Shown: in pieces, positions 1-64,000 of the stretch | How positions within the stretch are numbered: the first letter of the stretch is position 1 | Layout of the letters: every line of letters starts with the position of its first letter | From: Eledone cirrhosa | Lineage: Eukaryota | NCBI GenBank assembly: GCA_964016885.1 | Contig: OZ024743.1 | Span: 65,534,001 to 65,598,000 of the forward strand | Length of the DNA: 64,000 bases | Reading direction: 5' to 3' | The notes under the pieces: model-generated | What the model saw: the letters and a program-made list of their open reading frames with translations, nothing else | The model's database searches: none | What the model was told of the DNA's origin: nothing | Position numbers and translations under genes: made by a program

Positions 1-299
1 TATTTATTGACAAGAAGGATTATGTTGAGAAGGCCAATCTGTTCTGGCCTCTGTCAGTGTCGGAAATAAACCATAAACATTCCACTACATATTTCCCTTC
101 TCTCAATATCGACAACTCGTGTGAAGATTATGTAATGGTGTTACAATTCTCGCGGAGTTACCGTAGGATGACAGGCAAATTAAAACAGTGGCACGGTTTC
201 AAGCCTGAACGTGTTTTTACGGACAAAGGAGAGAGCCTCTACATAGCTGATCAGTCTGCTGGAAATACCAGTCCTATAAATGGAAGGACACTGTGTGAA

Positions 300-547
300 A
301 CAAAATGGCGTAGGACAGAACAAAGGAGAGGCACAGAAACAAAGAAAAGAATCCCCAGTCACTGAAGAGGTCACAGAGTGTGTGACGAAAGAACTATGAC
401 TATATATAAACAACTATCTGGTTGTGGAACCAACCAACCAACCAACCAGAAATTTATAAATTTATAAATTTATAAATATATAATAAATTGAAGTGAAAGC
501 AACTGGTGCGTGTGTTTCTTATTGGCAACATGACCCTCCCAAAGTAT

Positions 548-553
<6 letters not shown>
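300..553 (+). mobile_element. PLE pseudo-LTR 3'-end fragment, family A (HHR-bearing)
   Basis: Repeats at ~4384-4585 (+) and ~13489-13737 (-). Shares AAAATGGCGTAG, an HHR and the terminus TGACCCTCCC(C)AAA(G)TATAACAATA with the 3' end of the PLE at 39823-42363; ends in (TA)n. Confidence 0.75.
357..401 (+). ncRNA. Minimal type-I hammerhead ribozyme (family A)
   Basis: AGTCA-CTGAAGA-G-GTCACA gagtg TGTGAC-GAAA-GAAC-TA-TGACT: 5-bp helix I, 6-bp helix II, intact core, CUA site. Confidence 0.8.
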
Positions 554-579
<26 letters not shown>

Positions 580-580
<1 letters not shown>

Positions 581-753
581 ACAAAGGAAGTGTGGTAAGA
601 TTCCAGGTCGACCATATCGCACCAAAGTACTCGATACTTAGGGTAGTAGAGTGGGTAATAGGAAAAGAGTCAGGGCCCCGACGGCTGAGCTCCGGTCGTT
701 TCCACAGTTTGTCGAAACGGCGGGAGCTCAGCCGTCGGGGTCCCGAATCTTTT

Positions 754-757
<4 letters not shown>
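580..757 (-). mobile_element. Fold-back PLE-terminus element, family C (half hammerhead), copy 1
   Basis: Diverged homolog of 32373-32565, 42882-43068 and 59603-59795; terminal hairpin plus conserved tail; (TA)n on both sides. Confidence 0.7.
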
Positions 758-823
<66 letters not shown>

Positions 824-827
<4 letters not shown>

Positions 828-1545
828 TCTTAGTCTTAGATTCTTCCGCGCCGTTCGGCGCATCGAACAGGAACTACTCGCCAACGGTCACGATCAGCGG
901 CAACTTTTTCGAGACCGTGCCAGATGATGTTGGCTGCAACCAGGTCCTTCCGGAACGTTAGTCGCCAGGTGATCCTTGGGCAACCCCGCCTCCGTTTACC
1001 GCCAGGTGGAGTCCAGCTCAACGCTGTTTTCGAATGCCGTTCATTTGGCAGACGCAGAATATGGCCAGCCAGACGGCATCGACGCTCCGTGACCACTCTC
1101 TGTAGCGTCCACGACTCGGTTCTCCTCGTTTCGCACTCGGTTGCGCCAATACACACGAAGGACCTTTCGCAGGCCCCGCTGGAGGAAAGCGTTCAGCCGT
1201 CTCTCTATTTTTGCCGTACTCTTCCAGGTCTCGCTCGCATAAAGAACTGTCGGCAGCATGATGCTCTTGTACAGGCGGAGCTTGGTCTTGGTGCCAATGC
1301 AGGAAGACGACCAGTCTGGGCACAGCCGCTGGAAAACTGCGGCTCCTTTGCCGATCCGACAGTTGATGTCGAGCTCCGCGTCGCCGCTGCTTGTCAGGAT
1401 GCTGCCCAGATAGGTGAAGTGATCGACTTCCTCGAGTTCCTGTTGGTTGACTCTGATCACTGGACCTCTGTTGCTGGCCGTTCTCATGACCTTGGTCTTT
1501 TTGGTGTTGATTCTCAGGCCGATCTTTTCCGCACTCTCTTGTAGG
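824..1545 (-). mobile_element. RTE-clade LINE 3' fragment (frameshifted RT C-terminus)
   Basis: GLRINTKKTKVM, EEVDHFTYLGS, LYASETW and AGHILR..WTPPGGKRRRGCPRITW in two frames; short (CTAAGA)n tail. Confidence 0.88.
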
Positions 1546-1649
1546 GATGTTGTTAACAACATCTCTGTAGGCACATATAACAAGGTGCACCCTTTCATGT
1601 ATTGCCCACTGTGTATTTTTATGTGCCGTTATATGTATATTTTTTTATA

Positions 1650-1710
<61 letters not shown>

Positions 1711-1712
<2 letters not shown>

Positions 1713-3320
1713 ATGTCATTCTCAATGCCCGTAAGTCGCTGATTAATTTCGACGACTCTATTTGGATTTAACAAATCTAATAGTACCCCATTCGACGTGA
1801 TTATGGGCGCCAGCGATTCTGCGGAGGTTACTGATCTTATCGGCCTTTTCCTTCTTTTCTCTATCAAGGAAGAATTCCCCAATGTGGGCGGTGGTTTGTA
1901 CCGTGATGATGGTCTTTTGACCATGACAAAGTGCGGCCCACGTGCTTGCGACAGGTTCAGAAAAGAGCGTACAGCCTTCTTTAAAGGCTTCAACCTCTCC
2001 ATACAGGTTGAGGCCAACTTCTCGGTCGTTAATTACCTCGACGTTATCCTCAATTTGTCGAATGGCTTGCACTACTCGTATAGAAAGCCGAATGATACGC
2101 TTAATTACATAAGTAAGCATTCTAACCATCCTGCCAGCATAACCAAGAATCTGGTAAGAAACGTTTCTTTGAGGCTTTCCCGTCTATCTACTAATGAGCA
2201 TATTTTCAACGACCATTCCACATATTACAATGAAGCTCTTGCTCGGAGTGGATTTGTCGATAAGGTAGCATATACAGAGTACGAGAATAGACCTAGAAAA
2301 AATAGATCCCAACGCATTATATGGTATAACCCACCATATAATATGGAGGTGGCCACACCATTAGCTAAGATCTTTCTCTCCCTTATTATGAAGCATTTTC
2401 CCCCAACACATAAATATAGTAAAATTTTTAATAGAAATACCATTAAAATTTCTTACTCTACGACTCCTAACCTTGCACATAACATCACAGTTTCAAATTT
2501 AGCTAAACTACCTAGCCGTAGGAACACGTGCAACCCTGTAACTAGTATTACCTGTAATTGTAGGAATCGGGTTGACTGCACCCTATCCGGGAATTGCCTC
2601 TCTAGTAACATTGTCTGCAAATGTAAGGTTGAAACACCCACGTCCCGTAGGGCCTACATAGGGTTAACCGCCAATAGATTCAAGCAGCGTCTTTACATGC
2701 ATACCCATTCTTTTCTTAACCCTTTAAGAAGGAATATGACGTCACTTTCACCTTATATCTGGAGTCTAAAAGACTGGGAGATCCTAGCTAGGGCTAGATC
2801 GTATAACGGAAATAAAAGACCATGTGACCTCTGCGCCGCTGAGGCTCTGGAAATACTCTACGCCAAAGACCACATATTAAACAAAAAATCTGAGGCAATT
2901 TCGGCTTGTAAACATAAATTGCACCAAACTTTCCTGTATTACAGCCCCACATTATAGCCTAACGGATAGTACGAACTATACGCGGATATTTTACATCTTG
3001 ATGTGGTAGCTAAGTAAGCTTATTTGTATAGGTAAGTATATATTACCTGTATGTTTTATGAAAGTACGTATACTTTCTCGTACTTATATTTCATTGTATA
3101 TGTTATGGCGTATATATTATATATTCTGGTACATATGCATTTAGTTATGTGTATACGCGAGTTTTGCGTCTGTGTGAGTATGCGGGTTCGTACGTATGTA
3201 GGGTGTGTGTATATGTGTACTTTGTGTTTCGGTTGACGTACGTCTCCGAACATAGGTGTATTTACATGTAGGTATGTGTGCGCGCGCGTTATATACGTAT
3301 TTATTTATTTATATACGTTT
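1711..3320 (+). mobile_element. Penelope-like element, 5'-truncated (RT C-terminus + GIY-YIG); ORF 1797-2957
   Basis: MGASDSAE, GGLYRDD, IIWYNPPY, CNCRNRVDC..GNC linker, AYIG..RFKQR..H; (TA)n on both sides. Nematis-like assignment and 3' limit are tentative. Confidence 0.88.
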
Positions 3321-3321
3321 A

Positions 3322-3366
<45 letters not shown>

Positions 3367-3384
3367 GTAGATAAATCTACCAAA

Positions 3385-3531
3385 ATATACGGTACTTAAT
3401 TTTTCCTACCCCGTAAGTATGAAAAGCAAAGTTATCCTCGGCGGGATTTGAGCTCAGAAAGTAAAGCTCCATAACTCTATGCCGCAAAACATATTCCCCG
3501 ACGTTCTACCGATTCCGCCAATCTAACGCCC
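3385..3531 (-). mobile_element. tRNA-derived SINE, family S1, diverged partial copy
   Basis: Reverse complement of the S1 head and core. Confidence 0.7.
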
Positions 3532-3562
3532 TTACACTTGTTAATAACGGCAGTAATAAGAC

Positions 3563-3782
3563 AGCGGTGGATTGACAGTATCGGTAGAGAGTCGGACACC
3601 ATGCTTTGAAGCATAGAGTTACCTCCCTTTATGATCTGAGTTCAAAACCCGCCGAGGTTAACTTTGCCTTTCATCCTTACGGGGTCGATAAAATAAAGTA
3701 CCAGTCACGCACTGGGATCAATTTAATCGACTTTCCTCTCCCCCAAAATTGCTGGCCTTGTGCCTATATAAGAAACAATTAT
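3563..3782 (+). mobile_element. tRNA-derived SINE, family S1 (Nin-like core)
   Basis: A-box-like head, B box GAGTTCAAA, core GCCTTTCATCCTTACGGGGTCGATAAAATAAAGTACCAG, tail GCTGGCCTTGTGCC; many copies in the window. Confidence 0.85.
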
Positions 3783-4085
3783 TTAGTGTTAGAATTGTTC
3801 TTATAAGAAAACAAGAGCATCTTAGGGAAGAGTCTCAGTATGTTGTGAAAAACTTATTTCCCACGCTATAGTGAAGGATTGTTTTCCTGTTATGAATGAA
3901 ATAAAACAATTTCCACCTTTCAGAATAAACACATACAAAAATCACCAAGACATACACACCTACACACAGAGACATAACAGCATCCACATTCACACACACA
4001 CTTATGTATGTATATATGTATGTGTGTATTTATGTATGTGTGCGTGTGTTTATGTATGTATGCATGCATATATGTATGTATGTAC

Positions 4086-4350
4086 ATTTTGAGTACATTT
4101 TAACCGGCCACCTTCCTGGTGGCAAGGTTGTAAAAAAAAAGAAATTGTCATCCCTTGAATCGCAAGAATGTTTTGCAAATTTTGAAGGTGCCAGCTGTAG
4201 CAGCCATTTGTAGTCTATGAATTAGGGAGCTGCGCTCTTTTCCACAAATCCAAGTTCAGTCATACTTTGGTCCAAGCGGGTTGGTATATAACCCGTAGCT
4301 CCAATAATGATGGGTATGAAGCTGAAGGTGTATCTTGTATACTGGATCTG
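4086..4350 (-). mobile_element. RLE-type (R4/NeSL-like) non-LTR retrotransposon 3' end
   Basis: FIPIIIGATGYIP..LGF..LQMAATAGTFKICK matches the restriction-like endonuclease C-terminus; second copy at 10755-11009. Confidence 0.65.
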
Positions 4351-4383
4351 TGTTGTGTGTTCACAACACACAAAAGCAAGAGG

Positions 4384-4585
4384 GAGTAGGACAGAACAAA
4401 GGAGGGACACAAAATATAAACCTAGTCACTAAGAAGGCCATAGCATGTGTGACGAAAGAGCTTTGACAATATATAAACCATCCGGTTATCGAACCAACCA
4501 GCCGACCGAAATTTATGATAAATTGAAGTGAAAACTAACAGGTGTGTGTGTTTTTATTGACACCATGACCCTACCAAAGTATACC
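4384..4585 (+). mobile_element. Family A pseudo-LTR fragment with decayed HHR
   Basis: Homologous to 300-553; core mutated to CTAAGAA. Confidence 0.7.
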
Positions 4586-4591
4586 AATTTC

Positions 4592-4919
<328 letters not shown>

Positions 4920-5233
4920 GATATGATCTATTTTCCACTTCCCCTCAAAAATTGCCGGCCTTGTACCTAGATTAGAAATACATAACCATATTATGTATGG
5001 ACCACATATGTGTCTTTACTTACGCTGCGTTAGTGTTTACCACTACAATCAACACTACAATCACCACTACAAGAGAGAAAGAATGAGAGAGAGAAAGAGA
5101 GAAAGAGAGAAAGAGAGAGGCAGAGAATGACGGAGGGAGAGAAAGAGAGAGAAAGAGAGAGAGAGAGAGAAAATAGAAAAGAAAGAAAAGGAAAACAGGA
5201 AGTAAAAGAAGCGTAAATAAATAACAAAAAGAA

Positions 5234-5452
5234 AAAAAGGAACGATCGACTTTCGTCAAATTGGACCGAGGAATCAATGTTTCCATTGGTCTTTCCAATT
5301 GCTAGTACTATCTATCGGTCGCAACCCCAGGTAGAAGGAGCAACGTGAAATAAAATGTCTTGCTCAAGGACATAACGCATCGCCCGGTCTGGGAATCGAA
5401 CTCACGACCTCACGATTGCGAATCAAATTCTCTAACTACTCAGCCTCACGCA
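5234..5452 (-). mobile_element. tRNA-derived SINE, family S2 (CORE-like domain)
   Basis: tRNA-like head with GAGTTCGATTCC, then TGTCCTTGAGCAAGACA; copies at 29860-30085 and 35988-36082. Confidence 0.8.
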
Positions 5453-5982
5453 TTCAAAATAAGAAAAAGAAATGAAAAATAAGGCCAGAAATAGTACAGC
5501 TATTTTCATCGACTGTAGGATAAGGAATACCCTCCACAACAACAACAACAGCAACAATGGGAACAACAACAACAGCACTAAACAAAACAGAAACCAACAA
5601 ATAATGTCAAGAAAAACCCATCCCACATTTTGAATTGGTGAAAACAATACAACTATAAAGATGTTAATTTTGTCGACACTTGGACAAGGAATATCCCCCT
5701 CCTTCACACCATTAAACAACAACAACAATATAAAAGACAAAATAGCAACAAAAAACAGCAAAAAAAAAACGAAAAAAAAAGAAAAAAAAAACCGGCAAAA
5801 ATTCCCCCATCCTCACTTTGCCAATTGAAAAAAGAACAACAAAACAATGCAAGGTGTATTATGACCGGAAGCAGCAGACAAACGGCTGAAACGGAAGAAG
5901 TCAAGGAGTATGAACATGTGACCGACTTATGAAAGACAATCGGTATCTTTACTGAAAATATATCTTTATATTTATTTTATAT

Positions 5983-6021
5983 TTATATATGTATATATAT
6001 ATATATATCTATATATCTATA

Positions 6022-6089
<68 letters not shown>

Positions 6090-6127
6090 TGTATATATAT
6101 ATGTATATATAAATGATATATGCATGC

Positions 6128-6175
<48 letters not shown>

Positions 6176-6198
6176 GCATATATATATATATATATGCA

Positions 6199-6250
<52 letters not shown>

Positions 6251-6415
6251 TGCATATATATATATATATATATATGCATGCATATATATAAGTATATGCA
6301 TATATATATATATATATATATGTGTCTGTATGTATACAAGATATACTCGTATATATATATATACATGCATGTATATATGTATATATATATATGTATATAT
6401 ATATGTACATATGTA

Positions 6416-6469
<54 letters not shown>

Positions 6470-6524
6470 CATACATATATATATATATACATACATATAT
6501 ATATATATATATATACACGCACAT

Positions 6525-6558
<34 letters not shown>

Positions 6559-6568
6559 TTAGATATAT

Positions 6569-6616
<48 letters not shown>

Positions 6617-6622
6617 GTATAT
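5983..6622. repeat. Compound (TA)n/(CA)n microsatellite
   Basis: Directly visible; source of spurious YI-repeat ORFs. Confidence 0.95.
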
Positions 6623-6934
6623 AATCCACCAAACTTACGAATTCACACATTTCTATTCATATATATATGTACATATATACTAGATTCCGCTTTCTCTCAC
6701 TACCCTAATCCTGATCTCATTCCCATCCCACCCACTACCTTTCTTACAAACTCTTATTCATTCATAAACTCCTCATTCGTTTAGACTTGTATTCATGCTT
6801 TATAAACTGATACAGACACATATATACACATATATACATACACACACAAATATATATATATAATTGAGTTTGAATTATTTTCCCATATCTTACGTTAAAT
6901 ATTTTCCATCTTGACGTTATAGTCACTTATATAT

Positions 6935-7085
6935 TAATTGTTTCTACTTTAGGCACAAGGCCAGCAATTACCCAGTGCATTACTGGTACTTTATTTTATC
7001 TACCCCGTAAGGATGAAAGGCAAAGTCAACCTCGACGGGATTTGAACTCAGATCGTAAAGGGACGTAACTATGCTGGGAAATACT
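6935..7085 (-). mobile_element. SINE S1 copy
   Basis: Reverse complement of the S1 core and tail. Confidence 0.8.
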
Positions 7086-7156
7086 GTTGGCTTCTTGCTC
7101 ACATTAATTTCTCTATTTTCATTTATATATATAATATATATATATATAAAAACAAA

Positions 7157-7746
7157 TGGCCACTCACAGTAAAGTGATCAGTGAAAAAAAAACTTGGTAC
7201 ATCTACATATGTATACGTGTGTGTATTCATATACATACTAGTATTTCAGTATACATATATGGATGTACATCTTTGACTTAATTGTTTGAGCGTCAGTCAT
7301 ACAAAAGTGAGTTACAAACGAAACGAAATTTAATTTCGTTTCGTTATTTGTTTTTATCGTCTCCGTTGAACCGGTACTTACTCACACTCTATGCAAGTTG
7401 GTCTGCCCACTACTAATTTTCATAGAAAAAGCATATAGCGATATGTGCTTTTACGATTCTCTAGAGAGGCCGGAAGATAGGTAAATATTGCTGATGAGTT
7501 GTAACAACAACGAAACTAGTTCAATATTCCTTGTCTGGCTTTCTGGAGAATAGAGGAAAGGTGTTTCCTCAAAAACCAGTATGACTCTAAAAACCGGTTT
7601 GTCTGTGTGTTTACATACAGAATAGCTGGCCACTCACAGTAAAGTGATCAGTGAAAAAAAACTTGGTACATCTACATATGTATACGTGTGTGTATTCATA
7701 TACATACTAGTATTTCAGTATACATATATGGATGTACATCTTTGAC

Positions 7747-7752
<6 letters not shown>
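7157..7752 (+). mobile_element. Non-coding retrozyme-like module (470-bp period, ~126-bp terminal direct repeats)
   Basis: 7157-7283 matches 7627-7752 apart from poly-A length; internal intact HHR; TA-rich flanks. Confidence 0.7.
7484..7528 (+). ncRNA. Minimal type-I hammerhead ribozyme
   Basis: AATATTG-CTGATGA-GTTGT aaca ACAAC-GAAA-CTAG-TT-CAATATT: 7-bp helix I, 5-bp helix II, palindromic CTAG helix III, GUU site. Confidence 0.88.
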
Positions 7753-7815
<63 letters not shown>

Positions 7816-8054
7816 TAACAGATTAAAATTTAAGCAAAGAATCGCTGCTTTCACCCTTAAGGGGATCTTCTGCTGTTATTTTAATAAATATTTGCTCTAC
7901 GGTTCTTATATATTTGATATATATTTATCCTTATCGAGCCCTCTTTGGATTTTAGTCTTTAAATTTATTATTATTACTATATATATATATATATATATTT
8001 CGTTTCTGAATTTGTTTAGCAAGATTCTTTATCTGAAATCGTGTGTTGAAACCG

Positions 8055-8311
<257 letters not shown>

Positions 8312-9167
8312 TATGTATAGACATACGCTTTCACATATATATTATACATATGCACATATATGATTACATATATACACATATATATAGACATAAACTTTTA
8401 CATTTACATACGTGTACAATCACATACATTTATGCATACACATACACAATCACATACATTTATGCATGCACATACATATAGGCATACACATAGAAATATA
8501 TATATATTCATACACGTACACATATGTATATATATACGCATACACACAAAATCAATCTGATGCATATATATGCACAAAAACAACCATTTCATTCATGCAC
8601 ACTGATATACTATGCATATATATATATACATATATATATATATAAGTACGCACATACATACATACAAACATACATGCATACATACATTCATACATATATA
8701 CATTCATATATGCATGTATGTAAGTACGCACATACATACATACGTACTTTCATATATTCAAACACATGCATACATACGTTCATACATATATATACATTCT
8801 TATATGCATGTATGTTAGTACGCACATGATGACATGATGATTGCCCCCTCGTTATCGAGTATGGCCATTGCATGATATACCATTGTTGATAATTATTAAT
8901 TAATTCTATCGTGCAATGCCTGTGTGTGAAGATATTTTTTAAAGTGAGGAAAGACTGTGCATTAAGCCAATCCCACTCTCTGAGTGACAGTAGCTACAAC
9001 CCGAAAAGAAGAAAAGATCAACATCATCGGTAACTACTGAACCGCAGGTTTTATATTGGAGTTATCCCAGTTTCCTGAGTTGCCGTCTCCTAGAAGAATG
9101 CCCTGACAAAGGCTAGGGGTCCTTCACTCCCAGTGGTTTAACCGCGCGGTACATGTGTATATACATA

Positions 9168-9231
<64 letters not shown>

Positions 9232-9236
<5 letters not shown>

Positions 9237-9373
9237 GTACAGATATTTTTGCATACACAATAACAAAATATCAACAAACGTATTTATTTCACGAGGCTCG
9301 ATAAGGATAAATATAGATCAAATATATAAGAACACTAGAGCAAATCCCGAGCAACGCCGGGCCATTCTGCTAG
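9232..9373 (+). mobile_element. Helitron 3'-end remnant
   Basis: CCCG agcaacgc CGGG hairpin followed closely by CTAG(T). Confidence 0.55.
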
Positions 9374-10138
9374 TATATTATAAAATATCAGAATAGAATG
9401 CCGGATAAAATACCACATTGTTCCGACTCTTTACGTTCTGAGTTCAAATCTTGCCGAGGTCAACTTTGCCTTTTCAACATTGCTGGCCTTGGGTAATGTT
9501 AGAAAGAATTAATATATTAAATTGTTATGCCTCAACTTTCCCTGCACCATCTAGCTTAGTAGTTCCCAAACTTTTGTGTACCCTGCCACATCAGAACATC
9601 TCAGAAAGTGTTTTTGATGTGAAAATACCTCTCTTTGATATGACAACAGCGATGATCAACTGAAAAAGTAAACACATTGGCGTATAGGTGGTGCCAGATG
9701 TACAGGAGGATGTGAGACAGGAGTTTCCAACAGTAATGCATACCAAAGTAGCCTAGAGGTAAAATTAATTGGGTAAAACCTAAAGTTTGTCTCGATAAAA
9801 TCATTGATTTAGCCTTCAGTACATATATCAACGTATCGCTTATTTTCTTCAAATGAATTATATTTACCATAAATTGGTGTATTGCAAGATTTATTTGCTC
9901 TTGATAAGCTTTTCCTGATAATCAAATTCAATCCACACCATCAATTTTTTCATTTCTGAAACTAATACATATTACAAATATTTATTTTTTGAGTATCATA
10001 TGAAAAGCCCCATATGGCGAAACATCGATGTAACTGTCAATATTTAAATAATAAATGTATTCCTCTTCATCAACGCTTCCGGTTTTTAATTCACTTAATG
10101 TTTTGTTATTTTATATAACTAAAGGTAGCAAACAGTCC

Positions 10139-10176
<38 letters not shown>

Positions 10177-10179
<3 letters not shown>

Positions 10180-10394
10180 AAAAGTAAACAGAAATAACAA
10201 CACAATCGGTACATTATATGTTAACATTAGGTTAACGCTTGATATAGCAGGAAGAGGGTCTTAACGTTTCGAACGCTAGTCCTTCATTAGAAGAAAGAGT
10301 GAGAAATAACATAGATTCAGGGTACAGGCGGGTTGGAATTGGAAAAAATGTCATTAGATAAAAATAACAGGTCCATTCATATTGACATCTCTTG

Positions 10395-10397
<3 letters not shown>
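10177..10397 (-). mobile_element. Family B copy 2 (HHR scaffold 10259-10294)
   Basis: Reverse complement of 4592-4812; one end is duplicated in inverted orientation across the (TA)n at ~10477-10510. Confidence 0.7.
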
Positions 10398-10460
<63 letters not shown>

Positions 10461-10507
10461 ATATATATATATATATATTGCAAGAGATGTCAATATGAAT
10501 GGACCTG

Positions 10508-10561
<54 letters not shown>

Positions 10562-10754
10562 TAAATTAATAAAAACAATGAATAAAAACCAAAAAACAGT
10601 TCCTTATATTAAAAAATTCATGATTTTACGATCGTTTCTAGGATATATATGTGTGTGTTGGTATGTATATCATATAGATCTATGTAAACATTTTACAAAC
10701 TATCAGAGGGAATATATATATACACAATGCTTCAAGCAAACTTCAATACTCTCA

Positions 10755-11139
<385 letters not shown>

Positions 11140-11175
11140 GTTGAAAATTGCAAACTTGACTGTCACCACATATTA

Positions 11176-11214
11176 TGAACCTGAAGATTGCGAAAGCATG
11201 AAAGTACTTGTTCA
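11176..11214 (+). ncRNA. Minimal type-I hammerhead ribozyme
   Basis: TGAAC-CTGAAGA-T TGC gaaa GCA T-GAAA-GTAC-TT-GTTCA: 5-bp helix I, GNRA-capped helix II, palindromic GTAC. Confidence 0.8.
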
Positions 11215-11388
11215 ATTAACACTTAGAATTTAATATTCTATCATACTATTTCATTATAATACCATTATAGATTTTAAAGGATTGTAAATAAAACGAGTAA
11301 ATCAGACAAAGTTGGAATTCCTCTTATTAATATAATCTTCTATACACAATCATACACACCCGTGTATATTTACCTATCTATCTATCTA

Positions 11389-11450
<62 letters not shown>

Positions 11451-11479
11451 CACATACATGCACACATATATATATGTAC

Positions 11480-13130
11480 GTATGGATTCACCGAACATTT
11501 ATTATAATGCTCGGTGTGTTTGTAAACAAACATCCCGTATTAAGCCGTTGTGTCTAGCAACCATCGTTGCTCGTTTGTTCAACACTGACAAAGGAACGCT
11601 GTACTAGTTTCAAGCTTATTAGCTATCGTCAGCAACGTATACCTTCCTGCCAGATTGTTGAACGTATATACTTACCTTATGCATATTAACGGCTGAGTAG
11701 CCCAATTTGCATATCGAGTGGGTTAATCGGCCGGGTGCATATTACAAAGATTGAGAGTTAGGATAAATGGAAGAATTTAATAGACTTGACTATTGCAAAG
11801 TTTGGACCAAAATATTGAGTATTTAAAATTTTTGTCTTTTAACGACCATATAAGTTATGATAAAGAAGTAGAGAATTTCTTATCTGGATTCGAAAAAGAG
11901 TGCTTATGATTAGAAAATCTTAATTTAAAGCTCGATGAAGTTGCACCTATATAGTTGTAGGTGATGTTATTTGCTTTAACGGTACATTTATAAACTAAGT
12001 TCTTATCAAGGCAATTATTTTGCAAAGGGCAATTAGATCTATTTCTACAGTTACATTTCGATTTTCTGTTATTACTATAATTTAAACTGTACGCGTTATC
12101 ATTGCTAATACTTGCAGGTGTTCTATTGTAAGTGCTTAAATTAATGTTATTGTTATTCACAGTATCAATATTATTGCTAATGTTAATATTGTCATTATCA
12201 CTAATTCAGTATTGCTATGTTTAACTAGAGTAAATAATATATCATCCCTATATAAACCACCGGTAATCTCCGGCAATTTTCTATTTACCCTATTGAGGAT
12301 AAAAATTCCCGGAAGATCGGTAATTTGCGCAGAGTCAGACGATCCCATGGTAATGTCAAAATTTCTATTCCTATCAGAACGAGTCTAAAACTCATTATTA
12401 AAATTAATCAGGGTTCGTTTAGCCGTTAATATGATATTAATCTCCTCGCTAGTTAGATCTGTATGTTTATAAGCGTAAGACAAAGCCTTATTCAAGAGAT
12501 TAGGTGTTATAGATGAGTAGTAACTTGCTATGTCCATTTGAATGAATTTGTGATTTTTCTTATTTTCAATATTCCTAAACCAGTCTATTACTTCGCTAGT
12601 GTCCTTCCATAAGCTCAGCTTTGACTTCAATTACAATGTTGGCAAAATTCTATCAATAATATTTTTACTGATTACTCCAATGTCCGACTTAGAGGGAGCT
12701 ATCAGACTAACCGGCAAGTCCTCTTCGAAATTTCTTTTGTGATCCTTAAAATTTATCCGCGGCTGCCTTGGTATAAAAGGTTCGGTCTTTCTTTCGATTC
12801 CAAGTTTGGCTATTAATTCAAGCGCGTCATTATTGATGTCTAGTAGATCTTCAGCCTTTCTGTAATTCTTTCGCAGTTCTTTTAAAATTAAATCCTTATA
12901 TTCTGTTTTATCTATCCCATATAAGTTGTTGGTTTTGTCTGACTTCACCAATATTTTATTTACTTTTTTATATCTAAGATTTTTTCCTTCAGACTTCTAA
13001 GGGTTTTTTCTTAAATTTTATCTTCCTTAATATATTAAGAATTTCACTTTCAAAATCCTCCAGAAGTTTGTTGTATGGAGGATTTTTCCTAGATTTGAAG
13101 ATGTTTTCAAAATTATTGTTGTTGTTTTTC
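11480..13130 (-). mobile_element. Degenerate Penelope-like element (RT + GIY-YIG, stops and deletions)
   Basis: ORF pieces INFKDHK, MDIASYYSSI, MGSSDSAQITDL, GGLYRDD, CNCRNRSNCPL, VYKC..YIG; same type as 1711-3320. Confidence 0.88.
11596..11638 (-). ncRNA. Minimal type-I hammerhead ribozyme in PLE 3' region
   Basis: ACGTTG-CTGACGA-T AGCT aata AGCT T-GAAA-CTAG-TA-CAGCGT; same strand as, and downstream of, the PLE ORF. Confidence 0.85.
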
Positions 13131-13152
13131 CTTATATGTATATATATATATG

Positions 13153-13388
<236 letters not shown>

Positions 13389-13488
13389 AATGTATGTATA
13401 TATATTTCGTTTCTGAATTTTTTTAGCAAGATTCTTTATCTGAAAATGTGTGAAACCGATATTGTGTGAAACCGATATTGAAACCGAT

Positions 13489-13737
13489 ATTGTTATACTT
13501 TGGGAGGGTCATGTTGCCAATAAGAAACACACGCACCAGTTGCTTTCACTTCAATTTATTATAATAAATTTATAAATTCATGAATTTATAAATTTCCGGT
13601 TGGTTGGTTGGTTCCACAACCAGATGGTTGATTATATATTGTCAAAGTTCTTTCGCCACACATTCTGTGACCTCTTCAGTGACTGGGGATTCTTTTCTTT
13701 GTTTTTGTGCCTCTCCTTTGTTCTGTCCTACGCCATC
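13489..13737 (-). mobile_element. Family A pseudo-LTR fragment with intact-core HHR (13641-13684)
   Basis: GTCA-CTGAAGA-GGTCACAGAATGTGTGGC-GAAA-GAAC-TT-TGAC on the minus strand. Confidence 0.75.
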
Positions 13738-13800
13738 TTGGCAGACTGCCAAGACTGGAATTGAACCATCAGCACAGTTGAGGTATGTCAGACATCAATT

Positions 13801-13866
13801 TATTTTATCTGATGAGGAGGTACTGAGGAAACAGCACAGTACCTCTGATATATATATAATAAAATA
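13801..13866 (+). ncRNA. Type-I hammerhead ribozyme with one core substitution (GAAA to GATA)
   Basis: TATTTTAT-CTGATGA-GGAGGTACTG..CAGTACCTCT-GATA-TATATATA-ATAAAATA: 8-bp helix I, 10-bp helix II. Confidence 0.75.
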
Positions 13867-13906
13867 TATTTGATCACATGAATGTCTATATTTATTAATA
13901 TTCTGA

Positions 13907-13976
<70 letters not shown>

Positions 13977-14570
13977 GACGTAAAATATGAAAATTTTAAA
14001 AATTAACTTACTAAAATTTTCACTCCAACTAATTAGTTTCTGTAAGGGAATAAATATAGTTACGCAACGCAACTATAGAGAAGTCCTTACGTCATCAGGG
14101 AGTCTATTCTCAGCTAGGTTCCCAGGCAATCCGCGGACACTAGGAACCCATATAAAAATAATAATTCAGTGGATGGAATAAAGCTAGCGGGGACTAAATT
14201 CCAGGGCACTGAAAAAATTCACTGCCTACTTGGTCAGTGGCAAATTCTAAAGAATCAATCACGTGACACTGAGCACTGAGGTTAATCAGTGAGGGTGGGG
14301 TGGTATTATGACAAGAGCCTAACTACTACCATGAACCATAGCAGTAAATTTCGGCAAGTTTTGCTCAACAAATAATTTGGAGATAAATATAGAGAATTAG
14401 TATATCTACCAACATATGTATACAGATGTATACCCATGCTAGCAAATATATATGTTATGTCTTAGTACCTTTGTGATTCTATGCATGGGGATGCAGAACA
14501 ATTATATGAAAGACGTAAAATAAGAAAATTTTAAAAATTAACTTACTTACTAAATGTTGGTAGATATAAT

Positions 14571-14690
<120 letters not shown>

Positions 14691-15029
14691 TTCAATGAAA
14701 AAAGAAGACCGGATTCCAAACTGCAGCAAGAAGACAAGAAAAATAAAATAAATAAGAAAAATAAAATAAAACAAACTATACCACCCATCGCTGATATTTT
14801 GTTTATTTTAAATCTAAAATGTGTATACTCCAAATCTTTTTCTTTCTTTTTCCCGTGACCCCAGAGGGCTTCCTAAGGGCGCCATATTTACATACGGCGT
14901 TTCCAGGGCATCTTTAAACCTGGCGGAGCCCATTTCTTCTCCAGGTTTGAACGTAGCAGATGTCTTCCAGAGAAGGATAAAGAATGAGAGAATAGAAGCG
15001 AGAAAGAAATATGGAGGAAGAATCAGTCC

Positions 15030-15170
15030 GGTATTCGACTGGTACATTTTTATCGACCCCGAATGGATGAAACACAAAGTCGAGTTCGGCGGGATTTGAA
15101 CTCAGAGAGTATAGACCTATCACGAGTAAGCGTTCTATCAGACGTTCTAACGACTTTGTCTATTCGCCGT
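15030..15170 (-). mobile_element. SINE S1 diverged copy
   Basis: GGCGGGATTTGAACTCAG and TTTATCGACCCC motifs. Confidence 0.7.
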
Positions 15171-15550
15171 CTTGTGCCCCAAATTCAAATGATAACAAGA
15201 GTTGATCATTATAAATTACAACTGAGATAATCGGAAGGTAGTAAATAAGTGGACATCTATTCTGGGAGAATGTGTTAAGCACTACATTAAAGAGTCTCTG
15301 GCCAATATTTACATTCTTTTAAAAAGAAATCGGCTGTGTTCTGACTTGGAATGGTATGGGATCAACCAGTTTTAAAATACTGAAGACACGTTGTATACCA
15401 CAAATTTGAGTATGTGTTGGTTTACCGAAATTTCAGTATGCAGGGTAGAGCACTCAACGAAGTGCGCAGGTGGGTCTGTTTACTCCGGAGTAATTTAAAA
15501 ACAAGAAGGGTAAGTCAATAGGAGAAGATTAACTTCGTTTATTCATATTC

Positions 15551-15609
15551 GCTGTTATATATATTTCGGTGATAACCATTATTTAACAGCTATGACCTCA
15601 CCAGACAGC
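15551..15609 (-). ncRNA. Type-I hammerhead ribozyme, A6G core variant
   Basis: GCTGT-CTGGTGA-GGTCATAGCTGTT aaat AATGGTTATCACC-GAAA-TATATATA-ACAGC; homolog of 59405-59459. Confidence 0.72.
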
Positions 15610-15901
15610 TAGAAATTGAACAGAAAAAAACAGAAAAACATAATGATGGTACAAAGTTTACCTCCGTTATTTCGATCTGCCCAGTCCTGAAGAATGGTGT
15701 TGTTTTCTCAAAAAAACTGGTGGCATTTGATTTAGAATGAACGAATTCAAGCATCAGTAGAATTTACCTTCCTCTCATTGGTCAGAATTAGTCTCACCAT
15801 TCTAATACCAAGTCTATTGAATTTCTTAGGTCAGTTGTCCTGCATTCAGGTCAGTTGGTTAGGGTTGTTTTTAGCAACCAACAATAATAACTGTATATAC
15901 T

Positions 15902-16018
<117 letters not shown>

Positions 16019-16053
16019 TAGGATTAGTGCTCTGAAATAGCGATGAATACAAG

Positions 16054-16400
16054 AATGTATGTATAGTATATTTGGCAATATACCGTATGTTTAATTAAAA
16101 ACATTTTGAAGACATGGCGCTATCATTTAAAATTTTTTCTGGACCGGCAAACGCTCTGTATAATCAGTTCCTGATTATTACTGGAATTCTATAAGAATGC
16201 AGCCTCTATAATTTTCGGCCGAGTCGGGGAGTACGTTGCTCTGAGGAACACCAACAGTGTGAAACTGAATCTGTCAGCTTCTCTCCCTTCCTTTGCCGAA
16301 AAAAGGTGTGACTTAGTCACTACTTTAAAATGATAGCGTAAGGTCTTCAAAATGTTTTTAATTAAACATACGGTATATTACCAAATATACTATACATACA
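16054..16400 (+). mobile_element. HHR-bearing element with ~58-bp terminal inverted repeats (family D)
   Basis: 16054-16112 is inverted to 16342-16400; homologous element at ~23860-24335. Confidence 0.65.
16238..16278 (+). ncRNA. Type-I hammerhead ribozyme
   Basis: GCT-CTGAGGA-ACAC caaca GTGT-GAAA-CTGAATCTG-TC-AGC; canonical GUC site, short helix I. Confidence 0.7.
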
Positions 16401-16888
16401 CATATATATATACTAGACCTGAAAAATGCGCAAGCTCAAAAGAGCCACAGAATGTTATAATAAACCTTCAAAAGTGTGGGACTAGAGTTGTTGCTCAAAA
16501 ATATTGTAATCATTTTCTATCGTACACACTGTGGCATCCTTTTATAAAAAAGAGACTCATAACGAACTCAAGACGACACGATAATTATTTAAGCTAATGT
16601 TCAATATCTCATATTAGATGTTTAGTAATGATTAATACGAAATGCACTTAAACCGAATTATATATTATAAATTCCCTTAAATAATTATCGTGTCGTCTTG
16701 AGTTCGTTATGAGTCTCTCTCTTTTTTTTTTTTTTTATAAAAATACGCATATATTGTCAGACAACATGCAGACTTAAAACATTCTGTTGTTAGTCACACA
16801 TTTCAATCTCTGTTATGAGACAAATGTGGGTTTTTTTTTTGTTCTTTTTTTCGTCAATGTCGGTTCTCCAGCATAACCTCATATATAT

Positions 16889-17087
16889 GTAAAAGGTAAA
16901 CAGATATAACAACACAAGTACAGTATATTGAAAGAATATATTAGGTTAACGCTTGAAATAGCAGGAAGAGGCTAGTCCTTCATCAGAAAAAAGAATGAGA
17001 AATAAGATAGATTGAAGGGACGGGCGGTGTGGAATTGGAAAATATGTCTTTAGATAAAAATAACAGGTCCATTCATGTTGACATTCT
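16889..17087 (-). mobile_element. Family B copy 3 (CTGATGA intact, GAAA half deleted)
   Basis: Homologous to 4592-4812; lies between inverted repeats ~16800-16881 and ~17111-17219. Confidence 0.7.
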
Positions 17088-17581
17088 TTTAGCCTTTCCA
17101 GTCGACGGGCTGAGGTTATGCTGGAGAACCGACATTAACAAAAAACAACAACAAAACAAAGCAAAAAAAAAAAAACCAACAAAAATAACCAACATTTGTC
17201 TCATAACAGAGATTGAAATCCTGTCCCTTAGAACCGTACCTCTACGACTCTACTAAACGTTAAGGGCCAGTTAACTTTATTTATGCCTTGGGCTGTTTTT
17301 TAAAAATTCAATTTACAATCACGTGTTAGACACAGACCTCAGTTTTTAACGAACAGCAGTACCGGAGTATGTAGCCACGTGACCGGAGAATTGGAAAATT
17401 ATGTTTACTTCCCTTTATGTTACACCTTCTGTGAGCTCTCATCTCACGAACCAGGAAACTACAGGAGTAGTGTATTGCATTGTCCTCTGTATCATGTCGT
17501 GTTTTTCATAGCACACAGACACATACACACATACACACATACACACATATACATACACACACATACACACATACACACATA

Positions 17582-17632
<51 letters not shown>

Positions 17633-17747
17633 CCTCCCCCTATACACTCACACACACAGACACACACTTACACATACACACAACATACTCACACACACAC
17701 ACAAACACACTCACTCGCACTCACACATTCACACACACACACACACT

Positions 17748-17802
<55 letters not shown>

Positions 17803-17967
17803 ACACACACACACACACACATACACACACACACACACACACATTCTCAAAGTTACTCAATACTTCGTAAACGAACCAGTCTTTAGTATTTAGTATTTTC
17901 ACAGTTATACAGTCAAATGTGTGACATAAAATGAAAGCGCAAATGTGGCTATTCTTTCTATAAGGCT

Positions 17968-18020
<53 letters not shown>

Positions 18021-18093
18021 GGGATATAGAGAGATAGCTAGATAGTTAGGTAGCTAGATAGATAGATAGATATATATATAGAGAGAGATAGAG

Positions 18094-18125
<32 letters not shown>

Positions 18126-18201
18126 GGGGAGAGAGAGGGAGATAGATAGATAGATAGATAGATGGATAGAGAGAGAGAGAGATAGAGAGAGAGATAGAGA
18201 T

Positions 18202-18967
18202 ATGTTTCTTTATTAGCCACAGGGGCACAAAAGAAGGGGACAAATACAAAGGGGGAAGTTTACATACAATAAAAACGTGTAAAATATTATCACAAATGCA
18301 ATTTAAAAATTAATCGATTTTCCCCAATAGGGGGAGACATTTCATATGGGTAGCACATACCCCCGAAAAAATGTGCAACCCTCATCTCCAGGAGTACGAA
18401 GAGTGAGTACCCTTTCCTCTCTTCCTTTTTTTCCTCAACCTACAAGCTGATATAGAGAGAAGGCCCATTCACTCGGGCCATTCTCGCCACTTTCACCCAC
18501 CTTTCATAAAACTTGCTGGGGTACAGCACCTCTCTCTCCATCCTGATTCTTCTTCCAAAGTGATATTTGAAAAAAAAGAATCAGTTGTTGGCCGGAGAGA
18601 AAGGTGTCTGACCTCAGCCCTTTCAACCTTGTCCACCATAGAACCTCTCTCGCCATAGCTATCACACAAAGGAAACCGCCTCTCCTTTGTTTTTGAAGGA
18701 GGGTGGCGGATTGATCATGACAATGGACTTGATGGTCAACCGGATTGGTCCCACCCGCAACAATAGTCGTTCCACATACCCCCACAGGTCGGTAACGCCC
18801 GGGTAGTGTACGAATGCGTGCGCGACGGTTTCTTCGTCTCGCACGCATCTCGGACAGAACTTTTTCGAAGGTTCCCTGCCCGGGCGCCCATGTCTGTAGA
18901 ACTTCCCTCGAACTGGTAGAGCTCCTCGGTAGCACTGCCAGGCCAGGGACTTTTGGAAATTGTCCAT
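18202..18967 (-). mobile_element. Tx1-clade non-LTR retrotransposon, short 3' fragment
   Basis: MDNFQKSLAWQCYRGALPVR..CPRC..H matches the C-terminus of the adjacent long copy; (TCTA)/(TC) repeats on both sides. Confidence 0.88.
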
Positions 18968-18973
18968 AGATAG

Positions 18974-19005
<32 letters not shown>

Positions 19006-19051
19006 GTATTTATATATATATATATAGAGAGAGAGATAGAGATAGATAGAT

Positions 19052-22000
19052 ATGTTTCTTTTATTTGCCACCAGGGCATCAAAAGTGGGACAAGTACAAA
19101 GGGGGGAGTTTACACAAAAAGGCGTCCTCAATAAGGAGGAGGCAATAACAAAATATAAAAATAAAATAAAATATAACAAAAAATAAAATTTATAACAAAA
19201 TCCTCAATAGAGAGGAGGCGCCTTGGGGGGTCGCACACACCCCCGAAAAAAGTGTGCAACCCTTTTCCTCAGGAGCACAGAGAGGGGGTGCTCCCTCGTT
19301 CCTTCCTCCTTTCCACCTACAGGCTTATGTAAAGAGAAGGCCCATTCACACGGGCCATTCCCGCCACTTTCACCCACCTTTCATAAAAACGACTGGGGTG
19401 GAGCACCTCTCTCTCCATCCTGATCCTTCTTCCGAAATGATATCGGAAGAAACGGACCAGTTGTTGGCCAGAGAGAAAGGTGCCTGACCTCAGTCCTTTC
19501 AGACGCGTCCACCATACAACCTCTTTTGCCATGGCTATTACGCACAGAAACACCGCCTCTGCTTCATCTTTGAAGGGGGGAGGCGGCTTGATCATTACAA
19601 TAGACTCGGTGGTCAACCGGATCGGTCCCACCCTTGACAGCAGTTGTTCGACATAGCCCCACAGATCGGCTACGCCCGAGCAGTGTACCAATGCGTGTGC
19701 AACGGTTTCCTCGTCGCACACGCATCTGGGACAGATCTTTTTGGCGGGGTCCCTACCCGGGCGCCCGTGTCTGTAGAACCTTTCTCGAACGGGTAAAGCC
19801 CCTCGGTAGCACTGCCAGGCCAGGGACTTCTGGAAGTTGTCCATAGGTCCCGGGCTGAATGTCCTACCGAACAGACTGGCCAGTTCGTCCTCCTCCATGT
19901 CTAGGGCTTCTCCGAGGGCGTCGTCGCACCTGCTGCGTACCAGCCCTCTATAGAATGTTGCGGTGGAGTCTCCACTGATAACCGGATCCGCCTGCCAGAG
20001 GGCGGTGAGCGCCTGGGCACACTCAGTGTGCCAGGCGCCCAGTTTTCTCGGTCTTTGCTTGACCCAGGATTGCAGCTCGGTGAGTGAGACGAGTCTGGGA
20101 AAGGCTCGTCTCACAAACGAGGCCCACACCGGTTGACCGGTGAGGAATACGTAGAGGTGCCGTAGCCTTAATGCGTGTTTACGCATCATTAGCCACGGCA
20201 TCCCCAGCCCTCCTTTCGAAGGGTGTTGACAGCAGATGGATCTCCTCACCATAGGAGCCCGCCTCTTCCAAAGGAATTGGAAGAGTGCGCGCTCCATCTT
20301 GGTGAGGGTTTCCCTTGGGCAGGGCACTACGGTCAGGCGGTAGTAGATGACGGACGCTATGTAGGTGTTCGCCAACTCCGCCCGACCTTTCAGGGATAGT
20401 TTGCAACTGGCCCACTTCTGGGTCAGTGCAAACACCCTGTTCGTAACCTCCGCCCAGTTTTTCTCCACCTGGAGGTCCGGTCCGAACCAGACCCCGAGCA
20501 ACTTCACCGGGCCCTCCGTCCAGCGTCCGACGACGCCATCGGAGGGCATCGGTCTGCCCCTCCACGTGCCGAGTTGCAAACCGATCGACTTGTCCCGGTT
20601 CAGCTTAGCCCCTGTGAACCTTTCGTACTCCTCCAGTAAGGTGCCGACCGCCTCGATTCCGGAGGCCGTCGACACCATTACTGTCACGTCATCGGCGTAG
20701 GCCGACACCGCTTTCCGCAATCCCGGTTCCAAAGGGATGCCCTGCAACAACTCCAACTTCCGCAGTAGTGGCTCGAGAGTCAACACATACAGAAGGGAGG
20801 AGAGAGGGCACCCTTGTCGGATGGACCGCGCGATTTTGAACGGCTCCGAGAGGTAGCCGTTCACCTTGACCCTAGAGCAGATGCGGCTGCTGTGCATAGC
20901 AGTGATCCAGCCCCTGAAAACGGGTCCGAAGCCTGCCGCCGCTAGCACCGCATCCAAGTAACCATGGTCGACCCTATCGAACGCCTTAGATTGATCCAAG
21001 TTGATCAGAGCCCCACCAAAGCCGGGTTCGTTCCCAACCCTCTCTATGATGTATCGCATGAGGTGGAGGTTGTCATGGATGGACCTGGACGGGATAGCGC
21101 ATGTCTGCGCATCTCCCACCAGGTTGCCCACGACAAGCGCCAACCTCTTTGCTAGCACCTTGGCCAAAATCTGTAACTCTGTATTTAGCAGAGTTATGGG
21201 CCTGAAGTTACTTATTTCGTCCCCCTTGTTCTCGTCCTTCCTCACTAGCGTGACTACGCCCTTGGTCACAGTACAGGGAATTCTCCCGTTCTGTTGCCAG
21301 TTGCAGTAGACCGCCTCGAGGAGATCGGGGAACAAGTCCGGCATAGCTAGATATAATTCGTAAGGAAGACCATCGAGACTCGGGGATTTGCGTTTGCCGC
21401 ATTGGCTCAGCACGTCCTCTATCTCAGCGGCCGAAATCGGCTCCTCGCAGGACTTCGCCTCCCTGTCCGAGAGGCGCGGCAGGCCGTCGAGGTATGGACC
21501 GAAGTCCACGTTCCCAACCGGCTCCCCGCCCCTCCCGAACAGTCGGGCAAAGTGCCTTTGAAAGGCCTCACACATCTGCTTAGGCTCAAGAATCGCCCGT
21601 CCATCCAGGTCTCGCAAAGACCGGATGGTGGATTTAGTTCCACTGTTGGCCTCTGTCACGCGGGCCCAGCTAACAGCTTTGGTCCCCTCGTTCCCTAGAG
21701 CACGTATTTTACTTCGGACAACGCAGCCTTCGTGCTTCGCGTCGAAAAACTGGCTCAAAGCCGTTCTCGACGCTAGGACTATGGCCACGTCGCCGCTTCT
21801 AATAGCCTCTTCTACTCTATCTATTAGCTCCCTTTCCTTCCTATTCCTATCCGCAGCTAGAACCTTTCTAAATTCTATCGAGACTACTCTAATCTCTCTC
21901 TTTAGAGATACCCACCACCTGCTGTTGACGATCGCTCCAGTCAACCGTTCCTTAACTAACGTACTAATCCGATCCCTGTAGGCTCTACTTGCCGGCAAGG

Positions 22001-22590
22001 ACAAGTTGAGCTTCCAGTAACCGGGGCCCTGTCTATGCGTTCTATCAAGGTTGACCATGCAGGTCACCAACTTGTGGTCTGAATAGCCAACCATGAGCAT
22101 TTCTGGACAACTTAAAAAGTCCCTGTCGTTATTTCTAACTAAAAATCTATCTAGGTACGACCTAGATGATCCGCTGCGATTTGACCAAGACCAGGTTGGC
22201 ACCGTCGGAAAATCTAGTCGAAATCTATCGGTCAGGTCAAATCGGCCGAGTAACCCCTTGAGGCTGTTGCACCCCTCTCTATCGGGACATGCCCCTGCAT
22301 AGTCCCAACGTGCATCCAGGATACCAGTCCAATCCCCCACTAAAAGCAGGGAACGGGACGTCCCTAGAAAAGACTCCAGACGCTGGAAAAAGTCGGGCCG
22401 CTCAGTCCCAAAAGAGGCATATGCGGCTACCAGCCTAAAGGCTCTACCTTCACCACTGCCAAGGTCCAGCACCACCAGTCGACCCCCTGGGTCCAAGTGA
22501 ACTATCTGTGTTGCAAGGCCCATATGTTTTTGCAGCAGAACGACAACCCCACCCCCACCTCCGGGCTGACAGAGAGATGCGTGCATAGGA
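19052..22590 (-). mobile_element. Tx1-clade (L1-group) non-LTR retrotransposon, 5'-truncated ORF2 (19317-22586, 1089 aa open)
   Basis: APE C-terminal half (LVGDW, SYLDRFLV, YSDH), GPGYWKLN, RT (FRPITLLN, DQSKAFDRV, QGCPLS, YADD), zf-RVT CPRC..H..C; 3' end AATAAAAGAAACAT joined to TC-rich repeat. Confidence 0.95.
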
Positions 22591-23338
22591 GGACGCGGTT
22601 GATTGGTTTGGCGCGGGGGGGGGGGGGGGGGACGTCCTCCGTGAAATTTATTTTCAGTGTTTTGTACAAGTGCATTGGGACTTTTATCATTTTTAAATGA
22701 GGTAGTCCCACAGCAGTTTTAAAGTTAGTTTTGGACCGAAGGGTTTACTGAAATTGTTTTCCGTAATTCTTTGTTGTCTGTGTTCATGTATGTATATTGT
22801 AAGGTCTTTTTTTGTGTAGCAGATAGTGTTGTGTGACAGGGAGGGGTGATAGATAGATAGATAGATAGAGAGAGATAGAGATAGAGAGGGAAAGAGAGAG
22901 AGAGAGAGTGAGAGAGAGAGAAGGGGAGAGAGAGAGGGAGAGAGAGAGAGGGAGAGAGAGAGAGAGATAAGGGGTGGTGGCACAGAAAGAAAAAGAGAGA
23001 AAAGGACAGGAGATAGAGAAAGACCGAGGGAGAGAAACAAAGAGAGAGAGAGAGAGAGAGAGAGGGCGGAGAGAAAGAAAGAGAGAGAGAGAGAGAGGGA
23101 GAAAAGGAGAGACAGAAAGAAATATCAATATTTAAGTAAAAATCGATAAAATGGTTAGAAAAACAAATCAATTCTCAAAAAATAGTGCAAAGAAAACAAA
23201 TGTAGAAGAAAAGAAGTGAAAAATAATCAAAAAACAAAACCAAATATAGAAAAAAAGTAATTAAAAGAAAATATACACTAAAGAAAAAGCAAAATTACAG
23301 ATGTCGTCTCTTTTATGACAACTAAAGCGATTGACATA

Positions 23339-23409
<71 letters not shown>

Positions 23410-23461
23410 TATACATATATATATATATGCATACATATATATACACACATATATATACATC

Positions 23462-23541
<80 letters not shown>

Positions 23542-23859
23542 AAAAATTGAACGGGAACAAAACAAAGAGGCAGTACGAACAAAGGTTTATTAGTTTCACA
23601 TATATATATACACACACATCATATATATACATCATATGTAATACAATAACAGAGATAGTTTAAAGCTAAACTCTGACTGGTAACCATCTCGCTCAACAAA
23701 CATTAGGTTATATTAAAATATAAACCCAATTTAAGTGTTTGGGGTGCTAACAATATGTATAATGTGGAAAAACCAGTTGTATTATTTTATGAGATATAAT
23801 TAAAGTTAAAGTATATCTCTCTTTCCAAACATATGTATGCATGTATATAAATGATTATT

Positions 23860-24328
23860 ATTGTTTCGCATTTATTGATGCTTATCAAAGCCAACTCCTC
23901 CTCCTGTTTGCTGAAATCATGGATGTTTGGTTCTTATAGAATTCTAGTAAATAATCAGGAACTGATTATACAGACCGGTTGCCGGTTAATCAGAAATTGA
24001 AAATTAGAATTTATGCTCTGAAATTGCTATATATATATGAATGTATATATAGTGTATTTTGCAATACACTGTATGCTTAATTAAAGTTCCTGATTATTTA
24101 CTAGAATTCTATAAGAACCAAAAATCCATGATTACAGCAAACAGGAGGAGTAGTTGGCTTTGATAAGCATCAATAAATGCGAAACAAGGCCTTGTCAGCT
24201 TTATCTCCCCTGTTTGCTGAAAATTAAAGTAAGTGAGTCTGTCACTACTCTAAAACAATAGCAAAAGGTCTTCGAAATGCTTTTAATTAAGCATACAGTG
24301 TATTGCAAAATACACTATATATACATTC

Positions 24329-24335
<7 letters not shown>
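23860..24335 (+). mobile_element. Family D element with nested inverted duplications
   Basis: ~23862-23962 inverted to ~24084-24187, and ~24030-24084 inverted to ~24282-24336. Confidence 0.65.
24156..24200 (+). ncRNA. Type-I hammerhead ribozyme with U3-A8 covariant core
   Basis: GGCT-TTGATAA-GCAT caataa ATGC-GAAA-CAAGGCCTTG-TC-AGCT; palindromic helix III, GUC site. Confidence 0.7.
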
Positions 24336-24364
<29 letters not shown>

Positions 24365-24933
24365 AAACTAATATATATGATGAAACACAAATACCAACAT
24401 ATCTGTATTTATATTGCAAAAGAATATTATTGCTCCTTAGGTCGAGCTGAACGTAGCCTCATATATACGGCTGTTATTTCTAGCAGTACGGTTATGAGGC
24501 TAACTAGAAACTGTGAACCATGTGCGTTACACAGTCTTTTAAATTATTTAGAAGTGAAGCATATCAATTTGTCCCTGGATGTTTACTGAAGAGAGCAGGA
24601 CATGATATTCCTTACACTTTTTCATCTCGAAACATATTTGGATTTTAAAGTTTAAACTTATCTACGGAACAGGTTTGATTTTGAAATTTAAATGTGTCTA
24701 AACATCATGGCCATTTGGCAATACAGTTCGTCTTTGTTGATTTATTATTTTAAATCGATATGGACAAACTGTAATATTATAATTACTATACTTCATTCTG
24801 GCTAAATTTTCTTTTGCAATATAAATACAGATATGTTGGTATTTGTGTTTCATCATATATATTAGTTTATACACGGCTCAGAAATATTTCTTTCTTTGAG
24901 CTAATTTCATTGTAAAAGAATTCATTACACTTA

Positions 24934-24972
<39 letters not shown>

Positions 24973-25079
24973 CACATATATATATACACACATTCTCTCA
25001 AATATGCACATACATACATACATATATATGTATATATATTGCATATATATATATATACTGTATATATATATATATTTTT

Positions 25080-25885
25080 TTTTTTCCACACAATACAATT
25101 AGTTAGCACCCCGAACGTTTAATTAGGAATATACTCACTTATTTCCTAATGTTTGTTGAGTGAGTTGGAATTTGGCCGGAGTATCGCTAAAAGCTTTCTC
25201 CGATAATGTATTTATATATTTACTCTTGGTGCAGCAGATATGAACTTCCCGATATAAGGTTTGACTGTCTTTGTTTATTTTTTTATATATGAATATTGAT
25301 TGTTTCTTGTATCTCATTCTGTTATTTTGCCCGAGAAAATATCTGTGTGTCATCAAACGATGTATACATATGGATATTTTTTCAAGTTCCAATTGAGTTC
25401 TAGCACGTGGCCTGAATTCCTTTTAGAATTCATTGTCCTGCGCATGTATTGTTTTTTTGGCGGTAATATACTTCCTCATTTTTGAATCAGTTTGAGTATT
25501 TCTTTAGAACTGTTGGAGTAGCAATCTAACAGATACCTCAGGCACTGATGGTGATTATGGCTAAATGCTGATATTAATTAGATTATCAATATTAGTATTA
25601 TTGGGCACCCACTGAAGAATAATAGGTGTCCACTTGAATATGTATCTGTTGATCTTATACAAGCTCCTACATAAATTGGTATAATTTCACTTAAATTGTA
25701 GGAAGAGATATATTCGATATATCTCATATGAAATAATACAGCCAATTTTCCACACAATACAATATAGTTAGCACCCCGAACGTTTAATTAGGAATATACT
25801 CAGGTATTTCCCAATGTTTGTTGAGTGAGTTGGAATTTGGCCGGAGTATCGCTAAAAGCTTTCTCCGATAATGTATTTATATATA
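25080..25885. mobile_element. Repeat module with ~140-bp terminal direct repeats (~665-bp period)
   Basis: ~25080-25220 matches ~25746-25885; relatives in opposite orientation at ~23645-23830 and ~48800-49105. Confidence 0.6.
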
Positions 25886-27536
25886 TATATAAAATTTCTG
25901 CAAATTATGTAATCTTGAGATTTATTACATAATCACACACAAGAAGAAACTGCTTAATAACAGAATTGAACGAACATTATTCTGCCGTCACCGAACTAAA
26001 ACCCTTTTTTCCCCACTACAAGCTGAATATTACATAAACGAGGGACATCCTCCTAACTATACAAATCCTCAATCTCTTAAGAGTCAATGGCCATCCAAAA
26101 TCACCGGGAGAGATGACCCCTTAGCCTTTGTCAAGACAGAATTCTAGGAGAAGGAAAACTCTGATATAACACCTGCAACCCTGATGGTATCCAATGATGT
26201 TGACTTGTTCTTCTTTTTGGTAAATATCATCTTGGTTAAGAGAGTGGGACTGGCTTTGTGCAGTGCCTTTGCTCACTATAAAAGCTTCACGGCACATGTA
26301 TTGCTTTATATCTGGAGATCTCTCTGCACTTGTCATCTTGATGTGGAACTCTGGCTGGCCGTAGCCTAAAAAGGCAAACTACATTACAATAAAGGTACCT
26401 AACACAATTGAAGTAAATGGCAATAAGGGCTCTGGATCAGCATCATATGAAAGGGTCTACCCGGCAGGTGTCCCAGGGCGCCGCAGTCTGAGCCTGGTCG
26501 TCATCGGTCTACTGTGTGCAAACCACTCAATTTTGGGTGCTGGACCTACACTCGTTCAGCGCATCGGTAGGGATTCTCCTACATGGATATAAAGTAGTGG
26601 CCGTACTCAAAACGAGTTGGCAGCCACCACCATGTATGTATGTATGTATGTGTATGTATGTATGTATTTATGTATGTGTGCACCTGTGTGTATGTAAACA
26701 TACACACGCACACACACAGAAAAACACACGCACAAACACGCACACACATATATTATTGGAAAATTGGCAACAGGCACTGTGAAAACCTGACAGAATTGCA
26801 GGAACGGATAAAAATAAAAGACGAGACAGTAGAAGATACCAAAATAGTAACCTGGCCAGGACAAACAACTCCCTAGTCATCGGATGTCGAAATGGACTTA
26901 GTTCCAACCCTATCTACTGGTATATTTGGGGTCACCGTGTCTAATAAGACACTCTCGGGTCCCAGATAATAGCGGTTGGTGGTGGAATAAGCTAGGATGG
27001 TGGTTGTTTGGTGGAAAATCGATAATTTTTTTAGGTTGTTTCCCTTGATTTTTTAAAAACTAGAATTAGTCGTTTAGTTTACATATTAAAACTCCAACAC
27101 ATCCAATTTATTTTATAACTTGTAACGTTTTTTTTTGTCATTTATACTGTTTTTATAAATAAATTGTCACAGGAATGCTACCACTTAAAATAAAATTTCA
27201 CCCTAAATAGATGAGCAAAATTTGATAGAAAAATGTGAAAAATTAATAGGCCGAGGGTGGGGACCGATTATTCGAGACCCGAGAATAGTTAAACAATGTC
27301 TTTGAATATTTTATAGGACCAAGGCCAAAACGATAAATAAACCATAGATAAAGTAAACAAAATAAAGAGAAACTTAATTGAAATTATAGGACGATGACAT
27401 GTGAAATATAAATCTATATAAAGAATTTCTAGTGAAAAAGAAATCAATAGAAAAAATTAGGAAATCAAGCATAACACACACACACGCAGACACACACACA
27501 CGCACACGCACACACACACACACACACAGACAGACA

Positions 27537-27670
<134 letters not shown>

Positions 27671-28736
27671 TCAAAACAGGGGGCGCAGAGGACATAGACA
27701 ATGAAAAAAAAAAATAATAACGGAAAGACAGACAGTCAAATCTCCTCAGTCAACCCCGAGAAATCACTACGGTTTCAGTTAATTAATGTCGATACCTATC
27801 ATTCCAGTGCACATATGGACACAACAAAACAGGTAGAGAGGAGATATGCGCTCAGGAAAATCACACAAATATAGAGTGCACGAGGATTTAGCCAATTTAA
27901 GAAAATAACAGAGGACAAGACAAAGAACGAAAACAAATTTTAAGGGGAAACCTTAAAAAATTAATTAAGAATATAAAAATACAAACGAAGGACACAGCCG
28001 TTGAGAAGTATTTTCGCAGTATCGACCCCTACCAAATGTACAGCTGGCCCACTCGGGGTCACAGTGTCTGATACAAGCGAAACGTTGTCCAGTGGAGTAA
28101 AAGACGAGAGACAAACATTAATTTATAGCAATTAACCTACAACAAATACAAATAGAATTTTATGTGACGTCAAGGAAATGTGTGGTGCCTCTAATATTAC
28201 GACAGTCATGAATGAAACAAAGAAAAAAGCAAGAAAGAAGTAAGATATCGTGTTAAAAATGTGTAAGCAATTTAAATAGATGGTGGAGAAGAGATAACAA
28301 GTTCGTCACATTAGTTTTGATAAACTAAGGAAATTAACAAAGAGAGGACAAGACAGCGACCGAAAACAGACACTTTCCTCTTCGGTTCAGCTAATACCAA
28401 CGTTTTCAAGTTTTACTTGGAAAGGAAAGTGAAGGTAAAGGGGGAAGTACTCTCCTACAGTAAATTTACCAAAAGTGGGCGAAGGTAGCGAAAATGGTAG
28501 GGGTGAATGAGCTTGTGTCTGCTGATTGGACAACGACAGTTGGTAAGACACACGCCCTTGGGGGTCAGAATGATTGAGGATCTGTAGGGTTCCTCTATCA
28601 GCCATAGTACATGTATATGTGTATAACTAATTTACATATCATGTACACTTATTATCGCATTCTTTCTCATTTCTATGTAAACTCGTCTCTGTAATGTCTC
28701 ATTCGTTCGATGTTCTTCTGGAGAATAAAAGAAATG

Positions 28737-28769
<33 letters not shown>

Positions 28770-28823
28770 AAAGTAGCAGTAATACACTGAGTAATTGCTG
28801 GCCTTGTGCCAAAAGTAGAAACA

Positions 28824-28910
<87 letters not shown>

Positions 28911-28961
28911 GCAGTGATGTCGATGATAATGATAACGTGATGACGGTGATGATGGTGATAA

Positions 28962-29151
28962 TAATTGTTTCTACGTTTGGCACAAGGCCAGCAATTACCC
29001 AGTACATTACTGGTACTTTATTTTATCGACCCCGTAAGGATGAAAGGCAAAGTTAACCTCGGCGGGATTTGAACTCAGAATGGCAAGGGCCGTAACTCTA
29101 TGCTGCAAAGCATGGTGTCCGACCCTCTACCGATACTGCCAATCCACCGCC
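28962..29151 (-). mobile_element. SINE S1 full-length copy
   Basis: Complete head, core and tail on the minus strand. Confidence 0.85.
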
Positions 29152-29440
29152 TGATGATGGTGATAATAATGATGAAGATAACGATAATATAATCCTCAAG
29201 ATAATGATAATGACCATGATGATAACCCTGATGATGATGATGATGATGACCACGACGATGATGATTGCAATGGCGATGATGATGATGATCGCGATGCCGA
29301 TAATAATGATGATGATGATGACGATAATAATGACGATGATGATGATAATGGCGATGGCGATGATGATGACGATGATGATGATGACGATGATGATGACGAT
29401 GATGACGACAATGATGATGACGACGACTGCGATGATGATG
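29152..29440. repeat. Degenerate (GAT)n microsatellite
   Basis: Directly visible. Confidence 0.9.
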
Positions 29441-29639
29441 AAGAGAATTTCCAAGGAAGTTGTTTTCTCATTTCTCATAGACGAAATTCTTGAAATAAAG
29501 AAAAAGCAAAGAATAGATTAAAAAACAAAAACAAACAAAAAAGCAAAAAAAAAAAACAACAGAAAATAAAATAAAAAAAAACCCCAAAAACAAAAAAAAA
29601 ACATAACCTGTTGCCTGTTTATCTTTAGTATATCAGTAA

Positions 29640-29820
29640 CGGTGGATTGGTTAGTATCAGTAGTGGATCTGATGCTATGCTTCGCAACAAAGAGTTACGA
29701 CCCTTTATGGTCTGAGTTCAAATCCCGCCGAGGCTAACTTTGACTTTCATCCTTACAGGGTCGATAAAATAAAGTACCAATAATAATTGCTGGCCTTGTG
29801 CCCAAAGTAGAAATAATTAT
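29640..29820 (+). mobile_element. SINE S1 copy
   Basis: Head, B box, core and tail. Confidence 0.82.
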
Positions 29821-29859
29821 ATATATGTATTTATTATATTAGTACTGTATATATGTATG

Positions 29860-30085
29860 TGAAGGCCTGTGGCTGAATGGGTAGAGAACTGGGTTCATCA
29901 ATCTTGAAGTTGTGAGTTTGATTCCTGGACTGGGCGATGCGTTATGTCCTTGAACAAGACACTTTATTTCACGTTGCTTCTTCTGCCTGGAGTGGCGACT
30001 GATAGATAGTATTAGCAATTGGAAAGATCAACGGAAACATTGTTTCCTCGGTCCGATTTCACGAAAGTCTATCGTTCCTTTTTTT
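29860..30085 (+). mobile_element. SINE S2 copy
   Basis: Homologous to 5234-5452. Confidence 0.8.
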
Positions 30086-30148
30086 AAAAATATGTATTTA
30101 GTATATTAGTAATGTATATATGTATTTAGTATATTAGTATTATATATA

Positions 30149-30840
30149 CTAGCAGAAAAACCACCTTTCGTGTGGTTTTCTGCTAGCATCTGTAGTGTGC
30201 ATATTGATATTATACGCCAGTATATATACATGTAGATATGATACATCAAATAAAATCGCAATTGACAATATACACAAAAATTGAACGAAGACTGTGTTTC
30301 ACTGTCTTATGTAATCAGTAACGTAATCCATGATACATTAAAAAAAGGCGATATTATATATAAACTGCATTAGGAGAAAATTAGTGACGGAAATATATGA
30401 ATGTTTATTTAAGCGATCGCTAACCGGAAGTGCTGACATTTGAAAATTTTAAAGAAGTGAATCTTAAAATAAGCGACACAATTATTTGTATTTAATCAAG
30501 AATAACGAAATTTAGTAGATAAATTATATAATATTCATTCATTATTTATTCAAAGTAATGATGTGCGGTGAATTGGCAGTATCGGTAGAGGGTCGGACAC
30601 CATGCTTTCCAGCATAGTTACGTCCCTTTACGATCTGAGTTCAAATCCCGCCGCGGTTAACTTTGCCTTTCATCCTTACGGGGTCGATAAAATAAAGTAC
30701 CAGTAATACACTGAGTAATTGCTGGCCTTGTGCCAAAAGTAGAAACAATTATTTATTCAAAGTAATTCAACTTATCTTACAAACGGGATAAAAAAATATA
30801 TTCTGGACGCTGTCCCGCACTCCTTACTTTATTATAGTAT
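30149..30840 (-). mobile_element. Non-autonomous Helitron-like element with nested SINE
   Basis: Minus strand starts TATACTATAATAAA and ends AAAACCAC acgaaag GTGGTTTT..CTAG(T); it interrupts the 28-bp minisatellite. Confidence 0.6.
30565..30752 (+). mobile_element. SINE S1 full-length copy with target-site duplication
   Basis: Flanked by direct repeat TTATTTATTCAAAGTAAT. Confidence 0.88.
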
Positions 30841-31846
30841 ATATGTATTTATTATATTAGTATTGTATATATGCATTTAGTATATTAGTAGTGTATATAT
30901 GTATATATTATAATAGTAGTGTATATATATATGTAGTATAATAGTAGTGTATATATGTATTTAGTATATTAGTATTATATATATGTATTTAGTTTAGTAT
31001 TATATATATGTATTTAGTATATTAGTATTATATATATGTATTTAGTATATTAGTATTATATATATGTATTTAGTATATTAGTATTATATATGTGTATTTA
31101 GTATATTAGTATTATATATCTATTTAGTATATTAGTATTATATATATGTATTTAGTATATTAGTATTATATATATGTATTTAGTATAGTAGTATTATATA
31201 TATGTATTTAGTATATTAGTATTATATATATGTATTTAGTATATTAGTATTATATATATGTATTTAGTATATTAGTATTATATATATGTATTTAGTATAT
31301 TAGTATTATATATATGTATTTAGTATATTAGTATTATATATATGTATTTAGTATATTAGTATTATATATATGTATTTAGTTTAGTATTATATATATGTAT
31401 TTAGTATATTAGTATTATATATATGTATTTAGTTTAGTATTATATATATGTATTTAGTATATTAGTATTATATATATGTATTTAGTATGTTAGTATTATA
31501 TATATGTATTTAGTTTAGTATTATATATATGTAGTTAGTATAGTAGTATTATATATATGTATTTAGTATAGTAGTATTATATATATGTATTTAGTATATT
31601 AGTATTATATATATGTATTTAGTATAGAAGTATTATATATATGTATTTAGTATATTAGTATTATATATATGTATTTAGTTTAGTATTATTATATATATGT
31701 ATTTAGTATATTAGTATTATATATATGTATTTAGTATACTAGTATTGTATATATGTATATAGTATACTAGTATTATATGTATGTATTTAGTATACTAGTA
31801 TTGTGTATATGTATTTAGTACACTAATATTGTATATATGTATTTAG
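30841..31846. repeat. 28-bp AT-rich minisatellite (TATTTAGTATATTAGTATTATATATATG)n
   Basis: About 35 imperfect units; further units at ~30092-30148. Confidence 0.92.
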
Positions 31847-31992
31847 TTGTTGGTAATATTCTTTTTCTATTTATGATAAAAAAACATCATTGCTGGAATC
31901 AAGAAAATTCTTTCTGAAATGATATATATAACGAAACTCATGAAACATGAAAGACAAGCAGAAAATATTCATATTTGTTCTGGATTCTTAGA

Positions 31993-32033
<41 letters not shown>

Positions 32034-32078
32034 TACACAATCACACATATTTGTATGTATGTATGTATGTATATATAA

Positions 32079-32182
<104 letters not shown>

Positions 32183-32197
32183 GCATATAAGTATACA

Positions 32198-32251
<54 letters not shown>

Positions 32252-32334
32252 CACGCATATATGTATACATATATATGTATATATCTATATCTATATCTAT
32301 CTATCTCTATCTCCCTCCACTCACTCTCTCTCTC

Positions 32335-32372
<38 letters not shown>

Positions 32373-32376
<4 letters not shown>

Positions 32377-32563
32377 AACGAGTAGGACCCCGACGGCTGA
32401 GCTCAAGCCGTTTCGACGGCTAATTCAGTCCACAATTAGCCGTCGAAACGGCTTGAGCTCAGCCGTCGGGCTCCTACTCGTTCCTATTACCTACTCTACT
32501 ACCCTAAGTATTGAGTACTTTGGTGCGTTATGGTCCACCTGGTTCCTTACCACATTTCCTTCG

Positions 32564-32565
<2 letters not shown>
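32373..32565 (+). mobile_element. Family C fold-back element, copy 2
   Basis: ~53-bp hairpin arms around an 8-nt loop; right arm reads helix II-GAAA-CGGCTTGAGCTCAGCCG-TC-GGG; embedded in (TA)n. Confidence 0.75.
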
Positions 32566-32646
<81 letters not shown>

Positions 32647-33848
32647 AGGAAGAAAGTAGATATCCTCTTAAAATTACTTATAATTTAGTGCACGGTTGGC
32701 TTTTAAGAGCTGAATAAATTCGTTAACAATGGTTTATTTAACATTTGGAAGAACACAATTGAGAATAATGTTATAATATTCACACATCCATACTTTCTTT
32801 CTTGTCCATTTGTTTTCATAACTGACAAGGGTATAAAGACAGCTTCCTCTTTTAAACTGTTCCCATTTCTTTCACTTATGGATCAAGAAATCCCTTCGTC
32901 TCTTTCTTATCATTATCCCTTCCCCCTACCCCTACTCCATCCTCCTATTATTTAGCTTTGCCTTTCATCCTTACGGTGTCGATAACATAAAGAACCAATA
33001 ATGCATTGGGGTCGATTTAATCGACTTTTCCCTTCCCCCAAAAGGGTTGGCCTTGTGCCTAAATCAGAAACCATCATATCTATCTCTATCAAATACTTCA
33101 CACCTACCTATTCAGTATCTTATCTACCAATGAAGAATCTTCTAATCAAATCATACTAGCTATTTTAGAAATGTCTACAATACCAAACCAAATTCCACAC
33201 GAAACGAAAACCTACCACGGTTGCCGTCGTGAGCTCAGGTATCGTCAGACCCCGTACAGCCGAGTTCCTCTATAAAATCGGTACGTCAGCAGCCCATTTG
33301 TGGTGTCGCTAGTCATTTTCCGCGGAAATGCCTTTGCAGTTTTGGTCGCGGCGTGCAGCCGAAACACCGCCCGACCTAGATGTTGACTCTGTCATCTTCT
33401 CTCCTTCTCTCTCTCTTTCATCTTTGTCTAGTAGTCTCCTTTTTTTCCCTCCTTTTTTTCTCATTTACGACATGTATAGATCTTTCCTTTACTTTCCTAT
33501 AATGCCAGATCTGCCCTTCTTTACCCTTTCCCCTATTTTTTCATTACTTAATTAGGGTTTTATACAGTTTAGACATTTTCCATCATTGTATAACTTTTGT
33601 TTGTAAAATATATTTGATCAACAAATAAAATATACCCCACTCACTGACCATGACAAAACCATAGAAACAGTTTCCGTCAAGACAGCAATTACTGACTGAC
33701 GTGGCTCACTACAGCCCAGACTTCTATGTCACTGTCAACTTGTTTTGCGGGACTTATTAGACTATTAAATACTCAACCGTTAACCATTACAACTTCGTAA
33801 AACTGCTTTACGTTGGAAATTATATCCACTGCTCAGCATTATCTGTTG

Positions 33849-34040
33849 GGCGGTGGATTGGCAGTATCGGTAGAGGGTCTAACGCCATGCTTTGCAGCAA
33901 TGAGTTACGGCCCTTTATGGTCTGAGTTCAAATCCTGCCCAGGTTAATTTTGCCTTTCATCCTTACGAGGTCGATAAAATAAAGTACCAGTAATACACTG
34001 GGATAATTGCTGGCCTTGTGCCAAAAGTAGAAACAATTAT
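33849..34040 (+). mobile_element. SINE S1 full-length copy with target-site duplication
   Basis: Flanked by direct repeat ATTATCTGTTG. Confidence 0.88.
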
Positions 34041-34727
34041 CTGTTGTTTATACAGAGGATCTCCTTTCGTGTGTTAGTGGCCTTGGTAGCGATACCAACG
34101 TTGGTAGCGATAACTCGCAGTACACAAATAGACCATGTGGCAACTTTTCTCTGGAAGTTGTTATTATGGGCTCCCTCCTCTATGATATTTCACTCAGATA
34201 TCGAGCAGAGATATGTATGATGTAGTCGGTAAATTCCGTTTCAATGTTTCTATGGTTGTTAATATCGTTGAACATGTCATATATCTTGCTTCACTTCTCT
34301 CATAGCAATGAAATTGAAGATAGATATTGCTGAAAATAACAGATTTAAACATTCTGAGAATAGCAGCAGTCTACCAAAGTCGTTGTCGCCGACGACACCA
34401 CAAACACCACAAACACCACCACACCCTCCGCCTCCTCCGGCGCGGCCGGCACCACCACCCCTACCGCCATCGTCCTCGTCGCTGTTGTTGTTGTTGTTGT
34501 TGTTTGGTAACCTTGTTGAAGATTAGCTCAAGTCAACTTACGGTACGCAAGTATCAATCCCAATAAAACTTTCTAACAGTATTGCCACCATTTACCACCC
34601 AGACAGCAATAACTTATCCTTGGGGAGGGTAGGACTTTTGTCACTATGCAACGGTGTTTTTCTCAAGGGTTGGTGTAGCTCTCAATACTAATGTTTGGTA
34701 CTATCTGTTCCAAGATCTTACATATAT

Positions 34728-34819
<92 letters not shown>

Positions 34820-34858
34820 AGAGTATTGAAGTTTGCTTGAAGCATTGTGGAATAATAA

Positions 34859-35508
34859 GTAAATATCTTTAAGTCGTTTGGAAGCCTCGACAATGCAAAT
34901 GGGTAAATCTCCGGGTAACAAGATCCGGTGGTGGAGAGAGAGATGTAAGTGGGTGTACGTTGAGATGCGTGGTGTGTATAAGATGTGTAAATGTGTAGAA
35001 GAAAGAAGGGAAGAGTATAAAGGATAAAATAAATAATAACAACACAAGAGAGAGTTACCTTGGGAGAGATTTAATAGTCCCTATATATTTCGGATTCACA
35101 TCCATCACTGGGGTTTTTTTCCGGGGTAAAGGTTGCTGTCGGACAGGTGCGAAACGCGTCCTCCGCTGTTTGTTGTTTTGAATATTCAAAACAACAAACA
35201 GCGGAGGACGCGTTTCGCACCTGTCCGACAGCAACCTTTACCCCGGAAAAAAACCCCAGTGATGGATGTGAATCCGAAATATATAGGGACTATTAAATCT
35301 CTCCCAAGGTAACTCTCTCTTGTGTTGTTATTATTTATTTTATCCTTTATACTCTTCCCTTCTTTCTTCTACACATTTACACATCTTATACACACCACGT
35401 ATCTCAACGTACACCCACTTACATCTCTCTCTCCACCACCGGATCTTGTTACCCGGAGATTTACCCATTTGCATTGTCGAGGCTTTCAAACGACTTAAAG
35501 ATATTTAC
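34859..35508. repeat. 650-bp near-perfect spacerless palindrome
   Basis: 325-bp arms centred at 35183/35184; two mismatches noticed. Confidence 0.93.
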
Positions 35509-35847
35509 ATATATATATATATTGAAAGGATAACAAGGACGATTGGTTACTCCTTCATTACATTTATTGGTAGGTGACGCGCGTTTCGCCACTGATCAGC
35601 TCAAGGTTCGATCTATATCGATCTTACCCGACTCTATAATCGGCAGCTTGACGGACCCCTTAAAATGCTAGTAGAAAATGAATACATGCTATATGATAAA
35701 GTCAAAAGTTCATATATATATATATATATATATATTGGTAAAAGAAAAAGAAAATGCTGACAAATTGTTCCCAGTGAAAAATAGTTTAATTAGGAATAAG
35801 TAAAAATTAGTAATAAGTATTGGTTAGTATTCAGTTTTGGCTTTAAG

Positions 35848-35885
35848 TTTTTACCGGTTGCGCATTTCTAATGCTTTTCAAAAAT
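35848..35885 (-). ncRNA. Decayed U3-A8 hammerhead (GAAA to GCAA)
   Basis: TTT-TTGAAAA-GCAT tagaa ATGC-GCAA-CCGG-TA-AAA; homolog of 43768-43805. Confidence 0.55.
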
Positions 35886-35923
35886 AATTTTGAGATAGAG
35901 CGCCCGTGATGTTTGCTCTAATC

Positions 35924-35979
<56 letters not shown>

Positions 35980-36586
35980 CTTTTGACTTTACCTGGAGTT
36001 GCGACCGATAGATAGTATTAGCAATTGTAAAGACCAATGGAAACACTGTTTCCTCGGTCCGATTTGACGAAAGTCGATCGTTAGGAATATATATATAATT
36101 GCAAGTCTGAAGAACTATTAGATAAAATATATACAGTATTTCCTCTCCTAGTCCGTATAAATCAATCACATAAAAAATCGTATAAACGAGGTTATAAGTT
36201 TAAAATGTAATTATGAAGAAATAATAGACAAATGATACAGAATATCTTCCGCGATGTACAGCCATATGACATTTATCTAATTATTTCTTTTAGTCTGTAG
36301 AAATTGACTAGATAAATAATTAACTACACGGAGTTAGGTACAAAATAGAAGTTTGAAGAAAAAATGCGCATAAACATTACCAGTGTGTGTATTCATTGGA
36401 AGATGGCGTATGCATTTGTTGTTGTAATGTCAACGGCCATAACAACAACAAATGGATACGCCACATCATGGATTGCAAAAGGGAACCGTTGAAATAATTA
36501 TAATGAATAAACGATTTATGTAACATCAGCATCTTTCTTTCTTAATGTTATTCTTATATATATATATCCCGTAGTCGGGATTTTAC

Positions 36587-36695
<109 letters not shown>

Positions 36696-36877
36696 TGTAA
36701 AATCCCGACTACGGGACCAAGTGGTTTCGGCTTGGCGCGCCGCGGTCGGGTTCTTTCATATCTTTATACCCACTCTACATCTCCCCATGCAATGAGTACT
36801 CCCATGTCCCCCACCGTCTCACTGGGGCAATATTTTTAGTGTAGCATCGATAGATAGCTTCGAGTTCTGCAGCAAAC

Positions 36878-38020
36878 TTAACACTATATGTTGGTAATAA
36901 CTGAGATAATTTTAAACACTATATGTTGATAATAGCTGAGATCATTTTAAACACTATATGTTGGTAATAGCTGAGATCATTTTAAACACTATATGTTGAT
37001 AATAGCTAAGATCATTTTAAACACTATATGTTGGTAATAGCTGAGATCATTTTAAACACTATATGTTGATAATAGCTGAGATCATTTTAAACACTATATG
37101 TTGGTAATAGCTGAGATCATTTTAAACACTATATGTTGATAATAGCTGAGATCATTTTAAACACTATATGTTGGTAATAGCTGAGATCATTTTAAACACT
37201 ATATGTTGATAATAGCTGAGATCATTTTAAACACTATATGTTGATAATAGCTGAGATCATTTTAAACACTATATGTTGATAATAGCTGAGATCATTTTAA
37301 ACACTATATGTTGATAATAGCTGAGATCATTTTAAACACTATATGTTGGTAATAGCTGAGATCATTTTAAACACTATATGTTGATAATAGCTGAGATCAT
37401 TTTAAACACTATATGTTGATAATAGCTGGGATTATTTTAAACACTATATGTTGATAATAGCTGAGATGATTTTAAACATTATATGTTGATAATAGCTGAG
37501 ATCATTTTAAACACTATATGTTGATAATAGCTGAGATCATTTTAAACACTATATGTTGATAGTAGCTGAGATCATTTTAAACACTATATGTTGATAATAG
37601 CTGGGATTATTTTAAACAGTATATGTTGATAATAGCTGAGATCATTTTAAACACTATATGTTGGTAATAGCAGAGATCATTTTAAACACTATATGTTGAT
37701 AATAGCTGAGATCATTTTAAACACTATATGTTGGTAATAGCAGAGATCATTTTAAACACTATATGGTGATAATAGCTGGGATTATTTTAAACAGTATATG
37801 TTGATAATAGCTGAGATCATTTTAAACACTATATGTTGATAATACCTGGGATCATTTTAAACAGTATATGTTGATAATAGCTGAGATCATTTTAAACACT
37901 ATATGTTGATAATACCTGGGATCATTTTAAACAGTATATGTTGATAATAGCTGAGATCATTTTAAACACTATATGGTGATAATAGCTGGGATTATTTTAA
38001 ACAGTATATGTTGATAATAG
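36878..38020. repeat. 35-bp minisatellite (AAACACTATATGTTGATAATAGCTGAGATCATTTT)n
   Basis: About 32-33 homogeneous head-to-tail units with no spacers. Confidence 0.95.
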
Positions 38021-38615
38021 TTGGGTGCATTTTTCAAATTATATCGTCATTAGTTACAAGTTTTTTTCCGACGAACCAAACACTGGTTCCCGGCATGTCT
38101 AACGGTGAGAGTTAGTAATTCGATGCCGAGCAATACTCAAAGAAAGTCGTTAATAAATCACCGGCGTTTTCGGTTTTAACGCTGATGTTTATATCTTTTG
38201 CCGATAGACATGACATAAACCATTCCAGAGCATGTCTATGTTTGTTGTTGTTTACTCTTTGGCCAGTTCAGTGGTTACCATCACGTTTGTTTTAACATTA
38301 TCCAATATGACCTTCTTAGGGTGGTGTATTGGCAGAATCGTTAAAACGTCAGATAAAATACTTTACAGTATTAGTTGCGTCTCTCTGTGCTCTGTGTTCA
38401 AAATCCACAGAGGTTAACTTTGCTTTGCATCATTTCGGGGTCGATAAATCAAGTACAAGTCCAGTACTGGGGTTGATCGTTTCTCACCTCTTCTCGGGAA
38501 GAAATCAGTTGTGTTCGGACATGGAGAGGTGACGAGCTCTGCCAAATTTAAAATGCTCAAGAAATGCTGTCTGTCTCTATGGCGACCTTACGACTCCACT
38601 AGGAGTTATGAGACA

Positions 38616-38987
38616 ATGCAAACACGGAATATATCCTTCTTACCTTTAACAAAATAGGGGTTAAACTAAGGGAAACATAGCAGCTATTTCTAACAGGTTG
38701 AACGATCATATACAAACTGTATCGTTAGCTCGTCTATATATGTTTTAAACATATAAGTTTAATGTTTATATATGTTTGTTTTAAACGTATAATGAGTTCT
38801 GGGACCATGCAAACACGGTATGTAACCTCCTTACCTTTAACAAAATAGGGGGTAAACTAAGGGAAACATAGCAGCTATTTCTAACAGGTTGAACGACTAT
38901 GTACAAACTGTATCATTAGCTCCTCTATATATGTTTTAAACATATAAGTTTAATGTTTATATATGTTTTAAACGTATAATGAGTTCT
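38616..38987. repeat. ~190-bp tandem duplication
   Basis: 38616-38800 matches 38806-38987. Confidence 0.85.
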
Positions 38988-39345
38988 ATTAAACGACAAA
39001 CTCTTATGTTTGGTGTCAGGAGAGAATATCTTAAATTTTCATAAAGCGCAAACTCGGTGGTTTTGGATTTCATTAAAATAAACTGGAGACTGCTGCCTTG
39101 AACGAGGAGGGACCTTAAAGATCAATAATTTGGCATAGTCAAGGATCGTCGAAATGTGATATATTGTAGTGTAATTCACATATGTCACATATATTGTTAC
39201 ATATTGAAGTATAAAGAACAACAGCTTTATATTGACTGATACATTGTGTGTATCTCATAAAGATTATTCTAGAAGATTCAGCTGCTACACTGATGCAGTT
39301 GAGTAACTAACACAACTTGAGCTATTGCGTAAAGAAGTGTCGTAA

Positions 39346-39504
<159 letters not shown>

Positions 39505-39598
39505 TATATATGTATATATATACATATATATATATATATGTGTGTGGGTGTGTATATATATATATATTTACAACACTTCTTTACGCAATAGCTCAAGT

Positions 39599-39636
<38 letters not shown>

Positions 39637-39637
39637 C

Positions 39638-39668
<31 letters not shown>

Positions 39669-39669
39669 C

Positions 39670-39755
<86 letters not shown>

Positions 39756-39822
39756 GTATATATATAAATTTTCAATAACCACAATTTTTTTCTCTGCCTC
39801 TCTCCGTATATATATATATATA

Positions 39823-42363
39823 TATTGTTATATTTGGGGAGGGTCATATTTGCGTAATATTGCCAGAATTAATAACAGAACACACTCACTGTTTGGTTGG
39901 TTTTCGCTTCTCGCTGTCTTTTATATATATATATCTGCGATCTAACTTACTCGGTCCTCAATGTTGCCATTGACTGACCGGCGGTCAAAAATAAAATAAT
40001 ACAGATACAATATAGACAAACACATATATATATAGTTTACATAAATCTTTCGTTGCACATCTGCAACATCGTCAGTGGTGTTATATTCATTGTTCCTCCT
40101 GTTGTGTTGTATGTCTACGCCATTTTTTTTTGTTCAGTCCGTCTATATATTTATTTATTTGTTTGCTTGTTTGTTTATCTTATTTTATTTTGTCTTCTTT
40201 GCGCATGCGTTTGCGTGTGTGATGTGTGACTAGTGTGTATAGTGTTGTGTCTGCTGGGTGACTAGTGTGTGTTTATGTGCTTGTGTATGTATTTATTTAT
40301 CTTATTTTATTTAATTTAATTTACTTATTTATTTATACTTCTCTTAGGTCAGTGTTGTTTGTTTGGGTGTTGTTGTTGTTCCACTCATTCTTTCTGTTTA
40401 GCTTTGGTCTTCTAATTTCTATTTCACTGGCCTCTCTGATTTGCCTATCTGCTGGGTCATTCCTATGTTTAGATATTATTCTAATTTCTATGTTGTCTAT
40501 GTTACCGTCATGATGTTGTCTAGCATGTTCGTATAGTACTGACCCGTTTTTTCGTCCTTTTAGTTCCCCCCAGTGTTGGTCTATCCTTTCACCTATGCTA
40601 CGAGCTGTCTCACCTATGTATGTTGTTGTCGTGTTTCTACAAGTACCCTCTGTACATCTTATGCTATAGACTACGTTTCTAGTTTTACAGTTTATCCGGG
40701 GGTTCACCTTACATATGATACATTTCCTATTGGTACAGTGGGTTTTCTTAAAAGGGTAGGTTTTGCTGATCAGGGATTTTATGGTGGTTCCTGGCTTTTC
40801 TACCACCTTTATTTTTAAGTGGGTCTTTCTCAGGGCCTTTCTACACTGGTTAGCTAATTTCCCTCCAGGGGTGGCGTCCACAAACATGACACTCTGATAT
40901 CTCTGGTTGTCGTACCATGATGTGGCCTTCCCTATCTTATGTCTAGCCCTATCTAAGCTATTCCATGATTTGCTCCTGTATAGTGGGCAAATTCCTTTCA
41001 TGTCCAGTTCTATGAGGGTCTTATACTTTTCCATGGCTCCTTCGTATACTCTGACTCTGTCTCTTTGGTTGTAGCCAGAGAACTGCATGCGGTTGATGAA
41101 GTGTTGGATGTGTCCTTCCATTTCTGTTGGGTCGCACATGCTGGACACATTCTTCATCACTCGTACCAAATCTGCGATCAGAATATTAAACTTAGCACTA
41201 CTGGACATTGCTGAGTTTTTGAGTATCAGGTATTTGGAGGCCATGGGTTTAGCATAGTGTGAGTGGAGAATTTGGGCTCTCTCGTCTATAGTGTTAATCC
41301 AGAGTTCTGTGTCTAATACAGGTAGTCTATTGTTAGGGTGTTTGGAAGGGAAGTCTATAGTTACAGTTATACTCTGGTGTATGGAATTAGCTATCTGCTG
41401 GATGCTTTCCATCGTGCTACGTTCTAAATCAAACTTGTTAGTGCTCTCTAGTGGGGGTGTTCTTATAACTATATTGATATCGTCTACATAACGAGAGTAC
41501 ATGATGAGGTCTATGGAGCTTTCATTAAGGAGATCTTTAAGTCTCCTTTCCCACCATACCATGAAAAGGTTGGCAACATCGCCAGCTATGCTGACGCCGA
41601 TGGCTGCTCCCTCATTTTGGGTGTAGATTTTCTCATTGAACTTAAATATGTGGCCCTTTAGGGTAGTTTTGATACTAGCCCCTATTGCATGTGCGACCAT
41701 TTTTCTTACCTGATCAGTGTTTTGGGGGGTCCGTATAGCTTTGGTCCACCCAATCCACCTTCCTATGGGAGTCTTTTTAGCCATTGAGGTTATGGTGGGG
41801 GGTCTACCTCTTATAGGTCTACTAGGGCAGAAACATCTAAGGTCATGGCTGTCTAGGTAGTCAGTGTCGTAGGTAAGTCTAAGTAGGAGGCCCAGTTCGT
41901 CTGTGTCGACGTCGCAGAACTCCACCTCACTCTCAATGATCATCTCCACACATCTTTTCACAGCAAAATCAATGTTAATGGATGGGTACAGTGACACCAC
42001 ATCCATGCTGCCTATTATGCAGTTGGATAGGCTCCTGTTTTTGTTGCACTCACTGATTCTGCTGAGGAGGTCCTCTGTACTTTCACATACATCTGGGGAC
42101 ATCTTGATTATGGGGCGTATAACCATTGAGAGGAAGTAGGAGATCCTGTAGTTGCTAGCTATATTAGCTCCGCATACAGGTCTTGTTGGTGGTCCTGTTG
42201 TCGGGTCGTCGACTGTCTTGTGGTCTTTGCGGAGCCCATACAAGGGTGGTATGCCATTGTTAGACGCCTGGAAGTTGTTGGCAGTGCGTCTGCTTGGCTT
42301 TAGGATGTCAGTCCACATCATCATGTGAGCGTTGAGGATTTTTTCTCTCCCATCGTGTGTTAG
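39823..42363 (-). mobile_element. Penelope-like element, 5'-truncated, open RT + Cys linker + GIY-YIG ORF (40333-42324)
   Basis: LYGLRKDHK, SMDVVSLYPSI, QNEGAAIG, SRYVDD, HCTNRKCIICK, VVYSIRC..YIGET..R..H..E; 3' region with HHR ends in (TA)n. Naiad-like assignment is tentative. Confidence 0.93.
40039..40078 (-). ncRNA. Minimal type-I hammerhead ribozyme in PLE 3' region
   Basis: CA-CTGACGA-T-GTTGCA gatg TGCAAC-GAAA-GATT-TA-TG; intact core, 6-bp helix II, weak helix I. Confidence 0.7.
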
Positions 42364-42469
42364 TTATATATATATATATACATATACACACACACACAGA
42401 CACAGACATACACACATATATATTGCATATAATTTTTGTACACACACGTTCCGGTATGAACATAAATAA

Positions 42470-42645
42470 ATAATTGTTTCTACTTTAGGCACAAGGCCAG
42501 CAATCACCCAGTGCATTACTGGTACTTCATTTTATCGACCCCGTAAGGATGAAAGGCAAAGTTAACATCGGCGGGATTTGAACTCAGACCGTAAAGGGCC
42601 GTAACTATGCTGGAAAGCATGGCGTCCGTCCCTCTACCGATACTA
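42470..42645 (-). mobile_element. SINE S1 copy
   Basis: Near full-length reverse complement of S1. Confidence 0.85.
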
Positions 42646-42822
42646 TAAATAATACAATATATCAGCTCTCTTCCCGATTGAGCAATGTTTTCCTTTTTAC
42701 TTTTTCACACCTACGGATATTTTATACACACACACACATACACACTCTCTGTCACACACATATATGTATATATATATATATATATATACATAGGCAACAT
42801 ACACATATGTATATATATATAT

Positions 42823-43174
<352 letters not shown>

Positions 43175-43440
43175 AGTATTGAAGTTTCCGTTGAAAATTG
43201 ACAAAGTCATAGGAATGAAGAGTGCTCTATGTAAGTTACAGACGAACGAATGAGGACGTTTCTTGTATTCGTCTTATTCGGGAAACTTCTGGTAATGAGG
43301 TCATTATTTGTATTGTTTATTATACATTATATATATGTATATATATATATATGTATATATTTATATATACTGTATATGCATATATAATATAGAAAGGCTT
43401 CTACAGGACTAGAACCGTTTCATTCGGGAGAAATCATAAG

Positions 43441-43491
43441 GGCTACCTGATGAATCCTCCCGAATGAAACAGTTCTAGTCCTGTAGAAGCC
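43441..43491 (+). ncRNA. Type-I hammerhead ribozyme with an inverted copy immediately upstream
   Basis: GGCTAC-CTGATGA-ATCCTCCCGAAT-GAAA-CAG ttctagtc CTG-TA-GAAGCC; inverted partial copy at ~43386-43439. Confidence 0.72.
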
Positions 43492-43632
43492 TTTCTATAT
43501 TAAATATTTATACTCTGCTTTGTATTGAGTACCTTACTTTGGTTACCCCCGATTGAACCCGGGATAAACTTATCTTTCACATCAGATAAAATAAGGTAAC
43601 ATGATATGAGGCCTAAAAACACTTGTCAACAA

Positions 43633-43698
<66 letters not shown>

Positions 43699-43767
43699 AA
43701 AAAGAGATGAAATCGAAAATGCAACTGGAGTCTTATTTTAAAAAAATATATATATATTTATTTGGTT

Positions 43768-43805
43768 CCTTTACCGGTTTCGCAGTTCTTCTGCTTTTCA
43801 AAAGG
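43768..43805 (-). ncRNA. Minimal hammerhead ribozyme with U3-A8 covariant core
   Basis: CCTT-TTGAAAA-GCAG aagaa CTGC-GAAA-CCGG-TA-AAGG; helices I and II fully paired, palindromic CCGG. Confidence 0.75.
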
Positions 43806-43884
43806 TGAGTTGAGATGGAGGGTCTGTGGTTTTCACTCGTGTAGGACACCTCGGTTATTTTTCATTTTGTAAAAAAAACCTCAC

Positions 43885-43915
<31 letters not shown>

Positions 43916-44169
43916 CAAGTTAATATAAATTAATATATGATAAACACCCATATGAACATATAAGCGTTTGCATTGTAAACGACAAAGTTAGCTAGATTGA
44001 AAAATACTAATTAGATTAATACAGTTTGCCTGTCTCGATTTAAAATAATAAAAACAAACCCATATTGGCAATAGCCATGATACCTGGACAAATTGTATTT
44101 CACGGCTCAGAAATGCTTCTTTCTTTGAGCTAATTAATTGTAAAAGACTGTTTGAGTTTATAACTCTAA

Positions 44170-44274
<105 letters not shown>

Positions 44275-44548
44275 TAAAATAACAGATTAAAGTTTAAGCA
44301 AAGAATCCACGATATCTAGGTGAATATTCGACTTGATGCGATGGAATTTAATTGGCCAACACACACACAAACACACTCACATAAATGTTATATATTACAT
44401 ATACTGGGTATCCGTCGGTTTTGAAGATGAATAATCTAGTTGATGCGACACACAATTATCAAAAATATGGTGTTTTCAGTTGGATAGTTGATCACAGACA
44501 GGTGTATTTAATGGCAGGTTTTATCATCATCATCATCATCATCATCAT

Positions 44549-44765
44549 ATTCTTCTTCTTCTTCTTCTTTGCCCACATAATCAGGAGAGGGTTGTGAGGG
44601 CAGAGTCTTCAAACATTCAATTCAGCAAGTCTTGTCAGAAGCATCCGACACTCGACTGGTGCTGTTGGATCCTTAAGTGAGACCAGCCAAGCTGATGTAT
44701 GTTATCCAACCATCTTGCTCGGGGTCCACCCCTGGGTCTCTTGCCGGTTGATTTTGCCAGCTCTT
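44549..44765 (-). mobile_element. RTE-like LINE 3' fragment with (GAA)n tail
   Basis: GKRPRGGPRARWLDNI motif; a second related 3' end starts at ~44817. Confidence 0.65.
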
Positions 44766-45097
44766 CATTATTAAAATAAATCATTCTATCTAATATTGGC
44801 ACAGGGCCAGTAAATGCTTCTTCTTTGCCCACATATTCCGGAGAGGTGTCGTAATGAAGGCAGAATATTCAGACAGGCCTTCCAGAGGGTTCTATGCGAA
44901 ACAACCCTCTCCGAACGATCCGGCTGGATGCCCAATCGAAACATATCAATATTTTAAAAAATCTTTGAGAAGATGAAAGATCAAAATAACAAACCGAACA
45001 CGAATAATATTTTTTATTGAAATAACAATTTTATTTTAGCTTATAAATTCTTTTTTCTTCTTAAAAATCTCTTATATACATTAAATGTCACATTATT

Positions 45098-45140
<43 letters not shown>

Positions 45141-45443
45141 GAAGTTTATATGGAATAATACATATATACGTAATAATACATATATTTATTAAAAAAAAAC
45201 GTTTTTCCTAGTCTTGCTACTTTGACCTTCCGTCGACTAGGGAGGCTTTACAAAAATACACATTTGATTAATTCAACAAAGTTTTAACAAGAAGCACCGA
45301 AGGAAATTCGTTGCCAAGATTTGGCAGTATTTTATTGGTACGTATAGCAGTGTTCTCACAAAGACATGTTGGAAATTTAGTAATATTTTTAATAGTAACA
45401 TAGTTTGCATTGACAGGACTATTACGTGAAATAAATGCTTGCG

Positions 45444-46458
<1,015 letters not shown>

Positions 46459-46846
46459 GATATCCACATACATCAATGCTATGCGTGTGTATGTGTGTAC
46501 ATGTCTATTCGTCCAATGCGAATTATGTTACAAGTTCATAATATACTATATTGTCGAGTTAGATTTTGTTTTTTTCAAAGATCATAGTATTTTTCTTTTA
46601 TTAAATCAATTATTAAAAGAATTCAAAATAAAATGAAAGAAACAAAGTACTTTACTGAAATTTGAAAAGTTGCAAGCGTAATACTTTGTATAATGTTTGG
46701 TGGTTTATGGATTATGAATGAATGAAACACACACACCCAAGGAGAGATAGAGAGATATAGAGAGGGGAGAGATAGAGAGATAGAGAGATAGAGAGATAGA
46801 GAGAGGAGGAGAGATAGAGAGATAGCGAGGGAGAGGAGAGAGGGCT

Positions 46847-46913
<67 letters not shown>

Positions 46914-47496
46914 TGTGAGAGGGCTGCACACGTATTCATAGATAGACTGATAAATGGACAGATAGATGGATAGAGAGTTAGATAAATAGATAGATAAATA
47001 TAGAGAGAATGAGACAGCAAAAGATATATATATATATACATATATGTGCATATATGTATATATACATATACATATATATATATATGAATATATGATATTA
47101 ATTTTATAATAGTAATGGTGATGATAAGCATGAATATGATAATGATTATGATGTTGATGTTACATGATACAGATGATGATGATGACGATTATGATGACGA
47201 TCATGACGACAATGATGATGGTGATGATGGTGATGATGATGATGATGATGATGATGTGATTGGGAGATGAAACGCTTGCTTATATGTTTAGCTGTCAACA
47301 GCTTCACATTATTATGTTTATTACTTTAAAGTTGTTTCATTCGTTGCCCTTCTGGCAAAATAGGGACCTCATTATTTTCATTACTACTACAGCTACTGTT
47401 ATTTACTATTATAATTACTATTATAATTACTTACGGGGTCGATAAAATAAAGTACCAGTGGGTATTTGCTGGCCTTGTGCCAAAAGTAGAAACAAC

Positions 47497-47554
<58 letters not shown>

Positions 47555-47587
47555 TATATATATATACAGTATATATATATATATACA

Positions 47588-47653
<66 letters not shown>

Positions 47654-47677
47654 ATATATATATATATATATATACAG

Positions 47678-47721
<44 letters not shown>

Positions 47722-47809
47722 ATTATAAGTTGCAATATTATATAATGTAAATAAATAGTAATAATGAATAAATAAATAAATAAATAAATAAATAAAAAAA
47801 TAATAATAA

Positions 47810-47851
<42 letters not shown>

Positions 47852-47854
<3 letters not shown>

Positions 47855-47960
47855 TGTTTCTACTATTGGCACAAGGCCAGCAATTACCCAGTGCATTACT
47901 GGTACTTTATTTTATCGACCCCGTAAGGATGAAAGGCAAAGTTAACCTCGGCGGGATTTG
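47852..47960 (-). mobile_element. SINE S1 3' half within (AAT)n
   Basis: Core and tail on the minus strand. Confidence 0.8.
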
Positions 47961-47974
47961 CCATCAGAATGGCA

Positions 47975-48042
<68 letters not shown>

Positions 48043-48244
48043 GGTTAAAATGCCAATAATTATAATCAATCAGTGTTTGGTTAAACAAACGATACGAAAT
48101 AACTGTTAAGCGAACCTCACAGTTTTCACGAACACAACGGGTTGTTGTGCACATATATACATATGTATATATATATACATATGTAGACATATATATATAT
48201 AAATATATATATATGCATATGTATATACATTATATATACATACA

Positions 48245-48308
<64 letters not shown>

Positions 48309-48770
48309 TATATATATATATGTATATACATACACATACATATATCTATATACTATACATATATGTACATACATATATATATACATATACACATATTTAT
48401 GATTTAAGTTCATTTTCTTTATATTAAAATATTAGAATTGCCGTTAAAATTAACATTAACATCAATTATGTTATTATCATTACAAATTTAGTTGCTGTTT
48501 TTTTTTTCAAATTAAAACAAATACAAGAAACACTCACAAGAAACACAAACAAACTATGAAACCCTTACAAATGGCTACCAAATATAAATACAAATTATTT
48601 TATCATTTACCTGCTGTTCAACTTATGTTTTGTATTATTCTAAAATAGTTTCAAATCTAAATAATAAGTAAGAAATAACTATTTTGTTTAATATAATATG
48701 TCGGATGGCCTCAGAATTTGAAGAAACGGGAGTGCACTCAATTAAATTGAGCACGATTTTCATTTCGCCG

Positions 48771-48806
<36 letters not shown>

Positions 48807-49100
48807 ATACATTAACAGAGAAAGCTTTAAGCGATACTCCGACCGACTCCCATCTCACTCAACAAGCATTAGGATATACCTGAGTATAATCCCAATTTTA
48901 TGTTTGGGGCGCTAACTATATTGTATTTTGTGGATAGCCGGTTGTATTATTTTATATGAGACATAATTAAATAAATCTCTCTTTCCATACGATCGTTTCG
49001 TTATAAGTTTTCTACAAATTGGGAAAATAATGTCCAGGTTATGTAGAAGCTTGCATATAGTCCATAGGTATACATACAAGTGGGCACTTATAATTCATCA

Positions 49101-49142
<42 letters not shown>

Positions 49143-49782
49143 TATTATATGAATGTATGTGCTTGTGTGTCATGTGTGTATGTGTGGTTTCTCCTCTGTC
49201 CCCGTATCAGTAAGCTACAAAGATTTATTAGTAAGCGACTGCTAGTGGCGAGAGAATTAGGATAACTTTATATGAAAGCAGACGGGGGATGATTTAACTT
49301 GAAATCATCGAATTGTTGTTGTTTAACTCCAGATCAGCCTTCATCAAAGGCATTGCCGCCATGACGACACATTTCTACATCTACATTATTAATTTTACTC
49401 AAGAAGAAGGAAAGTAATTTGAGAGAGTTTTAGCTACTTGCTCGATCAGCCACATTGTGGTTCCATTATCGGATCGTTCTATTGTTGGCTGGTGTTTGAG
49501 ATGACTACAATAATTAGAACATTAACAACAACAACATAACATCCTCATCATCAGCAACGACACAGACAGCAACAACAAGCATAAATATAATTTAATGGAA
49601 AATATAAAACAGCAACTAAATAACAACAACAATAACAAGAATAACAATTTTGAAAACATCAACAATATTAAAATCATATAAACCCCCTTAGATAATTGAT
49701 AAATAATCATTAACAACATCGATTTGTGTGTGTGTAGGTAGAGTGAGGGGTTATAGAAAAGGCGCTTTCAAAGAAAATAGTG

Positions 49783-49830
<48 letters not shown>

Positions 49831-50172
49831 ATAAATTTATCTACACAATTATATACTTAAATACATACATATATAATTATTGTGTCAAGCGCTTCAATTA
49901 GTGTGCAAAACAAAATATCATTTTAAATTAAAAAAAAACAAAACAGAAAAAAAAAACAGAAACAGTTTAACTTTAGAAACACTATTTAAGTGTCTAAAAA
50001 TGTTCAAATATTTCAAAGTTTACATTTCTTTGAAGTGTGCCATATTGCGTGAGATGTAGTGAACTGCTATACAGTAAAAAAAAAATGTTCTCTTCTTTTC
50101 GCCGTGTCGTTTTTCTCTTGTTTTATTTTTTTTTTATACATATACATACATACATATATATACATACATACA

Positions 50173-50275
<103 letters not shown>

Positions 50276-50981
50276 TTGCTGACAGAAAGATTCAACATTT
50301 CTACAACTTACGTTCTCTGTGCCCGGGAGCGGAGAACCCAAACGTGAGTTTTGTTGGTAATGTTTGTCATAGAAATGATGTACGTAATGTCTCAGGGTTT
50401 CAAATAAAAGACGATTATTATTATCATTATTATTATTATTATTTGCTTAGTTTTGGTAGTTTATAGGAGTGTATATATATGTATTTGCGGTGTGAGGGAG
50501 GGAGGGATTGAAAGGGTTTAAGAGTGAAAGGACCAAACAAAGCATTAAATACTTTATGAGGTTGAAGAACTCTACATTATGTGTGGATCATAATAATAGT
50601 AGTAATAATTATAACAGAATGTTAAAAAAAATTTTTTTTTTAATTTTCAACAGGGAGGGGAGGGGGACATTAAGTAAACAAACAAAAAAAACCAGTGCTT
50701 TCGTGGAAAATCATTCAATCGATTTCGTTCGATTTCCACGTTGAGTGAAAGTGGAAAGGAAAGCATTACAATGTTATGTGCTTGTTTACTGGTATACATC
50801 ATTCATCGTACGTGTGCGACCTATAGAAACGTACCAACCATGGGGCCGGAGGATGAGGAAAACGAAGGGAAACAAAGTAGAATATTGGACATATGAAATA
50901 TTTCTCATTTATGTTTTTACGGCCTGCCGCAAAAAATACACATAAAATAAAGAAAAAAAAAGCATAAAGACAAAAAAAGCA

Positions 50982-51034
<53 letters not shown>

Positions 51035-51592
51035 AACTCACATACACATACACTCACATACACACATACACACGCATTATATGCATGTTTGTATGCATGT
51101 ATTAATGGTATGTTCATTGAAAGTCCGGTTAGTTTTTAAAATAATTTGTGTGCCTTGTACTGTTCTGTGTTTTCAGTCACAAATCAAAAACAATTCTCTC
51201 AGCTCTCGGAGCCATTGTTTTCAAAAATTGTAAAGGGAGAAGAAAACATTTTTCTTCATCATCAACAACAACAATAACAACAACAATATATTGTTATGTT
51301 TCCAGGCAATAAAATCAGGTTCACATTTTAATTAGATCAATGTGAAAATAAATGTTCTTTTTTTTCTTTAAATAATGAGTGAGTGATAAGATGTCCATAT
51401 TTCGTCGTTTCCCCATAGTCGCTAGGACGCCATTGTCGCTAAATTCTCTGCTTCTCAACGCCGCTGGTTGGACTCGTTTCTTTGGGTGATTTATAATTCA
51501 TATTTTTTCATTCATCTCTTGCAATCGTTTATCTTGTTAGGTCGTTTATTGTTTCTTCATTTGCCGATCAAACAGAAAAGAAGTGATGTTTT

Positions 51593-52936
51593 TCATATGT
51601 GACGCTTCATATGCAGTGAGAGATGGTCGCTTCTAGAAAATGCCCGTTCGCAAAGATGGCACTGGAAAGGTCGATCTCCTGTATGTTTTCTGTAATGGCG
51701 TGTCAATTCATCTGAACGTGCAAACTTCCAACCGCATCCCTTCCAATTGCAATGGTAAGGTTTCTCACCCGTGTGTGTGCGCAGATGAGCTTTCAGATGA
51801 GAGCTCTTCGTGTAGGTTTTACTGCATCCAGTGTGAGTACATGTATGGTTGGTCTGACGTTTGCGACCCCATGAACGCCTGCCTCGTTTTTTTGGAACGT
51901 TAACCCCGCCATCGACAATTGCCTGTTGCTGCAATAAGTCCACAAGTTGCGGTGATGCTGGAGGTGTAATCATCTGGTGAGGTAATTGTAACATCGAATT
52001 CTGAGGATTTCCCATTTTAGGGAGAATGTGTGGAGGCAAAAGTATCTGTTGCTGGTGAGGATGGTGTGGATGCATCATTCCTAGTTGGTTGCATTGCATC
52101 TGTTTACGGTCGTCGTGCATTTCTGGGGATGCTGGTGGAGACATGTGACCGGGGATGACATAGTGTATGGGATTTGGTTGCTGTGCGGTGCCTGCAGGCA
52201 AAGCAGTCATTGTTGCGTTATATGTGGCACAAGATGAAGACATGGTGCCGTATTCCTGCTTGGGAATAATATTCAACGGAGAGGTCTTAAATTCTGATTT
52301 AACAGTCAGCATTTCAACTGTATTATTAGGATGATGACTATGATGGTGATTTTCAGTGTCGAATTTAATGTCAGGGATATCTAGAAAAGCTGAGTGGAAG
52401 TCGGGGAGTGGTTCTAAAGTTTCTTGTTTGATCTTCATTATTGGTTCCTCTTGATACAAGCTTTGGTTTTCGGCAGTGTTGTTTAGGATAAAGTCTAAAT
52501 CTAGAAGATGCTCGTAGTTATCCAGCATCTGTTCTTGACCACGGTGGTTACCCAATAAATAGGAAAGTTGACTGCTGTATGACGGCTGCTTCATCATGTT
52601 AGACATAATAGCTAACGTAGACAGGTTACTGCCGTTGGCAGTGAGTGTGATCATAGGATTCGAAGAGGTGTTCACATTATTATTGAGACTATCTGTCGTG
52701 CTGTTATTAATGTTGCTGTTAACACCATTGTTATTCATGGCAAGGATATGTAGGTTACTAATGGTTGGCATATTTGTCGTCGTGTTCAAACTGTTGCTAG
52801 TTTGTTGTGGCTGTTGGGTATGTGTTGGCCGGCTTGGACCAAGTAATAACTGATCCGACTGTGACATAATATGCAGCATGCTCGTTTCATACGGCGTGTT
52901 ATCCTGGTACAGTAGATTCTCCACTTCTTGCCAGGT
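51593..52936 (-). CDS. KLF2/4: Kruppel-like factor, KLF1/2/4 group, main coding exon (three C2H2 zinc fingers, stop codon)
   Basis: [11 protein letters not shown] basic motif, [30 protein letters not shown] fingers and LLDLDFIL motif as in KLF4; acceptor ttttaattacAG at 52938-52937 opens in frame with TWQEVENLL. Confidence 0.95.
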
Positions 52937-53113
52937 CTGTAATTAAAAGAAACAAAATATAAATAATAATCATGATATTGACATTTATGTAACTATATGT
53001 TAACTTATATATAAGGGGATTAAAATGAAATTTATTGCAATCACATTATACCATAAATCTGCTCGAATATGTTTTATACAGGCTTACACACACACACACA
53101 CACACACACACAC

Positions 53114-53173
<60 letters not shown>

Positions 53174-53325
53174 ATATATACGTAATATGTATATACGTAT
53201 ATATATATGAATATACATATATATATACGTATATATATGTATATACGTTAACGAAAAAGAACCAGAGTTAAATATGATACTCAATACATTAGTAGAGAAA
53301 GTGTATATTTATTTCATATAAAAAT

Positions 53326-53430
53326 GACGTCTACAGGACTAGAACTGTTTCATTTGTTTGAAATCATCAGGAAAGTATTTTACTGGTGATGATTTTGAAG
53401 GAACGAAACAGTTCTAGTCATGTAGAAGTC
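53326..53430. ncRNA. Inverted pair of decayed hammerheads in the predicted KLF intron
   Basis: Same family as 43441-43491; minus copy (53326-53376) keeps CTGATGA and GAAA-CAG..CTG-TA but helices I and II are weak. Confidence 0.55.
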
Positions 53431-53721
53431 ATTTCTATGCGATATATATATATATATATATATATGCATGTGTGTGTATGTGTGTGCATGAGTGTATGTG
53501 CATGTGTGTGTGTATGTGTGTGAATGTGTGTGAATGTGTGTGTATGTATGTGTGTGAGTGTGCATGAGTGTGTGTATGTGTATGTGTGAGTGTGTGTATG
53601 TGCGTGTGTGTGCGTGTGTGAATGTGCGTGTTTGTGTGCATGACTGTGTGTGTATGTGTATGTGTGAGTGTGTGAATGTGGTGCACGTGCCTGTGCAATT
53701 ATGAGGTAGCAGAATACTAAC

Positions 53722-53823
53722 AACTTGTACAACTTTAGCTCGCTCCTTCTTGGCACATTGCTGGTACAGCGGAATATGGAAATGGGACAACCTGTTTGGT
53801 ACAGACGACATTGAGGCCGGCAT
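53722..53823 (-). CDS. KLF2/4: Predicted first coding exon of the KLF gene (MPASMSSVPNRL..KVVQV)
   Basis: ATG at 53823, 34 non-repetitive codons, donor GTTAGT at 53721-53716; phase 0 matches the downstream acceptor. No transcript evidence. Confidence 0.6.
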
Positions 53824-54900
53824 TTCTGTTTCTTGATTTCCAAGAAACACAATATAAGTTAATAGATACTTCCTGCTCTTTTTTGAAAATTAATCTTGCC
53901 CTTGATTTTCTTATTTTCTTCCTTTCTTACTTTTTTTCACTACTTTTTGAAACATTGCCTTTCTCTCTCTTTTTTTCCTGTGATGCATATGTTAAAAAAT
54001 TTTGTCTGTAAGTTTTTATTTTCGAGTTTTGTTTAAGAAATAAAAAAAATAAAAAATAATATTTATATTCTCAGTCTGAATATTCCCTGGTAATCCAATC
54101 AGACCTGATGATGAAAAATGTTTTTTTTCGAGACTCTGGTATAAAACTCCGTATGTGTATCCGATTCTAATACGATATTTGAGATCCCAAATCAGAAAGC
54201 CAGCACTTAGATTGCGAAGCTATCCATAGTATATTTTTCTGTGTATGAATATATGTATGTATACAATGTTGATGATGTCTTTCCTGAGAGCAATATGTGG
54301 TTTACGTGAAGTTATTTTGTCATCAAATCCTCATTTGGGGTGGTGGTGGGGTGGGGGAGCAAGGGTTAGATTAGAGAAATACACTTCTGTGCATTTTTGT
54401 ATATATATATATATATATATATGTGTATGTGTGTGTGTATGTTGTAATATGTGTGCAAGTATCAGTGTCTGTTTGTATGCAAGTTTTACACTTGGTTATG
54501 CGTGAGTGCACGGGCATAAGTGAAAATTCAACAAAAGGTTTGTATGTAGGACTTCTGTTACTGGCAGAGGAGCGAGACCACCAGCAAGCAGCATGCGTGA
54601 TTACAAGACTCCAACTGCACCACAACAGCAACCGAAAACAACAACAACAACGTAACAACAGTCAGTCCATCACACGGATCAACATATACCCCCCTCAATC
54701 TTCCTCATTATCTCCTTTCCTCTCTACTCCCTCTCCCCCTCCTCATCATCATCATGATCTTCTTCACGGTCATCCTCCTCATCATTATCCCCCTCTTCCT
54801 CTCCTCTTCCTCATTATGCTAATCCTCACTACACACAAGCACACACAAACACACACAAAAAAAGTATAGATAACAATCGACAAACAACAGCAAGCAGCAA

Positions 54901-54935
<35 letters not shown>

Positions 54936-55126
54936 CCACCACCACCAACAACAACAACAATAACAACAGCAAAAACAACAACGGCAACAACTACAACTAC
55001 AAAAACTACAATAACAACAACAATGACAACAACATAAGCGACCAGTTGAGCTTAGCTATCGGAATGTAACAATATTTGAGCCGTTCCGACCTTCACTGTC
55101 GGCAACTAACGGCATCTAATAGTGAG

Positions 55127-55137
55127 CACGTGATTGG
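55127..55137 (-). promoter_or_regulatory. Candidate CCAAT + E-box composite upstream of KLF
   Basis: CCAATCACGTG on the minus strand, in a non-repetitive island ~1.3 kb upstream of the predicted ATG. Confidence 0.3.
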
Positions 55138-55315
55138 GTCGACGGCATAAACTTAAACCAGAAAAAGATGAACTAATCCTATCATTGTGGTTACGCTTGT
55201 TGTTGTTGTTGTTGTTGTTTCACGTTTAAATCCGATCAAAACGCACCAAGCACCTACCTACTACTATATGTATAAACACACACACATATGTATATATAAA
55301 TATAGATGTGTGTTT

Positions 55316-55379
<64 letters not shown>

Positions 55380-55544
55380 CACTCGCACGCACACACACAA
55401 CCACACACACACATATGTATATATACACACACATATATATATATATATGTGTGTGTGTGTTACATATGTATGGCTTATACATTTGCTTATATAGTATTAG
55501 TGTATAAATATATTGCATATATGATTTCAAACTCATACAGGTGC

Positions 55545-55590
<46 letters not shown>

Positions 55591-55600
55591 TCATATATAG

Positions 55601-55667
<67 letters not shown>

Positions 55668-57036
55668 CAAACACACACACACATACACACATATATATAT
55701 ATACAAATATATTGGTGAGTCCTTGACTGGCATATTGCCCAATTCATAGGTACAGCCTCAACACAGTAAAATCTATCGCATTAATCCTAGATGATCGATG
55801 TAATCAAACGAAGCTACCCGATGATGATGATAATGATGATACTAGTAATAATAGTTTTTAATTAAAACACACCATTTTTATAGGTGATGGTGGTGGGGGG
55901 GTCGATTATATCGATACCATGTTCTTTACAGGTATATATTTTTATCGATCAAATGCAAAGTTAACCACGGCGGGATTTGAACTCAGAACGTAAAGATTGT
56001 TTCTAATTTATGCACAAGGCCAGCAATTTTGTGGAGTGGAATTTTATTTGTATCTACACCACTTCTTTATTTTATCGATCTCAGAATGAATGAAAGACAA
56101 TTCTGAGTTACGATCTTAATTAAGAAAAAGGAATTAGTGAGTGAATCGACTCCAGTATTTTACTGGTATTTTATTTAACTGATGACAGAAGGAACAAAAG
56201 CAAAATCAACTTCGATGGGATGTGAATATAGAATGTATCTATTGTATATAACTAAAGACTCTAACAATTCTGATAATCAACCTTAGTGTGTAATTGATAC
56301 TATGTTTTATTGATAACGGAAGATGACATCGGGTCTGCATTTGAATTCTGAACGTAAAGGGTCGTAACTGAACCCTTGCAAACCATTTTGTTTGATGCCC
56401 TAACGAGTCTGCCAATTTAACGAATCTTAATCATAATAGTATTTCAGACACAAGGCCAGCAGTTTGAGGGGAGAGGAAAGTCGATTATATCGAATCCGAT
56501 TTTTGACTGGTAATTTATTTTATCGGCCCTGAAAGGAGGAAACGCGAATTCGAACTCCACGCGGTTTAAACTTAGAGCGAAAAGAAGCGTAACAAAATAC
56601 CGCATATATCTATATATGTGTATATGTGTATATATATATATATGTAGGTATATATGTATGTATGTGTGTATTTGTGTAAGGGTATACATATATGAATATA
56701 TGTGTGAAAGCCATTGAGGGGTTAGGGTGTCTATGTGAACGTGTCTGCGCTCACGCTCCTAACAATGTAACATTAATTCAGCAGCATTGCCCCAGATATA
56801 ACGAATATTTGGGTCATATTTTATACGCTCTATGGAGGGGTCTTTCAGAAGGTTGAAAAGAATCTTTATATCAGAAAGGGCTGTTGTTGTTGTTGTTGTA
56901 GTGCTGGTGGTGGTTGAGGTGTTAATGGGAATGCTTGTGGCGATGGTAGTGTCATTACACTACCAAACAACAGATAGAATAACAGTTGGAAAGTATTAAT
57001 ACTAAATCCACAAGTGGTCCCTAAGTTAATCTGACT

Positions 57037-57347
57037 ACACACACACATATATATATAGAGAGACATGTATACACACACATATATATAGAGAGAGACATGT
57101 ATACACACACATATATATATATAGAGAGACATGTATACACACACATATATATATAGAGAGACATGTATACACACACATATATATATAGAGAGAGACATGT
57201 ATACACACACATATATATAGAGAGACATGTATACACACACATATATATAGAGAGAGACATGTATACACACACATATATATAGAGAGAGACATGTATACAC
57301 ACACATATATATATAGAGAGAGACATGTATACACACACATATATATA
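57037..57347. repeat. ~30-bp compound minisatellite (CA)n(TA)n(GA)nCATGTA
   Basis: About 10 units visible. Confidence 0.9.
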
Positions 57348-57384
57348 GTTATATTTCACATCAAGAAACTTGAAGAAATACATA

Positions 57385-57914
<530 letters not shown>

Positions 57915-57961
57915 CGAGTACTCTGGTAAGTAATGGTCTAACTGGTTTTTAACGTCTCCAT

Positions 57962-58015
<54 letters not shown>

Positions 58016-58226
58016 CGCATATATACAGAGCCTACGTGTACTCGTGTGTATGTGTTTGCACGTGTATCTGTGTATGTGAATGTAAATGTGTGTGTGTGTA
58101 TTACTAACACATGCAGACACACACACACACATACACATGAGGGGCTTTACAAGCGAAGTCATATTCTTCTAGCTTCCCGCCTACCACTAAAGGGGAGATC
58201 CTGTGAACCTATTTTTAGCCGAAAAT

Positions 58227-58263
<37 letters not shown>

Positions 58264-58314
58264 CGCAGTAGTAGCAGTCGTAGTAGTGGTGGTGGTGGTG
58301 GTAGTAATGCCCCT

Positions 58315-58352
<38 letters not shown>

Positions 58353-58404
58353 CAGCAGACCAGCAGCAGCCAATGTAACGTCAACAACAATATTTGATCG
58401 GTAC

Positions 58405-58503
58405 GCCGAGGTTGACTTTGCCTTTCATCCTTACGGGGTCGATAAAATAAAGTACCAGTAATGCACTGGGTAATTGCTGGCCTTGTGCCTAAAGTAGAAA
58501 CAA
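58405..58503 (+). mobile_element. SINE S1 3' half
   Basis: Core and tail. Confidence 0.8.
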
Positions 58504-58779
58504 GTATTTCGTTGCTTTGTAGCATCAACTTGGTCATTTGACCTGCTAGAAATAGCAGTAAACACCCTCCTTCCTATACCGTTTCCCACATCATCTGAAG
58601 TAGTTCTAAGTTAGCTTGAAAGGAATGCCTTTGATTATAGTCGAACCTCGGGCTAAACGACAACAACAACAACAACAACAACAACTACAACAACTACTAA
58701 ATAACGTTATCATCAATCGAGTATGGTTAAATATATACACACATACACACACACACACACATACATACATACATACATA

Positions 58780-58863
<84 letters not shown>

Positions 58864-59069
58864 TGGTGAGTGTTTTGAGATGTCAGTCTACGTAACACAT
58901 TGAAAGAGTACAATAGATGTGAGCAGACGGTAAAATTGATTTTCTGAGATGAAGTAACTTCGAAGTTTTTCTTATTGCTTCATCGAACTACTTGAGCAAG
59001 CAGTATTTGAAACTTACACACACCCGCACACATTCACGCACAAACACACCCGCACACACACACACACGC

Positions 59070-59101
<32 letters not shown>

Positions 59102-59122
59102 GTATATATGTATGTATATATG

Positions 59123-59217
<95 letters not shown>

Positions 59218-59300
59218 TTGTATATATATATGTATGTATAGTTGAATAAATGAACAGAGAACAAAAAACAGAGAGGCAGTACAAATGATATGGTTTCACG

Positions 59301-59360
<60 letters not shown>

Positions 59361-59404
59361 AAGTTAAATAAAAGTCAAATGATTAAAATTTAGCTTCGTT
59401 TATT

Positions 59405-59459
59405 ACTGCTATATATATTTCAGTGACAGCCATCTTTAGCTGTGACCTCTTCAGGCAGT
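59405..59459 (-). ncRNA. Type-I hammerhead ribozyme, intact core
   Basis: ACTGC-CTGAAGA-GGTCACAGCT aaagat GGCTGTCACT-GAAA-TATATATA-GCAGT. Confidence 0.85.
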
Positions 59460-59602
59460 TTGAATTAGTATGGTATAGACAAGTACATATGTTGTTTAGG
59501 TGTATGATATTGTCAATACTCTGATATGCCCAGTTCCTTGTTGGGTTGTTAATTCACTGGGGAACTGGAGTCAAATATATATATATATATATATATATCT
59601 TT

Positions 59603-59791
59603 AACGAAGGAAATGTGGTAAGGAACCAGATGGACCATAACGCACCAAAGTACTCAATACTTAGGGTAGTAGAGTGGGTAATAGGAACGAGTAGGACCCC
59701 GACGGCTGAGCTCAACCCGTTTCGACGGCTAATTTAGTCCAGAATTAGCCGTCGAAACGGCTTGAGCTCAGTCGTCGGAGTCCTACTCGTT

Positions 59792-59795
<4 letters not shown>
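59603..59795 (-). mobile_element. Family C fold-back element, copy 4
   Basis: As copies 2 and 3 in reverse orientation; in (TA)n. Confidence 0.75.
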
Positions 59796-59859
<64 letters not shown>

Positions 59860-60313
59860 TGTATGTTTGTGAGTGTATTCATACATACGTTATTCTGTGC
59901 ATAACGAGAATTGCAAAGCAAAGTTAAAGATTTCTTCAAGAGTTGTGGGGAGGGGGGGGGGGTGCAAGAAAGTGTCTCTGGTTTTCTGATGTGTCATAGC
60001 CATGTAACCACTTGTGTAGATGTTGTATGTGTGTATGTATGTTCGTATGTATATGTGTTTCTATATATGTTTATGTGTATGCTTGATTCTACGTAGTTTG
60101 TAAGTATGTTTTTTTTTTTGTTTTTTATGTATGTATGAATGTATGTATATATGAAAGCATGTAAATATGTGTGCATATATTATATATATATACATATCTA
60201 TGTATGCAAATATACGTATGTATATGATCATTTGTATCGATTTGTCAAACTATATATGTATATATGTATGTATGTATGTATATATGTATGTATATATGTA
60301 TGTATATATGTAT

Positions 60314-60345
<32 letters not shown>

Positions 60346-60626
60346 GTATGTATATATATATATATATGTATATATATATACCAAAAGAATGGTCGGCTGT
60401 ACAATAGGGTTTATTTACAGTATTAACAGATTATACATATATATATATATTTAAATAAATATATGTATATATATATATGCGTGTGTGCGCATGTATATAT
60501 ATATATATATATATAAATATTCGGTGAATCCATACGTACATATATATATGTGTGCATGTATGTATATATATATACATACTACTGTACGTCTGTATACATA
60601 TATGTATGTACGTATACATACTTATA

Positions 60627-60679
<53 letters not shown>

Positions 60680-60857
60680 ACAGGGAGAAAGAGACGATTA
60701 TGAGGAAGAAAACTATATATATATATATATGTATATATAGTTTGACAAATCTATAGAAATGCGCATATACAGATATATACATAGCTGCTCATACTATCAT
60801 AGTTACGAAGCAATGACAGAAGTACAGAGGAAGAACGAGAAAGATAGATATATATAT

Positions 60858-61012
60858 CAGTGGTTCTCAAAGGTGGGCCCGGGACAATTTGGAGTGGGCC
60901 CGGAGAAATTTCAGTGGGCCTGGAAACTTTTTCAGAGTTTCTTGGAACTTAAGACCACACAAAATTTAAATGCTGTCGGGATCATATGGGGGTAAAGATT
61001 GAGAAGCACTAG
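60858..61012. mobile_element. hAT-type MITE
   Basis: Imperfect TIRs CAGTGGTTCTCAA / TTGAGAAGCACT(A)G. Confidence 0.55.
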
Positions 61013-61118
61013 TATATATATATCATGTGGGGGTTATAGTCCGGAATAGCTTTTGAGTACTAGTTTACGCTTGTAAAATAAGTGGGCCCGGACATTTTTC
61101 GGGAGCTATATATATACA

Positions 61119-61162
<44 letters not shown>

Positions 61163-61261
61163 TAAGTTATTCCGGGTTGAATCGGAGGTAACCACAATTA
61201 TATATAGCGAGAGAGAGAGATAGGAGAGAAAGGAGAGAGAGGAGAGAGGGAGAGAGAGAGA

Positions 61262-61351
<90 letters not shown>

Positions 61352-62019
61352 GAAGGTGAGAGGTTTAGTGAGATGGGGGTCCCTCTATGTAGTCGCTAGC
61401 CTTGTTAGAAATAGCAGGTGGAATGTCCGTCCTTTTCACATTCTAATGCGTAGAAAATAAAGGCAGGAAGGAAGGAAAGAAAGGACAGATTACATAATGT
61501 AAAATGGAATGATTGGAAATGTCGGAATTTCTTCGATCATAGCTTTGATTGATCTAATTGATCTGATTGATCTTATTGGTGAAGTCTTACTTCGGACTGA
61601 CTTGCAGCTAAACTATGAACAACAGCAGCAATAAACACAAGACCAACAACAACAGTAGAAATAACAACCACTACCACCACCACCACCACCACCACGACAA
61701 CAGCAGCAACAATTATAACCCCCCACTTCCTCCTCTTCCCCCAATAAAAGAAAAAAACGCGCAATATGTTTCAAGCACTTGTTACTACTACTACTGCTGC
61801 TTTTGCTGCTGCTACTGCTACTACTACTACTACTACTACTACTGCTGCTACTGCTACTGCTACTACTACTACTACTACTACTACTACTGCTGCTGCTCTG
61901 CTGCTGCTGCTGCTGCTGCCTTATCACTCGGTGCTGTGCGTATTTGTGTGTGTGTATGTGTGTGTATATGTGTATGTGTATTTGCGTTTATTTGTGTGTG
62001 CGAGTGTAAGTGCCCCGGA

Positions 62020-62390
62020 GTGTGTGTAGCGGTGGCGGTGGTGTGTGTAGCAGTGGAGGTGGTGTGTGTAGAGGTGGAGGTGGTGTGTGTAGTGGTGGAG
62101 GTGGTGTGTGTAGCGGTGGAGGTGGTGTGTGTAGCGGTGGCGGGGGTGGGTGGTGTAGCGGTGGCGGGTGTGTGTGTAGTGGTGGAGGTGGTGTGTGTAG
62201 TGGTGGCGGTGGTGTGTGTAGTGGTGGCGGTGGTGTGTGTAGTGGTGGAGGTGGTGTGTGTAGCGGTGGCGGGGGTGGGTGGTGTAGCGGTGGCGGGTGT
62301 GTGTGTAGTGGTGGAGGTGGTGTGTGTAGTGGTGGCGGTGGTGTGTGTAGTGGTGGCGGTGGTGTGTGTAGTGGTGGAGGTGGTGTGTAG
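62020..62390. repeat. 21-bp G-rich minisatellite (GTGTGTGTAGTGGTGGAGGTG)n
   Basis: About 17 imperfect units. Confidence 0.9.
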
Positions 62391-62678
62391 GTCAGTTTTC
62401 GATAAATGTTTCTTATTTTCATTCCATGTTCAATGATGTAACTTTATATTACGCACGTAAGCATAGCACCACCACTGCCACTAGTACCAGTAACATCACC
62501 ACCACCCCCACTAGTACCAGTAACACCACCACCACCGCCGCCACCACTACTAGCACTACAAGCAACCAGCATCACAAAACCCCCCCCCGTCACCCATCAC
62601 TAATCTACTGCTGACGAGGTATGAAAAGGCGGAAATAAAGTGAAATAATTCAAACTTTAAAAGTTGTCAAAAGTATCC

Positions 62679-62729
<51 letters not shown>

Positions 62730-62752
62730 CATATGTGGACACACACACACAA

Positions 62753-62843
<91 letters not shown>

Positions 62844-62846
<3 letters not shown>

Positions 62847-62918
62847 GGCGTCCATAAAGTCCATGTGCAATTTAAAATTGTAGCATTTAAATTGCAAGCG
62901 GATTTTATGGACACAGTG
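62844..62918. mobile_element. Tc1/mariner-type MITE in (TA)n
   Basis: TA-CAGGGCGTCCATAAAGTCC..GGATTTTATGGACACAGTG-TA imperfect TIRs. Confidence 0.65.
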
Positions 62919-62988
62919 TATATACATACATATATATATATATAGGCAATATATTAATAAATGGAAACTATATTTATAGAACCATATT

Positions 62989-63054
62989 TATTTTATTATA
63001 CATATTTCAAGGGCAACCAAGGCAAATTATGGTGCGCTTTCCTCAGATAAAATA
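62989..63054 (-). ncRNA. Type-I hammerhead ribozyme, intact core
   Basis: TATTTTAT-CTGAGGA-AAGCGCACCA..TGGTTGCCCTT-GAAA-TATGTATA-ATAAAATA; helix I identical to 13801-13866. Confidence 0.78.
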
Positions 63055-63120
63055 CAGATTTGTTTTACAAATAAAAAATGTTAAGCTTGTTGAATCCCAA
63101 CAAATTAAATATAACCTCTG

Positions 63121-63162
<42 letters not shown>

Positions 63163-63369
63163 CATGAGAAGAATGAATACTGCGTGGTTGCACATGGGTT
63201 ACATATGATAAAAATAGTCCTTCATCAGTGATTTTCCAACCTTCATTGGTATTTCATCGCTTTAAAAATCATATACCTCCAGTTGGTGCGAGCAATAGCT
63301 AAATAAAGCTATTGGGACAAGTGAATCGCGTAAAGCGAGCGAGACAAGTAAACAAACATAGAAGGATAG

Positions 63370-63405
<36 letters not shown>

Positions 63406-63511
63406 TCCTGGCATTGTCCTTATTATATGTATATAGTTAATTAAGGAAACAAAACAAACAGGAATGCAAATACGGTTATATTAGGTTCACGCTTGGAGGA
63501 AATGGAATGTA

Positions 63512-63628
<117 letters not shown>

Positions 63629-63768
63629 GGGGAGACGAATACTCTCACACACACACATATATCAGAGCTAATTAAAAGATATGTTAATTAGAAAATTCTT
63701 GCAAACTGACAGAATACCAACTGGGGATTAATCATCTAATCTTGACTACAAGAAAACGAATGTCGACT

Positions 63769-64000
63769 AAGCATATACACATACAAGCATATATACACAT
63801 ACAAGCATATATACACATACAAGCATATATACACATACAAGTATATATACACATACAAGTATATATACACATACAAGTATATATACACATACAAGCATAT
63901 ATACACATACAAGTATATATACACATACAAGCATATATACACATACAAGTATATATACACATACAAGTATATATACACATACAAGTATATATACACATAC
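63769..64000. repeat. 18-bp minisatellite (ATATATACACATACAAG[C/T])n
   Basis: Runs to the window end. Confidence 0.92.

Follow-up and report, generated by a model that had tools for sequence, protein, structure and literature searches.

Previous studies described PLE insertions as direct copies with an inverted 5′-truncated partner and a one-sided tail, often placed in (TA)n (PMC8557442; PMC3846280). Self-priming has already been published as a source of PLE palindromes (PMC3846280), and the way in which PLEs make their insertions, be they inverted or tandem, is considered an unsettled matter in another account (PMC8557442). The hammerheads carried by PLEs are minimal type I ribozymes with a palindromic helix III (PMC4209133). 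In vitro, the Anolis Poseidon element (PAc) uses two internal RT start sites that bound the tail and nicks and extends both target strands; it is predicted to act as a dimer, and ribozyme cleavage is unnecessary (PMC11167929). Here, a 64-kb stretch of DNA (the window) was analyzed for a family of short hairpin-plus-tail insertions, family C, which is a real, abundant, core-less variant of the known PLE insertion type. As a class, the structure is ordinary for PLEs.

Family C shares with the EN+ PLEs (Penelope/Poseidon, Neptune, Naiad) the inverted partner, the one-armed tail, 5′-truncated solo copies, the (TA)n setting and a palindrome at the junction (PMC8557442; PMC3846280), and differs from what is described there in its size (~190 nt), the lack of an ORF, a junction concentrated at one stem, the occurrence of both loop orientations and a tail of 80 nt instead of the 30–40 nt usually cited. 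Two fixed start sites bounding the tail, an AT-rich target and a template left uncleaved at the ribozyme site are features in common with PAc, which is an in vitro mechanism, whereas family C is known from genomic products alone; the origin of the inverted partner is not dealt with in the part of the PAc account cited here (PMC11167929). Animal non-LTR retrozymes are likewise short, non-coding, PLE-related and hammerhead-derived repeats, but they are tandem direct arrays with complete ribozymes (10.64898/2026.07.22.740005); family C was ruled out as a retrozyme since it consists of dispersed, inverted single units that lack the core. Among the papers searched, which lay outside subscription journals and repeat libraries, there was no description of family C or of a loop-orientation marker. 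No passage on hairpins, palindromes or hammerheads occurs in an octopus repeat-annotation paper (PMC13282606); the motifs are absent from one of its supplements, and its repeat library may contain family C.

Architecture and abundance of family C

The initial annotation had proposed four copies in (TA)n, each made of a conserved tail and a long hairpin, and this description was confirmed in all four, with ends shifting by at most 1 nt (Table 1). Each unit of ~180–195 bases consists of a 50–55-bp hairpin and an 80-nt tail, in the hairpin-first order free (inverted) arm, loop, tail arm and tail. A (TA)n tract abuts eight of the eight copy ends, in the case of the tail end of copy 4 via a 3-nt filler, and the free arm stops at the same base in three copies and 2 nt short of it in copy 3. 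Copies 2–4 are 94–96% identical to one another and 77–79% identical to copy 1. The DNA fold of copy 2 reaches –73.9 kcal/mol (z = –17.3), and none of 200 shuffles folded as well. On three architectural features family C appears to behave like a PLE insertion, the link to an ORF being putative: an inverted 5′-truncated partner lies head to head with the direct copy (4/4), the tail is present on one arm only with two fixed 3′ ends, and the target is AT-rich or microsatellite DNA.

Table 1. Positions of the family C, D and A features within the window
Feature	Position	Strand	Description
Family C copy 1	580..757	-	divergent subfamily; 11 nt (703-713) separate two GAAAC arms; arms differ at ~6/50 positions
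Family C copy 2	32373..32566	+	free arm, loop, tail arm and tail, in (TA)n
Copy 2 free arm	32373..32425	-	tail-less inverted copy; its end is fixed site 1 (..TTCCTA, then TA repeat)
Copy 2 loop	32426..32433	+	AGTCCA core, native polarity on tail arm
Copy 2 stem, 3′ strand	32434..32444	+	hammerhead helix II position; stem present in non-folded relatives too
Copy 2 putative 3′ half of type I hammerhead	32445..32467	+	GAAA, 6-bp helix III closed by a palindromic loop, then GTC; CUGANGA absent
Copy 2 tail	32487..32566	+	80 nt, fixed site 1 to fixed site 2; contains GTATTGAGTAC, common to family D
Family C copy 3	42882..43069	+	free arm 2 nt shorter; 6-nt loop, orientation ambiguous
Family C copy 4	59602..59795	-	loop 59735-59742 flipped relative to tail: native polarity on free arm
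Tail-only relative	57912..57965	+	5′-truncated, in (TA)n; nhmmer E 1e-4
Family D copy 1 (D1)	43380..43634	+	hairpin-plus-tail; CUGAUGA kept (43447); turn ~3 nt upstream of core
Family D copy 2 (D2)	53270..53438	-	core in both arms; 11-nt loop upstream of core; tail boundary approximate
Family A head-to-head pair	7999..8127		tail-bearing arm (35 nt body plus tail) and tail-less arm (32 nt); internal control

Four of sixteen sequence sets, namely two RAD read sets, the X1 contigs (all under one species label) and the X4 contigs of a second organism (organism B), were matched to the element at 80% likeness. Family C is abundant, with four copies in 64 kb and ~26,000 matching reads in each RAD run (0.2% of the reads, a biased measure); 21,470 contigs matched in X1 and 3 in X4. 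The free-arm/TA junction is covered at a depth of ~5,000 in each of the two RAD runs and the tail/TA junction at ~10,000–12,000, so both ends of the element, which lie 80 nt apart, are fixed across the family. Within the stem, the RAD reads end at two AATT sites, presumably those of a MluCI-like enzyme, and the sequence further upstream is thus hidden in most copies. In X1, the summed contig depth of the AGTCCA loop is ~0.3 of that of the tail, while the subfamily of copy 1 accounts for ~2,000 loose-end reads per RAD run. An assembly artefact was ruled out because the arms differ by 1–6 substitutions and independent reads cross the free-arm/TA junction. Exact motif scans gave no match in metagenome contigs or prokaryote genomes, and a core-plus-tail pattern at 19 viral loci looks like chance, as these are AT-rich coding DNA without TA tracts.

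Besides the tail-only relative, a distant relative of the family C tail arm lies at 36720–36830 (nhmmer E 5e-4). It is devoid of GAAA, has the palindrome GGCGCGCC in place of the GAGCTC of family C, and directly precedes a 35-nt tandem array (36880–38020, 32.6 copies).

Hammerhead features and the age of the stem

The tail arm of every copy contains GAAA and a GTC triplet, together with a helix III of 3–6 bp whose loop is palindromic. This part of the tail-arm layout, as originally proposed, was thus recovered throughout, whereas the 11-bp stem that belongs to it is restricted to three copies, copy 1 having 11 nt between TTTC and GAAA with a stem of 3–4 bp. The G10.1–C11.1 closing pair together with GAAA is found on the tail arm of three copies, the pair being partly automatic, as the 5′ strand is an inverted copy. 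Exact CTGANGA is absent from both strands of all four copies, in agreement with the initial annotation, and helix I is lacking as well, with no 5′ strand beside a core. Family C is therefore not a type I hammerhead, having failed on both core and helix I, and it would not be expected to self-cleave because the core is absent.

A descriptor scan of the 64 kb returned three complete minimal hammerheads (at 362, 7491 and 13679), none of them in family C, over a background with a mean of 0.07 and a maximum of 2 in 30 shuffles. Rfam searches of copy 2 and D1 at E ≤ 10 yielded no hammerhead and only below-threshold matches to miRNA-type hairpins, and the window-wide search gave, among the best 150 of 331 rows, one hammerhead-like match (7473–7544) that is unrelated to family C. 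This last locus, which fits the descriptor and scores 37.7 bits with Rfam HH9 (gathering threshold, 52), is a complete minimal type I hammerhead flanked by two 126-nt direct repeats (7157–7282 and 7627–7751). At 13809, a CTGATGA..GAAA motif is followed by a short inverted self-copy and then by a TA tract, possibly a further fold-back.

Family C is probably a hammerhead remnant. GAAA, the G–C closing pair of helix II, the palindromic loop 3, the UH triplet and a site upstream of the tail are all shared with the PLE hammerheads, while the missing CUGANGA and the missing 5′ strand of helix I set it apart and imply that there is no working ribozyme; helix III has 6 bp as compared with the usual 1–2 bp (PMC4209133). 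Of the ribozyme interpretation first put forward, what stands is that the 3′ half resembles a remnant of a PLE-type hammerhead, with family D, which has the same geometry and a tail motif in common with family C, keeping CUGAUGA.

In the four copies, what is called helix II simply coincides with the centre of the fold-back, and hence they cannot by themselves show that folding took place at a pre-existing helix. Non-folded relatives bear on this point, as they have a self-complementary stem at the position of helix II, and the stem is thus probably older than the fold-back, as the initial annotation had supposed. One non-folded form is represented by 124 X1 contigs and, in each RAD run, ~1,300 reads; these diverge from the stem after 32422, with a median of 80 loose letters in the reads, where by eye GGCT can still pair with AGCC. 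The other consists of two X4 contigs (depths 2.9 and 4.7, from one sample, 30 upstream letters listed) with 125–127 nt upstream that do not match the element and include CGGCTATTT, which is complementary to the 3′ strand of the stem across a ~33-nt loop ending in AGTCCA; one of the two contigs runs on into the tail. In one non-folded subfamily, CTAATACT (consensus agreement 0.73–0.78) was considered by eye as a core-plus-bulge register and was rejected as too weak, with 5/8 letters agreeing and no partner for helix I. Among the loose-end rows listed (21, with 669 others), none has CTGANGA before position 32415. A non-folded parent of the copy 2/4 type was likewise absent from the loose ends listed, and the X1 rows, listed down to 11 contigs, include none at 32415.

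Families D and A and the surrounding repeats

Family D has the intact CUGAUGA and a helix III of 4 bp, while its helix I is partial. GTATTGAGTAC follows the predicted cut by 36–44 nt in family D and by 40–42 nt in family C; the similarity between the two families is modest (shuffle p 0.003–0.017), and a profile search with family C at E ≤ 10 did not recover family D. In D2, divergence between the arms is higher in the helix II segment (~7/20 positions) than downstream of it (4/34), a difference that might, in this single example, reflect two RNA templates. Cores of the CUGANGA type occur in both families A and D, with a full descriptor match in A.

The junction of the family A pair lies ~150 nt downstream of the hammerhead core of that family, where the parent has no strong stem (–2.8 and –3.4 kcal/mol), and both of the family's fixed ends were seen (at 551 without a tail, and at 13382–13490 as a tail). 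It follows from this pair that the hairpin-plus-tail geometry needs no helix II. When breakpoints were mapped on three other hairpin-plus-tail insertions, the turn was away from helix II in three out of three (D1, D2 and the family A pair), which does not support the mechanism initially proposed for this helix.

Two PLE-type RT ORFs are present (1743–2957 and 40333–42363); one is supported by RVT_1 (E 1e-4) and the other by 94 matches, one of which is labelled as a GIY-YIG endonuclease. Within the window, neither ORF has the tail motif beside it, and the search for a PLE ORF with a family C tail gave none. A near-perfect palindrome at 34855–35512 has 329-bp arms, no spacer and a tail-like extension on the left; its GAAACGCGTC motif faces the centre, and it represents another PLE-like family of the opposite (tail-to-tail-like) polarity. 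At 10367–10508 and 36565–36719, short inverted arms are paired around a (TA)n or (TC)n(TA)n(GA)n tract, which they face; the window as a whole is rich in (TA)n. An L1/Tx1-like non-LTR ORF of 1,133 aa (19317–22718; RVT_1, zf-RVT) is apparently intact and has a partial tandem copy at 18353–18965. A SINE-like interspersed family of ~190 nt occupies 3391–3790 and about 12 other places, with the copy at 3391–3702 being a head-to-head pair. The coding exon of a Krueppel-like factor (luna/KLF2-like; 51593–52942) has a 449-aa open frame with C2H2 zinc fingers, its closest relatives being those of Octopus bimaculoides (80% identity) and Argonauta (73%), which identifies the window as animal DNA from an octopod host.

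Loop orientation and the origin of the hairpin

An asymmetric loop between identical arms is an internal marker of which strand gave the centre. Between copies 2 and 4, the loops agree at 6/8 positions if one of them is reversed and at 3/8 in the same sense, with ~0.007 expected at random for at least 6/8 matches, and are thus one loop in opposite orientations to the tail. The earlier statement that the loops differ in all four copies is literally correct and misleading in this respect. Most loop-crossing reads carry the consensus T-AGTCCA-G. We take AGTCCA as the native polarity from the upstream arrangement in two of the three organism B contigs, in which it stands 5′ of the 3′ strand of the stem; this polarity would then lie on the tail arm in copy 2 and on the free arm in copy 4. 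As the arms are interchangeable, the reads are unable to phase the loop relative to the tail, and the flip is based on one clear pair of copies. It is a new and testable mechanistic clue, resting on few copies, and suggests that the two halves were copied separately and then joined, not produced by one strand folding back.

A PLE origin of family C is highly probable. Given such an origin, the joining of two cDNAs is reasonably likely to be the main route, and the complete reading, in which family C represents head-to-head pairs of 5′-truncated PLE pseudo-LTR ends whose two cDNAs were joined at the stem of a dead hammerhead, is one that we favour slightly. A PLE RT–GIY-YIG protein acting in trans would nick both strands of a (TA)n tract, and one cDNA would start from site 2 at the tail end and another from site 1, 80 nt inside. 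Both cDNAs would tend to halt within the stem-loop that lies 5′ of GAAA, or immediately beyond it, and their 3′ ends, complementary via the two strands of the stem, would anneal or be end-joined. Fill-in would then yield the hairpin with a loop supplied by either cDNA, and hence in either orientation. The template would be uncleaved RNA, as both arms cross the GTC site, and may by now be a hairpin copy and not the ribozyme-bearing parent. LINE-1 twin priming also joins two target-primed cDNAs at short homology, as is proposed for family C; there, two non-overlapping parts of one RNA are used, whereas the cDNAs of family C would start at two element-specific sites and share one template segment. 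Target-site duplications are unreadable in (TA)n.

We regard the joining of two cDNAs as the simplest reading because it covers both fixed ends, the loop flip and a set of lopsided joints. The latter are joined forms (10 of the 12 rows listed, of 91) in which the free arm and 1–6 nt of the loop are fused to 32480–32527, so that the stem and GAAA are missing on the tail side. They are rare (summed depth 26–141, compared with a loop depth of ~1.3 million) and may stem from deletions or mis-joining, since joints that have short sides or a likeness below 95 are often due to other repeats. Against two cDNAs, a flipped loop would likewise result if the arms recombined once the element had inserted, and deletions on one side would give joints of the free arm with a truncated tail as well. 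Such flips are part of another explanation, according to which a ready-made hairpin-plus-tail master is copied whole by a PLE protein and its arms recombine later. The wide recurrence of a few fixed inner structures (the AGTCCA loop and the common copy-1 subfamily) is consistent with this, and the lack of a copy 2/4-type parent among the loose ends listed makes it a serious rival. We consider it unlikely, as families A and D form the same geometry with junctions that vary from copy to copy; some master loci, if few, might also be hidden, with 21 loose-end rows listed beside 669 others and RAD reads cut at AATT in the stem. Master copying with later flips is compatible with the joining of two cDNAs and may operate alongside it. 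The alternative raised in the initial annotation, a hairpin form that is mobile in its own right, may likewise hold.

The initial annotation had instead proposed that a cDNA halts after helix II, snaps back and self-primes its second strand; in the model considered here, this cDNA would be primed at the tail and a nick at site 1 would resolve the product. Published proposals invoke self-priming to explain PLE palindromes (PMC3846280) and resolution by a nuclease to explain the tail (PMC8557442). The stem is already present in the non-folded relatives, and the turn lies 5–15 nt upstream of GAAA in all four copies of family C. From this proposal the probable pre-existence of the stem is retained, but a single cDNA snapping back would give only the orientation of copy 2, unless later recombination flips the loop, and could not directly yield a free arm joined to a tail side without the stem. 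The stem of copy 1 (3–4 bp), the turns of D1, D2 and the family A pair away from helix II and the failure to find a CUGANGA parent among the loose ends listed also speak against snap-back, which we consider distinctly unlikely. There is a slim chance that the 5′ end of the RNA, and not the stem, determines where the turn falls, with transcription starting just upstream of the ribozyme and run-off cDNAs being end-joined: the turns of D1 and D2, 3–7 nt upstream of the intact CUGAUGA, would fit, whereas those of family C fall downstream of the expected position of the core, and the subfamily with ~1,300 reads per RAD run extends a median of 80 unmatched nt upstream of the stem. A DNA element resembling a MITE or Helitron, in which the GAAA..GTC motif arose by chance, would account for the fixed ends, the long inverted repeat, the TA target and the lack of both coding sequence and an Rfam hammerhead match. 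It is hardly credible, given that the inverted repeats lie next to each other on one side and not at the termini, nothing pairs with the tail end, a 5′-truncated tail-only copy exists, and families A and D share the geometry while having CUGANGA cores, with the full descriptor match in A; a MITE or TIR DNA transposon proper was ruled out as the repeats are adjacent and not at both termini.

The abundance of family C is relevant to the annotation of octopod repeats, and counts of loop orientation over thousands of octopod copies would separate snap-back from the joining of two cDNAs. More tentatively, and on balance doubtfully, helix II may have outlived its ribozyme as a clasp: from both nicked target strands a PLE RT dimer would prime two cDNAs, these would anneal via the two strands of helix II, and in each round the core-less hairpin would regenerate itself with the loop either way. 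If true, family C would be a self-propagating, ribozyme-derived fold-back parasite and, at the same time, a record in the genome of the way in which inverted repeats of PLEs arise.
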